Shown here: positions 1 to 64,000 of the stretch, one piece after another | Numbering within the stretch: the first letter of the stretch is position 1 | How the letters are laid out: every line of letters begins with the position of its first letter | IMG/VR virus record: IMGVR_UViG_3300028797_000093 | Source: a virus | Lineage: Duplodnaviria; Caudoviricetes | DNA: 64,000 nucleotides | Strand: one strand, 5' to 3' | Notes under the pieces: model-generated | The model's database searches: none | Told to the model about the DNA's origin: nothing | Seen by the model: only the letters and a program-made list of their open reading frames with translations | Program-made: the position numbers and the translations under genes

Positions 1-344
1 TATCATTTAAATAAGGGCAGCTATTATTGTGATTATTTTTCTCAAAGTAGTGGTACCAGGTATTCTATTCGTGGTGGTAACTGTAGTGCTGGCTCTAATT
101 GTGGTTTCGTCTATGTTCATCTTAGTGTTTCGTTTTCTAACTACTCTTGGAATCGTGGCGCCGCCATATCATTTAAACCATCTCTTCTTTTTATTGTGAT
201 TATTTTTATCAAAGTAGTGGTGCTCACTATTCTTATCGTGGTGGTGTTTCTACAAGTGGGCTCGGTTGTGGCGTTTTCTATGTTAATCTGGACGGTACTG
301 CTTCTAGGGCTGGTTGGTATCTTGGCGCCGCCCTATCATTTAAA
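1..344 (+). repeat. VR-like cassette array A: end of a truncated cassette (1-11) plus cassettes A1 (19-177) and A2 (185-344)
   Basis: Each unit is TATTGTGATTATTTT..CAAAGTAGTGGT + variable core CGTGGTGGT..TGTGG..TGG + GGCGCCGCC(C/A)TATCATTTAAA. It is homologous to the 3' end of the DGR target genes, with no start codon or RBS. Confidence 0.92.
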
Positions 345-353
345 TAAACAAAA

Positions 354-390
354 ATAATAGTAGAAGACCTCACCTGTCTTCTACTATTAT
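354..390. terminator. Intrinsic terminator hairpin, likely bidirectional
   Basis: ATAATAGTAGAAGAC-ctcacct-GTCTTCTACTATTAT perfect inverted repeat with A/T tails. Confidence 0.75.
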
Positions 391-508
391 TACTGAAAAG
401 GAGCGTACCGAATGAGCATGATCGCGTGCCTATTAATATGTTAATTAGATAATTATAATGGATTGTATATTATAGTAAAGGAATTATAATACCATCGGAG
501 GATAAATA

Positions 509-1048
509 ATGAAAAGAAAACAAGATTTTTATCCTGGGCAATTATGCTTGTTTGATAGATATAATTATACTGCTATGAAAGGCGCTAATTCTATTACTAT
601 GGTTTCTATAGTAAGACCTTATAAAAAGAGCCTTTTCAATATTCATAATGAATGGATGGTCTTTATACCTGCTACACAAGAAGTTATTGTAGTACCAGAG
701 AGTTTTCTCTGTCCTGCTCCTACAGTAGAACAACTACGAAATCTAGAATCTGTTATAATGATAAGAAATCCTGTAAACTTACCTGAGTTTACAGTTTCTG
801 ATGTTTCTAATGTAAGAAAAGCTATAGCTATTCTAGAAGAGCATAAATCTGTATATAATAAAGATGCTACTCAATCTATTGATAGTGTAAATGAAACTAT
901 TAAAGGATTAAATAAGCTTCTACTAAAGTTTAAGTTTTATTCTAGAATGAATGTGAAAGAGAGAGTGCTTAATCTAGGAAGAATAAGCTCTACTTCTTAT
1001 GAAGATAATGGAATTAAAAAAGAAGAATATGATGAGGATGATGTGTAA
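509..1048 (+). CDS. Hypothetical protein
   Basis: 179-aa ORF, RBS GGAGG at 497-501, coupled to the next ORF (TAATG). Confidence 0.75.
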   Translation: MKRKQDFYPGQLCLFDRYNYTAMKGANSITMVSIVRPYKKSLFNIHNEWMVFIPATQEVIVVPESFLCPAPTVEQLRNLESVIMIRNPVNLPEFTVSDVSNVRKAIAILEEHKSVYNKDATQSIDSVNETIKGLNKLLLKFKFYSRMNVKERVLNLGRISSTSYEDNGIKKEEYDEDDV

Positions 1049-1305
1049 TGGATGACTATACGAATCCTTTAATTGATGTATCTGAAACTGAAGCATTCAT
1101 AGCTTCTAATATTGCTAAGATGAGAATATCAGAAATTAGAAGTAGTCAGCATCTGACAAAGAAAGCTTTAGCTGAATTAAGTGGATTATCTGAGAAGTCT
1201 ATAGCTTTTATAGAGAATCCTAAGGGTAATCCTACATTTAACTCTATGCAGAGATATCTTAATGCTTTAGGATGGGAAATGGTATTTAAAAGAAAAGAGG
1301 ATTAA
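1048..1305 (+). CDS. XRE-family helix-turn-helix protein
   Basis: IRSSQHLTKKALAELSGLSEKSIAFIENPKGNPTFNSMQRYLNALG matches the HTH_XRE pattern. Confidence 0.8.
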   Translation: MDDYTNPLIDVSETEAFIASNIAKMRISEIRSSQHLTKKALAELSGLSEKSIAFIENPKGNPTFNSMQRYLNALGWEMVFKRKED

Positions 1306-1310
1306 GATAT

Positions 1311-1571
1311 ATGAGAGGTTCATTATATAAGACTGATAAGTATCTAGAACCTTGTCCTATATGTGGAAGACTTCCTAAATTATATGTAGAAAGATTGGGT
1401 GGTGGATGGGGATCTTGGTGTACTATAGTATGCAAGAAACCTCTTAGAAAACCACATCTAAAAATAGAAGAAGGAAAAGCTCAATATAGAAGAGCTATTG
1501 AGTATGCTATAGAAGACTGGAATAAGACTTGTTATGAATATAGAAAGAGGAATAAAAATAATGAAAAATAG
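1311..1571 (+). CDS. Lar-like (restriction alleviation) zinc-finger protein
   Basis: N-terminal LEPCPICG and C-terminal AIEDWN, typical of Lar-family proteins. Confidence 0.5.
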   Translation: MRGSLYKTDKYLEPCPICGRLPKLYVERLGGGWGSWCTIVCKKPLRKPHLKIEEGKAQYRRAIEYAIEDWNKTCYEYRKRNKNNEK

Positions 1572-1767
1572 AATAATGTGCATTAGAATCTATAATGATC
1601 CAGAAATAGTTAATATTACCAGAGTTGATATTAAATTTACTGATCATACAGAATCTAATTTTATTAATTGGAGTCAGAAAGAACAAAGAGAGAAAATTCT
1701 CAAACAAATAGAAGAGTTTACTATTATTTATGATGAAAGAATCAAGAAACCGTTTAACGATGTTTAA
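1561..1767 (+). CDS. Hypothetical protein
   Basis: Short ORF in the operon, probable start MKNRIM after AGAGGA. Confidence 0.55.
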   Translation: MKNRIMCIRIYNDPEIVNITRVDIKFTDHTESNFINWSQKEQREKILKQIEEFTIIYDERIKKPFNDV

Positions 1768-1783
1768 ATAATGGAGGATATGT

Positions 1784-2305
1784 ATGAGCGAAGATATTAC
1801 TTCAATAATGAAAGGTATCATAAATAAGTCTATATCTAATATTATACTTGATCCTTCAATAATATCTAGTATTATATGGAATTATTTTAAAGACAATAAT
1901 AATATCTATATTGGAAAGTTCCTCCATAAAAATAGAGAAAGCAAAGAAGTATCAGCATTCTATAGTGGTGAATTCATCATTATAGATAAGTATACATTTG
2001 TTAATGAGAATATATACTACGATGTGTATATAAGATACTTTGTTGATGAGCATGATAATCTAGTTATTAGAGATAAGGTTATACTTATCATTGATACAAT
2101 GACTGTTACTATTCATAGTAAAATAGAAGATCTAGATCCAGAATTTGTTTTAAATACTTCATTTAAGAGATGTGATTATGATAAATTAATGATTATTACT
2201 CCCAATATGAAATTATTTGATGCTGATAGAAGATTTGGTTATATGATAAATGCTAAGCTTACGTTTGATTATAATATAAAATTTGATAAAGAGGTAGATA
2301 ATTAA
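1784..2305 (+). CDS. Hypothetical protein
   Basis: 173-aa ORF with GGAGG RBS. Confidence 0.7.
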   Translation: MSEDITSIMKGIINKSISNIILDPSIISSIIWNYFKDNNNIYIGKFLHKNRESKEVSAFYSGEFIIIDKYTFVNENIYYDVYIRYFVDEHDNLVIRDKVILIIDTMTVTIHSKIEDLDPEFVLNTSFKRCDYDKLMIITPNMKLFDADRRFGYMINAKLTFDYNIKFDKEVDN

Positions 2306-2769
2306 TGATAGAAGCTATAAATATTATTCCAAGACAATTAGAATTTGAACAGCATGAAGCTGTTAAACATCTAATATTTAATTATATTAAAGATCTAGTT
2401 ATTACTAAGAAAAGTGATGAAGTAATTAAAGATTGTCTGGTAATCCAGATGTCTGATATCATTAAAGAGTTTTTCTCTAAATATGAATTAGATCTTGGTG
2501 ATCTTAGATTTGTCACTAAAGAAAAAGATTCAGAAAGTACTATATACTTTATTTACTATGGAAAAGATGATAAGGATATTACTTACAAAGTAGAAGTATA
2601 TTGTTGGGAAATTATTGGAGTTACAAGAATTAAGAATATAGTGTCTGATATTGGTGCAATGAGAGCAATTAATTGCACTAAGAGAGAAACATATACGTTT
2701 CCTGTAAAGAATTATAGACATAAGATAGATATAATATATAAGATGTATTCATACAAGTTGGAGCCTTGA
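2305..2769 (+). CDS. Hypothetical protein
   Basis: 154-aa ORF, coupled start, GAGGT RBS. Confidence 0.7.
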   Translation: MIEAINIIPRQLEFEQHEAVKHLIFNYIKDLVITKKSDEVIKDCLVIQMSDIIKEFFSKYELDLGDLRFVTKEKDSESTIYFIYYGKDDKDITYKVEVYCWEIIGVTRIKNIVSDIGAMRAINCTKRETYTFPVKNYRHKIDIIYKMYSYKLEP

Positions 2770-3383
2770 AAATGAGTAATGAAAACTTCAAATCACAATT
2801 AGACAATTATTATTTTGATAAACTATTAGCTTATCAAAAAGTTTTAAAAAATACAGGTAAGAGGATTCCTTTATGTTTAATTATAGCACATGCTATAGTA
2901 ATGTATTTAAATAAAGAATATTGTTCTAAGAGTAATTTCGATGAACTTGGTGTATTTGAAAACTTTGATATGGTTGATAATAATTTAGTACACTTTGATT
3001 TTAGTTCTAAGTTTAATGATAAGATGTACTATGTGTATATGAATAGAGATTTTCATATTACAAAGATTAGAATTACTGATACTAATGTGGATAAAATAGA
3101 ACTTGATGATATAACTTATATCGGTGACTTTAAACTAGAGAGCGAAGGAAAAACATATATTCCTAATAATTGTAAAATTAAAGTTGATCTTGAATATACT
3201 CTAGATATAGGGAAAAAGACTCTAGGAGCTTTGATTCTAGATGAATCAGAAGAATTTAAAATGTTTGAATATTTAGAACAAGATAAATATGCAATTTATC
3301 ATTATCTAGCAGAAGATTTTGATATTAATAAGAATATTGGTATCTGGATTATACCTTCTGTATATAGCTATGCTACAAATTAA
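2766..3383 (+). CDS. Hypothetical protein, paralog of 3659-4234
   Basis: Shared KRIPL, Y.LDIGK..(L/I)GAL and EEFKM motifs. Confidence 0.7.
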   Translation: MKMSNENFKSQLDNYYFDKLLAYQKVLKNTGKRIPLCLIIAHAIVMYLNKEYCSKSNFDELGVFENFDMVDNNLVHFDFSSKFNDKMYYVYMNRDFHITKIRITDTNVDKIELDDITYIGDFKLESEGKTYIPNNCKIKVDLEYTLDIGKKTLGALILDESEEFKMFEYLEQDKYAIYHYLAEDFDINKNIGIWIIPSVYSYATN

Positions 3384-3419
3384 GAGAATAATTAAAAAAG
3401 AGAAGGAGAAGTAACAGTA

Positions 3420-3656
3420 ATGGAAAATAAAACAGCTCATTGGACTATTGAAGATGGAGATTTAGATTGTGCATATTGCAGTGAATGTGGACATGCTGTT
3501 ACTCTAAATAAAAATTTTAATTTTTCACTAACTGTAGATGGAGATATTAAAGTAGAATTTCCTGATAGATGTCCTAAATGTGGATGTAAAATAGGTAGTG
3601 TAAAATCTACTACTCATTGTACTGATATTATAGAAGATCTATTGAAGGAGATTTAA
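3420..3656 (+). CDS. Zinc-ribbon protein, paralog of 4707-4976
   Basis: AHW..EDGDLD..YCS.CG ... CPKCG. Confidence 0.75.
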   Translation: MENKTAHWTIEDGDLDCAYCSECGHAVTLNKNFNFSLTVDGDIKVEFPDRCPKCGCKIGSVKSTTHCTDIIEDLLKEI

Positions 3657-3658
3657 TT

Positions 3659-4234
3659 ATGTTTTCTAATATAGAATTGAAACTAAATGAATATTATCTT
3701 CATAAACTAGTAAGACAAGTTAGAGAGAATGGTGATTCAAATAAAAGAATCCCATTAATACTTGCTGTATCTAGTGCTATTAAAGAGTATATAATTAGTG
3801 AAGGATTTAATGTATCTGACTTACGTAGTGTAAGTGTAGTTGGAAATAAATGCGTAGTATTTCAATACTATACTAATTATTATAATAGCGATCATACTTG
3901 TCAGGTTAGTTTGGAAATTGATGGGTCTAATGCTTCCATTAATAATATAACAGTAACTGATAAAGTAGACTTTCTACTAGAAGAAGATAAAAGAATAGGA
4001 TCTTATGTAAAATCCTATGATAATAAAATATATACCAATATTAAACATGCTTATCTTAAAATAGATTATGATCTTGATATTGGAAAAGAACTTATAGGAG
4101 CTCTTAAAATTGACGAAGAGTTTAAGATGTATTTAAGTGCTAATAATGAAATATTGCATTTTATGTCTACTGATGAAGATTATAGTGGTAAAAATATAAG
4201 TCTTAAATTGACTTTTAGTATAGAAGTGGTTTAA
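3659..4234 (+). CDS. Hypothetical protein, paralog of 2766-3383
   Basis: Shared motifs as above; AAGGAG RBS. Confidence 0.7.
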   Translation: MFSNIELKLNEYYLHKLVRQVRENGDSNKRIPLILAVSSAIKEYIISEGFNVSDLRSVSVVGNKCVVFQYYTNYYNSDHTCQVSLEIDGSNASINNITVTDKVDFLLEEDKRIGSYVKSYDNKIYTNIKHAYLKIDYDLDIGKELIGALKIDEEFKMYLSANNEILHFMSTDEDYSGKNISLKLTFSIEVV

Positions 4235-4261
4235 TAATAAGAGAGAGGAAGTAGTATAGAG

Positions 4262-4681
4262 ATGGAATGTAAAGATACAAGAATAGATTCTATTATTAGA
4301 GATAGTATCTTTAATGGTACTCTTGCTTATGCAACTAATATGAGTCATGATCTTGAAAAACTTGATATTCTTGTTAATATTCTAAAATCTTATTTTGATT
4401 CTATTGGACTAAAGGATTTAGTATTTAATAAAGTTATTAGTTCAAGTACAAGTGATGATCTGGAAGATAGAGATAATGCTATTGAAATATATTTCAATGA
4501 TAATGATCATACTATTACATATGGTGTCTTTATAACTGAAGGGCTTATTATTCAGCATATAAAAACAGTAGTTAATATAAATCTAGAAAGTCTTGGTAAT
4601 ATTATTACTCCTTGTATTAATCGTAAAACATATATGATCAATAAAGAAATTACTTTCGATATTGATTTTGATGTAAAATAA
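4262..4681 (+). CDS. Hypothetical protein
   Basis: 139-aa ORF with GAGG RBS. Confidence 0.7.
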   Translation: MECKDTRIDSIIRDSIFNGTLAYATNMSHDLEKLDILVNILKSYFDSIGLKDLVFNKVISSSTSDDLEDRDNAIEIYFNDNDHTITYGVFITEGLIIQHIKTVVNINLESLGNIITPCINRKTYMINKEITFDIDFDVK

Positions 4682-4706
4682 ATATAATAATAGGAGGATT
4701 AATCAG

Positions 4707-4976
4707 ATGGCAGTTTCTTTTATAGATAAGAGTGTTGTTGATAAAGATAAAGCTCATTGGATTTTGGAAGATGGAGATTTAGATAGCGTTTATTGCAGTA
4801 AATGTGGTTACGCTGTTAATCCAGATACTAACTTCAAGTTTTCTCTAAATGAAAATAATGATATTGTGGTAGAATATCCAAATGAATGCCCAAAATGTGG
4901 ATGTGAAATTAATAATTTTCATATCATTGGTCGTTGCTTTGATATTATTAAAGAAAATTTGATGAAGAAAGTATAA
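4707..4976 (+). CDS. Zinc-ribbon protein, paralog of 3420-3656
   Basis: CSKCG and CPKCG pairs; AGGAGG RBS. Confidence 0.75.
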   Translation: MAVSFIDKSVVDKDKAHWILEDGDLDSVYCSKCGYAVNPDTNFKFSLNENNDIVVEYPNECPKCGCEINNFHIIGRCFDIIKENLMKKV

Positions 4977-5094
4977 GCTTTCTGATTATGAGATATAATA
5001 TAGAGGGTATAAAATTATATACCCTCTATTATTTTTTAGATCAATTATATATTATAAATATAGAATACTATAGAAAGGGGATATATTTTTATAT

Positions 5095-6210
5095 ATGGGA
5101 TGGTTTGATAATTGTTCTAATATAGAAGAATTATCTGCTAAATATAAAACTCTTGCTAAGAAATATCATCCTGATGTTTCTAAAGAAGAGAATGCTGATA
5201 AGATTATGAAAGAGATTAATGCAGAGTATGACGCATCATACTCTGCTATCATTCTCGGTAAGTATGATATTATTAATATTGCTAAGTCTTATAAACAACA
5301 AAGAGAAAAGCCCATCAAATATATATTAGCTTTCTTTATGAAAGATAAGCAAAGAGGTAAAGGTTATTTTGCTTATACATTTGAAAGCAGAGGTATCTTC
5401 TGGTGGGGATCTAAAAAGAAGATCAAAATAGTAACAGAAGATTCTGATACTTGGGATAACTTTAGAGGTGGATTTGCTGTAGTATCCACAGAATATGATT
5501 ATGAGAATGATGTATATAAAGCTAGAAATAGTAAGATCATTCCTGAGACTCCTAGCTATGTAGATATGTATTATTGGATTCATGAAAGAAATCTAGAATC
5601 CAGTAATACAACCGATATAGTTAAGAGTAATACACAAATGGATAGTTCCTATCTAAATGATTGGAATCGTTTCTGGTTTATTAAGACTAATTATTATAAG
5701 ACTTGGATAACTAAAGAATTTTTATTTAATACTAAATATAATAAAGTTGCCTATATGAAAGTAGGCAATATTATCATGTCTTGTGTATATCCTATTGATG
5801 ATCAATATTATACTATAGAAGATGAAGTAAAAGGTACAGAGTTCTCTTATGTAATCTTCCAAGAATGCACTAAGAAAGAATTCTGTAATACACATGATGT
5901 AGATTATAGACCTATGTTTGCTGATGCTCTTAACTGTGAATATATCAGGAATGAGAATGATCTCTATTGGATTGATAATCCTGTAGTACTTCATTATGCT
6001 AGACTTGGTATTGTTAAGTTTTATCAGTCTAAAATAAACTTTAAACTTCGATATGGAACATTTGATTCTAAAATATTGGAAGAGAATGCTCATGAATTAG
6101 ATATAGATAATGCTGAGATTATTCAAGATTATCTTGATGAACTCAATCAAGATTTTGTTGATAAATCTGAAGCTATGGCCAGAAAAGGTAAAATTAATAT
6201 AAAGATATAA
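5095..6210 (+). CDS. J-domain (DnaJ-like) protein with an unknown C-terminal region
   Basis: N-terminal YKTLAKKYHPD..MKEINAEY with the HPD motif. Confidence 0.8.
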   Translation: MGWFDNCSNIEELSAKYKTLAKKYHPDVSKEENADKIMKEINAEYDASYSAIILGKYDIINIAKSYKQQREKPIKYILAFFMKDKQRGKGYFAYTFESRGIFWWGSKKKIKIVTEDSDTWDNFRGGFAVVSTEYDYENDVYKARNSKIIPETPSYVDMYYWIHERNLESSNTTDIVKSNTQMDSSYLNDWNRFWFIKTNYYKTWITKEFLFNTKYNKVAYMKVGNIIMSCVYPIDDQYYTIEDEVKGTEFSYVIFQECTKKEFCNTHDVDYRPMFADALNCEYIRNENDLYWIDNPVVLHYARLGIVKFYQSKINFKLRYGTFDSKILEENAHELDIDNAEIIQDYLDELNQDFVDKSEAMARKGKINIKI

Positions 6211-6247
6211 AAGAATATATAAATAAAATAAGAGGGAGGAAATAGAG

Positions 6248-6673
6248 ATGGAAGCTATTAAAGAAAGGTATGTGTACGCACAAGAAGGGTATGTATACAC
6301 AGACCCTGATTACAGTGGTTTTAGAGTACATGATGAATGTGATAGGGTAATTAAAATTTGTAGCGATGTTAAAAAAGAATTTAATGAATATATGTTTTCT
6401 ATTCTTGGATCTTATAGTGATGATGAACTTCCTATTCTTTATAGAACCATTATGGCTGATAAGATCAAAGAAAAAATTCAAGAGAAACTTGGTTATGATG
6501 TTGGAGATATTACTGATATCTTTAATGAAAATAAAGATGATGATCATTATGTTGTATTTAAATATAGATCAAAATCAGAAAAGGGAGAGTTTGAGGTATA
6601 TCTCAACAAAGATAATGTAATTAAATATATTAAAGAGATTCATATCTTTGATCAGGATATTTCTTTGGACTAA
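6248..6673 (+). CDS. Hypothetical protein
   Basis: 141-aa ORF, GGGAGG RBS, followed by a terminator at ~6681-6720. Confidence 0.7.
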   Translation: MEAIKERYVYAQEGYVYTDPDYSGFRVHDECDRVIKICSDVKKEFNEYMFSILGSYSDDELPILYRTIMADKIKEKIQEKLGYDVGDITDIFNENKDDDHYVVFKYRSKSEKGEFEVYLNKDNVIKYIKEIHIFDQDISLD

Positions 6674-6785
6674 ACTATAAATCAAATGGGTACCTCATAT
6701 ATGGTACCCATTTGTTTTTTATTGTTCTAAAAACTTAATGATAATATATTATAAGTATAGAAATAATGATAGGAGATTTAATTAT

Positions 6786-7862
6786 ATGGCAACTAAATCT
6801 CAAGTTGATATATTTGAAGATCTAAAGCAATATCTTATAGCTAATTTTAATGGTAAATTAGCTTCTGGTGGTAAAGAGGTTACTATAAGATGTCCATTCT
6901 GTGGTGACTCTCTTAAGAATACTAAAGATAGACATATGTATATCGGTATTAATAGAAATACTGGTATTATAAATTATAATTGTTTCCTCTGTGATAGAGG
7001 AGGAATGGTTAACCAAGAATTCTTTAAATATCTTGGTGGAGATACTGTAGATATAAATAATGATCTGAAGACTAATGTGATATCTTATAATACTAAGATA
7101 TTAAACTTACCTCAAAATAGATTGATAAAAGATGCAGAATCTGTTATATTTGCTCAGCCTAGATATTTCATTAGAGATGATGAAAATACCAGAAAGAAGA
7201 TAGATATATTTAATAGAAGACTAGGAATAAATGCTACTCCTGAAGAGTTATGTAGAATGAAGGTTATTCCTAATCTTAAAGACTTTCTAATGGTAAATAA
7301 TATATCTACATATACAAGACATCCTAATGTAGTAGATCTATTAGATCAATTCTTTATAGGATTTCTATCTACCAATAATAGTTTCATTAATCTAAGAAGA
7401 TTAGTACCATCTGGTAAATTACCAGAGGTGGTTGATAAGAAATATATTAATTATAATATCTTCTCTAAGATGGATAATAGTATGAGGAATTATACTATAC
7501 CATCTGCTATAAATACATTAGACCCTAGACCTATAAAGATTTATATAGCAGAAGGGTCTTTTGATGTATTAGGATTGTATTATAATGTAGTAGAAGATAA
7601 AACACAGACTATATTCTCTTCTATAGGAGGTAAGTCTTATTTATCTCCTATAAAGTATTTTGTATTAAACTATGGATTAATAAACACAGAATATCATATT
7701 TGTGTAGATAATGATATAGATGATAAAGTTATACAAAATATATCTAATATAATAAGGCCATTATGCATGAGAGCATACATGCATAGAAATGCTATGCCTG
7801 GAGAAAAAGATTTTGGTGTAACAAGAGATAGAATAAAAGATTGGTCTATAAGATTAATATAA
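6786..7862 (+). CDS. DNA primase (Zn-finger + TOPRIM)
   Basis: CPFCGD..H..NCFLC zinc finger and TOPRIM motifs IAEGSFD and DND; start moved to MATKSQ after the AGGAG RBS. Confidence 0.85.
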   Translation: MATKSQVDIFEDLKQYLIANFNGKLASGGKEVTIRCPFCGDSLKNTKDRHMYIGINRNTGIINYNCFLCDRGGMVNQEFFKYLGGDTVDINNDLKTNVISYNTKILNLPQNRLIKDAESVIFAQPRYFIRDDENTRKKIDIFNRRLGINATPEELCRMKVIPNLKDFLMVNNISTYTRHPNVVDLLDQFFIGFLSTNNSFINLRRLVPSGKLPEVVDKKYINYNIFSKMDNSMRNYTIPSAINTLDPRPIKIYIAEGSFDVLGLYYNVVEDKTQTIFSSIGGKSYLSPIKYFVLNYGLINTEYHICVDNDIDDKVIQNISNIIRPLCMRAYMHRNAMPGEKDFGVTRDRIKDWSIRLI

Positions 7863-7876
7863 AGGAGGATCATATA

Positions 7877-8194
7877 ATGACTACAGAAGACATGATTATG
7901 GAACTCAATGGTGTTAGAGAGAAGTATAAAGATAAACCTGTATACACAGGTGATGTCAATATTCCTATTATGTGTGATGATATTATTAGTAAGCTCAGAG
8001 AGCTTACTAAAGAGATTGAAAGTCTTAAAATGGAAAATACATTTCTGAAAGGGATGCTGAAGAGTAATAGTGAATATAGTGAACTGAGTAATAGATATAA
8101 AACAAATGATCTAGTTAACAGAGATCCTAAAGATCCTGTTACTAATGGATTTCCAAATATGCAACCTGGAACTCCTGAACCTATTATGCTATAA
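7877..8194 (+). CDS. Hypothetical coiled-coil protein
   Basis: AGGAGG RBS before MTTEDM. Confidence 0.6.
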   Translation: MTTEDMIMELNGVREKYKDKPVYTGDVNIPIMCDDIISKLRELTKEIESLKMENTFLKGMLKSNSEYSELSNRYKTNDLVNRDPKDPVTNGFPNMQPGTPEPIML

Positions 8195-8196
8195 CT

Positions 8197-8415
8197 ATGG
8201 GACAGCATAAGTATAATCCTACAGCTATTGCTGCTAAAGAGGGTAAACTGAATAAGAAACCAGAATCTAAATATAGTAAAAGAGGATTTGAAAGAGCTCT
8301 ATTAAATGGTATCACCAGAGGAATGTTTTCTAGATTAGGATTACATAACTATACAGAACCTTATGATTATTATCAAATGATGAATTCAGCAAATTCATCT
8401 AAGTTTCATAAATAG
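8197..8415 (+). CDS. Hypothetical protein
   Basis: 72-aa ORF in the operon. Confidence 0.55.
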   Translation: MGQHKYNPTAIAAKEGKLNKKPESKYSKRGFERALLNGITRGMFSRLGLHNYTEPYDYYQMMNSANSSKFHK

Positions 8416-8429
8416 GAGTAGATACTTAT

Positions 8430-8711
8430 ATGAATTTCAATAAAGAGATTAATAGTTTCTATTTAAATATTGCTGTTCAGAGAACTGCTCTGAATTTATA
8501 CTCTACCCTTGCTGATGGTATAGCAAGAAAAGAATATACAGTAAATAATCTATCTGAGATTAGTGGTCTATCTAAGAAGACTATTAAGAATATTCTTAAA
8601 ATGAAATCTAGCGTAAATACATCAGATTTTATTACTCTATTGAATGCTGTATGCCCTGATAAAAAGGTTGAGGTGTCTGATAGAATAGAAGATCCACTAA
8701 TACTTTGCTAA
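8430..8711 (+). CDS. HTH-domain protein
   Basis: TVNNLSEISGLSKKTIKNILK is HTH-like; AGGAG RBS. Confidence 0.65.
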   Translation: MNFNKEINSFYLNIAVQRTALNLYSTLADGIARKEYTVNNLSEISGLSKKTIKNILKMKSSVNTSDFITLLNAVCPDKKVEVSDRIEDPLILC

Positions 8712-8804
8712 TATATAATAGAGGTAGTACAATTTTAGTACTACCTCTTTATTTTTTAACTAATTAATAAGAATTAAATCCTTTCAGGAGGTTTGGTATA
8801 TAAA

Positions 8805-10016
8805 ATGGCTAAGTTTACAAATACACAATATAAGAATACTATAAATAATCTTATTAGTGCACAAACCAGCAAACTTGATAATCCATATTATATGTACTCT
8901 GATCAGAAGGGTACTGTAGTAAATTACTATGCTCAGAATATAGAAAAGTCTACTCTAGATCAAGCTGCTAAAATTGAATATTCTAAGCTTGGTGGAAATT
9001 CTCCTCTTAGATATAATCTAATTAATGATTTTATTCTATATGGTATTGATAGAATAGTATTATCTCTTAATAGTGGAGAATGGGGACTAGAAGCTGATCC
9101 TGTTGAAGGTGAAGCAATAGTTCTTCCTAATACCATTTATCCTAAGACAGGGGATTACTTTGTAATTCCTTATATTAAAGAGGATGTACTCTTCTATGTA
9201 AACGATTGTAACTTTGATACTCTAGATACTGGAGCTAATATCTATAAAATTAGTTATAAACTAGAATATTCCAGAGCTCAAAAAGTAGAAGAACTTAATA
9301 AACAGGTTGTAAAGACTTATAATTATATAGTTTCAGCTGTTGGAACTGATTATAAGACTATTATAGAAAGTAATGACTATAATGTGATAGCAAGCTTAGA
9401 GGAACTCAAGGAAATTCTTATTGGGTACTTTAAAGACCTCTTTTTCGACGATAGAGTACAAACCTTTATATATTGCTATAACTGTAATAATTTCTATGAT
9501 CCCTATAGTATTGAGTTTATGATTAGAAATAGAATATTTGACAACACTGATAATTATACATTTGTTACTCATCAGACTGTAAATAAGAAGAACTTCAATA
9601 TCTGCTATGACAGATCTCTATTTAAGTCTCTTGATGATCATACTATTGGTGAAGTTAATGGTGCTGTTGAAGCAAATTGTGAAGCTATCACTGATACAAA
9701 TACTCTATTTGGTGTAAGATATCAGCCATATTTCAATGTAGATTATTTCTCTGATTATTATCTTGGGAATAGAACTCCTATTATTCCTCCAGATGTTATT
9801 GCTCATATTCTTTCTAATGAATTATATCCTTCTGATGATAATCTTTCTATTTTTAATAGCTGGATTAAGTATCAGAATAATGAGAGTGATTATATTGATG
9901 GAGATATTATGAGCAATCTAAAGAATTACAAATATGGAAATAATAATGTAAACTATTACGGTTTGCTCATTAGTATCTTCATTATAGGAAAATACATAGA
10001 ATCACTACTACGGTAA
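8805..10016 (+). CDS. Conserved jumbo-phage protein, possibly virion structural
   Basis: Long ORF with AGGAGG RBS and upstream AACT-N6-TA motif; function is only a guess. Confidence 0.55.
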   Translation: MAKFTNTQYKNTINNLISAQTSKLDNPYYMYSDQKGTVVNYYAQNIEKSTLDQAAKIEYSKLGGNSPLRYNLINDFILYGIDRIVLSLNSGEWGLEADPVEGEAIVLPNTIYPKTGDYFVIPYIKEDVLFYVNDCNFDTLDTGANIYKISYKLEYSRAQKVEELNKQVVKTYNYIVSAVGTDYKTIIESNDYNVIASLEELKEILIGYFKDLFFDDRVQTFIYCYNCNNFYDPYSIEFMIRNRIFDNTDNYTFVTHQTVNKKNFNICYDRSLFKSLDDHTIGEVNGAVEANCEAITDTNTLFGVRYQPYFNVDYFSDYYLGNRTPIIPPDVIAHILSNELYPSDDNLSIFNSWIKYQNNESDYIDGDIMSNLKNYKYGNNNVNYYGLLISIFIIGKYIESLLR

Positions 10017-10064
10017 CATTATAATAAATCATAATCCAATAGAATCATGGAGGGTTAATATAAT

Positions 10065-10250
10065 ATGAAACTCAAACTCAGTTCAGTAGATGAAGAAAAA
10101 GTCTCTACTGTTGATATGCTATTTATGAATGAATGCGCTAAAGAAGATGAATTTAAGGCCATTGGTGATGATCTATCTTTCATTGATAACTTTACCGATG
10201 AAGTAAGTACAGATGATGACCACGACGATGTGAGTGAAGAATATGCCTGA
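10065..10250 (+). CDS. Small acidic hypothetical protein
   Basis: GGAGGG RBS; AACA-N6-TA at 10015-10026. Confidence 0.6.
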   Translation: MKLKLSSVDEEKVSTVDMLFMNECAKEDEFKAIGDDLSFIDNFTDEVSTDDDHDDVSEEYA

Positions 10251-10449
10251 TCTAAAGCCAGTCAAGAAGAATACTAATAAACCTGGAAAGAAACTCCAGT
10301 ATAATGATAAGGGAGAAAAGGTTCCAGAGAAATGCCCAAAGTGTGGATCTAAGATAGGTGTTTATCTACAAGGTGAACCAATATTTAGATGCACCAATAA
10401 CGACTGTAAAAAGTTCTTTGGTGTTGTAGGATTTCCTGATGACGAATAG
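10234..10449 (+). CDS. Small zinc-ribbon protein
   Basis: CPKCG ... CTNNDC. Confidence 0.6.
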   Translation: MKNMPDLKPVKKNTNKPGKKLQYNDKGEKVPEKCPKCGSKIGVYLQGEPIFRCTNNDCKKFFGVVGFPDDE

Positions 10450-10481
10450 GACATAAATAAACTGTTTGGAGGATTTCAATA

Positions 10482-10907
10482 ATGCAGGCAACAAAGAAAA
10501 TTCACCTAAACCCGAATGGAAACATTATTAAGATTAATGGAAATATATATAGACATTATACTAGAAATCTAACTGTAAGTCTTCCCAGTATCTTCTATGC
10601 TATTAGCCATGGTGCTACAGTACATGAAGTTCTTAGTTCAGGAGATACTGTTAAGCTCACTACACAGAATTATGCTCTAGATAATGAGAAAGCTCATTGG
10701 GAAAGACTTGAAAAAGAACAAAATGAGATAAATATGGCTCAGAACACAGCAAACGTCGAAAATAACGATTTCATGCAAAATGAGGCTCCTGAGTCTATTG
10801 AATTAGATACTCTCACGAGTGACCTAAACGATAATTTTGAAAATGAAGAAAAATCTAATAAGAAAAATACTAAGAAAAGTAACTCTAAAAAGACCACTGA
10901 AGAATAA
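10482..10907 (+). CDS. Hypothetical protein
   Basis: GGAGG RBS, 141 aa. Confidence 0.65.
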   Translation: MQATKKIHLNPNGNIIKINGNIYRHYTRNLTVSLPSIFYAISHGATVHEVLSSGDTVKLTTQNYALDNEKAHWERLEKEQNEINMAQNTANVENNDFMQNEAPESIELDTLTSDLNDNFENEEKSNKKNTKKSNSKKTTEE

Positions 10908-10909
10908 TT

Positions 10910-11378
10910 AACATTTTAATAGGATCTGTTTTTTATTGTATTTTATTACAAATAATAATCAATTAGACGATTGTAAATGAAAGTTTCTGATATTTACATT
11001 ATGTCTTATGATTACTTCTATGCTTCCTCACAAGTCAAGAATCAACCATGTAATATATTCTGAAGAAAGGTGTCTATTCTTCCCAGATACTTTTATCCTC
11101 CAGATAGTTTATATGATCTAATCTTGCCTCCTCAAAACATGGTATAGATTTAGTTATAGGATAATATTGATAGGTATACAGTACTTTAGCTAGATGGTGC
11201 TTACCATAATAAAAGTAGTCTAATCTTATTATTTGTATTAATAATATAATAAGACCAGTTTTCTATAATAGATCTGCGCAATTTTCAGGCAACCCCGTCT
11301 TAAGGTTATCACCGTCTTTCCTGTTGTTACCATGACAAGAAAATAGTAGAGAAGGCATTTACCTTCTCTACTATTTTT
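10910..11378 (+). ncRNA. Candidate ORF-less transcript (sRNA)
   Basis: AACA-N6-TA at 10910-10921, no RBS-led ORF, several CCTC(C) motifs, hairpin terminator at 11341-11378. Confidence 0.35.
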
Positions 11379-11384
11379 ATTATA

Positions 11385-13763
11385 TTACATCATTTGATCT
11401 TCCTGAGGAGGATTCTGTTTAGATTCCATTAGAGCTTCATTCAAGAAGTCCTTATTCTGATCAATATTGATATAAGTACCAACAGCTTCATCCATAAGCT
11501 TCTTAAAGTACAGTCTCTTTACTTCAGGATCAGGATTTTCTCCAAGATCAATATTTACAATAGTCTCTACGTATGCTCTTGCATTCTCAATTACCTGAGT
11601 ACTGTTGGTAATATTCAAGAATACAGGAGGAGGTAGAATAACATCTACTTCTATATTCTCACTATATTCACAGTTATAGAGTTTAGTTACCATTCTTGAT
11701 AGAAATACTTCATATTGAGATTGCCTCTTGAAGATCTTTCTCAAGAACTTGATAGAAGACATAGAATATTCTGTAGCAAACTGCATAGATTGCCTGGCCT
11801 GGATGAGTTCTAGAGGAACATCTGTAGCATTTACAGCCATTTCTTCTAGAGCATTTTGTAGATCGGTATCAATCTGTGCAGGGTTTCCTTGAATAGTTTC
11901 CATTCTAATAGGAGATTCACCAGAAGAATTCTCTGGGATAATATAATCATTAAATCTACCAGTCATTCCCAGTACTGTATTGATAGATCTAAAATGTCTG
12001 ATATTCATATCATTCTTCTTAATCTGAGTAATAGTATTAAGAAGAGTTTTAGCTATATTAGTTTCTACAGTTTGCTTTACGTAGTATACTCTCTTATCAT
12101 ATCCTCTAGTCATATTCTGCAGAGCATTGGTAAGATAGTTAGCACAATAAATCTTAGCAGGCATTAAAGCTTTATCAAGATCAGAGATCCCTCTATGAGT
12201 TCTTGGATCCATTTTAAAATATACATGGATCATCTCATCTGGAGGAACAAATGTAATTCTGAGTTTACTTGTAATAGGATTATTGAAAATATCATTAGAC
12301 TTAAGAATCATATAAATCTCTTTACGAAGATCTTGGTTATTGTTTACGAATTTCTTATCAATATATTCAGATAATCTGGAAGCTAGATATCTTACAGCTT
12401 GATCCTGATGATCCATTTCTACACTATTCCAAAGAGTACCAGCTTTATCGTAGTTTGAACTTACCATAGGATCAGAAATCATACTAGTAAGACCATATAG
12501 TGTATCAAATGTAGCTCCATCTACAAGTTCTAGATAATAATATCCCATACACATATCATCAATATATATAGGACACACTTGAGTATGATCTAGTCTTTTT
12601 AGAACACAACCAGGTACATTAATCTTAGGAAGTTTCTTATCACTAATAAGACCATCACTAGCAGTTCCATCAAGACCATCATTTCTTCTCTTATTATCAG
12701 CTACACCATCAAAAGATAGATTACCTGTAATATCAGTATCTTTAAGAATCTTATCTTTAAATGGAGTATCAAGATCTGCTTTAACACTTACAGTATCTAT
12801 TACATTAGAAGCCTCGCTGAACAGAGAAGCCTCACTTATCTTCTGTAGTTTCTTATAAGCAGACTCTACACCTTTTACAGCAGAGAAGATAATATTAGAC
12901 TCATCTATTTCTACATCAATACCAAATCTTTCTTTTTCGCCAAAGATATTGGATTTCTTTTCTGTTCTAGAAGAACTACCAGTACTGATTTCAGAAGTTG
13001 ATTCTGTAATAGTAGTAAGCCTCTCACTATATACTTGAGTAGCACCTTCACTAATAGTAATAGTAGAGCCTTCCATTCTAATAGAAGCTAAAGCCGCATT
13101 AGGTTTATCTTTTAGCAATTTAGCAATAGCTTTCTTATATGGGACTATATAGATAAAGTCTTCTCCATATTTAGAAGCATTATCATATACATCAGTAACG
13201 AATGTTAGTAGATTATATACTTTCTTTAAACTGTCAGTCCTGCTCTTGAATAGCATCTCATCGTCAATATTTTCTGTTTTCATACTCAAAAAATCTTTAG
13301 AGAAATGCTCTGCACAAAGTACATTATCTCTCTTAGTATCAAGAGCTTCCTGAAGTTTAGGCATGTATTTACAGACACTATCAATCTCATCATCCAATTC
13401 TCTGAGATAAGTGTTCTGCATAAAAGACTCTTCAAGTCCATCAACTATTGGATTATTATCAAAGATCTCTTCTAGATCTTTACCCCTCATAGTAGGACTA
13501 TTCTTAGCTTTTGAAGTATTTGCCAGTCTAGTATAGAGTTTAGAGATATTGGGTACTCCTACAGTATCCATATTATTATTTACGATAGCATTAATGCTAC
13601 CATTAATCTTCTTATTAAGAGCATTAATAGCACCATCATTATCATCAGGAGAATAGTATGTATATTTACTGATACTATTCATTATATTATCAACAGCAGA
13701 CTTGCTTTTATTCAATTTATTAAAATTGATATTTGAATTATCATTGTTAGGCATCTCTTTCAC
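11385..13763 (-). CDS. Portal protein
   Basis: C-terminal half resembles T4 gp20-type portals (KRVYYV...DYIIP..SGESPIRMETIQG); 792 aa; promoter motif at 13789-13800. Confidence 0.7.
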   Translation of the reverse strand: MKEMPNNDNSNINFNKLNKSKSAVDNIMNSISKYTYYSPDDNDGAINALNKKINGSINAIVNNNMDTVGVPNISKLYTRLANTSKAKNSPTMRGKDLEEIFDNNPIVDGLEESFMQNTYLRELDDEIDSVCKYMPKLQEALDTKRDNVLCAEHFSKDFLSMKTENIDDEMLFKSRTDSLKKVYNLLTFVTDVYDNASKYGEDFIYIVPYKKAIAKLLKDKPNAALASIRMEGSTITISEGATQVYSERLTTITESTSEISTGSSSRTEKKSNIFGEKERFGIDVEIDESNIIFSAVKGVESAYKKLQKISEASLFSEASNVIDTVSVKADLDTPFKDKILKDTDITGNLSFDGVADNKRRNDGLDGTASDGLISDKKLPKINVPGCVLKRLDHTQVCPIYIDDMCMGYYYLELVDGATFDTLYGLTSMISDPMVSSNYDKAGTLWNSVEMDHQDQAVRYLASRLSEYIDKKFVNNNQDLRKEIYMILKSNDIFNNPITSKLRITFVPPDEMIHVYFKMDPRTHRGISDLDKALMPAKIYCANYLTNALQNMTRGYDKRVYYVKQTVETNIAKTLLNTITQIKKNDMNIRHFRSINTVLGMTGRFNDYIIPENSSGESPIRMETIQGNPAQIDTDLQNALEEMAVNATDVPLELIQARQSMQFATEYSMSSIKFLRKIFKRQSQYEVFLSRMVTKLYNCEYSENIEVDVILPPPVFLNITNSTQVIENARAYVETIVNIDLGENPDPEVKRLYFKKLMDEAVGTYINIDQNKDFLNEALMESKQNPPQEDQMM

Positions 13764-13872
13764 CTCTGATATTGATACTTTGATTATTTATTATCATGTT
13801 GAGCCAATTCAATTAGAATAAATTACAAAAAATAAATAAGGGACAGAACTGTAGAGTCTGTCCCTTTATCTT

Positions 13873-14088
13873 TTACATCTTTACAAATGGAACATCAGGA
13901 AGTTTAATTTCTGTCTCTGCTGCTGTTTTTATCATTTTCATCTCTATTTCTTCAAGCCGTTCAATAGCATCAGAGATATATTTTGCTTCTGATAAACATC
14001 CTTTAAGAGATAAACTCTCAGCTACCCAGAATATATCTTTCTCATCGTCTTTTGATACAGCTCTATATACCTTAAAAGGATAAAGCAT
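13873..14088 (-). CDS. HicB-like antitoxin-fold protein (orphan)
   Basis: YPFKVY...FWVAESLSLKGCLSEA...AIERL matches the HicB N-terminal pattern; AGGAG RBS. Confidence 0.6.
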   Translation of the reverse strand: MLYPFKVYRAVSKDDEKDIFWVAESLSLKGCLSEAKYISDAIERLEEIEMKMIKTAAETEIKLPDVPFVKM

Positions 14089-14100
14089 ATGATTTCTCCT

Positions 14101-14934
14101 TTATATTAGATTGATAAAGATCATATATGTACTACAGACATGTTTTTTCTTTCTTATTACATCTATTTTCATATAGAATAGATCTTGATCTGTAGAATTT
14201 TGTTTTATTACATCTAAAATATTTATATTAATCTTATCATTCTTTTTAAACTGAGAGATTCCTTTATAGAGAATAAAGATATACTTCTTACCATTAGAAG
14301 GATTTTGTACAATGAATTTAGAAGCACCATCTGTAACTCTTCCTGTAGTCATAGATGTGAACTGTTCATTCTCATCAAATCCTGTAATGGTAAATACTTC
14401 ATCACTTCTTCTACTAAACTCATAATCTATAGATATGAATTTATAGATTATATCTACATATGCTTGTATATATCCACCTATAAATGGATCATTTCTATTT
14501 ATTTTGAAATGATCAATTATAGCCCCAGTGGAATCAACCAAGAAATTACTTTTATTAATATACAATCCTTCCTTGGTAGAATTCTCTTCTGAGACTATAT
14601 ATTCTCCATTATATAGATAATAATATCCTTCTTTATTAAATCCTAAACTATTGAGCATATTGATTCCTGTAGGAGTCTTTAACTCCTGACTGGATATCAA
14701 GAACATCATATCGCAATATCCTGTATCTAGATCTATCTTATTCAATATATATCCATTATAGTTTAGTATATATAGACTATTCAAATATACTACATAAAGA
14801 TCAGCTGATTTGAATGAAGTTGCTTTAGTAATAATATCATTCAAACCAGTGATCTGTATTACCTTCTTATTAAATACACTAAGAGGGTTTACTATATTCT
14901 TATTAGGCTCCATAGTGTTGATTTCCTGCAACAT
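14101..14934 (-). CDS. Hypothetical protein downstream of the DNA polymerase
   Basis: 277-aa ORF overlapping the polymerase stop. Confidence 0.7.
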   Translation of the reverse strand: MLQEINTMEPNKNIVNPLSVFNKKVIQITGLNDIITKATSFKSADLYVVYLNSLYILNYNGYILNKIDLDTGYCDMMFLISSQELKTPTGINMLNSLGFNKEGYYYLYNGEYIVSEENSTKEGLYINKSNFLVDSTGAIIDHFKINRNDPFIGGYIQAYVDIIYKFISIDYEFSRRSDEVFTITGFDENEQFTSMTTGRVTDGASKFIVQNPSNGKKYIFILYKGISQFKKNDKININILDVIKQNSTDQDLFYMKIDVIRKKKHVCSTYMIFINLI

Positions 14935-16864
14935 GGTCTAATAGTCCTTTCAAATCACTTCTATCCCAATCCTTAGCAGATTCTAATACAGTAATAAGTT
15001 GATCTTTCTCTTCTACACTAAGAGGTTCCATCATCTTATCATACTCTTCAGCATCATATAGAGGAATGAGATATCCATGTTCATCGAGATTCTCTATATA
15101 CATAAGAGGCTTTCTAATATGAGTAAAGTAATATTCTATATCTTCAAATAGAGTTCTATAATCAGCAAGTCCAAACCATCTATGGAAGAATTCCAACCAT
15201 ACATGAGAATGGAAGTCTGCTACGAATGCTCCAGATCTTGTCCACTTATCATCATTTAGAATATTTTCATTAGGATTCACTTGTTCTGGAATTTCTATCA
15301 TTCCTATCTGAGTATTAGGTGCCATATTAAACTCCATCAACTCAGACGGATACATAGATTTATAATCGAAGTCTACAGCATTAGAGAATACATATATAGG
15401 TACACCACATACTTTAATTTTACTATAAGAATTTAGTTTAGCTGGATCTGCTACAAATGCACCTGGATACTTAGTTGTAGGAGCTGATGTGTTCTTATTA
15501 TAGTTATTACCCATAATAAAATCACTATTCTTAAACTCTTTAGCTCCTCTATTTGTAAGATACACAGTCTGTCTATGACACTTAGAATATCTGGTATCAT
15601 TAGATAGACACTTAGTAAATACATATTCTACATCTTGAGACTTTACTTCAACACAGTTCTGTACTATAGTATCAAATATATTATAGAATACGAATACTTT
15701 ATAATTTGCTCTAGGAAGTTCTCCGATATTGGAACAGATATCTTTATAGTTTACTTTATTAACTTTAGCAACTGCTCCACCAATATAGTCAAGAGAGAAA
15801 GATGGGAATGCACTCTGAGATTTTCTTCTTGATGCAAACTGGATCATTTGATCTAGAAATACACTATAAGAAGATATCTGAGCATAGTCTCCTCTTTCTG
15901 CAAATTCATCCTTAACTCTTTCATCTACGAAATAATAGACTATCTTATTCTTAAAATCAGGATGACACATAATGTCTTCTGGATTATATCCCAGTCTTTT
16001 GATTCTCTCAATGATATATGGAATATCAAATGCCATATTCCATGCGAGTACGAAATCTGGCTTGAATGTATTGATAGCCATAAATAGATCTTGGATAAGC
16101 TTAATCTCATCCTTCTCGTCATAGAATAAGATATTATATTCATACTTATCAAGACCCATAGATTTAAACTTCTCTAATCCACCTACATTCTCTACAATGA
16201 ATGGAATGAGTTCTTTAAATATAGAACCATCTTTAACTTGAGCTTTAAACTCATCAATCTGTGGATTATTATGATCTTCTAATAGAAAAGTATAGACTTT
16301 ATTTTCATCTTTGAAAATGATAGTTACAGCATTGATAGGACATTCACCCATCTCTGGGAAGTCTCCTGCCATATTAATAGTATCACTTTCAATATCAAAG
16401 AATGCTTTAGTAACCTTTACAGCTTTATTAGTATACTGCTCTGCAAATAATCTTCTATAATAATCTTCTATATGAACATCACTAGCAAATATATCTGGAT
16501 GTTTATGAAGAGCTTCATTAGCTCTTCTATTACCAGACTCTACATTATTCATAAAGAACTGCATATTACCAGTTCTCTGAGCTATATCTTTAAGTAAAGC
16601 AGAATATTTACAAGTACAAGCGTCTACTTGATCTTTATTTATAAATAATCTATTATATTGGGCTCTATATTCAGGCTTAGCAATATAATATGTATAAGAT
16701 GGTTCTCTGATCTCATACATTTTCTTTTCACCAGATTTATTATCTCTATATACTAGAGTTAAACAGTCTTTTGTATAATTACCATTAATGTCTTTTCTGG
16801 ATTTGATATAAAAATCATTAATTAGAGTTAAGTCTGATCCATTTTCATAACCTGGAATGAGCAT
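14903..16864 (-). CDS. Family-B DNA polymerase, N-terminal subunit (3'-5' exonuclease + motif A) of a split polymerase
   Basis: Exo motifs FDIESD, AWNMAFD, YNIFD and motif A DFDYKSMYPS; motifs B and C (YGDTDS) are absent. Confidence 0.85.
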   Translation of the reverse strand: MLIPGYENGSDLTLINDFYIKSRKDINGNYTKDCLTLVYRDNKSGEKKMYEIREPSYTYYIAKPEYRAQYNRLFINKDQVDACTCKYSALLKDIAQRTGNMQFFMNNVESGNRRANEALHKHPDIFASDVHIEDYYRRLFAEQYTNKAVKVTKAFFDIESDTINMAGDFPEMGECPINAVTIIFKDENKVYTFLLEDHNNPQIDEFKAQVKDGSIFKELIPFIVENVGGLEKFKSMGLDKYEYNILFYDEKDEIKLIQDLFMAINTFKPDFVLAWNMAFDIPYIIERIKRLGYNPEDIMCHPDFKNKIVYYFVDERVKDEFAERGDYAQISSYSVFLDQMIQFASRRKSQSAFPSFSLDYIGGAVAKVNKVNYKDICSNIGELPRANYKVFVFYNIFDTIVQNCVEVKSQDVEYVFTKCLSNDTRYSKCHRQTVYLTNRGAKEFKNSDFIMGNNYNKNTSAPTTKYPGAFVADPAKLNSYSKIKVCGVPIYVFSNAVDFDYKSMYPSELMEFNMAPNTQIGMIEIPEQVNPNENILNDDKWTRSGAFVADFHSHVWLEFFHRWFGLADYRTLFEDIEYYFTHIRKPLMYIENLDEHGYLIPLYDAEEYDKMMEPLSVEEKDQLITVLESAKDWDRSDLKGLLDHVAGNQHYGA

Positions 16865-16993
16865 ATCTAACCTCCATGAGTTAATACATATCTTTTATTC
16901 TTTTGTTTTTCTAATATTACTAAAATAAAATATACTCTTATTAGCATTACATATCTATATTATATATAAGAAAATAAATTTAATCATTATAGT

Positions 16994-17769
16994 TTTAAAT
17001 GATAGTGTGGCGCCAGGACCCCAACCAGCATAACCAGCAGAACCACTGAGACCAACACAAGAGAAACCACAAAATAGGCCAACACCACAGTAACCACCAC
17101 GAAGACTATAGTGAGTACCACTACTTTGATAAAAATAATATCATAAGTTAAATGATAGGGCGGCGCCAAAGCCCCAGCCGGCAAGACCAGAGCCGCCGTC
17201 GAGGCCAACAAAGAAAACGCCACAATAGAGCCCAGAGGTAGAACGACCACCACGAAGAGCATAATGACTACCACTACTTTGAGCAAAATAATCACAATAA
17301 AAAGAAGAGTTTTAAATGATAGGGCGGCGCCAATGTACCAGCTGGCAAAACCAGAGCCGCTGTAGAGATTAACAAAGAAAACGCCACAATAGAAGCCATT
17401 ACTAGAGGCACCACCACGAATAGCATAATGGGTACCACTACTTTGATAAAAATAATACACATATAGTTTAAATGATAGGGCGGCGCCACGGGCCCAGTCG
17501 GTATAACCAGAGCCGACGCTGAGAGCAACATAGAAAGCACCACAATAGAGTCCACGGTTCGAGAGACCACCACGAAGACTATAGTGAGTGCCACTACTTT
17601 GAGAAAAATAATCACAATAAAAAACATATAGTTTAAATGATAGGGCAGCGCCATGAGACCAGGCGGTCGCACCTGAATGGTTACTGAGAATAACAAATGC
17701 GAAACCACAAAAAACACCATTGCCCGAGTAACCATCACGAAGAGCATATGTAGTACTCGTAGCTTTATA
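16994..17769 (-). repeat. VR-like cassette array B, five cassettes: 17632-17769, 17467-17624, 17311-17457, 17148-17306, 16994-17140
   Basis: Head-to-tail units, each homologous to the last ~45-52 codons of the DGR target genes and ending in TCATTTAA(A). Confidence 0.95.
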
Positions 17770-17796
17770 TATTATCTTTTATGAAAAATAATTTAT

Positions 17797-17925
17797 AACA
17801 TTTTAGTAATCGGGTTCATGTACGGATACTTCCTCTCTTCTTCTTGTGTCGGGTCATCTCTCATGATACTTCCTGCTGATGAAACAGAGTACTACCTCCG
17901 GAGTAGTACTCTGCTTCATTTTTTG
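17797..17925 (+). ncRNA. Candidate small RNA
   Basis: AACA-N6-TA at 17797-17808, pyrimidine-rich body (TACTTCCTCTCTTCTTC), terminator CAGAGTACTAC..GTAGTACTCTG with T-tail. Confidence 0.4.
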
Positions 17926-17973
17926 TTAAAAAAAAATAAGAGTAGACTGTAATTAGTCTACTCTTATATTGTT

Positions 17974-19831
17974 TCATATTAGTAGTATATATAGTAATAC
18001 TTCTTCTATAATCAACTCAGGTATTACATCTATAATCTTACCATTAAGATCTTTATCATAGTAATCTATGATTTGGAACTCTGATGTGAGTATCTGAGCA
18101 ATTATATTCTGAATGTACTTTTCTATTTTCTCACTCTTATATTTCTCTTTAACTTTTTCCCATAGTTCAGAAGATTCTAGCTTGATTAGTTCTTTCTTAT
18201 TTATATTTCTTCTGGATGCCAATCTTACTATTTTACTACTGATAATATAGGGTAAGATTACAAGAGAGTTAGCTTCCAATATCTTTTTAGAAGATATGAT
18301 AAGCTTAATATAATCATCTAGATTAATAGCTTTGGTAGATTGAGGATCTCCAAAGTATTTATAGAATAGATTAAATACAAGAGTTTTCTGAAACTCATTT
18401 ATTACAGGTCTATAAGCACTATCAGATAGATTCTTTTTATAGAATGCTATTTCGTCTATATTAAAAGGACCAAACTTCATCTCTATCATCTGCATAGTAC
18501 TCTTAGCAGATACATCAGTCTGAATGATAAGAGATTCATCTTGTTTAGCCAGAAAAGATTCAAACTTATCAAATTCACTGTTATTATCTAGATCTCTTTT
18601 ACTACTACTGAGAGGTATATATGAGAACTCATATTCTATCAAATGTCTTCATATAGGGTCGTTAATCCTATACCGTTCTTAATAAAGAACTGCTCTATGT
18701 TTCCATAGAAGTTGAGACTATATCTTCATCTCTATTGTAGAGATGCCTCCCATTTTCATCCACTTGGATTACTCTAGTCGTTGAACTTTCCATATACAAT
18801 ATGGCTTAGCTGCTGGTTGCCCATTGTTAGTAAACCTTAGAGTTTCCTCATAGTTCATCCTTCTATTTGTTTCTGTCTTTCGACTCCTATAATATAGGCT
18901 AGAAGGCTCTTAGGGGTTTCCAGCAATTAGAGAGGTTTGCATTTAGTATCACTACTAAATGGGACATAACTCTATCCAGAACTTGGTACCCTGTACTTCT
19001 CAGTATAGATTTGTAATTAAAGTGAACTAGATTAAGAGAGTATTTATACTTAGGAACGATATTAATCAGGATATTTTTACAACACTCAAGAGCATGTGTA
19101 GTAATATTATTACCACGAATATCCTGTAGATTCCATAATGTTTTATTTCTTCTTTCAGATTGAATTACATTAGAGATTGCTGTCTCATATATCTTATTAT
19201 ATATATCAGCATCAAACTTACTGAGAAGAATATCATATATAGATAGAAGAAACTCAGTAGTATTATGAGGATGTCGATACATATAATGACATAGAAGAGG
19301 TATAATGATATTCATAATAAGACTGATCTTCATCAGCATCATAGCATGTCTATCATTATACTGAAGGTTAGGATTATTCTTATTAACCCAATTAAGATGT
19401 AGAGAATAATTATCTCTATTCATCAATCCTGCTTTGTAGAATATACTGCCAGACATGAAGTACTTATCAATGTCATAGAAGAAAGCATCTACAGAATAAG
19501 CAGGTTCGTAATCTATTAGATACTTAATAGTGTAATATATTAGAAGTAACTCATGTTCTTTATCATAGAACTTTTCAAAATAATTCATATAACGAGTCAT
19601 ATGTTCTGTCATATCAGGAGTACCATATGATCTCTTAACTTTCAATACAAAAGTATCTAAATCTAGATTAGGAGTCTCCATATTAAAATACTCTGATATA
19701 TTTAATAGGATAGCTCCTTTAGTATATCTAAAGATAATATCTTCCTCATCAGGAATCCACTCATCCACAGGGATAAACTTCTGAGGTTCATATATTTTAT
19801 CTTCTAATGGGTTTATTAAAGATTCGGCCAT
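17974..19831 (-). CDS. Sigma-like promoter-specificity subunit of the non-virion RNA polymerase (AR9 gp226-like); two exons, 19831-18974 and 18639-17974
   Basis: Spliced product ~507 aa, in frame (YQVLD|IEYEFSY). Motifs KRSY, LMKISLIMNIIIPLLC, NKIYE, SYIPL and terminal EEVLLYILLI resemble AR9 gp226 as I recall it; needs HMM confirmation. Confidence 0.7.
18640..18973 (-). ncRNA. Group I self-splicing intron (334 nt, no internal ORF)
   Basis: P AATTGCTGGAAA (18917-18928), Q AACCAGCAGC (18809-18818), R GTTCAACGACTAGA (18773-18786), S AAGATATAGTCT (18715-18726). P1 pairs GGAU with GUCC, giving U.G at the 5' splice site; terminal G; removal restores the frame. Confidence 0.92.
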
Positions 19832-19930
19832 CTTTATCAACCTCCAGTAAGAAATTACAACTCTATACTATACTGTTGAAAATCTATTTAATATTAAATA
19901 TAGGACTATAGATCTTTTTAAATAACTAGA

Positions 19931-20470
19931 TTAATCATCATATCCAAGTTTATAATTACATATCTCTTCATCAATAGGAATTTTATCATCTTTTGTAATT
20001 CTACATATAGTATAGTTATCAAAGCAAAATAGAAGATTTTGTTTGAAAAATCTTTTATGTTTATTTTTTATCATGTCAAGTGTTTCTATAAATGGTCTCA
20101 TAAAATCATCATAATTAATATTAATTATTTTATTAGAAGAATCATTTTTAAAGAATATCTTGATAATACTATTAAGATATTCATTTAACTTATTAGACAA
20201 ATTATTATATTTATATTCATAATCTGATAGTTTAGATTCTAGTTCATCAATTCTAGCTTTATAATCCTCAATGTCTCCTTCAAGTATAGTTATATATTGT
20301 TCTAATTCAAATGTAGTTTTATTAGAATTATCTTTTCTATCAGAAGTTATAGATCCTCTTAATTTTCTAAGTTCATTAACCAATTCTTTACCTGTTATAT
20401 CAGACATAACAGGAATCAATTTTTGCCTTTTGTCAGTTATATCAAATCCAACGAAATTAACTTTACTCAT
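19931..20470 (-). CDS. Hypothetical coiled-coil protein
   Basis: 179-aa ORF in the minus-strand operon. Confidence 0.65.
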   Translation of the reverse strand: MSKVNFVGFDITDKRQKLIPVMSDITGKELVNELRKLRGSITSDRKDNSNKTTFELEQYITILEGDIEDYKARIDELESKLSDYEYKYNNLSNKLNEYLNSIIKIFFKNDSSNKIININYDDFMRPFIETLDMIKNKHKRFFKQNLLFCFDNYTICRITKDDKIPIDEEICNYKLGYDD

Positions 20471-20487
20471 ACTAATGCACTTCCTTA

Positions 20488-21006
20488 TTAACTAATAAGA
20501 TACTTATAGTATTCTCTTATAGATTTAAATGCACGAGTAGCCAACTTTCTTTCTTTAGGATTTATAGTAGAAGGATCTAATGCTGTATAACCATTATTCT
20601 TACTATAGTTTCTAACTGAAATTATAAAATTAGATATATACCTTAATGTCTCATTTTTATAAATATATACAGGAACATTTCCTGAAGTAGAAAAATCCAT
20701 TTCTTTATAATTCTTTCTGATAAAACCTTCATCATATTTAATTCTGATACCATTTACTATACCATTAAAATTATCTATAATACGATCTGCTACGTTATCA
20801 AAATCTCTCAATAATTCTTCATATTGATTACATTTATGAACTAACTCTGCATATTTCTGTTCAAAATAATCAGCTTTCTCTTGAGCTTCTTTAAGTTGTT
20901 CTCTAAGAGTTTTCTCTTCTTTAAGAGATTCTACACTTTCTCCAATTCTATTAATATTAGTATATAAGAGATCAATATGAGTTGTATCCGGAATTACGTC
21001 AGCCAT
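20488..21006 (-). CDS. Hypothetical coiled-coil protein
   Basis: 172-aa ORF, GAGGTG RBS. Confidence 0.65.
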   Translation of the reverse strand: MADVIPDTTHIDLLYTNINRIGESVESLKEEKTLREQLKEAQEKADYFEQKYAELVHKCNQYEELLRDFDNVADRIIDNFNGIVNGIRIKYDEGFIRKNYKEMDFSTSGNVPVYIYKNETLRYISNFIISVRNYSKNNGYTALDPSTINPKERKLATRAFKSIREYYKYLIS

Positions 21007-21297
21007 TTATTCATCCACCTCGTTTTTATCACCAAAAATATTTTTGCTAGCTTGATTCCAATCAAAATATCTTTGCTCTATTCTAATAAATCTAGTAATA
21101 CATAATAGCTCTAATACAGATAATAAGATAACCAACCAAGTTATTCTTAATAGACTAACAGGAATAAGAGCTATTAGTATTATTCTTTCTATTTTCCATG
21201 TATTATCTATAGTCTTCCAACTACTATCTTCATCCTCTTCTTCTTTATTCTTCCAATTCTTTATGCGTGAAAACTTTATCTGTATATCATCTCTCAT
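21007..21297 (-). CDS. Small membrane protein, paralog of 21298-21588
   Basis: ERIILIALIPVSL hydrophobic hairpin shared with its neighbour. Confidence 0.65.
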   Translation of the reverse strand: MRDDIQIKFSRIKNWKNKEEEDEDSSWKTIDNTWKIERIILIALIPVSLLRITWLVILLSVLELLCITRFIRIEQRYFDWNQASKNIFGDKNEVDE

Positions 21298-21588
21298 TTA
21301 TTCATCACCCTTATCAATTTTATATTCCGTTTCACCTAAATAGGAAGATAATTCTCTCCAATTGTTTTCCTCTTCTTCTATTTCTTTATTTAGTTTATTC
21401 TTATATATAATAAGTCCTAGTTCTATTAGAGATAATATAATAAGTAATACTATCCATCTAAATAGACTAATAGGAATAAGAGCTATTAATACATATCTTT
21501 CTACCTTATTTGCTGTATCTAACTCTTCTCTTTTATGCATATACATATATATCTTATCTGCTGTATCTAACTCTTCTCTTTTATTCAT
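21298..21588 (-). CDS. Small membrane protein with an N-terminal tandem repeat
   Basis: KREELDTA(D/N)K occurs twice; ERYVLIALIPISL. Confidence 0.65.
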   Translation of the reverse strand: MNKREELDTADKIYMYMHKREELDTANKVERYVLIALIPISLFRWIVLLIILSLIELGLIIYKNKLNKEIEEEENNWRELSSYLGETEYKIDKGDE

Positions 21589-22021
21589 AGATATAAATAT
21601 CTATATTATTAATATCATTAAAGTATTTAATAAGTATAGGTCTTACATCAGACCACTTCAATCCTCCTAGTCCACAACCCAGTTTAGGAATTGCTACAGA
21701 TTCTATAATATTTTGGTTAGATAGCCAGAAATCTCTAAGCTTTCTACATCCTTCTTCTATCCATTCGATTCTAGAAGGATCTTTCCAATGATCTTTAGTA
21801 GCAAAGTTGATTATTACAGTATGATCTTGAACTGTATAGTATATACCACCAGGTTTTAGAGCACCAGAATTACATACTACTTTATACGCTTCAAAATTGA
21901 TAGGATACTTATATTTAAAATCCAAAGCTAATCCTGCTCCCATAACTCCTTTACAGTTAACAGGGTTTATATAAGCATCATATTTAGTATCAAACATATT
22001 ACCATGAACAAAATGTATCAT
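21581..22021 (-). CDS. Macrodomain protein (DarG/Poa1p-like ADP-ribosylhydrolase)
   Basis: NPVNCKGVMGAGLA, IINFATKDHW, SVAIPKLGCGLGGLKW. Confidence 0.88.
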   Translation of the reverse strand: MIHFVHGNMFDTKYDAYINPVNCKGVMGAGLALDFKYKYPINFEAYKVVCNSGALKPGGIYYTVQDHTVIINFATKDHWKDPSRIEWIEEGCRKLRDFWLSNQNIIESVAIPKLGCGLGGLKWSDVRPILIKYFNDINNIDIYIYE

Positions 22022-22614
22022 ACTTCATCATCCTCGCCAGTATATGGAATATCATTAACTTGAAAATCTCCTGGCATAAATATATGATAGGTTCTAGGTT
22101 TTAAACCATTATTAAATCTTGTATATGGATTATTATTTCTAATCATATTACTAGTTTCATTTATAGCACTTTTTAAATCATCAATATCAAAATTAGGATT
22201 ATAATCTTCATATGGATGATTCTCTTCATATATTTCTTTAAAAGTAGCTCCTATAGGAAGAGCTGCTTCACTAGTAGATACTACATCTAATACATCAATA
22301 AGATCTTCTGATAAAACAGCTGATCCTCTCTTTTCGTAATTTATACCACAAAGTCTTCCAACTGCTCTGCCATACTTATCAATAATAGAATCTTTATATT
22401 CAAGAACTTCTCTATAACCATCATTAGCAGATTGTAGAGAGGCTATCTTTCTTTTCATATCTCTGCATTCTTCTACAGCAATTTCATAGTTATGGCTAAG
22501 AACTTCCAATTTATTTTTCAGTAGTTCATTCTCTTCTTTTACTTTATCATACATTTTAGATTTTTCAAGAATATTGATCATAAATTCTCCAACTCTTCTA
22601 TCAATTTCTTCCAT
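22018..22614 (-). CDS. Hypothetical coiled-coil protein
   Basis: AGGAGGT RBS, 198 aa. Confidence 0.65.
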   Translation of the reverse strand: MEEIDRRVGEFMINILEKSKMYDKVKEENELLKNKLEVLSHNYEIAVEECRDMKRKIASLQSANDGYREVLEYKDSIIDKYGRAVGRLCGINYEKRGSAVLSEDLIDVLDVVSTSEAALPIGATFKEIYEENHPYEDYNPNFDIDDLKSAINETSNMIRNNNPYTRFNNGLKPRTYHIFMPGDFQVNDIPYTGEDDEV

Positions 22615-22675
22615 AAATATATAAACCTCCTATTAAATATAATGGATAGTAATAGAATATTTATTCATCAAAAAT

Positions 22676-22815
22676 AACATTATAGTAATATTTAAGGTTT
22701 CTATATAATTGGCGGTTGCGGATGGCACGAGTGCGGGATGTTGGTTACAACCAAAAAGGAAATAGAAATAAAAAGATTGGAGCTCACAAAGCTAGTGGGC
22801 TCCAATCTCATTTTT
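22676..22815 (+). ncRNA. Candidate small RNA
   Basis: AACA-N6-TA at 22676-22687, GC-rich body, hairpin AGATTGGAGCTCAC..GTGGGCTCCAATCT with T-tail (the hairpin may simply serve the opposite gene). Confidence 0.3.
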
Positions 22816-22818
22816 ATA

Positions 22819-23613
22819 TTATATCTTTCTAACAGGTTTTACTTTACCTATTTTCTTTGTTGTTGGTACATTCTTAATCCTACCAACAGTAGATATATTC
22901 TTAACTTTATTCTTATTAGTATTTTCTTCTTCAGGAGCAGGAGTATTATCCTTCTCCTGTTGTTTCTGTCGTTTTTCTTCTAATCTTTTCTTTTTCTGAA
23001 GCTCTCTTTCAAGATCTTGTCTTGTAGTGAGCTTCTTATCCATATCTTCAAATTCTTTAATGAATTTTGATCTATTATATTCTTCCCCATATGCTTTGTA
23101 TATATATTTTTGAAACAGCTGTTTTAAATTCATAAACAGATATGCAAAATATAGAGTTTTTACATATCCAACTACGCCAGCTGGGTTTCTGATATGCTTA
23201 TCATCTTTATAAACAGCTTTAGGAACTTTAGATTTAAGTTCATCTACAAATAAATCTTTCTCCATAAATACATGTAGATACGTATAGAAGAAAGCAGGAT
23301 CATCTGAATAGAACTGAACTCTATAGTTGTTTAGATTCTGTTCTCCTTTATTAACCTTCTTATCTATAGGTAAGAATTTAATTACTACATCGTAGTAAAA
23401 ATTCTCTACAGTCTCAGAAGGCATCTTCATATAACAGAAGTAATGATCATTCCTATCATCGTAGTATAATTTATAGTATATATTACCAGCTTCTCTTAAT
23501 AGAAGCTTATCAAACTTTTCTGTGTATTCTTTTTTATATACATCTCTTCCAGAGAATATGGAAGAGCCTCTTCCCATGGGATTATTTATATATTGTTTAA
23601 AGGTCATTTCCAT
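22819..23613 (-). CDS. Hypothetical protein
   Basis: 264-aa ORF, AAGGGAG RBS, AACT-N6-TA at 23645-23656. Confidence 0.7.
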   Translation of the reverse strand: MEMTFKQYINNPMGRGSSIFSGRDVYKKEYTEKFDKLLLREAGNIYYKLYYDDRNDHYFCYMKMPSETVENFYYDVVIKFLPIDKKVNKGEQNLNNYRVQFYSDDPAFFYTYLHVFMEKDLFVDELKSKVPKAVYKDDKHIRNPAGVVGYVKTLYFAYLFMNLKQLFQKYIYKAYGEEYNRSKFIKEFEDMDKKLTTRQDLERELQKKKRLEEKRQKQQEKDNTPAPEEENTNKNKVKNISTVGRIKNVPTTKKIGKVKPVRKI

Positions 23614-23749
23614 AATAAGAACTTCTCCCTTACATTAACTCTTTTAATATAAAGTTAAATATACTATCATTAGGTACTATAGCCTTCTTTTTAATCTGAT
23701 TAGGTCAACATTTTGATAATAAATAAACTCGATAGAAAGGAGAAGGATT

Positions 23750-25993
23750 ATGGTTAGTTACGGTAAGCAAGAAGTAAGAGTCTATTACCAGAAAAGTACT
23801 AAAAATAAATCCTTCATTGAAATATATTCTTATCTCAAAAGCCAAGGGATAGAAAACTGTAAGTTCCACTTACAGCTATTCGATCCAGCTCTGGCAGCTA
23901 TTGATCCTCATGATCCTAACTTGTCTTATGATATGAAGCTTAGGGTTTTGAGAGAATGTAGATTTAACTATTGGTATTTTGTTCGAGAAGTTGTAAGGAT
24001 ACCATCTTCAGGTACTAATAGAGGTATCATGTATGAGCTCAATAGGGCAAACTTAGCTCTATCCTTCTGCTGCTCAATGAACCTTAATATATTTGAAGAG
24101 ATTCCTCGTCAGTGTGGTAAGACCACTGCAGTTCTTACATGGATTCTATGGCTGTTTAACTTTGGTACTGATAATGCAGAGATTAGCTTCCTGAATAAGA
24201 GACTACAAGATGCTACTTATAACCTAGGTGAGCTTAAAGGAATTAGAGATCTACTTCCTGAGTATCTTAAGATGAACTCTACATATACTACAGATGGTAA
24301 GAAGATTAAACCTAGAAGTAATGTAGAGACTATACAGCATCCATTTAATGGTAATATCATTCGTACTGTTGCATCAGCAAGAAACCAAACTTCTGCTGCA
24401 TCGCTAATGAGAGGTAGAACTGTACCTATTATATACGCAGACGAATGGGCATTCGTACCATATAACTATGTAATCTATCCTAATATGGTTCCTGCATTTA
24501 TGACTGCAGCAAACTATGCTAGAGCTAATGGTAAACCTTCAGGTATGATTATTACAACAACTCCTGGTGTACTTACTACCGATGAAGGTCTTTATGCATT
24601 CCATCAGAAAGATGCTGCTACTCAATTTAATGAGAAAATTTTCTATGGTGCTAATTATCAACAGTTGATGGATATCATCAACTCAAATCAAAATAGCAAC
24701 TTTGTATATATCAAATTTACTTATCAGCAACTTGGTAAGAGTGAGCAATGGTTTAAACAAATCTGTATCAATATGCAGTTGGATTGGCCTGCTATTAGAA
24801 GAGAGATTCTTCTAGAGTGGTCTCAGTCCAATAGTAACTGCCCATTCTCCCAGGAAGATCTTGATATTATTAAGTCTCTTGTTAAGAATCCTATAAACAC
24901 TATGGTATTCTTTAACAAGTTTAGCTTTAATATCTATGAGCAGCTTAATAACTTTAATCTAAATAGATATCCTCCGCTGATTGGTGTTGACGTATCTGGA
25001 GGTTATAATAAGGATAGTTCTGCTATAACTATAGTAGATAGTTATACAACAAAGGTTGTAGCAGATTTCAATTGCAACTATATATCTACACCAGAACTAG
25101 CATCTCTACTTATGGAACTGGTTAAGTATCTTCCTAATGCTGTTATTAATATAGAGCGAAATGGTGGATATGGAGCCAGTGTACTAGCTAAACTGGTTAG
25201 ATCTTCTATTAAAAGAAATCTATGGTACACTATAGAAGATAGAGTACTGGAAGAGAGATTTGGTGGAACTGGTCCTGTACAAAGAAGATCTCAAAAGATT
25301 AGAGTATACGGATCTGATTCCAGTAAGAGAAAAAGAGATGAATTAATAGAAATTCTAAGAGATAGAGTAGAGTATCATAAAGATAAAATTGTGTCTCCTA
25401 TACTGTATAATGAACTATGTGGTATGGAGATAAAAAAGAATGGTAAAGTAGAGCATTCTATAAACTCACATGATGACGGAATCTTCTCGTGGCTCTGGGC
25501 TCTTTATATGTATTACTCCGGTTCTGACCTTAAGACTAACTGGGGTATTGAGAGAAGAGTATTAAAAACAGATGCTGATCTTGAAGAAGCTGTATTTGGT
25601 ATTGATGATAATAAAGAAGATATAATTCAGGATATTGATCTTATAGAAGATGAGCAAGTAGAAGAACAGCTAAAAACTATTAAAGCAACCAGTGCTGTTC
25701 TATATGAGGATTGGGTAAAGTCTGAACATGAGAAAGATGAACAGGCTATGCAAAAGATCCTTGCTACTAAGCTAGGAAGAATGGCTTATCAACAGAAATA
25801 TAATGCTGTTCTTACTGAAGATCAAACTAGAATTACTACTATACCAGATGAAGTATTCAATCCAGCTTATGGATTAGATGATGATGATGAGTATTATAAT
25901 CCTAATGTGGGTAATATGAATAACATGTCTAAGAAATCTCTAGCTGATCAGTTTGATGCTTTCATGGCTGGTAATCTTACTAATAAATTCTAA
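23750..25993 (+). CDS. terL: Terminase large subunit
   Basis: Walker A PRQCGKT, Walker B IIYADE, motif III TTTP, RNase H-like nuclease GVDVSGG...HDD. Confidence 0.9.
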   Translation: MVSYGKQEVRVYYQKSTKNKSFIEIYSYLKSQGIENCKFHLQLFDPALAAIDPHDPNLSYDMKLRVLRECRFNYWYFVREVVRIPSSGTNRGIMYELNRANLALSFCCSMNLNIFEEIPRQCGKTTAVLTWILWLFNFGTDNAEISFLNKRLQDATYNLGELKGIRDLLPEYLKMNSTYTTDGKKIKPRSNVETIQHPFNGNIIRTVASARNQTSAASLMRGRTVPIIYADEWAFVPYNYVIYPNMVPAFMTAANYARANGKPSGMIITTTPGVLTTDEGLYAFHQKDAATQFNEKIFYGANYQQLMDIINSNQNSNFVYIKFTYQQLGKSEQWFKQICINMQLDWPAIRREILLEWSQSNSNCPFSQEDLDIIKSLVKNPINTMVFFNKFSFNIYEQLNNFNLNRYPPLIGVDVSGGYNKDSSAITIVDSYTTKVVADFNCNYISTPELASLLMELVKYLPNAVINIERNGGYGASVLAKLVRSSIKRNLWYTIEDRVLEERFGGTGPVQRRSQKIRVYGSDSSKRKRDELIEILRDRVEYHKDKIVSPILYNELCGMEIKKNGKVEHSINSHDDGIFSWLWALYMYYSGSDLKTNWGIERRVLKTDADLEEAVFGIDDNKEDIIQDIDLIEDEQVEEQLKTIKATSAVLYEDWVKSEHEKDEQAMQKILATKLGRMAYQQKYNAVLTEDQTRITTIPDEVFNPAYGLDDDDEYYNPNVGNMNNMSKKSLADQFDAFMAGNLTNKF

Positions 25994-26023
25994 AAAAATA
26001 AACTGGGATTTGGAGAGGGGTGA

Positions 26024-26254
26024 TTAACCCCTCTCCTTTTTCAGCTTCCGGTTGCAGTAGCACCAGAAGCAGAAATTGTTGATGCCAACGGTGCAAAATG
26101 CCATGCTGAAAGACATGGCAGTTACTACGAGGCCTTCCTCGTGAATGATATGTCCCAAAACAGCGATGAGCATAATCATCGCAGACACAAGAGCATTGCC
26201 CAGAGTTTTGCTGGATGCAAGTTCTTTGTTTTCTTTAGTGATAGCATACTTCAT
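26024..26254 (-). CDS. Small membrane protein (GC-richer codon usage)
   Basis: Two hydrophobic segments; AAGGGGA RBS. Confidence 0.6.
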   Translation of the reverse strand: MKYAITKENKELASSKTLGNALVSAMIMLIAVLGHIIHEEGLVVTAMSFSMAFCTVGINNFCFWCYCNRKLKKERG

Positions 26255-26365
26255 TTTATTATCCCCTTCTGGTTTTAACGAGTATCCTTCTCTTTATTTT
26301 TATTTAATTGAATACATTATAGTAGAGAGTGAGCTGAATGTTACTCGACTCACTCTCTAAGGCTA

Positions 26366-26548
26366 TCAGGCCTTCATTTTATTACTGTTCCCAGAATAAC
26401 AATTACTGGTTATAGGGAATCGAACTCCAGGATTCTTGAATAGTTCATAGTATTCTTGCTGGAGTTTATATTTTTCCAGTTCTTTGTTATCAGGACCAGT
26501 TACTCTGACAGTTCTTTCGAACTTTTCAGAGAGCTTCATGTATCTCAC
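26366..26548 (-). CDS. Hypothetical protein
   Basis: AAAGGAGGTG RBS. Confidence 0.55.
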   Translation of the reverse strand: MRYMKLSEKFERTVRVTGPDNKELEKYKLQQEYYELFKNPGVRFPITSNCYSGNSNKMKA

Positions 26549-26699
26549 CTCCTTTCAGAGTTGGGATACAAGTTAGATAGTATCTGTTGCTGCAGATACT
26601 ATCTATACTTATTCAATACTATATTATATAACTATAAATATCGACTTTTACAAATAACAAAAAAGAAAGGGATAGGTAATTCTACCTATCCCTATTATA

Positions 26700-27074
26700 T
26701 TATTTCAAATAACCATCTTGAATAGTAATTCCAATATTCTCTTCACAATATGTTTTATATTTTCCACATATAGGATCAAGCACTTCTCCATTTTCATCTG
26801 GCTCTCTTGTATACTCTGAGTATTCAGTCAAGATAGATGGACAGTTCTCTTCTACCCATTCTCTCTTAGCAGTTATGAAGAAGTATATATCCATTACATA
26901 TGGAACCAATATAACACATAGTTTATTTTCTTTTACCCAGTCTTCATCTTGGAATACGGATTTATTATCTTTCTCACCAAGCATCCAACTAATATAAGGT
27001 TCCTCTTCAGGATAGTACCAATCATTCAAATAGAAGTATACTACATCATTCATTATCTTCCTCTTCATCATCAT
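26700..27074 (-). CDS. Hypothetical protein, paralog of 27046-27519
   Basis: DVVYFYLNDW ... TAKREWVEENC shared. Confidence 0.7.
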   Translation of the reverse strand: MMMKRKIMNDVVYFYLNDWYYPEEEPYISWMLGEKDNKSVFQDEDWVKENKLCVILVPYVMDIYFFITAKREWVEENCPSILTEYSEYTREPDENGEVLDPICGKYKTYCEENIGITIQDGYLK

Positions 27075-27519
27075 CTATATCATAAGGCTGTTGATAGAAA
27101 TGAGCGCCAAAGTTATCTTCTTCATATTCTAAGAACGGCCAACTGTCTACTTTACTATACACTTCATCAGGATATTTAGGATCACTTGGATAACTCAAGA
27201 AATCAGAATATTTCTTACTGTGTTCTTTTATAGTATCTTCACCTTTATAATGAATAATTGTCTTATAAGTATAACTCTCATCTGTTAACAATTGTGAACA
27301 ATTCTTCTCTACCCATTCCCTTGTAGCTGTAACTATATAGTTATCAGACATGTCTATCATTCCATATCTGACACAGATCTTATTCTTTTTACACCAGTCA
27401 TCATCTGATAATTGATGTGTTCTAATCCAACTATCAAAAGGTTCTCCAGGAGGATAATTTCTTCCTCTAAACCAATTGTTTAATTCAAAGTATATTACAT
27501 CAGTTCCCAAAGTACTCAA
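27046..27519 (-). CDS. Hypothetical protein, paralog of 26700-27074
   Basis: DVIYFELNNW ... TATREWVEKNC. Confidence 0.7.
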   Translation of the reverse strand: MSTLGTDVIYFELNNWFRGRNYPPGEPFDSWIRTHQLSDDDWCKKNKICVRYGMIDMSDNYIVTATREWVEKNCSQLLTDESYTYKTIIHYKGEDTIKEHSKKYSDFLSYPSDPKYPDEVYSKVDSWPFLEYEEDNFGAHFYQQPYDIDDDEEEDNE

Positions 27520-27857
27520 CCCTCTGTATCTTCAATAGGACAACCAGAATCCCAATAATCAGAATCTGGATCTTCTATCTCTTTCTCAGTAATCTCATAT
27601 CCAGGATATCCATTTGCCCAATCTTCATCATTTGGTTCTCCATCATATTCAGCACCAGTAAACTGATTATAGTCAAATTGATCTCTAATAATCACAATAT
27701 TTTCAGTTACATCAGGATTCTCTGTATCATAGAAAGATAATACATCAATATTATTAACTGTATTCTGTTCTCCAATATTGGAGATAAATGCTACATTAAT
27801 ATCACCATATTCTTCTTTATATTTTTGAAGAATATTCATCACTTCACTGATCTTCAT
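27516..27857 (-). CDS. Hypothetical protein of a small paralogous family
   Basis: MKISEV..L..Y...YGDI.V pattern shared with the next two ORFs. Confidence 0.65.
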   Translation of the reverse strand: MKISEVMNILQKYKEEYGDINVAFISNIGEQNTVNNIDVLSFYDTENPDVTENIVIIRDQFDYNQFTGAEYDGEPNDEDWANGYPGYEITEKEIEDPDSDYWDSGCPIEDTEG

Positions 27858-28104
27858 TCTCTGCTTCCTCCTCTTCTTTCTTCTTTAAAGTACTATAATC
27901 AAATTTATTTTTTAAGTTAATAAACACATTAAATCCTACATGATCTCCATTATCATCATTAACAGATACAGCACATAAATCAATATTACAAATCTGATTA
28001 GTAATACCATTATCAGAAGTATATATCACAGGAATATCTCCAAACATCTTTTCATATTGAGATAATGTTTTTAATAATTCAGAAAGTCCTATTGGTTTGT
28101 CCAT
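27844..28104 (-). CDS. Hypothetical protein of a small paralogous family
   Basis: LSELLKTLSQYEKMFGDIPV. Confidence 0.65.
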   Translation of the reverse strand: MDKPIGLSELLKTLSQYEKMFGDIPVIYTSDNGITNQICNIDLCAVSVNDDNGDHVGFNVFINLKNKFDYSTLKKKEEEEAENEDQ

Positions 28105-28123
28105 AAGAATATTCCTTTCTATT

Positions 28124-28330
28124 TTATTCTATATATCCAAGAAATGCAATTGTGGTCTCTTTATGATTTTCATCTATATCTTTATTTGTAATCTGTAGTG
28201 TTAATGTGTCTTCTACAGCTGTAAATTTATAATCCTCTTCACTATTTTGAATTACGATCATTGCTGGGCAATCACCATATTGATTGATATGGTCATTAAG
28301 TCTTTTTACCAATTCACTAATAAGAATCAT
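28124..28330 (-). CDS. Hypothetical protein of a small paralogous family
   Basis: ISELVKRLNDHINQYGDCPA. Confidence 0.65.
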   Translation of the reverse strand: MILISELVKRLNDHINQYGDCPAMIVIQNSEEDYKFTAVEDTLTLQITNKDIDENHKETTIAFLGYIE

Positions 28331-28432
28331 AATAAGCTCCCCTTTCTATTAGTCGTCTATATGATATATGATTAAATTACATATTAATAAAAGAAATATA
28401 ATTCTCATCATAAAGGAGATATCTATATAGCT

Positions 28433-29188
28433 ATGAATAGAATGGAACAGCTTTTAAATAAAATAGAACGTAGATTAGGAACCAGACTCCTAAATCTACC
28501 TAAAGAAATTGCTAAAGATACATGGGCAGATGTAATAGATGAAGATACTCTTTCTACATTCTCTAGATATTTTCCAAATGATATTTTATATCTTCTAGAT
28601 ATTAATACACCTAAAAAGAATGGTTGGTACTTAATTGATGAAGAAAAAATAAACTCTGCAGAGATTATTGGTGTTGGTGATATTGACTTTAGTGTATTGT
28701 CCAAGACTTCTATATATGGATCTGTTCAATATGGATATCTAGATACTATTGCTACATCATATGGTATTGATGACGTATTTAGATTCCAAGCTCTTAGTGA
28801 TCTTACTTCAATATTCCAGAACAATCTATATTTAGAGTTTAAAGCACCTAATATGGTAAAGATTACAGACTCTGTTAATATTGATAATATTAAGAGTCTA
28901 AGGACAGTTCCTATCCGTCTATTCACTAAACATCCTAAGAATCTAATGACTATCAGTCAAACTCAGATGGAAACATTTGAACAACTAGCAATCTGTGATG
29001 TTGCCAGCTATCTATATGAGAATCTTAAACTGTTTGATGGTCTTGAAAATGTATATGCTAATATAGATCTTAAATTACAAGATCTACAAGAGAAAGCCAG
29101 TAGAAGAGATGAGATAGTACAGAAGCTGGATGATGCTCATGTCAGCTTTGCTAACAATATGTATCAACCAATGATACTTACAGTATAA
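28433..29188 (+). CDS. Conserved jumbo-phage protein, possibly virion neck/structural
   Basis: 251-aa ORF with AAAGGAG RBS; function not recognisable. Confidence 0.6.
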   Translation: MNRMEQLLNKIERRLGTRLLNLPKEIAKDTWADVIDEDTLSTFSRYFPNDILYLLDINTPKKNGWYLIDEEKINSAEIIGVGDIDFSVLSKTSIYGSVQYGYLDTIATSYGIDDVFRFQALSDLTSIFQNNLYLEFKAPNMVKITDSVNIDNIKSLRTVPIRLFTKHPKNLMTISQTQMETFEQLAICDVASYLYENLKLFDGLENVYANIDLKLQDLQEKASRRDEIVQKLDDAHVSFANNMYQPMILTV

Positions 29189-29315
29189 AAAGTAAAAAAT
29201 CAAATTACATCCATATCCACCGTATTATAAAATACTCAATAGTATTTTATATAATTGAAAAAATCGACTTTTACAAAATTGAGAATAGAGGGTATTTTGC
29301 CCTCTATTCTCTTAT

Positions 29316-29951
29316 TTATATAGCTTCAAATACTCTGGAAACTAAATGATTTATTCTATCATAATCTCCACATGGATATACAATAATCTCTATATATCCT
29401 TTTTGTGGATCATTTGGTTCTTCTTTATTTGGAACTATGTTGTTAATAAATGGAGCTAATGCTAGAAAGAGTAGATTATTCTTAATTCCATTAGGAAAAG
29501 TTAAAAATATCATATAATCTTTAGCATCATTAGGATCTTCTGACTTCTCTACTAAAAAGTTTCTGATCTCTTTTGGAATCCATGCACTTTTTAGTACTTT
29601 ATATTCCATGAGTTTAGTCATTAGAGAAGTATCATATTTTTCTGAATTTACAGTTTCACCTGATAGAGTTAAATACTCTAATATAGTAGGTATATGATTA
29701 CTCTCTATAATATCTCTTATCATATCTTTATTAGTCTCAGAAACTATATGATCACAATAATCTTTATTTACTATAACAGTTCCTTCTTGTCCTCTTTCAT
29801 TAGCAATCTTTAAAATCATATCTCCAGGTTCTGGAAATTGTTTTTTCTGTCTAATAGCTTCTCTTATCATCTCAGTAGTCTTCTTTTCTGAAATTACAGA
29901 TAGAAGTTCTGATACATTTTCATACAATGGAAATCCTTGAGATAGGTCCAT
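29316..29951 (-). CDS. Hypothetical protein
   Basis: 211-aa ORF. Confidence 0.65.
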   Translation of the reverse strand: MDLSQGFPLYENVSELLSVISEKKTTEMIREAIRQKKQFPEPGDMILKIANERGQEGTVIVNKDYCDHIVSETNKDMIRDIIESNHIPTILEYLTLSGETVNSEKYDTSLMTKLMEYKVLKSAWIPKEIRNFLVEKSEDPNDAKDYMIFLTFPNGIKNNLLFLALAPFINNIVPNKEEPNDPQKGYIEIIVYPCGDYDRINHLVSRVFEAI

Positions 29952-29978
29952 ATGATAAACTCAATCCTTTCCATATGA

Positions 29979-30776
29979 TTATTCTAAACTTTCTATAGAT
30001 TGAGCAGTCTTACTACTTGGTAGTAATCTCCTGATAGACTCTTTTCTATTATTATTGTTTTGTTTAATATCTGTTCTCTCCCACACATTATCACTATCAT
30101 TATCTTCTGTTGTGAAAGAATATAGAAAAGACCCAAGTTCAGGTCTTCCAAGATAATTTAACATAAGCTGAGCAGATTCATACATATTAATGCTATCTAT
30201 AATATATTTAAAACCCATAAATCTATTAAGAGTTAATCTGATTCCAAAACTATCAGAAAAACCCATAAATATACCTGGCTCTTTATCATCAACACCTGTA
30301 GGTCTTTCTACTATTATAGGTTTAAACTCTATATAAGTTCCTCCAGGTAACTGACTTATAATGTAACTAGGAGTTGGAGATGTCATAATTAATTTTCCAT
30401 TTCTAGTTGCATATAGTCCTTCATATTGTTTATCATTAAACCAACTAAATACTGCTTGTAATCCAATCCTTATAGATAATATATCTTGCACTTTAATGGG
30501 AACAAATATTCTATCTTCACCGTTTCTTCTATAATAAGTCTCTAGACTTAGATAATAATCAAAACTTCTTCTAATAGTCTTTAAATAATTATAAGAAGTT
30601 TTATTTGAAGGATATTTGAACTCTTTATGAAAACCGCTTCTTCTACCTGTCTCTTTATCATAGTGTGCTAATATTACATTAAATCTTAATAGAAGATTAC
30701 TGGATAACCAATAAAGATCATCAGTCATCTTTTCATAAGATGAATAAACCAACGGATCTATCAAAGAAGATGGCAT
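29979..30776 (-). CDS. Hypothetical protein
   Basis: 265-aa ORF, AAGGAGGG RBS. Confidence 0.7.
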   Translation of the reverse strand: MPSSLIDPLVYSSYEKMTDDLYWLSSNLLLRFNVILAHYDKETGRRSGFHKEFKYPSNKTSYNYLKTIRRSFDYYLSLETYYRRNGEDRIFVPIKVQDILSIRIGLQAVFSWFNDKQYEGLYATRNGKLIMTSPTPSYIISQLPGGTYIEFKPIIVERPTGVDDKEPGIFMGFSDSFGIRLTLNRFMGFKYIIDSINMYESAQLMLNYLGRPELGSFLYSFTTEDNDSDNVWERTDIKQNNNNRKESIRRLLPSSKTAQSIESLE

Positions 30777-30879
30777 AATAATATACCCTCCTTTTATTCT
30801 TATTAATCTTATATTATATAACTAATAAAAAATAATCCCCCACCAAATTAATGGTGAGGGACTATTTTTGCTGAGGAAA

Positions 30880-32637
30880 TTACTTGGTGAGACCGGCATT
30901 GTGAGGAACAGTTACCTGCACCTCACCAGAAGGACTCTTGACGGTGGCGACGTTCTTCCCATCACCACCATAACAGATCCCGATCAGGGGATCCTTGCGA
31001 TAGCTCCCCAGGATGTTGTCCTTGACATCATCATTGGTCATGATCAGCACACCATTGGTATACTCAATCACCCTGAACCGAGGATCAGGGATGATATCGC
31101 TGATGGCAGCCTGAAGCTCCCTGCAGTTGTACAGGTCGCTGATGATGCCATTGAGGGTCTGCCTGGACTCCTTGTTGGGCTGCTCAGGAATGGTGGAGAG
31201 ATCCACGAAGTTCTTGTTGATATCTCTCCACTGGCGATTGTACATGGCCTTCTGGTTGAAGAGCCATTTCCGCCCGTTTTTGAAGAACTTGGTCAGGAGC
31301 TCGTCGGTGTAGACGAGATTCTTCCCGACATTCTTCTGGAGCTCAAACCATTCTTTATATTCAAGGCCGGCAGATGCTCCAATGGAGAATTTAGCTCTTT
31401 TATCGAAGACTTTTCCAAGGTCAACGATGAATTTGAGATCGGTGAGTTCCTGATCTCCGTTGAAGAGATGGAACTCATAAATGCCAACAGGAGCCATAGC
31501 TTCGTCTCTCAGCTCCCTAAAGTCGCAGGTGAAACCGGAGTCTTTGATTGTGCCCAGCACGTCCCAAAGCAGGGTATTCCCCGCTTCCTCAGAGATCTCC
31601 GGATGCCCACCCTTGACGATAGAAAGAAGAGGATTCTCAGCAGGAGTTTCCTCAGTTTCCACCATGGGAGTGATCTTGACCTTCACAGGCTCTTCTCTGA
31701 TCAGAGAAGGATCAACACCAGGCAGATCACCTTCGACCTTCATCCCAGTGTCAACGATCTCTTTCTTCTCCCTCTCCTTCACGACGAACCCAGCAGGATG
31801 AGGGGGAGGAACCTGCTGAGTTTCAGTAGGGTTTACCTGCTGAATCCCCTCCACAGAGGCAAGGGGAATCAGAACAGGAGCACCCTGCTGATTCAGAGCG
31901 ACCTCATACAGAATGCCGTTCATGTTGACGATATTCCTCTGAGGGGCAGTCTGCTGAGGCTGGGGAGGAGCAGTGAACACCATCGGCTGCTGATCAGCCA
32001 TGGGCTGGGATTCCATGGAAATCCCACGCAGGAACTGCTCCATTGGATTGTACCCAAACGGATTCTGTTGAACAGGAATCGTCTGGGCAGCCGGATGAGC
32101 CACATCAGGAGCTTCTTCCTGAGAAGCCGGAGCTTCATTGCTGGCAGGAGCCTCAGGTTCCTGAGAAACTTCAGGAGCTTCTTCAGCTTTCTTGGCTTCT
32201 TCCTGGGAGACCTTGATAGGATCGTCCTTCATGATGATCGCCATCTGAAAGAAATCCACATCATAGGAATTCCGCCGCCGATCAGCAGGAAGCTTGAATT
32301 GGGTCTTGATGAAGAGTTCCTTGAGGAATTCGAAATCTTTCTTTTCAGGATGATCCTTCAGGAACTGGGCGACCTCCACAGCCCGCTCCTCAGATTCAGC
32401 GAGTCCGTTTTCAAGGATGAAAGCAGGGGTGCAGGTGCCCCATTTGCTCTCATCTGTGAAACCTTCGTCAGTTTCACTGGGAGCCTCAGGCTTTTCATCT
32501 TCCTTCTTGTAGATGATGGATTCCACCTCGGCCTTCACACGGTCGCCGATGGCCTTCACCCAGTTCTCCATGGCTTCTCCCATGGCCTCGTATGCCTTGG
32601 TGAGCTCAGTCTTTTCCTTCTCAGTCTTCTTTGCCAT
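30880..32637 (-). CDS. Hypothetical protein with a Q/P/E-rich low-complexity middle and atypically GC-rich codons
   Basis: 585 aa, AAGGAGGA RBS, terminator at ~30833-30867. Confidence 0.8.
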   Translation of the reverse strand: MAKKTEKEKTELTKAYEAMGEAMENWVKAIGDRVKAEVESIIYKKEDEKPEAPSETDEGFTDESKWGTCTPAFILENGLAESEERAVEVAQFLKDHPEKKDFEFLKELFIKTQFKLPADRRRNSYDVDFFQMAIIMKDDPIKVSQEEAKKAEEAPEVSQEPEAPASNEAPASQEEAPDVAHPAAQTIPVQQNPFGYNPMEQFLRGISMESQPMADQQPMVFTAPPQPQQTAPQRNIVNMNGILYEVALNQQGAPVLIPLASVEGIQQVNPTETQQVPPPHPAGFVVKEREKKEIVDTGMKVEGDLPGVDPSLIREEPVKVKITPMVETEETPAENPLLSIVKGGHPEISEEAGNTLLWDVLGTIKDSGFTCDFRELRDEAMAPVGIYEFHLFNGDQELTDLKFIVDLGKVFDKRAKFSIGASAGLEYKEWFELQKNVGKNLVYTDELLTKFFKNGRKWLFNQKAMYNRQWRDINKNFVDLSTIPEQPNKESRQTLNGIISDLYNCRELQAAISDIIPDPRFRVIEYTNGVLIMTNDDVKDNILGSYRKDPLIGICYGGDGKNVATVKSPSGEVQVTVPHNAGLTK

Positions 32638-32832
32638 TGTAGTTTCCTCCTTCTTTAGAGTCTGGATTTATTGGTATCCAGATGACCAAAATTATAGACT
32701 CGGATATGAGTCTCATTTCATTACGCTACGTTAATAAGCCCATATCTTTTATCCAATAATATAATATATAATTAAAATTATAAATTATTACAAAAAAAGA
32801 TAGAGGTAAATTAATACCTCTATCTATTATTT

Positions 32833-34374
32833 TTATATTAATGGAAATTCATATTTAGGATCACAATATCCAAGAGGATGTATCAATTCATTTTGTTGTG
32901 TAACTTCTCTTCTAAATGTAGAATCTAGATCTGAATCTGTTACATTTACTTCAGAGAACTTAGTTGCATATTTCATAAATATAGGTTTCTTTGCATTATA
33001 GTAAGTTCTATAATAAGAGAAACCATAATCTATTACATCTTTATAAACAGTACCAGACTTTCTAGTTCTACCAAATGTCTGCTGAGCAGTTATTTTGGAT
33101 TTAAATGGCTCAGCTAGATTAACAGTCTCTACAAGATCTTCTATGTCTACAGCAGCTCCAGCTGATTTGGTAGTACTTAGAATGATCTTCTTATTAAGCT
33201 GCTCATTCTTATTCTCTTTATCTATTACAGATGTAAAGACTCCTACATCCCCTATTAAATCGGGGAAATTGGCTTCGATCCAGTCTTTTACTCTCTGTAT
33301 TGATTCATTGAGTCCTATATAGAAGAGATGTTTACCTCTCTTTCTCATAGCTTGGCATATGAGTACATATAGTAATTTATAGAAATTAGTTTTATTTAAT
33401 ACATAAGCAGCATATTTGTTTCTATCAAATCCAAACTTATTTTTACAGTCTTTTATTTCTATAGCTGTAGGATGACTGTTATATTTAATAGCTATATATT
33501 CAGTATGAGGATCTTTCTCTTCATCAAAAAGATCTATAGCAGGTACATTTCTAAAATAATTACCATATATGACATCTTCCATCCTATCTGATCTACCAGG
33601 TGTAGCAGTTACATAGAATGTCTTATATGTATTTGTATGGTAATCTATTCTATACATATTATCAAAGTTAAGATGAGCTTCATCAAAAAACTTCAATCCT
33701 ACTTTGATAGCTCTAAATAACTCATGAATCTTATCCCATCCATTATTAGCTCCATATTGCTGTAGAGTAGCATGAGTAACAAGATATACTTTATGTTTAG
33801 GATTAGGATGTCTGGTATTCATAGCAACTGAAGATGAGCCACTAATGAACATTATCTCATCTTCTTGTATATCAGTATAGTCTAATATAAATCTCTTCCA
33901 CTGTTTAAGCCACTCTATAGAATTAGTGATTATAATAGACTTTAAATTCATTACAACCATTGTAGCTATAGAGCAATAAGTCTTACCTTTACCGGTAGGA
34001 AGGTTTACAGATAACATTGTTCTCTGTTCAGTGAATTTATACTCATCAACTCCTAGCATAAATCTAAGAGCTGTCTGTTGTGCTGTATCTCTTGGAAGAT
34101 ATTTTATATCAGTTGGTCCTATTTCTTCATAAGGATCACATGATGTATCATATACTGCATCACACTTAAATATATCTTCCAACCAATGTATATCAATACC
34201 TCTTGGAAGTTTTAGTGTTCTAGTATCTTCATCATATATCATAGCTTTAGGAAAAGCTTTATGCCTAATAGGGTCCCATATAGAGAAAGTCTTTTCTATA
34301 ATATAAGAGTCTTTCATATCATAGTTATTGATCTCTATACGAGTTCTATATACTACAATTTTGTTTTCTCCCAT
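32833..34374 (-). CDS. SF2 (DEAH, UvsW-like) helicase
   Basis: PTGKGKT, FFDEAH, TATP, QTFGRTR. Confidence 0.85.
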   Translation of the reverse strand: MGENKIVVYRTRIEINNYDMKDSYIIEKTFSIWDPIRHKAFPKAMIYDEDTRTLKLPRGIDIHWLEDIFKCDAVYDTSCDPYEEIGPTDIKYLPRDTAQQTALRFMLGVDEYKFTEQRTMLSVNLPTGKGKTYCSIATMVVMNLKSIIITNSIEWLKQWKRFILDYTDIQEDEIMFISGSSSVAMNTRHPNPKHKVYLVTHATLQQYGANNGWDKIHELFRAIKVGLKFFDEAHLNFDNMYRIDYHTNTYKTFYVTATPGRSDRMEDVIYGNYFRNVPAIDLFDEEKDPHTEYIAIKYNSHPTAIEIKDCKNKFGFDRNKYAAYVLNKTNFYKLLYVLICQAMRKRGKHLFYIGLNESIQRVKDWIEANFPDLIGDVGVFTSVIDKENKNEQLNKKIILSTTKSAGAAVDIEDLVETVNLAEPFKSKITAQQTFGRTRKSGTVYKDVIDYGFSYYRTYYNAKKPIFMKYATKFSEVNVTDSDLDSTFRREVTQQNELIHPLGYCDPKYEFPLI

Positions 34375-34429
34375 ATACTCTAGACCTCATTCATTCTAAT
34401 TCTATTATTTTATAGTGGATTACGTGTTA

Positions 34430-34689
34430 AAACTAAAACATAGGGGTAGAAGCTTATTAGCCTCTACCCCTTATCTCTTAAAAATAGAGTAATATAAGCT
34501 TTATAAACTCTCTGGTTAGAAAATTTAACACTATCAACTCTCTTATTGTAAATGAAAACTGTTAGTTGATGCAACATAGTGCAAATTTTTGTTGTCTTCA
34601 TTATAAAGAAAGTATGAAAAGTGCTGATTCTTATTCTTTAATAGAGAGGTTACTATACACTTATAAAACTCCATCATTATAAATATGTT
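34430..34689 (-). ncRNA. Candidate ORF-less transcript
   Basis: AACA-N6-TA at 34678-34689; terminator AGGGGTAGA..TCTACCCCT at ~34441-34472. Confidence 0.3.
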
Positions 34690-34699
34690 TAATGTATTT

Positions 34700-34863
34700 A
34701 AAAATAAAATTAATAGCTGGATACTCTGCTAGGTATCCAGCTATTAATTGGAGGTTTGTTCTTCTGAAAGGGGGACGGAATGCCGAAATGAAATTAATGA
34801 AGTAAAACTGTGTGGATAAGAGAATAAGATTGGCCGAAAATCTTCTTCTCTTATTAAAGTGTT
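34700..34863 (-). ncRNA. Candidate small RNA
   Basis: AACA-N6-TA at 34852-34863; CCCCCTTTC and AACCTCC anti-SD motifs; terminator AATTAATAGCTGGATAC..GTATCCAGCTATTAATT. Confidence 0.4.
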
Positions 34864-34872
34864 ATGTAATTT

Positions 34873-35172
34873 TTATTTTATACCTTTAGACTTTTTTATT
34901 TCATTGATAACTCTCTCCATACGACCATCATCTTTTAGATACTTATCATATAGAGTGTTATCAATTTCAACAGCATCAGGTTCCATAGAAAAATACATAA
35001 CTCTTCCATATAAAAGATCAAAAGTAGATTTATTCTCTAGCAAAGCTTCTGCTTCTTTATAAGTCATATTATGCTGTGGGTTATATTGATATTGTCCTAT
35101 ACCTACAGCTCTACTTTTATTATAAAGAGCAGCTAATACTCTAGGTTTAGGTAGCCCTTCTATATTGACCAT
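34873..35172 (-). CDS. Hypothetical protein
   Basis: 99-aa ORF in the operon. Confidence 0.65.
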   Translation of the reverse strand: MVNIEGLPKPRVLAALYNKSRAVGIGQYQYNPQHNMTYKEAEALLENKSTFDLLYGRVMYFSMEPDAVEIDNTLYDKYLKDDGRMERVINEIKKSKGIK

Positions 35173-35444
35173 TATTCTTTCTCCATTGTAAGTTCATTAG
35201 GTCTGATTACAATTTGAGAATAATTGAGAGTTGACTCTAATCTTTCAAGCTCTTTCTCTAGTTCTTTTAGGAGTACTCCTACTTGCTCATGAGTAATTGA
35301 TATTGTGATAGGAAGAATTCCTTCTCTATCAGTTTCAGTTAATGTATACGACTGAGTATACGTCTTTCCTCTTTCTAAGAAAATTCTTAGAGATTTAATT
35401 CTACCATAAGTATCAGCAATATTCTTAGCATCCATTAGTGTCAT
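35172..35444 (-). CDS. Small hypothetical protein (helical family)
   Basis: Similar architecture to the three following ORFs. Confidence 0.6.
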   Translation of the reverse strand: MTLMDAKNIADTYGRIKSLRIFLERGKTYTQSYTLTETDREGILPITISITHEQVGVLLKELEKELERLESTLNYSQIVIRPNELTMEKE

Positions 35445-35465
35445 TAAGATACATCCTCTCTTATT

Positions 35466-35795
35466 TTATATATTATTCCCAGAAAAATCTACAGCATGAT
35501 AATCATTTTCATCATTCATTGACTTTATTTGATCTTCAAGTCTTTTCTTCTCTTTCTGTAATGCATTAAGAATAGTTACATGAAGATTACTTTTTCTATT
35601 AATAAGTATAAAACTATTGTAATCATAAATTAATTTAGGACTTAAAGGACATACAATGTTCTCTTTAGGACATTCGATTTCAGTAGTGCCTATCATTATT
35701 CCTCTACTATCTTTTTCAATTCTTTCAATGGTAGTATTTATTTCATTAATATCACTGATTATATTAGATATTTCAATTGCTCTTTCTATAGTCAT
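35466..35795 (-). CDS. Small hypothetical protein (helical family)
   Basis: 109-aa ORF. Confidence 0.6.
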   Translation of the reverse strand: MTIERAIEISNIISDINEINTTIERIEKDSRGIMIGTTEIECPKENIVCPLSPKLIYDYNSFILINRKSNLHVTILNALQKEKKRLEDQIKSMNDENDYHAVDFSGNNI

Positions 35796-35797
35796 AT

Positions 35798-36088
35798 TTA
35801 TAACCTATTTACACTATATGCTAATTCATTGAGAAGTTCTTCTTTTCTATCTATAATAACTCTCATTATATCATCAACAGTTTTTTGATCTATAGCAGTT
35901 GATATACAATAACCAGAATCTTGGCCTTCAGCATCTATTCTTAGTTTAAATTCGTTAATACCTTTATTTCTATTAGATTGCTGTTGCCATACAATAAACT
36001 CACCAATAAAATTCTGTAATGTATGTATTTTATTAATCAAAGCAGATTCTTTAAGCTGCTTCTCATTCAATTTAATTTCGCTCATCAA
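35798..36088 (-). CDS. Small hypothetical protein (helical family)
   Basis: LINKIHTLQNFI...IDQKTVDDIM resembles the next ORF. Confidence 0.6.
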   Translation of the reverse strand: MMSEIKLNEKQLKESALINKIHTLQNFIGEFIVWQQQSNRNKGINEFKLRIDAEGQDSGYCISTAIDQKTVDDIMRVIIDRKEELLNELAYSVNRL

Positions 36089-36110
36089 TATAGTCCTCTC
36101 TCTTTTTAAT

Positions 36111-36368
36111 TTATAGAGCAGCTAGCTCTCTATTAAGAGCTTCTAGTTTTTTATTTAATATAACTATAATCTCATTAATATCATTTTCATCAATAGGATA
36201 TTTCCACTCTTCTCTAGTCCCATTATATGAAGAATAAGCAGATGAAGATAGAGTAGTTCCAATACAGATAGATGCTGATGAAGCTTTTTCTAAAGTCTGA
36301 ATAAAATTCTCCAATTTTTCAATTCTGCATAGAAGATTATATCCATCAATTACACTTTCTTTTTTCAT
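36111..36368 (-). CDS. Small hypothetical protein (helical family)
   Basis: LLCRIEKLENFI...IDENDINEII. Confidence 0.6.
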   Translation of the reverse strand: MKKESVIDGYNLLCRIEKLENFIQTLEKASSASICIGTTLSSSAYSSYNGTREEWKYPIDENDINEIIVILNKKLEALNRELAAL

Positions 36369-36386
36369 TTATACACTTCCCCCTTC

Positions 36387-39116
36387 TTATTGATTATTGT
36401 AATTCCATATAATATTTCCCTTAGTATAATCTGAACTTAGATTAGTGCTCTTAAGCACTATAACATCAGATGTATCTAATTGTAACTCACTATTATGAGA
36501 GATCATAATACACTGCTCTGTATGCATTATATTCATAATCTCATTTAGTACATCTATAAACATAAGTCTATTATTTTCATCTAGAGGAGCATCTATCTCA
36601 TCTAGCTTAATAATATTATACTTAGTACTACTATGATAGAGTAATGAGAAACTCAATATCATAGATATCATAGATACCTGTGCACTACTCATAGATGAAA
36701 TGTCATCTATGGTATAATTGTCTGTAAGACAAGGAATCCTGAACTCTGATTCGTTAATGATAAATTGTTGTATCATGAATCTGCCATTGAAGAGTAATGA
36801 TAACAACTCATTGGCTAGACTAATAATCTTACTCATATACATCTCCATAAATACTAATTGAATACCAGTAGTAGGAGATGCATAGTATTTAATAGTCTCA
36901 ATGTAATTATAATTCTCAGAGAGTTGATTGTACTCATCTTGATATTCTTTATATAGCTTAAGAGAATAAGATATCTGATCTAATTCTCTATTGATATTAT
37001 TCATCTCAGTCTCACATGATGCAATCATATCTCTTAGATTAGCAATTCCTATCATGCTTGATTCTACAGATTTTAATTTAGAACTAATTTCATCTATAAT
37101 AGTTTTAGATGCAGCCATTTGTAATTTAATAGTTTCTCTATCTGCTATAAGAGTAGATAGTCTACTCAAAACATCAATCTTATCATTAAGATCCATAATG
37201 ATAAGATTATTAGAAGATATTTTCATATTCTTCTCTTTAATATTCTCATCTATAGAAGCTATAGAATTTGTATATTCTTCTATTTCTTTATTAATAGCAT
37301 CTACTATAGTAGATCTAGTCAATGCTATATTTAGCTTATTGGTTAAATCCATTACTAGTATCTGATATTGTTTATATATGTCTATATTATTGGCATAATC
37401 TATATATTTATATATAGACATAATATCCATATAAACTTCATTGTTATTTAGATATCTTAAAAATAGTTCTTTAGGATTACTGCATATAATACCGTTAGGA
37501 AGCTTTAATAGTACAGCTTGATGTATCTTAATATCTCTTATAATATTAGAGATAGCATTAACAACAGATCTAAGATCTAGTTGATATTGATAAACTCTTT
37601 CTATTTCTTTCTGTTCTTTCTGTAGAGCTTCATACTCTAAATTCATATCAGTGAGCTGATCAGATACTTTATTATTCTTATATGATAGAGCTTCTGATAT
37701 AAATGGACAATCATCAACTTTACATCCCTTAGGTCTCATATTAAGAACATTAAGAATCTTTACTTTTTCATTTAATTCTATAATAGATCTCTCTATACTT
37801 CTTATTTGAGAATCTACAGATTCTTTTTGATTCTTTATAGTATTAATATCTATAGAATAATCCCTATCACCTGTAGAGATTGCTATAGCTTCAGTAAATA
37901 TATCTATAGTAGTTGTAGATTTTACTACTTCAATACTATCTTGTATATTCTTTATTGTATTCAGAGCTAGTACATACTCATCCCTGGAAATATTGGATAT
38001 ATCATCTATTCCTATAGAATGGAAAGCATCAATGATATCTTGCATCTTTTGCTTATAATCATTGATTCTTTCCTCTAGAGATTTAAGATCTTCTGCTTCA
38101 GCAGCTGTCTGTTGTAAGAATAGTTTCTTCTCAACTATCTTCTTAGATATTTCTTCTCTCTTAGTTCTTAGAGAAGTTATTTCTCCATTATATAATTCAT
38201 TCTCTACTTTTACTTTATTTAAAGAAGTCTTAGCAGCTTCTAGAGCTTCTTGTACATCTGTATTGTCTCTATCTATATTTCCCTTACTAAATAGATAATC
38301 TATAGATTTATATAGAGTCTTACTCTTTTCATATAACTCATTATATTCTTGAGTCTTTTCAGAAAGAGTATTCTGTAGAGTACCATCTTTATCTACAGAA
38401 TCTACCTGAAATTTAAATTCTCCCATTTTTTGCATATATTGGTCTTTTTGGGCACTTAGCTGTGTACTTCTACTGCTTAGGGCTGAAAAGTTCGATTTTA
38501 GAATATTTTCATCCCCAAGTTGACCTAATTTAGACGCTACAGAATTGACCATTGACTTATAAACAGAAGAGTGCTTATTAAGAGTCTTGTACATATTGTT
38601 ATATACTTCAAGACTTGAGATAATAGAGTTTACAAATCTCTTTCTCTCTGCAGGTCTTTTCATTGCAAGTCCTTTATCATCCATAGAGAGTTGTGATAAT
38701 GCTATAAAGTTAGCATCTAGTTTCAACTCTTCAAATAGAATATCTTTATATGAATTTACATTACCATTCTCATTTAGTTCTACTATTCTTCCATCTGGAA
38801 ATTGTTTCTTGAAATAAACCTTGGTAGTATCTCTATCACCATTATTCTTTACATTATGAACACAGGTGATGATATATATTGTATTTCCATCTTGTAGATA
38901 GATCTCTTTCATAGCTGGTTTACCAGGAATAAAACTATCATTAGAATCTGGTATTACTGACAAAGCATTAAATATAGTAGACTTACCAGATCCATTCTCA
39001 CCTCTTATAATACAAGTCTTGAATCTTTGCTTTCTAAAATCTATAAAGATATCAGGAGTCCCGATACCATTAACTAGTCTTATATATCCTTTCAATTGAA
39101 GAGATAAATATTTCAT
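36387..39116 (-). CDS. Rad50/SbcC-like SMC ATPase
   Basis: Walker A GENGSGKS, long coiled coils, central CKVDDCP hook-like motif, signature MSSAQ, Walker B LDEID, SHN. Confidence 0.88.
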   Translation of the reverse strand: MKYLSLQLKGYIRLVNGIGTPDIFIDFRKQRFKTCIIRGENGSGKSTIFNALSVIPDSNDSFIPGKPAMKEIYLQDGNTIYIITCVHNVKNNGDRDTTKVYFKKQFPDGRIVELNENGNVNSYKDILFEELKLDANFIALSQLSMDDKGLAMKRPAERKRFVNSIISSLEVYNNMYKTLNKHSSVYKSMVNSVASKLGQLGDENILKSNFSALSSRSTQLSAQKDQYMQKMGEFKFQVDSVDKDGTLQNTLSEKTQEYNELYEKSKTLYKSIDYLFSKGNIDRDNTDVQEALEAAKTSLNKVKVENELYNGEITSLRTKREEISKKIVEKKLFLQQTAAEAEDLKSLEERINDYKQKMQDIIDAFHSIGIDDISNISRDEYVLALNTIKNIQDSIEVVKSTTTIDIFTEAIAISTGDRDYSIDINTIKNQKESVDSQIRSIERSIIELNEKVKILNVLNMRPKGCKVDDCPFISEALSYKNNKVSDQLTDMNLEYEALQKEQKEIERVYQYQLDLRSVVNAISNIIRDIKIHQAVLLKLPNGIICSNPKELFLRYLNNNEVYMDIMSIYKYIDYANNIDIYKQYQILVMDLTNKLNIALTRSTIVDAINKEIEEYTNSIASIDENIKEKNMKISSNNLIIMDLNDKIDVLSRLSTLIADRETIKLQMAASKTIIDEISSKLKSVESSMIGIANLRDMIASCETEMNNINRELDQISYSLKLYKEYQDEYNQLSENYNYIETIKYYASPTTGIQLVFMEMYMSKIISLANELLSLLFNGRFMIQQFIINESEFRIPCLTDNYTIDDISSMSSAQVSMISMILSFSLLYHSSTKYNIIKLDEIDAPLDENNRLMFIDVLNEIMNIMHTEQCIMISHNSELQLDTSDVIVLKSTNLSSDYTKGNIIWNYNNQ

Positions 39117-39270
39117 TTATATTTAATCCTTTCAACTTTATTTAATTTAAAGTTCTGAGGTTAATCATTACCTAAAATAATAGTATACAATCATAAAAAA
39201 TAAACACAGGTTTGACTTTAAAAAAAATAATCCCTCTAGTGAAATTAATCACTAGAGGGTATTTTATGTT

Positions 39271-39708
39271 TCATAGTCTGAAACCAATATGCATTTTAAG
39301 AGGTTTTGGATCAAATATAGCTTCATCATCATCTTCTGAATCAGCTTCTATTTCTCTAGGAGCTCCTGTACTAGAATCATCATTACTCTCTTCTTTTGTT
39401 TCTTTTTCTTTGTTAGTCATTTGATTAAGAGATTCTGAAATCCAATCTATACATACGCTATATTTCTTTACACACACATTATATCCTAGTTTCTTATATT
39501 CCAAAAAGATAATTGTTAATAGACTCTCTTTATATTTAAAGAGTTTTAATCCTAATATAGAAAATAGATTAATAGTGCATTCTATTCTTCCCTTATCCAT
39601 AGCTTCAAATACTTTAAGATCTATTTGAGGGAGATATTTCTCTTTTAAGAATCTATATGTACTAGAATCTACCACTGATCTTTCATAAGCAGTTTTGGTA
39701 TCAACCAT
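39271..39708 (-). CDS. Hypothetical protein
   Basis: GAGGTG RBS, 145 aa. Confidence 0.65.
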   Translation of the reverse strand: MVDTKTAYERSVVDSSTYRFLKEKYLPQIDLKVFEAMDKGRIECTINLFSILGLKLFKYKESLLTIIFLEYKKLGYNVCVKKYSVCIDWISESLNQMTNKEKETKEESNDDSSTGAPREIEADSEDDDEAIFDPKPLKMHIGFRL

Positions 39709-39846
39709 GATATATCACCTCTTATAGATATATAAGTTTTATTATATCTATAATATACAATTATTGTAAAAAATAAAACTACAACAGGTGAGTACGCTCA
39801 ACCTACGTGTGCTGCAGACACATCGTAGTATACGTACTCACCTGGG

Positions 39847-39897
39847 CTACTTTTCGGGGCGGGTTGAATAGCCGAACCCATTTCGTGGGCGGATCAT
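39847..39897 (-). CDS. Candidate 16-aa micropeptide (MIRPRNGFGYSTRPEK) in a structured transcript
   Basis: GGAGGT RBS upstream; flanked by a 5' structured leader and a long 3' hairpin (39785-39844). Confidence 0.35.
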   Translation of the reverse strand: MIRPRNGFGYSTRPEK

Positions 39898-40047
39898 CGT
39901 CGTTTACCTCCAGATTACAAACTAATGCTTATATTACGCAACATGCGGGGTTTTATTATCCTGGTCAGTGCACTTGATCAGGATATGTTAAACCCAAAAA
40001 TACAAGTTCATTGTATTGTAATCATTATTATTATATATAATTGAAAT

Positions 40048-40401
40048 TTATAACTTTGACAAATTTATCTGTTTTTCTCTAAAGAACTCTCTTCCATCAT
40101 CTTTATATCCAGAGTAGAATATTTTGGTTAGAAAGAAATCTTTATTAATAGGTTTAGGAAAATGATCTTCAGTAAACATAATATCATACTTCTGACCACA
40201 TGATTTACATTCCATATTAAATATTGTTCTACCTTTAGGAATCTGAGATGACCAATCTTTACCTGCTAGTTTAGCACTTACTAGTCTACTATATCCCAAA
40301 GGATTATTAAAGTAATCATAACACTCTATAGCTTGACTATTACATTTAAGACAATAATCATATCTATAATGCAGTAATGGGTTAATCAATTCATCTGCCA
40401 T
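40048..40401 (-). CDS. Zinc-binding hypothetical protein
   Basis: CLKC and CKSC pairs. Confidence 0.65.
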   Translation of the reverse strand: MADELINPLLHYRYDYCLKCNSQAIECYDYFNNPLGYSRLVSAKLAGKDWSSQIPKGRTIFNMECKSCGQKYDIMFTEDHFPKPINKDFFLTKIFYSGYKDDGREFFREKQINLSKL

Positions 40402-40408
40402 ATATTTG

Positions 40409-40747
40409 TTATCCTCTTAACCATTGTATTAATTCTTTACTCTTAAATTCTTCAGAACCTGGAGTTAGGTTTCTGTAGTAATTTATTCCTTTATTACAAA
40501 GATCAACACCAGAAATAAATAAGTATTGCCCTTTATCACAGATCATAATATAATAATTCTCTTTTTTAGGAGTTATCTTAGACTCTCTATAGAAGATTTG
40601 TATACCTGATCTTTCAGTGTATTTTGTTTTTATTGTACAATAATATCGTTTAGTAGATCCTATAGAAACTTCTTTGAATATAACTGAAGCATCATTAAGA
40701 TTACAGACAGCTCTAATACCATCTCTGTCAACAGGAAGTAACCTCAT
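40409..40747 (-). CDS. Hypothetical protein
   Basis: GGAGGTG RBS. Confidence 0.65.
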   Translation of the reverse strand: MRLLPVDRDGIRAVCNLNDASVIFKEVSIGSTKRYYCTIKTKYTERSGIQIFYRESKITPKKENYYIMICDKGQYLFISGVDLCNKGINYYRNLTPGSEEFKSKELIQWLRG

Positions 40748-40836
40748 ACAAAATACACCTCCATCTTATTATAATATTAATATTTAGTTAAAAAAGAACA
40801 GGGGGTGTAGTTGTCTACACCCCCAACTGGTCGACT

Positions 40837-41019
40837 TCAGTATTCCACACGATACCTGAAGTCGCCGAACTTCACGCTGCCGTAGATCCTGGCCTCAGGA
40901 TGCTCAGCCTTGATCTCCTTCAGGTAATCCTCTGTTTCTTTGGCGTTATCATAGAAGCAGACAGCTTCATGATCTTTCACCAGAACATTGTGGTTGTTGG
41001 TAAACGGATTTTCGTACAT
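40837..41019 (-). CDS. Small hypothetical protein (GC-richer codons)
   Basis: AAGGGGG RBS; downstream of the tRNA. Confidence 0.6.
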   Translation of the reverse strand: MYENPFTNNHNVLVKDHEAVCFYDNAKETEDYLKEIKAEHPEARIYGSVKFGDFRYRVEY

Positions 41020-41046
41020 TTGTTTTTATCCCCCTTCAAAATAATG

Positions 41047-41121
41047 TGGCAGGGATGGTAGGATTCGAACCTACGAGTGTGTGCGTCAAAGGCACATGCC
41101 TTACCGCTTGGCGACATCCCT
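41047..41121 (-). tRNA. tRNA-Gln (anticodon TTG), CCA encoded
   Basis: Acceptor AGGGATG/CATCCCT-G-CCA; D-arm GCCAAGCGGTAAGGC; anticodon arm TGTGC-CTTTGAC-GCACA; T-loop GGTTCGAATCC. Confidence 0.96.
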
Positions 41122-41200
41122 ATCTATTATTATAATATATAATTAAAAATATTTAAAATTACAGAGATAGGAGTTTTAATCCTATCTCTGTATATATTAT

Positions 41201-41701
41201 TTAATCATCAATATATCCCTGATCGTATACAGTATCTCCAGCAGCAAGATCATCACGTGCTGCAACACCAAAGTATACACCACCAGGAATTGGCTCTTTC
41301 TTGTAGTATGGACGCTTCTCCATAGGTTCAAGATTACGTACATTACCACAAACTTTAATACCCCACTTCAGGATCTTCTCTTTTACATCAGCATCCATAT
41401 TTGGGCAAAGAGCATTTAGAGCAGATTCAAAATTTAGCATATTACAAAATGCCTCCATACAAACAACATCTTCAAAGCCTGTAGCGGCGATAGAAAGAGG
41501 ATTTTTAACCTGGGTGTAAGTATCATTATTACTTCTAATACATGTTATTGTATTAGAACTTTCATCGAAATATACAAAAGATCTCTGAGAGTCAAAAGCC
41601 AAAAGCTCATCTAGAAGAAGGTTAAATGCTGGTACTAGCATTTTACCATCTACTTCTGTTCTATATACACGTTCAATAGCTGTAACTTGTTCTATAGTCA
41701 T
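41201..41701 (-). CDS. Hypothetical protein
   Basis: AGGAGGT RBS, 166 aa. Confidence 0.7.
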   Translation of the reverse strand: MTIEQVTAIERVYRTEVDGKMLVPAFNLLLDELLAFDSQRSFVYFDESSNTITCIRSNNDTYTQVKNPLSIAATGFEDVVCMEAFCNMLNFESALNALCPNMDADVKEKILKWGIKVCGNVRNLEPMEKRPYYKKEPIPGGVYFGVAARDDLAAGDTVYDQGYIDD

Positions 41702-41718
41702 TTTCTTTAAGAAACCTC

Positions 41719-42276
41719 CTATTTCTTTACTTGATTTCTCATATTATGATATCCTTCAATATGAAGTATATCATCAAATCCGATAACATTAACGGTTAGT
41801 GGATATTTAGTTTGGAATAGTACATTATCTTTGGTTGGTTCAAAGAAGAAGAGCAACTCTCTTGCATAATCCCAATACATAATACCTCTAGCAGTGTCAA
41901 ATGGGTGAGAATTCTTCTCATGAGATTTGAGATACCAAATTCTATATTCAGAAGTTTGCATTTTACTAAGAGTTTCTTTTACCCACTTACCATGCTCTGA
42001 TGGAGGGAATGGTGGATCTGGTTCTATAAAATTTAAATATAGAATACCATTAATCAATGATATATCTATATCAGGATCATCAGCATTTCCTCCTGCAGAA
42101 TCTTCATCGTAAGATAAATTTACAATCCCAGCTACACCTTTCAATCCAATATCAGATGTCTCTGTATCAGGTGGATTTACAAGTGAAGGATCGACTGTAT
42201 GAAATAAAAGAGTATCTTCATTTTGTTCTTCTTTAGATAATCCTAATTCTTGATTGATAGTAGATTCATCAGCCAT
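41719..42276 (-). CDS. Hypothetical protein
   Basis: GAGGAG RBS, 185 aa. Confidence 0.7.
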   Translation of the reverse strand: MADESTINQELGLSKEEQNEDTLLFHTVDPSLVNPPDTETSDIGLKGVAGIVNLSYDEDSAGGNADDPDIDISLINGILYLNFIEPDPPFPPSEHGKWVKETLSKMQTSEYRIWYLKSHEKNSHPFDTARGIMYWDYARELLFFFEPTKDNVLFQTKYPLTVNVIGFDDILHIEGYHNMRNQVKK

Positions 42277-42390
42277 AGATTATTATCATCTCCTCTATTA
42301 TATAAATAGATAAAAAAGAAAGGCAGAATAGAGGTGATCTATTCTGCCATATTTCTATTAGATTATGCAGAACTTATTTATATGTTCTGC

Positions 42391-42798
42391 TTATAGATAT
42401 CCTTTATAAACTCCTAATGCTGAATGAAGATTATATATAATAGTTGGATCTCCACTCATCTGAATTTGTGTCAAAACATCTAATATAATTTTCCAAGCCA
42501 TAGCGCATTTAAAATCTGCATTATGAACTTCAATAACATTTCTATCTGTAGAATTAGGGTAAGCATATTCTACAGCTTGTCTATGAATTTCTGCTTTAAT
42601 ATATCTTTCTGAAGCTACTCTAATAGCAGCTTGTAGAAATTGTGGATAAGAGAACATTCTATATACATATCCGATATCATAATTAGCTTTAGACATACTG
42701 ATAAATATATTGAGAGCTTCTCTCTCCATAGTTTTAGGATTACTTAATGGATCTATATTCTGAGGATTTACTCTATTACGATTATTATTTTTCCCCAT
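42391..42798 (-). CDS. Hypothetical protein
   Basis: GGAGGT RBS, 135 aa. Confidence 0.7.
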   Translation of the reverse strand: MGKNNNRNRVNPQNIDPLSNPKTMEREALNIFISMSKANYDIGYVYRMFSYPQFLQAAIRVASERYIKAEIHRQAVEYAYPNSTDRNVIEVHNADFKCAMAWKIILDVLTQIQMSGDPTIIYNLHSALGVYKGYL

Positions 42799-42850
42799 TA
42801 TAATAATACCTCCAATAAATTTACTCTTTTATTACTTATATAATATCCAA

Positions 42851-43411
42851 TCAAATATCATTTTCATCCATATCTTCATCATCAGAACTGGAGGTTGGTT
42901 TCTGGTAAGAAGATGTATTGATATCTAGTTTAGATGACTGATTCCACATATTAAAGTCCATATTATTGCTAATATAGTCTTTATTAGTTTCATCATCTTC
43001 ATAAGCATAATTATAATCTTCTATATCAAATTTGTCATTATAATTATCTTGAACTTTCTTTAAGAATTGATAGACAGTAATTGCCTTATCTATACTAGTC
43101 ATATACCATCTTCTTACTTTACTCTTAGTCTCGGTTTGTTTAGTCTCAACCAGAACATAAGAGTTATGTATATCAATATCAGATACATTATCTCTTAAGA
43201 AATAATAAGTCTCAGTTCTCCCAGTTCCAATAAAGAAGTGGTTACCATATTCTGATGAGTCATCATTCATAACCCATAGAACCAGGTATTTCTTTTCTTC
43301 AAACCCTTTATCAGGTTCATCAGGTGGTAAAAGAGGATCAACAAATCCCTCTTCCATAGGAAGCAGTGGATCTATTAATGGTTTATTTATCTTATCACTA
43401 CTCTTGCTCAT
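42851..43411 (-). CDS. Hypothetical acidic protein
   Basis: GAGGTG RBS, 186 aa, two N-terminal DPL motifs. Confidence 0.7.
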   Translation of the reverse strand: MSKSSDKINKPLIDPLLPMEEGFVDPLLPPDEPDKGFEEKKYLVLWVMNDDSSEYGNHFFIGTGRTETYYFLRDNVSDIDIHNSYVLVETKQTETKSKVRRWYMTSIDKAITVYQFLKKVQDNYNDKFDIEDYNYAYEDDETNKDYISNNMDFNMWNQSSKLDINTSSYQKPTSSSDDEDMDENDI

Positions 43412-43438
43412 ATATAAACACCTCTTAATTACTTACTA

Positions 43439-44644
43439 TTAATTCTTTGTACGCTTTACATAGATCAAATGATTTCTAAATCTAGTAATAGCAGTGTAGT
43501 GTAAATTCTTATTTATATTATTATTGAGATATTCCTCTATATAAATACCATTAGGATATTCCGATCCTTGAGATAAGTGAGTAGTAATACTATAACCAAA
43601 CTCCAAAAAAGTACCAGCTTCTGCTTTATAAGTAGGAACTTCCTTAATCTTTTGTCTGGTCTTATAATCTGCACAGAAGTATTGATAGTTTATCTCTATC
43701 TTAGGAAATACTACATTAGATAGATCAGGTAAGAAATCTATTCTAAATACACCTTTTCTATCATCTATAGGGCCAGGGTCATTAAATACTGTACCCATCA
43801 ATCCATTAGTAATATTTATATTATCTATAGAATTAACCCAATCGTTTCTTCTAAAGATAACTCTCTCCATATACTCTGGAGTTGCAGAATAGTGATTCCT
43901 TATTTTTCTAATTCTAGTATTATAGTAATCTCTTGTAGTATTCTTACCACATAGAGTTACACAAGCATATCTTAACATCTCATCTGTTAAATCTGTATCT
44001 CTAATAACCATTACATCTTTACCATACATACCAACATGTATAGGTTGTTCATTAATAGCTAATTGAGATAAATATACTATAGCAGAGTTTTGAGCTTGTC
44101 TCATTATCTGTCTAAGTCTATATACTTTACCATTGTACAAATAAGCAGGATTATCATTTACAGGAGGTAACTGATCCAGATCACCTGCTACTATGATCTT
44201 TTTACCAAATCTTTCTATATCATTTTTCATAGACATAGGAACAAATGATCCCTCATCTATGATAATAAGATCAGTATCCAATTCTTTCTTAGGAACAAAA
44301 GCTTTTCTCATGATAGGAATATTAAAGTATGAGTCCATTCTAGGATTACCATTATAATCCAACAAAGGGACATCTATAATATCATATAAACTAGAATGTA
44401 TAGTTTTAGCATTATAGAATCCTCTAGTTCTTAATACTAAACTAGCACATCCTGTATAAGCCATAGGCATAACTCTAGAAGGATTTATATGTAAAGCATC
44501 CATAATAGCTTTTATAAGAATAGTCTTACCACTTCCTGGAGGACCAGAAATTTGAAAGACTTGTTCTGAGCTATCACTCTTATACCATTTAACAGCTTCA
44601 TTTAATATATAAACTTGATCTTGAGTCAATTCAATCATGATCAA
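43439..44644 (-). CDS. SF1B (Dda/RecD-like) DNA helicase
   Basis: GPPGSGKT, IIIDE, GDLDQLPPV, RQ, TTHLSQGSEY, YTAITR. Confidence 0.88.
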   Translation of the reverse strand: MIMIELTQDQVYILNEAVKWYKSDSSEQVFQISGPPGSGKTILIKAIMDALHINPSRVMPMAYTGCASLVLRTRGFYNAKTIHSSLYDIIDVPLLDYNGNPRMDSYFNIPIMRKAFVPKKELDTDLIIIDEGSFVPMSMKNDIERFGKKIIVAGDLDQLPPVNDNPAYLYNGKVYRLRQIMRQAQNSAIVYLSQLAINEQPIHVGMYGKDVMVIRDTDLTDEMLRYACVTLCGKNTTRDYYNTRIRKIRNHYSATPEYMERVIFRRNDWVNSIDNINITNGLMGTVFNDPGPIDDRKGVFRIDFLPDLSNVVFPKIEINYQYFCADYKTRQKIKEVPTYKAEAGTFLEFGYSITTHLSQGSEYPNGIYIEEYLNNNINKNLHYTAITRFRNHLIYVKRTKN

Positions 44645-44694
44645 TTACACTCCATGTATTCTTTTTAATATTTAGTTTCATATAGAATAAAAAA

Positions 44695-45180
44695 TAAGAG
44701 TAGGAGCGAACCCCTACCCTTATTTTTCTTTCTTTGCTGGTTTACGGGACCCAGCTCCCCTCGATTGCATCTACAGTCTACAATGGCTCACCAGGTCCGG
44801 GCAAGTATTCTCATCCGGGTAAGGGTAAGTTTTCGACTGTATACACAATAGAACCTTTTCCCAGTCTTATCTATTCTATTGGTATGGTGAACATGCTCCC
44901 GCCGGAATTGACTGGAGGGTTTAAGGCGAAACCACAACTAGAATCCCAGCGGGCCACATGCTTATTCTCCTCAATTACAGACGCATATAAATACTCCCTA
45001 TGGGCACTGGCTGCCTACGTGCTGGAGTGGTCATCGGTATCGCATACCAACACCAAATCTCCAGATGGCAGCCCCGTAGGTGACCAAGGGAAAAGCTGTA
45101 TACAAATCCCTGCTCTACAAGAAGAGGAGAATTAAGATTGTTTAACTTATAAAGTTAGAAAGTGTACATGATCAGCTTCA
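44695..45180 (-). ncRNA. Candidate large structured non-coding RNA (~450 nt)
   Basis: GC-rich island with several long-range helices, a promoter-like element at ~45180-45200 and a terminator at 44695-44727; family not recognised. Confidence 0.55.
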
Positions 45181-45209
45181 AATATATGTTATATAATTAT
45201 AATTTTTTA

Positions 45210-45860
45210 TTATAGACCAAAAAGCTTCTTATATACTTCTCTCTTTTGTTCGAGATGTTTTACATTAGCTTTAATAATATTTCTATAATCTTTATTATGT
45301 TTAGGATTTCTCATTTCTTTCTTAGCATCTTTAATTTGCTTACATTTAAGACAACGAGTAGGCCAATGGAACTGCTTACCCATACTGGCTTTACGTTCTA
45401 TCAGACGTTTATATCTTTCTGATTGTCCATAATTAAGAATAATAGGAGAACCACAGTCTCTACAGTTACAGACTTTAGTATACTGATAATCATAGTATGT
45501 TCCTCCAAAGTAATCACCTGTACGCATTTTTGCTTTTTCATACATATTCTTGAGACTTATGATATCAAAAATAGTCTCAAGACCATCTGTATTATATAGG
45601 TTAAAGTCACCTTTCTCCAAACTATCAGGATCAAGATATTCTTTAACCATAGTAATGAATCTATGCGTCATTTCTTTGGCTTCAGGATTTTGAGAGCCAA
45701 TGAAATGAGTAGTTTTAGAAGATTTACTGAAAGCTTGAATCTGATCAGTTATAGTAGAGATTCTTTTTCCAAAAGAACCCCAAGTTTCTTTATCAGTATT
45801 AAGAAGATTCTCCATAGGAGTAATGAGAGTTTCCTGTATTACATCAATATACTTATCCAT
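45210..45860 (-). CDS. Hypothetical protein with a C-terminal zinc ribbon
   Basis: CRDCG ... PTRCLKC; probable start MDKYID after GAGGAGGAG. Confidence 0.65.
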   Translation of the reverse strand: MDKYIDVIQETLITPMENLLNTDKETWGSFGKRISTITDQIQAFSKSSKTTHFIGSQNPEAKEMTHRFITMVKEYLDPDSLEKGDFNLYNTDGLETIFDIISLKNMYEKAKMRTGDYFGGTYYDYQYTKVCNCRDCGSPIILNYGQSERYKRLIERKASMGKQFHWPTRCLKCKQIKDAKKEMRNPKHNKDYRNIIKANVKHLEQKREVYKKLFGL

Positions 45861-46482
45861 TCTGTTTACTCCTCCTCTTTCTACAAATAAAGCTAGCATA
45901 ACTTTTATAACTCTTAAAGGTAATATCTTTACCATTCTTTACATTAATACATCTGTATCCTATAGTGAATTCATATTGATTAGTTGTTACCAATATATAA
46001 ATTGGTTTATTATTTATATCTTTCAAAAGAACTTCATTAAAGAAGTCTTTGATCTCCCTTATAAGATCAATAGACAATCCAGAATCTATTGAATCCAATA
46101 GAATAAAAGATGGTTTATCTTCAGAAGCTTCTCTAACAAACTTTCCCATCTTACTGAGACTATATGCAAAATTATTGTATACATTTTGTCCTTCAGAAGA
46201 GTCAAATAATGTACTTACCATATTGAAGTCCTCATGTAATAGAGCTAACTCCATTCCATTACTTCTACCATTTCTCATATCACTGTATTCAAAGTATTTA
46301 TATTTATTAGTATCACAGTACTCTCCTATTTGTTTTAGAAGAGTAGTTTTACCAGAACCATTTCTTCCAACCAGAATAGTAATACCTGGATAGAGAGTTA
46401 GATCATATGGTCTATGTAATTTAAACCAATCAGGTATTCTGATCGTTATTGATTTTTGCTGTAAAACTTCCAAGGCTTCCAA
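45853..46482 (-). CDS. ABC/AAA-type ATPase
   Basis: GRNGSGKTT, SEGQ, LLDSIDSGLS. Confidence 0.8.
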   Translation of the reverse strand: MEALEVLQQKSITIRIPDWFKLHRPYDLTLYPGITILVGRNGSGKTTLLKQIGEYCDTNKYKYFEYSDMRNGRSNGMELALLHEDFNMVSTLFDSSEGQNVYNNFAYSLSKMGKFVREASEDKPSFILLDSIDSGLSIDLIREIKDFFNEVLLKDINNKPIYILVTTNQYEFTIGYRCINVKNGKDITFKSYKSYASFICRKRRSKQNG

Positions 46483-46621
46483 GAATATAATTCTCCTCCT
46501 CTGTAAGTCCTAATTCATCATAAACCTCTTGTTCATCAATACTATTTAGAAAGATCCACAAATGCATCTTATGAGCAATTTGTAGAAGTCTATTATACTC
46601 TATCTTATTTTCTTTATCCAT
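46430..46621 (-). CDS. Hypothetical protein
   Basis: AAGGAGGAG RBS. Confidence 0.55.
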   Translation of the reverse strand: MDKENKIEYNRLLQIAHKMHLWIFLNSIDEQEVYDELGLTEEENYILGSLGSFTAKINNDQNT

Positions 46622-46635
46622 ATTATTCTCCTCCT

Positions 46636-47259
46636 TTATTTATTATGAGATTTAGCAATATTTCTACGAATAGCTCTTAATTGAGCTTGTCTTTGCTCTT
46701 CACTACCAGGTTCATATTTAGGTCTTCTAGCTTCTGCTCTTTTCTTCGCTTCAGCTCTTCTAGCTCTCTCCTCTGATTTTCTTATTTTATCAAATTCTTC
46801 TTTTGTTCTATCATATTTAGAGATATCAGGTGATGGATCTCCATTGAGTTGCATAATAGTATCAAGATAGCGAAGAGATTCATTTACATACTCTCCGCTT
46901 TTCATAATCTCATTATCAGGAGACTTACATTCAATAACTCCTTTTGCTTTCTCTTCATCTGTGATATAAGAATTATATGATGAGAATGCTTCAATCTCAT
47001 CATTATCAGCTAGTTTATTTACATAGTAATCAAATAGAATCTTTGCATGTTTACTATTTTTAGCAGGATTTAGTTCTATAGATCCTTTATGTTGTTCTCC
47101 ATATCCTTTAAAGACAGTATCTGTCTTCTTGATTTGTATAGTATTAAAAGTATCTTGATCTACAATATGACCATCATCTGTAACATCAAGACCAACTTCT
47201 TGTAAAAAGAGTTTGTTAATATCTTCATTTTTAGTATCAGGTTTTTTCTTAGTAGCCAA
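46636..47259 (-). CDS. Hypothetical protein
   Basis: AGGAGGT RBS, TTG start, 207 aa. Confidence 0.7.
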   Translation of the reverse strand: MATKKKPDTKNEDINKLFLQEVGLDVTDDGHIVDQDTFNTIQIKKTDTVFKGYGEQHKGSIELNPAKNSKHAKILFDYYVNKLADNDEIEAFSSYNSYITDEEKAKGVIECKSPDNEIMKSGEYVNESLRYLDTIMQLNGDPSPDISKYDRTKEEFDKIRKSEERARRAEAKKRAEARRPKYEPGSEEQRQAQLRAIRRNIAKSHNK

Positions 47260-47357
47260 TATAAAAACCTCCTAAATAGATATACACTTCTATATCTATA
47301 ATATATCATCTAACTTTTTATTAATATATTAAAACAATTATAGGAGTTGATATAGAG

Positions 47358-47783
47358 GTGAAAGTTAAAGACACAACCACTGTAGAACTACTCATATCAG
47401 TTGGTAAAGTAGGAAATGATCCTAATTATAATAAATTCTCATATAAAACCAATATAAAGCTAGAAGATGGTAGTACTTCCGTCTTTCCATTATATAATGT
47501 AATTTGGGATTATCAGGAAGATATGATTAGAGATGCCTATACAACAAGATTAACAGATAATGAGTTCCAGAGATATAAATATAAACCTAAACTACTGGCA
47601 GCTGATCTATATGGTAATCCAGAAGTCTATTATATTATTCTTATTCTAAATGATATGATGGAAGAAGGAGAGTTTGATAGTAAGATTATTAAACTATTAT
47701 CCAGAAGTGATATGCAAAAATATCTTACTTCTATTTATAATAGTGAGTATATGAATCTAACTAAACATGGATTTATCAAATAA
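47358..47783 (+). CDS. Baseplate wedge-like protein (T4 gp53/LysM-like)
   Basis: YKPKLLAADLYGNPEVYYIILILN resembles the gp53-type motif. Confidence 0.55.
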   Translation: MKVKDTTTVELLISVGKVGNDPNYNKFSYKTNIKLEDGSTSVFPLYNVIWDYQEDMIRDAYTTRLTDNEFQRYKYKPKLLAADLYGNPEVYYIILILNDMMEEGEFDSKIIKLLSRSDMQKYLTSIYNSEYMNLTKHGFIK

Positions 47784-47822
47784 AAAATAAGAGGTAGTCT
47801 ATAACAGGCTACCTCTTATTTA

Positions 47823-48476
47823 TTACTCTTCCTCTTTCTTATACTTTTTGAGTTCATTGAAAATAATATCAACTCTGTCCTGAACAGAGAAGAACATCAT
47901 AACATCATTGGAGATATCCAGCCAAAAGTCATCTCTCTGACCAAGATAAGGCTTATTATCTCCAAGACTACGAGCATAATTAACAGCTCTCTTGTAATCT
48001 TCTCTATTTCTTTCAGCATAGAACTTATAACATCTTTCATGAAGAGAGATATGTTCTTTAAGAATATATTTAGAGATAGTTTTAGGATTTCTATCATCAA
48101 TATATTTACGTACTTCTTTAATATAAGCATCAATATTAAACTGACGTTCAGGTCTACGAATAAGTTTATTCACATAATCAAATCCTTTTACATTAGCTGC
48201 ATCTTCAGGACTATAATGATCAATATAGATAAAATGAAGAGGAACACCATTGAGATTCTTAATATTAGATTCAATATGTTTCAGTCTATCTTCTCTATAA
48301 GCTCTTACAATACGTCCAAAAGATCTATTAACAGCTCCAAATTCAAATTCAGCAGAGCCCATATAATCAAAATTAATAACACCTCTAAAAGGTCTTTCAG
48401 ATTCTCTTTCAGAAGGATTTAAAAATGTTCCCCTTTGGATTAGGTATAGTCTATAGCTAATCACTTCATCATTCAC
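47823..48476 (-). CDS. Hypothetical protein
   Basis: GGAGGA RBS; FDYMGSAEFEFG motif. Confidence 0.7.
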   Translation of the reverse strand: MNDEVISYRLYLIQRGTFLNPSERESERPFRGVINFDYMGSAEFEFGAVNRSFGRIVRAYREDRLKHIESNIKNLNGVPLHFIYIDHYSPEDAANVKGFDYVNKLIRRPERQFNIDAYIKEVRKYIDDRNPKTISKYILKEHISLHERCYKFYAERNREDYKRAVNYARSLGDNKPYLGQRDDFWLDISNDVMMFFSVQDRVDIIFNELKKYKKEEE

Positions 48477-48548
48477 AATACTTCCTCCAATTATAAATTA
48501 TATTTGAATGTAATTTATCTATTATTATAATATATAATCACTTATTGG

Positions 48549-49161
48549 TTTAAATGATATGGCAGCACCAAAGCTCCAGTTGGTACTATTAGAGCCGCTG
48601 CTGAGACGAATACAAGCAAAACCACAATTAAGACCAAGGGACGAGGCACCACCACGAAGAGAATAATTTGTACCACTGCTTTGATAAAAATAATCACAAT
48701 AAAAAGAAAAGAAGAGTTTTAAATGATAGGGCGGCGCCAAAGTACCACCAGGCCCTAGAAAACGAATTGTCCAGGCCAACAAAGAAAGCGCCAAAAAGGA
48801 GACCATAGTACGATGAACCACCACGAATAGCATATGTAGTACTCGTAGCTTTTATATATACTAAGTTTAAATGATAGGGCGGCGCCAAGAGTCCAGCGGG
48901 CAATACCAGAGACGCCGTTGAGGTAAACACAGAAAACCCCACAATAGAAGCCATAACCAGAGTGCCCACCACGAAAAGTATAATTTGTATTATTACTTTG
49001 ATAAAAATAATACCATAGATTTAAATGATAGGGAGGCGCCATAGTACCAGTTTGCTGCACTAGTACTAGAACCACCATTAACAAAAAACACACCACAAGA
49101 GACACCAGACCAAGAAGCACCACCACGATATACATATGTATTACTCGTAGCTTTATAAAAA
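48549..49161 (-). repeat. VR-like cassette array C, four cassettes: 49020-49161, 48866-49012, 48718-48856, 48549-48708
   Basis: Same constant-variable-constant units as arrays A, B and D; lies just downstream of the helicase terminator (~49178-49212). Confidence 0.95.
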
Positions 49162-49212
49162 TTTGCTTTAAAAAAAATAAAAGGTAAGCTTATTACAGCT
49201 TACCTTTTATTA

Positions 49213-51006
49213 TTATTCTAATGGATCAATTAAATCATAATATTCTATTTCTATTAATGGATCAATTAGATCTATATTATTACTCCAAGGAGCACTATGA
49301 GCTATACTATCTTCCAGCATAACCCCAAGATCTACTGTACCGCTACTTCCAGAAAACTGTGACTTCATGAAAATATTTTCTTCACTATCTTGTTTCATCC
49401 CACTACCAATCTCATTTATTTTATTACCATGATATATAGATTGAGTAGCAGTAGAAGCTGTTTGGAATGTAAGACCTTCCATAAGAGTCTTCTTAAAAGT
49501 TGGTACAGCTAATCCATAATCTTCTTCTAGAGCTATTTCGTTATTATCTTTAAATGGTAAATATATGTAATCTAATTTACTGGTTTCAAATCTAGTCTTT
49601 ATTTTTTGAACACCTAAGAATTTTTTATTTTCTTTTGTAAACTCTGGAGCTATAATATAACCTGCATCTATATTATTCAAAATGAGCATAGACTCAGATA
49701 TATTACTTCTACCAATAGTTCTTACTAGATCTACTTTATTCTTAGATCTTCCTTCATCTATATGCTTACTTGCATCTCTATTTAACTGAGAAGCAGATAC
49801 TACAGGAATATCTTTTACACTGGCAAATACTTTAAATTCATCAGTTACATTACCATACTCTATACGAGTATCTTGAGAATGTTCGATGGATCTAATTCTA
49901 CCTATATAATCCTGTATCATACAAATTACTTCATATCCTTGATCTTCAAGATCTTCAGTTAGAGTATATAGATAACTAGTATCTACAGAGAAAGAAGGTT
50001 GATACTTAATATAAATATCTATAGGAGAATCATCCGCTATATACAATTCTCCCTGATTTCTAAACATGTTTATAATTTCATCTGGTGAATGTCTCTTAAA
50101 ACTATCTCCAGCTGCTATAATATTAAAGAGTCTATTAACAGTCTCTTTAATCTTATTTTCCATAGTCAATAGAACTATACATGGTCTCTTAGTAGGATCT
50201 TTTGTTCTATATCTCTTATTATACTTCTTAATCTGATATGCTAGATTAAGAAGTATAGTAGACTTACCCTCACCTGGTAAACCAAAGAATACATATACTC
50301 TACCAGCCTCAAGTCCTCCACCTAATAATTCATTAAGTCCTTGCATACCTGTCATTACTAAGTTTCTTGGACTTGTTAGAGCTCTATGAATATCATATAT
50401 AGAATTCTCGAAAGCTCCAGCTCTCAAAGAGAATTCAGATTCTTCTAAATCTTCTGTTCTGGATTTTCTAAATTCATTTTGTACTCTTTTATTTATATTC
50501 TCAAATTCTCCCAGGATCTTAGACTTAGACCCATAATCAGAACTTAAGAATCTACCACAAGTATTATACATAGCTTTAGCTAATTTTGTCATTGTCTTAA
50601 ACTTAAGAGCCTCAGATATCATATTATTTAACCACATGATTTCTGAATCTGGTAGTTCTTGATAATTATTTAAATCTATTACACTGGTATCAAATATACC
50701 ACCATTAATATGCTTAATAATAGTATATGGATCTGTTAGATTATAATCTAATCTAGCTTCTAGACCTTTCTTAATAAAGTCTACTCTAGATTGTTTATCC
50801 ATATCATTATTATATACAGAAGGATCTATTCCGTATATAAAATTTCTCATATTAATCAATTGACCTCTTCTGACTGTCAGGTTCTTAGAGGTTATATATC
50901 TACACATCATATTCAATAATTGAATATCAAGAGATATCTCTTCTAGTTTATCTTGTTTATTATTTATTATAGGTTGTGAGTACTTACTCTGTCTCTCATA
51001 ATCCAT
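49213..51006 (-). CDS. DnaB-like replicative helicase
   Basis: GLPGEGKS Walker A, LTMEN, MIQDYI, SASQLNR, SNISES. Confidence 0.88.
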   Translation of the reverse strand: MDYERQSKYSQPIINNKQDKLEEISLDIQLLNMMCRYITSKNLTVRRGQLINMRNFIYGIDPSVYNNDMDKQSRVDFIKKGLEARLDYNLTDPYTIIKHINGGIFDTSVIDLNNYQELPDSEIMWLNNMISEALKFKTMTKLAKAMYNTCGRFLSSDYGSKSKILGEFENINKRVQNEFRKSRTEDLEESEFSLRAGAFENSIYDIHRALTSPRNLVMTGMQGLNELLGGGLEAGRVYVFFGLPGEGKSTILLNLAYQIKKYNKRYRTKDPTKRPCIVLLTMENKIKETVNRLFNIIAAGDSFKRHSPDEIINMFRNQGELYIADDSPIDIYIKYQPSFSVDTSYLYTLTEDLEDQGYEVICMIQDYIGRIRSIEHSQDTRIEYGNVTDEFKVFASVKDIPVVSASQLNRDASKHIDEGRSKNKVDLVRTIGRSNISESMLILNNIDAGYIIAPEFTKENKKFLGVQKIKTRFETSKLDYIYLPFKDNNEIALEEDYGLAVPTFKKTLMEGLTFQTASTATQSIYHGNKINEIGSGMKQDSEENIFMKSQFSGSSGTVDLGVMLEDSIAHSAPWSNNIDLIDPLIEIEYYDLIDPLE

Positions 51007-51075
51007 TGATTAAAATCACCACCTAAGCCGCACTATCACTCTGTATTTAAATGTTCGATGGTGGATATTTAGTTA

Positions 51076-51603
51076 TTACTTCTTGAACAAGGAGTCTATC
51101 CATTCTTGTTCATCTTTTCTCTTAATAGCATAATTCCCATGACCATTAGACAAAGAAGATCCATAAGGTTTACGTGCTCTTAAATCTTTCACTTCTCCAT
51201 CTGTTGAATAGTAATAACTATCAGTTACGTATTTATGGATAATACTACGTATCATTTCTTCATACTTATCTTCATTATTATCATCCATAGCATCTATATC
51301 TACAAAATATACATCAACAATATATGGATTCTTTCTAAATTCTTTAATCTCAGTATATGCTTCTTCTATAGTATCATATTCTATAGAAGTTTTTCCATTC
51401 TCTATACAGTGATCCAAATACTTCTGCATTAGTTCAGAGAATAGTCTTTTATATTTTGATTCATATAACTTAATTGGAATATAATTAATAGTCTTATTAA
51501 TCATTCCAACAGCTACTAAATTACCATTCTTTTTAAATAGAAGAGTATAATACATGCTACTTGGGTATTTTGGTTCATGATCTATCTCAATATACTCTGC
51601 CAT
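51076..51603 (-). CDS. Hypothetical protein
   Basis: 175-aa ORF, AAGGGGA RBS. Confidence 0.65.
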   Translation of the reverse strand: MAEYIEIDHEPKYPSSMYYTLLFKKNGNLVAVGMINKTINYIPIKLYESKYKRLFSELMQKYLDHCIENGKTSIEYDTIEEAYTEIKEFRKNPYIVDVYFVDIDAMDDNNEDKYEEMIRSIIHKYVTDSYYYSTDGEVKDLRARKPYGSSLSNGHGNYAIKRKDEQEWIDSLFKK

Positions 51604-51625
51604 TGATATTCTTATCCCCTTTATA

Positions 51626-52822
51626 TTAAATTTTACCAGCTAACACTTTCTTTAGCTTGTCAATTGTAATAAAGTCTTCTCCTTTATTATAATTTACAAA
51701 CATAACAAATTTTGTATACTCATCTATGGATGGATCTAAAAGAAATCCCATATTAGAGTATTTATCATTAATGTCTTCAGTCATATTAATTACTTCTCTA
51801 TTTCTTTTATCATAAGAATTTTCTTTAAATGAGAAATACTTGTTATTCTTATAGTAATCTCTCACTACAAGTTCTGTTTCTGTAGGTATACCTGTAAATA
51901 CTATTCTTATATAATCTATTCCATTTGTTTTTAGATTATTTAGATAATTAATAATCTCATTAGGATCTCTATGCTTAAGATAGCTAATCTCTATTGTAGA
52001 ATAGAGAAAAGACTTTATAGGTTCAAAGTGTACATAGTGAGAATGATTATCAAGATTATGAAATAGTATCATAAATCCTTTCTCTTCTTCTTCACCATGT
52101 TGGAATCTTATTGGATTAGAAGTATAGTACATATACTTCTCTAGACACATAGCTTTATGCACATGTCCAGCTATAATAGGTCCATTACAGTTAGTAAAAT
52201 GATCAAGACAAAATACAGGTGTTTTAGGACTATCCAAAGTAGGAATATCTGCTCCATAGATAGATCCTTTAATGGTTCCATGTATATAAGCTTCATCATA
52301 TTCACCATTATGATACAATAGATGAGTATAGTAGCTAGAAGGTCTACCATGTTCTTCAGGAATACATAGTATCTTAGCTCCCTTAACATGAATAAACTGA
52401 GCAAATTCTATTATACGAATATCAACGGATGGATCTAATTGATAATGATAAAATAGAGATAGCTGATCAGCATCATGACTTGGAGTTCCTGCTATAATAA
52501 TAAGAGTAGCATTCTTAATTCTGCATAGATTGACACATTGTTCTAAGAACATCAATCCATACTGAATAGTATCAGAAGAAGATGGGAATTTCTTATGAAA
52601 GAAATCTCCATCTATAGATAATATATCAAAGTTTATGTTTACTATTCTATTTATAAATTGATTGATGAGAATATTATATTCTTCCAATGCTGTACAAGCA
52701 GGTAAACCGAAATGAATATCGGCTATATGAACAGAGGTTAATATACCTCTTGTATATATGAATGGAGAAGTATCTCCTATAGGCTTTAGTGGATCTATTA
52801 GTTCTTCTCTATCCATCAGCAT
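51626..52822 (-). CDS. Mre11/SbcD-like metallophosphoesterase nuclease
   Basis: HIADIHFG, DGDFFH, GTPSHD, HG, GHVH. Confidence 0.85.
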   Translation of the reverse strand: MLMDREELIDPLKPIGDTSPFIYTRGILTSVHIADIHFGLPACTALEEYNILINQFINRIVNINFDILSIDGDFFHKKFPSSSDTIQYGLMFLEQCVNLCRIKNATLIIIAGTPSHDADQLSLFYHYQLDPSVDIRIIEFAQFIHVKGAKILCIPEEHGRPSSYYTHLLYHNGEYDEAYIHGTIKGSIYGADIPTLDSPKTPVFCLDHFTNCNGPIIAGHVHKAMCLEKYMYYTSNPIRFQHGEEEEKGFMILFHNLDNHSHYVHFEPIKSFLYSTIEISYLKHRDPNEIINYLNNLKTNGIDYIRIVFTGIPTETELVVRDYYKNNKYFSFKENSYDKRNREVINMTEDINDKYSNMGFLLDPSIDEYTKFVMFVNYNKGEDFITIDKLKKVLAGKI

Positions 52823-53361
52823 ACACCCAACATATGCATTCTATATTCTTCTTCTTGCTCTATACAATAAGTATTATTCTTTTTATAATAAGAAGTAACC
52901 AGAGGAATAAACTTATCCCATATAATAGATATAATATTATCGAGAAGAATATCATCATACTCTGTTTTAAATGATGCCCATTGACCAAGCTTAAACTCTA
53001 GTTCTGCAACTTTAGAATTAGATTCTACTTTCTTCATAGAGATAGTAATATGCTGATCTTTCTCATTAAGAGTACAATTGATCTCCATATTATGATCTTT
53101 ATCTATGATATTAAATCTAGTCTTACCAACACCAAACTCTCCATCAGACCAAAATCCAGATTCTCTGGTATTATTATAGAAGTAAGTGTATTCTATAATA
53201 TTAAGAAAGTCAGAGATATCCCATAGATCTTGAAACCCAGGAGAACTGTGTTTTAATTGATCCATAGTATCAGAGAAGCTATAGTAATGCTTCTTTGCTT
53301 GTTTTCTGTTCTTTTCATCAATATTTCTAGCGTCCCAAATCCATTTAATGAATCTATTCAT
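52816..53361 (-). CDS. Hypothetical protein
   Basis: Probable start MNRFIK after GGAGAGGG. Confidence 0.6.
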   Translation of the reverse strand: MNRFIKWIWDARNIDEKNRKQAKKHYYSFSDTMDQLKHSSPGFQDLWDISDFLNIIEYTYFYNNTRESGFWSDGEFGVGKTRFNIIDKDHNMEINCTLNEKDQHITISMKKVESNSKVAELEFKLGQWASFKTEYDDILLDNIISIIWDKFIPLVTSYYKKNNTYCIEQEEEYRMHMLGVC

Positions 53362-53992
53362 TCGTCCCTCTCCATATAAATCGTAATAGTTTATTATTTT
53401 CCATAATGATTTTCTTAGTCTCATCTATATAATATTTAAAGAAGATTTTTATTACTTCATTCATTTTATCATTTGCTGCAGAGAAGTGTTTAGCTGATTT
53501 AGTATATAGATTATCCTTATAAGGATCTAGCTTAAGAGAGTTAATAAAAGTTTTACTCTCATGAATTTCTTTATTAGGATATATCTTTGTATATTCAAAT
53601 CTAATCTCTCCAGGAGATGTATTTGGATATATAGAATATTCATATAAGATATCTGGTTCTTCATTATTTGATTTAATTAAATAAGATATCTTAAAGAAAT
53701 CGAGTTTTCTTTTTTCATATTGATCATAAAATAGTATATGATCTTTACCCATTTTATGCTCTATATCAATTCCATTGGGAACAATCAAAATAAAATTAAT
53801 AAAGTTATACAAGAACTGATAAGTTACTGGTTCTTGATTCTTTATAATATTATCATCAATAAACTTCTTAAGCTTATGATAATTATAAAGAGTTTTGATA
53901 ATAGATTTACGACTAATAATAGATTTACGAGTAGATGCTATTATAGAAGCTTTTTGCTCTAATATAGTTTTGAATAGATCTATAGACATCAT
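53354..53992 (-). CDS. Hypothetical protein
   Basis: 212-aa ORF, AAGGGGTG RBS. Confidence 0.65.
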   Translation of the reverse strand: MMSIDLFKTILEQKASIIASTRKSIISRKSIIKTLYNYHKLKKFIDDNIIKNQEPVTYQFLYNFINFILIVPNGIDIEHKMGKDHILFYDQYEKRKLDFFKISYLIKSNNEEPDILYEYSIYPNTSPGEIRFEYTKIYPNKEIHESKTFINSLKLDPYKDNLYTKSAKHFSAANDKMNEVIKIFFKYYIDETKKIIMENNKLLRFIWRGTNE

Positions 53993-54005
53993 CTATTACA
54001 CCCCT

Positions 54006-54725
54006 TTAGCCAAATAAACGATTAAACCATCCTTCTGTATATATAGTATTATAATAGCAATAAACCATAGATAGAAAAGTTCTATAGCAATTCTCTATAA
54101 AAATATAATGGTCTCCTATAGTGAAGTCTAATACATATTCTTCATATGCAGGAGTTTTCTTATCTAAATGAAGAACTAACACTCCATCTATTACTAAACC
54201 AAAGAGTTCAAACATTAAAGCTCTATAAGCAGATAGTTGTAAGAAGTGATTGATTCTAACCTTATTACTGGTTTTATAATCTACTATAAATACTCTATCA
54301 TTAACAGAGATTAATAGATCACAAGTACCTCCAAAAGAAGATCCTATAAGAGGTTCTTCTATCTTTAATACTTCTACTTTATTTTTTGATTTGATATAAT
54401 TATACCAATTAATAAATCCTTGGAGAGGTATATTATTAGGGCTTTGTATACCTGTCTTTAAATAGATCTCTATAGCTTCATGAGTATTAGTTCCTATACT
54501 TGCAGCTTTATCTAATTCATCTCTATATCTTAGTCTTCTAAATCCCAAACTATTAGCCCAGTGTATAATAGCTTCCTGATCTGAACAATAACTGATAATA
54601 TCAGTAACCCTGGGAACATACTTTCCATCTTTATTCATATAATGAGCTTTACCATCTATATTATCAGTACTAAAGTCTATTGATTTAATAGCTCTAGTAA
54701 TATCTTCTTTATCTACAATATCCAT
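54006..54725 (-). CDS. PD-(D/E)XK exonuclease (Cas4/RecB-like)
   Basis: PRVTDII, GTNTHEAIE, GGTCDLL, IVDYKTS, QLSAY. Confidence 0.8.
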   Translation of the reverse strand: MDIVDKEDITRAIKSIDFSTDNIDGKAHYMNKDGKYVPRVTDIISYCSDQEAIIHWANSLGFRRLRYRDELDKAASIGTNTHEAIEIYLKTGIQSPNNIPLQGFINWYNYIKSKNKVEVLKIEEPLIGSSFGGTCDLLISVNDRVFIVDYKTSNKVRINHFLQLSAYRALMFELFGLVIDGVLVLHLDKKTPAYEEYVLDFTIGDHYIFIENCYRTFLSMVYCYYNTIYTEGWFNRLFG

Positions 54726-54846
54726 ATAATAGAAATCCTTTCTATATAGATTTATTATTATTATTCATACGTTGATCATATATTATTTAACCAATTTTAT
54801 GATTAAATAAGAGAGTAGTCCATAATATGACTACTCTCCATTATAT

Positions 54847-55524
54847 TTATTTATTCTTTACCAGTAATTCACTAAATGATTTAATAGACATAATACCCAT
54901 AGTCTCTATATCATTTTTAGTATAATCACTGGTAGAAGATCTTATAGCACAAGCTCTCATTTTAAGATCAATAGCAGCTGTTAGCATAGCTTTATGATCA
55001 TCTATAACCATACAGTTACTATATGGGATATTAAGATTATCAGCTATATATTTTAACTTATCTCCATAAGTATCTTTAGTAGCATTATCTGCTATGATCT
55101 CATAATAATCATTATACCATCCAAGATATTTATTATTCTCTTCATTATCAAATACTTTCTTAAGATTACTAAAGCTATTAGTAGTACAAATAGCTTGTTT
55201 AATAAAGATGTCTCTAAGATACTGACTGTATTGCATAAAGCAAGAATCTATTGTAGTAGAATTATTATAAGCATCATTATAATACTTATTTAGAATCTCT
55301 TGAAACTCTTCTTCTGTATATGGTAGCTTATATTTATTTCTCAATACATAGCATAACTGCTGTCTATTACAATCAGAAAAACAGTTAGCAGGTATTTTTG
55401 CTTTGCTATTTGATTGGAATATATTTAATAGAAAATTCTTAAATAACTTGGTCGTATCAACCATAACCCCATCAAACCCAAATATAATAAGCTCAACAGG
55501 AATTATATAATTTAAAATATTCAA
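54847..55524 (-). CDS. HAD-superfamily phosphatase-like protein with a degenerate motif I
   Basis: IIFGFDGVMVDT, AICTTN, CMVIDD...AAIDLKM. Confidence 0.7.
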   Translation of the reverse strand: MNILNYIIPVELIIFGFDGVMVDTTKLFKNFLLNIFQSNSKAKIPANCFSDCNRQQLCYVLRNKYKLPYTEEEFQEILNKYYNDAYNNSTTIDSCFMQYSQYLRDIFIKQAICTTNSFSNLKKVFDNEENNKYLGWYNDYYEIIADNATKDTYGDKLKYIADNLNIPYSNCMVIDDHKAMLTAAIDLKMRACAIRSSTSDYTKNDIETMGIMSIKSFSELLVKNK

Positions 55525-55584
55525 ATTATAATACCTCCATTAATATATTGAGATTATTATAATGTGACGAGTTATAGCCATATA

Positions 55585-55879
55585 TATAAAGCTACGAGTA
55601 CTACATATGCTTTTCGTGGTGGTAGCTCTTATAATGGACTCTATTGTGGTTTTGTTTATATTAATCTCTACTACTCTGGTAATACCAGTTGGCATGTTGG
55701 CGCCGCCCTATCATTTAAACTATAGTATAAAAATATCCATATATAAAGCTACGAGTACTACATATGCTCTTCGTGGTGGTGGATGTAGCAATGGCTTTAG
55801 TTGTGGTTTCGCCTTTGTTGGCTTTGGTAACGCCTCAGGGTCGGCCTATTGGTTCTTTGGCGCCGCCCTATCATTTAAA
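55585..55879 (+). repeat. VR-like cassette array D, two cassettes: 55585-55719 and 55742-55879
   Basis: Both begin TATAAAGCTACGAGTACTACATATGCT and end GGCGCCGCCCTATCATTTAAA; D1 lacks one codon. Confidence 0.95.
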
Positions 55880-56582
55880 TTAAAGGATCAAAAGGTGTAT
55901 TTAAATACTCATTAAACTCTTTTTCTCCACCAGAAAATCCATATATATTATAATATTCTTTAAGACATTTTTCACAAATAGGAACAGCATTTTTTGGATC
56001 AGAAAATTTACTTGGGTCAACTGAAAAGGATACAATATGATGAGTCTTAATATCTTCAGTAGTTCCGCAATGAATACAACGAAATAAAGTTTTGTTATAT
56101 TCTTTTATTGTTTTATATTCTTTAGATCCTTCCAATTTATGTCTTAGATCTGTTACTCCGCCTTTCCAATTAGGATGGTTTTCACCAACTTGAATTTTTG
56201 ACAATTCTTCAAAATGTTTACGTGATTTATCTTTTAATAAACAACCACAGGATTTTGTTTCACCAGATTTTAAATAATAATTAAAGTATTCTTTTATATT
56301 ACCACATTCACATTCACAAATAGAGTATCCTGGTCTTTCACTGTGGCCAATAACAGTAAGTCTTCCATACTTATCTCCTATAGTAAGATATTTTCTTTGC
56401 TTTTCTAATAGAGCACAAGCTTGACATTTCTGATGACCATTTCTCTCTAATTGATATTTTGTGGATGTGAATTCTTTACCACAACTATCGCAAATTACAG
56501 TTAAAGGTATCATAGAATTTCTTTTCAAATCTTTATATTCTACGAGTTCACCTTTAAACATTACATATTTATCTTTTAGCAT
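55875..56582 (-). CDS. HNH homing-endonuclease-like protein
   Basis: GDKYGRLTVIG..CECECGN..KSCGC, GENHPNWKGG, and C-terminal CIHC..HHI..N..ICEKC. Confidence 0.75.
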   Translation of the reverse strand: MLKDKYVMFKGELVEYKDLKRNSMIPLTVICDSCGKEFTSTKYQLERNGHQKCQACALLEKQRKYLTIGDKYGRLTVIGHSERPGYSICECECGNIKEYFNYYLKSGETKSCGCLLKDKSRKHFEELSKIQVGENHPNWKGGVTDLRHKLEGSKEYKTIKEYNKTLFRCIHCGTTEDIKTHHIVSFSVDPSKFSDPKNAVPICEKCLKEYYNIYGFSGGEKEFNEYLNTPFDPLI

Positions 56583-56831
56583 CTTTATTATTTCCTTTCA
56601 TATAGATTTCTATTAGTTACCAGTTAAAATTTAAATAATTATTTAAACTTCAACAATACTTCCTGTTATTCTAACTTTTTTGACTATGCTTATAATTTAA
56701 CCCAATAATGTCAACAAAATAATATTAGTAGATTCTATATACTCTGTATTAGTCTAAGAAAGAGGTAATAATTATGAAGACATTTATCTTTACTATTAGA
56801 CTTAGGTTTATCTACTAATTTAGAGGAGGTC

Positions 56832-57101
56832 ATGATAGATATGAGAACTAGTATTGAATTTAAAAATTCTTTAATTGGTAATCTATTTATCATGACTAAT
56901 AGCGTATCCCAGCAACGTGATCTTTTTGAAAAATATTGTAGTTGTTTTGTAAATATTAGTCCCTGGTTCTGCTTCCATAATATTATATACAATAATATTA
57001 TTGGTTGTCTTTCAAGTCTAGTCGTAAGACATCTCAAATACTTGACTAGTGTGTTGATAGCTGGTTTTGAGACTTATTCATCTAAGAATGCCCTAGTGTG
57101 A
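56832..57101 (+). CDS. Small ORF at the DGR accessory-gene position, not recognisably Avd
   Basis: GAGGAGGT RBS, 89 aa, ends 38 nt before TR. Confidence 0.4.
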   Translation: MIDMRTSIEFKNSLIGNLFIMTNSVSQQRDLFEKYCSCFVNISPWFCFHNIIYNNIIGCLSSLVVRHLKYLTSVLIAGFETYSSKNALV

Positions 57102-57139
57102 TGGATAATATGACTTGTAGGTTTTTCTGGGAGGTTACT

Positions 57140-57243
57140 GCTATTCGTGGTGGTAATTCTACAAATGGACTCAATTGTGGTGCTTTCTATGTTAACCTCA
57201 ACAACAACTCTGGTAATACCAACTGGAACAATGGCGCCGCCCT
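57140..57243 (+). repeat. DGR template repeat (TR)
   Basis: 104 bp, 28 adenines, rich in AAC/AAT codons; differs from VR1 and VR2 only at TR adenines. Confidence 0.96.
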
Positions 57244-57486
57244 TTATTCATATCTGGCTTGATATTAGTATTGTATTTTATATATAGTATTGATATTAAG
57301 CTCAACACGTTAATTCCCAGATTAATCTATAGCTCTTGCTAAAAATTAACTTGCAGGGACCATCTGTGAGTAGTTAATCGAAAATGGATGAGAGGATATG
57401 AAAAAAATTATCCTTGATTTATAAAAACAACTATGATATATCTTTGTAGATAGAATATAAATGAAAGGAGGTTAGAGTAGGTTCTT

Positions 57487-58746
57487 ATGAAATCTTACAA
57501 TCATTTATATGAAAAGTATCTTACAGAGGAAAATTGTAAAATAGCACTTTGGAATGGTACTAAAAATAAATCTACTAAGAGAAAGAAGAGTCGAGCAAGA
57601 AAACTTCGTAAAAATAAGAATGTGGAAATTCCAAAGATCTTAGAATATGCTAAGTATGAGAATTTTCATAATTATCCTCATAAGCCTGTACAGATTTATG
57701 ATGGTATAAGAAGAAAAGTACGAGAAATAATTGTTCCAAATGATCATGAACAGGTTGTTCATCATATGATCGTGAATGTTCTGAAGCCTATTCTACTTCC
57801 TAAGTTTTATGAGCATAGTTATGGGAGTATACCAGGTAGAGGCTCTCATAAGGCTAAAAAGGCTATAAAGAAGTGGATTAAGAGAGATCCTTCTAATATG
57901 AAATATTGTCTAAAAATGGATATCAAGAAATACTTTAATAATGTAAATCATGATATCTTAAAACAGATGTTTAAGGATCTCATTCACGATGAAAAGTTCT
58001 TGAGCATAGTCTTCAAGATAATAGATGTGATTCCTGGGAATAAAGGAATCCCATTGGGATTCTATACCAGTCAATGGATAGCAAATATGTATTTGACTGG
58101 TTTGGATCACTTTATCAAGGAAGTTCTAAAGGTTAAGCATTATATAAGGTATATGGATGATATGGTTATCTTTGGTTCTAATAAGAGAATTCTTCATAGA
58201 ATTAGAGAAGCTATTTCCAATTATCTGAAAATAAAGCTTGATCTTGAGCTTAAAGAAAACTGGCAAGTCTTTAGATTTGATTATATAGATAAGAGAGTAC
58301 ATCTTAAGTCTGATAATGTAATTGATGCTAAAGAGTGCTTTGATATGATGAATGGAAACTGTAAGAAAGATCCCACTAAGCCTAGACACCTTGGTAGAGA
58401 TCTTGATTTCATGGGATTTAGATTCTTCAGGGATCGCGTAATTTTAAGAAAGTCTATTATGTTGAAGAGTACGCGCAAGGCCAAGCGTATTGGTAAAAAG
58501 AAAAAGCCTACAATATATGATTGTAGACAAATACTATCTTATCTTGGGTGGATCAAGGCCACTAACGTATATAATATGTACCTAAAGTACATTAAACCTT
58601 ACGTTAACTTCAGAAGATGTAAGAGATACGTTAGCAAATGTGATAGACACAAGAATAAGATACAAAAGATAAATCAAATGTTATATAACAGTTTCTTCCC
58701 AGCTGATATTGATGAAGTTTATCAGTTGTATATAGAAGCTGCATAG
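57487..58746 (+). CDS. DGR reverse transcriptase
   Basis: YCLKMDIKKYF, DGR-type GIPLGFYTSQWIAN, YIRYMDD, LDFMGF; next to TR and VRs. Confidence 0.96.
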   Translation: MKSYNHLYEKYLTEENCKIALWNGTKNKSTKRKKSRARKLRKNKNVEIPKILEYAKYENFHNYPHKPVQIYDGIRRKVREIIVPNDHEQVVHHMIVNVLKPILLPKFYEHSYGSIPGRGSHKAKKAIKKWIKRDPSNMKYCLKMDIKKYFNNVNHDILKQMFKDLIHDEKFLSIVFKIIDVIPGNKGIPLGFYTSQWIANMYLTGLDHFIKEVLKVKHYIRYMDDMVIFGSNKRILHRIREAISNYLKIKLDLELKENWQVFRFDYIDKRVHLKSDNVIDAKECFDMMNGNCKKDPTKPRHLGRDLDFMGFRFFRDRVILRKSIMLKSTRKAKRIGKKKKPTIYDCRQILSYLGWIKATNVYNMYLKYIKPYVNFRRCKRYVSKCDRHKNKIQKINQMLYNSFFPADIDEVYQLYIEAA

Positions 58747-58948
58747 AATATATTTTATATAATATTAAATAGATTAGATAAATTAATCAATATAGAATCT
58801 ACTAATATTATACACTGTAATTAGGCAGTCCTCTTATTATAGAGGACTGCTTGCTTATTTACTCCCATATTAAGTTTTATCAGTTTAACTAATTAAATAA
58901 TATCAATAAAAAGACTCTTTCTATTAAGGAGGTTAAAGTAAATAATAT

Positions 58949-60514
58949 ATGAGCAATGTAAGAAAAGCTATTCTTCTAGATGAAACAGCTCAGGCTATTA
59001 GAGCTGGTATTAAAGAAGCAGCTAGTACTATTGCTGCTGCTATTAGTGGTGATCTTCCTGATGATTATGTACTATATGGTTTTCATATTAATGGTGGAGA
59101 ACCAGATCCTGGTAAAGCGGTAACTTATATTGAAGATGCTGCAGGAATGACTCCAGCAAGAATGGATTATCTAAATAATACTTTTGCATATGGATCTTGG
59201 ATTGATGCTTTCTTTATGCCTCGTCCTTGTATGGTAAAATATGATGGAACTGTGGATTATTATCTAAATCCATATAACTATGATCAAAAAGAAAATGGTG
59301 AACTATCTGACATTGGAGACCCAAATACAGACTATGGTGTTACCTATAATGGTAATGCTATGATGGAATGGGGTTCTAATGATCAGCTTATTTGGACCAA
59401 GGTAGTTCCAGATCCTAATGATCCACTATCTGGTTCTGTTTATATTTCTAATAAAAAAGTAGATGATGACTACACAGCTTGGCCATTTATTAACAATCAG
59501 GGAAATATGGTAAAGCATTTCTATACACCTATTTATAATGGCTCTCTAACTGCTTATACTTATAATTCTACAACTTATTATCGTCTTCGTTCAATTCCTC
59601 GTAGAATTGTTATGAATTCTCCCGGTAATAATACTAGTTATACTATTCCATGGGATGATGGTAGTGCTGGAACTCCTGCTGGTATTGCAAATACAAATGC
59701 TACAGCAGAATGGGCTGTTGCTATGAATAACAATCCCAACATTAACCTGGCTAGCAATGCCAGTATTACTCTTTCTTCTTATAGAGCATCTATGGGTTGG
59801 TTTACCGAAGTCTTCTGTGATATCCAGCTTATCAATAATCTTCTTGTTCTTATTGGTAAGAATCTTGATACACAGTATGTATTCGGTAATGGTAATATGA
59901 ATGGTAACGGTAAAACAGGATATTCTAATAATGGTGTTCTTTATACCGGTGCTCATGAGTATAATACTAGTGGTGTTCCACAGTATGATGTACTTAATCA
60001 AGCAGGTCTTTTCTGGGGTTCTACCAGTGTCCAGCAAGCTGTAAAAGTATTTGGTATGGAAAACTGGTGGGGTAACCAGTATAGAAGATATGCTGGTCAT
60101 ATTAATAAATCTTCTAGCAATACATCCACTTATAACCATTTTATCAAAAATACATTTGGTACTGAAGATGGAAGTAGTGGTACAGGATATACTACAGATG
60201 GTACTGGATATATAGATACTCTTTGTGAAACTCCCGATACTGGATACATTAAAAATTGTAAATTTATTAACGATGTATCCATTGGAAGCAGTACCTACAA
60301 AGTTGGAACATTTTTAGCGAGTGTAACTGGAGGCGGTAGCAGCCAGTTCTTCTGTGATTATTTTTATAAAGCTACGAGTACTGCATATGCTTTTCGTGGT
60401 GGTATTTCTACAAATGGGCTCGCTTGTGGTGCTTTCTATGTTAGCCTCAACAACAGCTCTGGTCGTACCCACTGGAGCATTGGCGCCGCCCTATCATTTA
60501 AACCAGTATCCTAA
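58949..60514 (+). CDS. DGR target protein 1 (Mtd-like CLec-fold, probable receptor-binding protein)
   Basis: FGMENWWGNQ motif; VR encodes the C-terminus ending GAALSFKPVS. Confidence 0.85.
   Translation: MSNVRKAILLDETAQAIRAGIKEAASTIAAAISGDLPDDYVLYGFHINGGEPDPGKAVTYIEDAAGMTPARMDYLNNTFAYGSWIDAFFMPRPCMVKYDGTVDYYLNPYNYDQKENGELSDIGDPNTDYGVTYNGNAMMEWGSNDQLIWTKVVPDPNDPLSGSVYISNKKVDDDYTAWPFINNQGNMVKHFYTPIYNGSLTAYTYNSTTYYRLRSIPRRIVMNSPGNNTSYTIPWDDGSAGTPAGIANTNATAEWAVAMNNNPNINLASNASITLSSYRASMGWFTEVFCDIQLINNLLVLIGKNLDTQYVFGNGNMNGNGKTGYSNNGVLYTGAHEYNTSGVPQYDVLNQAGLFWGSTSVQQAVKVFGMENWWGNQYRRYAGHINKSSSNTSTYNHFIKNTFGTEDGSSGTGYTTDGTGYIDTLCETPDTGYIKNCKFINDVSIGSSTYKVGTFLASVTGGGSSQFFCDYFYKATSTAYAFRGGISTNGLACGAFYVSLNNSSGRTHWSIGAALSFKPVS
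60389..60492 (+). repeat. Variable repeat VR1
   Basis: 12 mismatches to TR, all at TR adenines. Confidence 0.96.
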
Positions 60515-60524
60515 AGAGGGTGAA

Positions 60525-60564
60525 TTCGCGCACATGCGCGAAGAGGGGGAAGACCGTTCCCCCT
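60525..60564 (+). promoter_or_regulatory. Post-VR double hairpin (DGR target-recognition element)
   Basis: TTCGCGC-acat-GCGCGAA and AGGGGGAA-gaccg-TTCCCCCT; identical copy after VR2. Confidence 0.75.
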
Positions 60565-60771
60565 AAAACGACAAACAGTTTGTAATTCCATATAAATGAA
60601 TGGAATTAGGAATTTAAGGGTTATTTTTAGGGTATTTTTGAGTTTGATGAAAATTATTAAAATTTAAAAATACCCTTATAAAATATATGTGTATAGTATA
60701 TATTTATAGTATTTCTCTCTTATTTTTTCTCTCATGAATAATAGTAAAAGGAGGTTCCTTAAGAATATAGT

Positions 60772-62361
60772 ATGAGTAATGTAACAAAACCTATTATACT
60801 AGATGAGACTGGTCAAGCTATTAGAGCTGCTATTAAAGAAGGGGCCAGTATTGTTGTAGATAAACTAACTGGTGGTAAGGGAAAGTCTAATGTCGTATAT
60901 GGTTTCCATATTGACAGTTCTGAACCCGATCCTTATGCTGCTGTTACTTATCTAAAAGATGCTGTTGGGATGACTCCAGCACGCATGAATTATCTAAATA
61001 ATAAATTTTCTTATGGATCTTGGGGTAATGTGTTCTTTATGCCTCGTCCTTGTATGGTCAAGTATGATGGTACAGTAGACTATTATCTAGATCCTAATGA
61101 TTATGAGAAAAAAGAAAATGGTGAAATGTCTGATCTTGGTGACTCTACTAAGGGTTATGGCATCAAGTATCAGGGAAACGCTATGATGGAATGGGGAAGA
61201 AATGAGCAACAGATCTGGACTAAGGTTCTTCCTGATTCCAGTGATCCCTATTCTGGTTCTGTATTCATCTCAAATAAACAGATGGATGAAAACTATGTAG
61301 CATGGCCTTTCATTAATAATCAGGGTGCTCTTGTAGATCACTTTTATACTCCAATCTATAATGGCTCTCTGACTGCTTATAAATCTGATTCTAATACTTA
61401 TTATAGACTAAGATCTATTCCACGTAGACCTGTAATGAACTCTCCCGGTAATAACTCTTATGATATTCCCTGGGATGATGATACTGCAGATACTCCTACA
61501 AGCTTTGCTACTCTAACTCAGGCTGGACATGAGGTAAATCTTGCTCTTAATAACAATCCTGGGTTGAATATTACATTTAGTTCTACATATCCTAATGAAA
61601 CTTACTTTACCACCAATAGAGCTTCCATTGGTTGGTTTACTGAAGTTTATGCTGATATTCAGCTTATTAATAACCTCCTGGTACTTATTGGTAAGTCCCT
61701 TAATACTCAGGAAGTTTTTGGTAATGGTAATATGAATGGTAATGGAGCAACCAGTTATTTAAATAATGGTGTTCTTTATACTGGATCTCATGAATATACA
61801 GCAGATGGACCAAATTATTCTAGTCTGAATAAATCTGGTCTTTTCTGGGGATCTAATGGTAATAAATATGCAGTTAAAGTATTTGGTATGGAAAACTGGT
61901 GGGGTAACCAATGGAGGCGGTATGCTGGACACATTGGCGATACATCTACAAATACAAATACTTACAATCATTTTATTAAGAATACTTTCGGTACTGAAGA
62001 TGGATCAACCGTTGTAGGATATAGTACTGCTAAAACAGGATATATAGATACCTTGTGTGAAACTGTACAAGGGTCTAAGTATATTAGAGCTAATAAATTT
62101 ATTAATAGTGTAACTGTAGGAGGAAAAACCTACAGAATAGCTAATTCTTTGGCGAGTAACAACTCCCTGTCAGGGGACGTTGGTTCGAGTTCTTTTTATT
62201 GTGATTATTTTGCTCAAAGTAGTGGTAGTCATTATGCTATTCGTGGTGGTTATTCTACCTATGGGCTCCATTGTGGTGCTTTCTTTGTTTACCTCAACGG
62301 CAACTCTGGTGTTGCCAACTGGGACATTGGCGCCGCCCTATCATTTAAACCAGTATCCTAA
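60772..62361 (+). CDS. DGR target protein 2 (paralog)
   Basis: 529 aa, paralog of target 1, carries VR2. Confidence 0.85.
   Translation: MSNVTKPIILDETGQAIRAAIKEGASIVVDKLTGGKGKSNVVYGFHIDSSEPDPYAAVTYLKDAVGMTPARMNYLNNKFSYGSWGNVFFMPRPCMVKYDGTVDYYLDPNDYEKKENGEMSDLGDSTKGYGIKYQGNAMMEWGRNEQQIWTKVLPDSSDPYSGSVFISNKQMDENYVAWPFINNQGALVDHFYTPIYNGSLTAYKSDSNTYYRLRSIPRRPVMNSPGNNSYDIPWDDDTADTPTSFATLTQAGHEVNLALNNNPGLNITFSSTYPNETYFTTNRASIGWFTEVYADIQLINNLLVLIGKSLNTQEVFGNGNMNGNGATSYLNNGVLYTGSHEYTADGPNYSSLNKSGLFWGSNGNKYAVKVFGMENWWGNQWRRYAGHIGDTSTNTNTYNHFIKNTFGTEDGSTVVGYSTAKTGYIDTLCETVQGSKYIRANKFINSVTVGGKTYRIANSLASNNSLSGDVGSSSFYCDYFAQSSGSHYAIRGGYSTYGLHCGAFFVYLNGNSGVANWDIGAALSFKPVS
62236..62339 (+). repeat. Variable repeat VR2
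   Basis: 14 mismatches to TR, all at TR adenines. Confidence 0.96.
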
Positions 62362-62371
62362 AGAGGGTGAA

Positions 62372-62411
62372 TTCGCGCACATGCGCGAAGAGGGGGAAGA
62401 CCGTTCCCCCT
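62372..62411 (+). promoter_or_regulatory. Post-VR double hairpin, second copy
   Basis: Identical to 60525-60564. Confidence 0.75.
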
Positions 62412-62542
62412 AAAACGACAAACAGTTTGTAATTCCATTCATTTGTATAGGATTACGAATTTTACCCTTATTTTTAGTGATTTTTAAATAATATAAAAAT
62501 ACGTTAAAATTTGTGAAAAAGGAGGTTCCTTAAGAATATAGT

Positions 62543-64000
62543 ATGAGTAATGTAACAAAACCTATTATACTAGATGAGACTGGTCAAGCTATTAGAGCTG
62601 CTATTAAAGAAGGCTATAGTATGATAGCAGAAAAAATTAGCCCATCCGGTCCTGTATATGGTATAGAGTATGGATTCCATATTAGTAGCACGGAAGCAGA
62701 TCCTTATGCTGCTGTTACTTATCTGAAGGACGCAGTAGGAATGACTCCTGCTAAAATGAATTATCTAAATAATAAATTTTCTTATGGATCTTGGGAAGAT
62801 GTTTTCTTCATGCCAAAACCTTGTATGGTCAAATATGATGGCACTGTAGATTATTATCTAGATCCCAATGATTATGATAAAAAAGAAGATGGTAGTATTT
62901 CCGATATTGGAGATTCTACTAAAGGATATGGTATTAAATATCCTGGCAATGCTATGATGGAATGGGGATCTGATGGTCAGCAAATTTGGACTAAAGTATT
63001 GCCTGATGCTAACGATCCTTACTCTGGATCTGTTTATATTTCTAATAAACAGATGGATGAAAACTATGTAGCGTGGCCTTTCATTAATAATCAGGGAAGA
63101 TTGGTCGATCATTTTTATACTCCAATCTATAATGGTTCTCTGACTGCTTATACTTATAATGCTACAACATACTATAGATTAAGATCTATCCCCAGGAGGC
63201 CTGTAATGAATTCTCCTGGAGATAATGCATATGATATTCCATGGGATGATGATACAGAGGATTCTCCCACCAATTTGGGATCTACTCTTACTAGAGCTTC
63301 TCATGAAGTAATCTTTGCATTGAATAATAATCCTGATATTAATCAGGCATCTAGTACTACTTATCCTGATAATACTTTCATGGCTACCAATAGATCTTCT
63401 ATCGGTTGGTTTACTGAAGTTTATTGTGATATTCAATTGATTAATAATCTTCTTGTATTGATTGGTAAATCTCTCAATACACAGGAGATCTTTGGTAATG
63501 GTAATATGAATGGTAATGGAGCTACTCATTATCTCAATAATGGTGTCCTCTATACTGGTTCTTCTGAGTATACTGCTGATGGTCCTAACTATTCTACTCT
63601 TAACAAGTCTGGATTGTTTTGGGGTTCTAATGGAAACAAGCAAGCTGTAAAAGTATTTGGTATGGAAAACTGGTGGGGTAATCAGTGGCGTCGTTATGCG
63701 GGTCATATTGGAGATACTTCCACTAACACTAGTACATATAATCATTTCATTAAAAATACCTTTGGAACAGAAGATGGTAGTACTGTAATTGGTTACGGAA
63801 CAGCTAAGACTGGTTACATTGATACTCTTTGTGAGACTGTACAAGGGTCTAAGTATATTAGAGCTAATAAATTTATTAATAGCGTAACTGTAGGAGGTAA
63901 AACCTACAGAATAGCTAATTCTTTAGCGAGTAACAACTCCCTACCAGGTACTGTAGGGAGTGGGAGCTATTATTGTGATTATTTTTCTCAAAGTAGTGGT
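62543..64000 (+). CDS. DGR target protein 3 (paralog, truncated by the window end just before its VR)
   Basis: Start region identical to target 2; open to the window end, finishing YCDYFSQSSG; missing from the ORF track because it has no stop. Confidence 0.85.
   Translation, partial: MSNVTKPIILDETGQAIRAAIKEGYSMIAEKISPSGPVYGIEYGFHISSTEADPYAAVTYLKDAVGMTPAKMNYLNNKFSYGSWEDVFFMPKPCMVKYDGTVDYYLDPNDYDKKEDGSISDIGDSTKGYGIKYPGNAMMEWGSDGQQIWTKVLPDANDPYSGSVYISNKQMDENYVAWPFINNQGRLVDHFYTPIYNGSLTAYTYNATTYYRLRSIPRRPVMNSPGDNAYDIPWDDDTEDSPTNLGSTLTRASHEVIFALNNNPDINQASSTTYPDNTFMATNRSSIGWFTEVYCDIQLINNLLVLIGKSLNTQEIFGNGNMNGNGATHYLNNGVLYTGSSEYTADGPNYSTLNKSGLFWGSNGNKQAVKVFGMENWWGNQWRRYAGHIGDTSTNTSTYNHFIKNTFGTEDGSTVIGYGTAKTGYIDTLCETVQGSKYIRANKFINSVTVGGKTYRIANSLASNNSLPGTVGSGSYYCDYFSQSSG

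Follow-up and report, generated by a model that had tools for sequence, protein, structure and literature searches.

Tandem silent partial copies with conserved ends are found in Borrelia vls, Neisseria pilS/pilE and Treponema tprK, where the silent cassettes donate sequence to an expression site and produce mosaics. A different route is taken by DGRs. In BPP-1 the 3' start of the information transfer is fixed, and the 5' join needs no more than about 8 bp of identity (PMC3240598). Several TR alleles (~81% identical) and remote VR-bearing loci have been described in the single species Treponema denticola, the TR variants falling into two main branches in agreement with the strain tree, and the remote copies being whole genes (PMC4891356). 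Up to 11 non-A differences per target were reported in the survey of Wu et al. and were read as RT or repair errors (PMC5758913), and genomes with multiple DGRs whose targets are served in trans are known (PMC10907252). Intraspecific TR variants (T. denticola) and non-A differences, common in DGRs, are already known; new here is that the TR turns over in blocks and that a silent cassette archive records it. A literature search, mostly without subscription papers, found neither a report of arrays of silent VR copies that record TR turnover in blocks nor a paper combining DGR mutagenesis with cassette-to-gene copying.

The stretch analysed here (the window) is 64 kb of a 253,886-bp contig, has 31% GC and is phage-like, with genes for a family-B DNA polymerase, a divergent DnaB and virion and baseplate proteins. 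A genuine DGR is located at 57.1-64 kb and includes the TR, an RT (419 aa) and three paralogous targets, and 13 extra VR copies (cassettes) are present in four intergenic arrays, A-D. As in DGRs of the BPP-1 type (mtd, avd, TR, brt), the RT lies beside an AAY-rich TR, the C-terminal VRs differ from the TR at adenines only (A-only), a GC hairpin follows the target and the target is predicted to be C-type-lectin-like, with a modelled fold nearest to TaqVP (PDB 5vf4). Unlike that type, no Avd was recognised here, the TR, described there as invariant, is block-polymorphic, dozens of silent VR copies exist and some genic VRs are not TR-derived. Multiple TR alleles within a species and remote VR copies are shared with the T. 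denticola DGR, but the patchwork alleles found here change between genomes 99.9% alike, and the copies are promoterless fragments that appear to record earlier templates. The tandem silent partial copies with conserved ends, which probably act as expression-site donors, resemble those of vls, pilS/pilE and tprK, although this system belongs to a phage and its cassettes are marked by adenine mutagenesis of the RT type. VR copies with several non-A differences to the TR also occur in the cases of Wu et al. (PMC5758913), whereas here these differences reach 22 per copy, are recurrent and are matched to real alternative templates.

The DGR locus and the cassette arrays

The components of the DGR are the following:
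57140-57243, plus strand: template repeat allele a (TR-a), the sole TR within the window
57330-57403, plus strand: weak match to the Rfam RT-18 RNA between TR and RT (34.4 bits, under the gathering score of 41.3)
57487-58746, plus strand: DGR reverse transcriptase, 419 aa
58949-60514, plus strand: target gene 1 (tail-protein PHROG, TaqVP-like predicted fold), with VR1 at about 60389-60492, A-only against TR-a
60525-60564, plus strand: two GC-rich hairpins 3' of target 1, absent after cassettes B1-B5
60772-62361, plus strand: target gene 2, with VR2 at about 62236-62339, A-only against TR-a
62543-64000, plus strand: target gene 3, truncated by the window end just upstream of its VR

The RT matched RVT_1 and phrog_1423 (E 7e-103), and its top annotated matches were RTs of Butyrivibrio and Faecalibacterium phages; among annotated phages there was no close relative, the best RT reaching 42%. 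Searches of the IMG/VR and GTDB collections retrieved no close relatives, and the relatives that were found are, by their record names, bovine and other ruminant-type metagenome assemblies. The VR of target 1 corresponds to its C-terminal residues 483-521. A PDB search with the target sequence gave no match, and the structural model (pLDDT 91.9) had TaqVP as its top PDB match (E 7e-7, TM 0.34-0.45), followed by Mtd. The 3' end is GC-rich and diverges between TR and VR, as in a homing signal, with a hairpin z of -3.6, and the hairpins are repeated 3' of target 2 at 62372-62411. VR1 and VR2 showed zero non-A differences to TR-a, and the same was found for VRs matched to their own TR in the related contigs L087, L101, L105 and L098. 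No Pfam match to Avd or another accessory protein was obtained for the ORFs upstream of the TR. The TR itself sits in a 53-codon open frame (57101-57262), kept in all alleles seen, and gene callers list this frame as a protein, so that TR alleles can be retrieved from the protein collection. An HNH-like zinc-binding gene is located between array D and the TR (55875-56582); L101 has a 73% identical copy, and L096, L098 and L105 lack it and carry more cassettes there instead.

Array B consists of five cassettes on the minus strand at 16994-17769, B1 being the first and B5 the last. The cassettes are listed below, with codon 1 taken as the Arg of RGG; TR-b, TR-c and TR-d are the further alleles presented in the next section.
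16-345, plus strand: cassettes A1 and A2, the end of an array extending beyond the window
17632-17769, minus strand: cassette B1, with a target-1-type 5' arm and a VR copy carrying a Phe-Ala block
17467-17622, minus strand: cassette B2, TR-c-type at codons 1-17 and TR-a-type at codons 18-32, with zero residual non-A differences
17311-17457, minus strand: cassette B3, Val-Phe class, 3' half TR-a-type
17148-17308, minus strand: cassette B4, TR-a type apart from a Val-Phe block, 5' arm 44/45 identical to target 2
16994-17140, minus strand: cassette B5, Phe-x class, nearest to TR-b/d and the most decayed of the array (GC3 0.19)
48549-49165, minus strand: cassettes C1-C4
55585-55879, plus strand: cassettes D1 and D2, D1 with one AAC codon deleted

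Two other assemblies contain array B at 99.8-99.9% identity and with identical cores, so it is not an assembly artefact; in addition, an ORF spanning B1-B3 was residue-identical on 7 contigs. The genic VRs of L087, from one sample that also carries array B, differ from those of the window, and the cassettes are unchanged. B1-B5 are fragments of 140-160 nt with 2-19 non-A differences, lack the hairpin and are static across samples. As in vls and pilS, the cassettes are partial copies with conserved ends and without the gene body. An identification of B1-B5 as remote DGR target genes was rejected, since they do not form a full gene, are not A-only and have no hairpin. The ORFs 17292-17747 and 16987-17460 were also discarded as genes, being out-of-frame or startless read-through of the cassettes. 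B1-B3 share one stop-free frame (17295-17770, minus strand), with no start codon before B1. Array content varies by strain, locus B being occupied by one unrelated cassette in L104, and L086 carries five cassettes at a position where the window has none.

Non-adenine differences and alternative TR alleles

A comparison with TR-a revealed 163 non-A differences in the 13 cassettes (2-22 each) and none in VR1 and VR2. The sequence-only reading had proposed that these differences recur in classes, and each of its examples was found: Phe-x at codons 13-14 in a second class (A1, B1, B5, C4, D1 and D2), GGC GTT TTC in A2, B3 and B4, and the C3 motifs CTG GAC and TCT AGG GC, in common with A2, and TCG TTT TCT, in common with A1. 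When the changes were moved to other sites matched for base and codon position, 132±8 or 160±8 shared pairs were expected, against 290 observed (p<5e-5); singletons made up 23 of the 58 distinct changes. Sharing so far above the null excludes the unshared, random differences of simple drift that had been named as the contrary outcome.

Three further TR alleles were retrieved next to RT homologues 98-99% identical, with the TR at the same locus: TR-b (L101-L103), TR-c (L105) and TR-d (L106), giving four alleles in one species. Non-A differences of the L101 VR numbered 0 against TR-b and 20 against TR-a, and those of the L105 VR 0 against TR-c and 12 against TR-a; from these own-contig matches, TR-b and TR-c are working templates. 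TR-d is located at a contig end, and the VR of its own contig does not match it. Both TR-b and TR-d encode Phe-Ala at codons 13-14, which corresponds to the second class, and the block common to A2 and C3 is carried by TR-b and TR-c. The TR of the sister phage L096 has Val-Phe preceded by an A at codon 12 position 3, and TR-encoded peptides in the protein collection revealed still more alleles, whose codon 13 specifies Ala, Val, Thr, Leu or Ser.

The exact base of TR-b, c or d accounted for 101 of the 163 differences (means of three null models 41, 52 and 62, maxima 61-87). Another 11 fall on an adenine of these alleles, and the remaining 51, many of them C-to-T, are unexplained by the four alleles and require unsampled templates, drift or other routes. 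The excess persisted when only TR-b and TR-c were used; it was also found in array B alone (34/46 differences, null 16) and at codon positions 1 and 2 only (15/17, null 5). The parse of B2 as TR-c followed by TR-a, with nothing left over, was matched by 3 of 20000 random placements. B1 was best parsed as TR-c / TR-b / TR-a with 9 changes left over, A2 has a TR-a-type 5' half and a TR-b/c 3' block, and B3 fits an unsampled template common to C2 and to two cassettes from other samples (templates 'e' and 'f' were fitted post hoc). At codon 12 position 3, all four bases were found among the Val-Phe cassettes, 13 of 20 varying at this site, in comparison with 2 of 38 others (p=2e-6), an adenine footprint that points to a distinct template and not to drift. 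The data support more than one TR behind the cassettes, as judged from sequence comparison. Other TR alleles, which had been suggested as a source, do exist in close strains and bear the blocks in question, which supports the proposal that the arrays hold sequence beyond the reach of the present TR.

Block turnover of the TR and origin of the mosaic cassettes

Among 62 distinct copies from this species, the blocks at codons 5, 13-14 and 22-23 were found in most combinations, with at least three classes at codons 13-14. Linkage (r2) fell from 0.24 at distances up to 5 nt to 0.02 beyond 30 nt, decaying within about 15 nt, and four gametes were present in 95-100% of the site pairs more than 5 nt apart. 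Both results support recombination among blocks, the other source that had been considered. Like the cassettes, the TR alleles are patchworks built from these blocks, and the TR cores were 62-82% identical between strains with RT genes 95-99.7% identical; in a control of 43 ordinary gut-phage DGR loci from one phage family, nearly all with one VR copy, cores were 99.1% identical (minimum 95.7%) at 95-99% RT identity. Short-term TR invariance was thus not found in this lineage, and since the TR is inconstant the library contains products of many past templates. The TRs keep 23-27 adenines, with polymorphism at 11/29 A sites and 18/40 other sites, and the adenine erosion expected from wholesale back-conversion was not seen across the TR alleles. 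The non-A framework of the TR turns over in blocks, and the library can be read as its fossil record.

Over the core, TR-c shares 72% identity with the TR of an unrelated DGR (L045:233-328, RT 52% identical), a higher value than the 62% between TR-a and TR-b; this likeness may reflect either an ancestral state or imported blocks. An import of TR blocks from unrelated DGRs was considered and not adopted, as a single 17-nt match of TR-c/d to the L045-L047 TR is indecisive and the other matches to unrelated DGRs lie outside TRs or are of 14-15 nt.

The best explanation, with a probability of about 0.72, is that the cassettes are stored VR copies made at different times by different TR alleles. 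The RT would rewrite the genic VRs from the resident TR at adenines only, a pattern directly observed. VR states, each with the 3' end and a short arm of the target but no hairpin, would be copied into silent arrays, and the stored cassettes would lie beyond the reach of the RT, with stasis seen across assemblies and silence deduced from their structure. Exchange of the TR framework in short blocks, visible in the alleles, leaves strains with different mosaic templates. The library consequently holds products of many past templates, together with slow C-to-T drift and patch exchange, as the statistics show, and cassettes would finally be copied back to genes. Mosaics would arise mostly from mosaic templates and to a lesser extent by partial overwriting at the genic VR and by cassette-cassette exchange.

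The mosaics had been attributed by the sequence-only reading to polar overwriting, in which cDNA of the current TR replaces an old VR or cassette from the 3' end and leaves the old 5' part. Its observation on B2 and B3 held, both being A-only against the TR over the final 36 nt (codons 18-29), and B4 and C2 are also A-only at the 3' end, over 49 nt. These tracts, the TR-a-type 3' half in eight window cassettes, the change from TR-c to TR-a of B2 within a long shared stretch, and the 3'-initiated homing with short-homology 5' join of BPP-1 (PMC3240598) all fit such a process. However, A2 has the reverse order, and L105:820 has a TR-a-type 3' half inside a TR-c genome. The same junction appears in cassettes of different samples, as a single mosaic template would give, and cassettes of several samples can be derived from single fitted templates with 0-2 changes left over. 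No genic VR half-overwritten by its own TR was found among the contigs examined, and the cassettes lack the hairpin and are unchanged where genic VRs differ. Non-A changes numbered 81 at 24 sites in codons 4-14 and 66 at 17 sites in codons 17-26, and over the 13 cassettes the non-A rate was no higher 5' than 3'. Polarity is therefore not established, mosaic TRs being sufficient, and overwriting as the general cause is rather unlikely. As the cassettes are static and without hairpin, any overwriting happened at the genic VR prior to storage; it may have shaped some cassettes in this way, and it is not required.

A second alternative, equally tentative, is that cassettes or VRs give short patches to the TR, so that the library diversifies its own template. 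L105 and L106 have 7 differences in about 5,100 bases outside the TR and share VR1 and VR2, and their TRs differ at 11 bases in two multi-base blocks. Both TR-d blocks are letter-identical in cassettes (D2 and L082:608 for one, L091:286 for the other), and TR variability tracks cassette presence, none being seen in the control family with one VR copy per locus. Against this, cassettes derived from such TRs would bear the blocks anyway, so that the identity fits either direction; TR-d, at a contig end, may stem from a second strain in the L106 sample; and adenines are kept, although conversion by mutated copies should erode them in the absence of strong selection or very short tracts. TR exchange between co-infecting phages would by itself preserve the adenines, whereas cassettes are a permanently available source of patches; the contigs are compatible with both. 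A closed loop, with information passing from TR to VR through the mutagenic RT, from VR to the library, and from the library to VR and, in short patches, to the TR, is likewise doubtful.

That another part of the 254-kb genome has a second or third TR which makes the other classes today is very unlikely. The TR search covered the 64 kb of the window, and multi-DGR genomes provide a precedent (PMC10907252), but the window has a single TR, at least three classes exist at codons 13-14 with freely combined blocks, the other alleles occupy the locus of TR-a in sister strains, and the cassettes are static.

Drift or inaccurate reverse transcription of the resident TR agrees with the 68 of 163 differences that are C-to-T in this 31% GC genome and with a survey in which 23% of DGRs had non-A differences, attributed there to RT or repair (PMC5758913), but is refuted as the main cause, since six genic VRs show zero non-A change to their own TR, the passage from Ala-Phe to Phe-Ala takes five or six adjacent changes and yet recurs, and 62 of the 95 differences other than C-to-T still equal the base of another TR; some of the residual third can still fairly be explained in this way.

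Probable copying of cassettes into target genes, and arms and borders of the cassettes

Target 1 of L098 contains a 111-nt run identical to a cassette of the same contig, which was assembled twice (L098 and L099). This target has 22 non-A differences to its own TR, and target 2 of L098 is A-only. Of 47 distinct genic VR peptides, 6 matched a cassette at 25-26 of 26 residues, a seventh match being dropped as a self-match. In these assembled contigs, cassette sequence is present in the expression site and the donor is retained, as in vls and pilS. The 3' flank of the L098 donor cassette is degenerate, and another strain carries a diverged counterpart; from this flank and the orthologous cassettes elsewhere a cassette-to-gene direction is deduced.

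The reach of a DGR is limited by its template, only adenine positions being available, and here this limit itself moves. The genome retains a readable record of earlier templates, from which TR evolution becomes measurable in single genomes, and a quarter of DGRs show non-A differences that lack an explanation, for which template turnover is a concrete candidate. Cassette-to-gene copying and a DGR are two ways of varying a binding surface that would be joined here; a closed loop, if true, would allow the phage to reprogramme a fixed mutator scaffold and to reach sequence space beyond any single template.

Some additional observations concern the arms and borders of targets and cassettes. The 5' arms appear to travel with cassettes, according to the 44/45 match between the window target 2 arm and B4. 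This target 2 arm (62191-62235), upstream of the TR homology, differs from that of the otherwise identical L087 strain. In the 5' arm of B5, two linked bases (17131 and 17106) differ in L108 and L109, where they match the arm of cassette L082:932 and that of the L087 genic VR; either a cassette patch exchange or a consensus error in one assembly could account for them. Target genes continue directly into a cassette array in P0250, P0254, P0265, P0270, P0280, L081 and L092, as a product either of assembly joins at common arms or of true crossovers. After 4.1 kb of identity, L100:4102-4473 has 31 clustered differences to the 5' body of target 1 (window ~59320-59690), for which an exchange between target paralogues or an assembly chimera is possible. 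In the gene calls of the ENA contig of P0246, no RT is present between the HAD gene and target 1, and the target VR equals cassette L086:703; a strain lacking an RT may vary its tip from the library alone.
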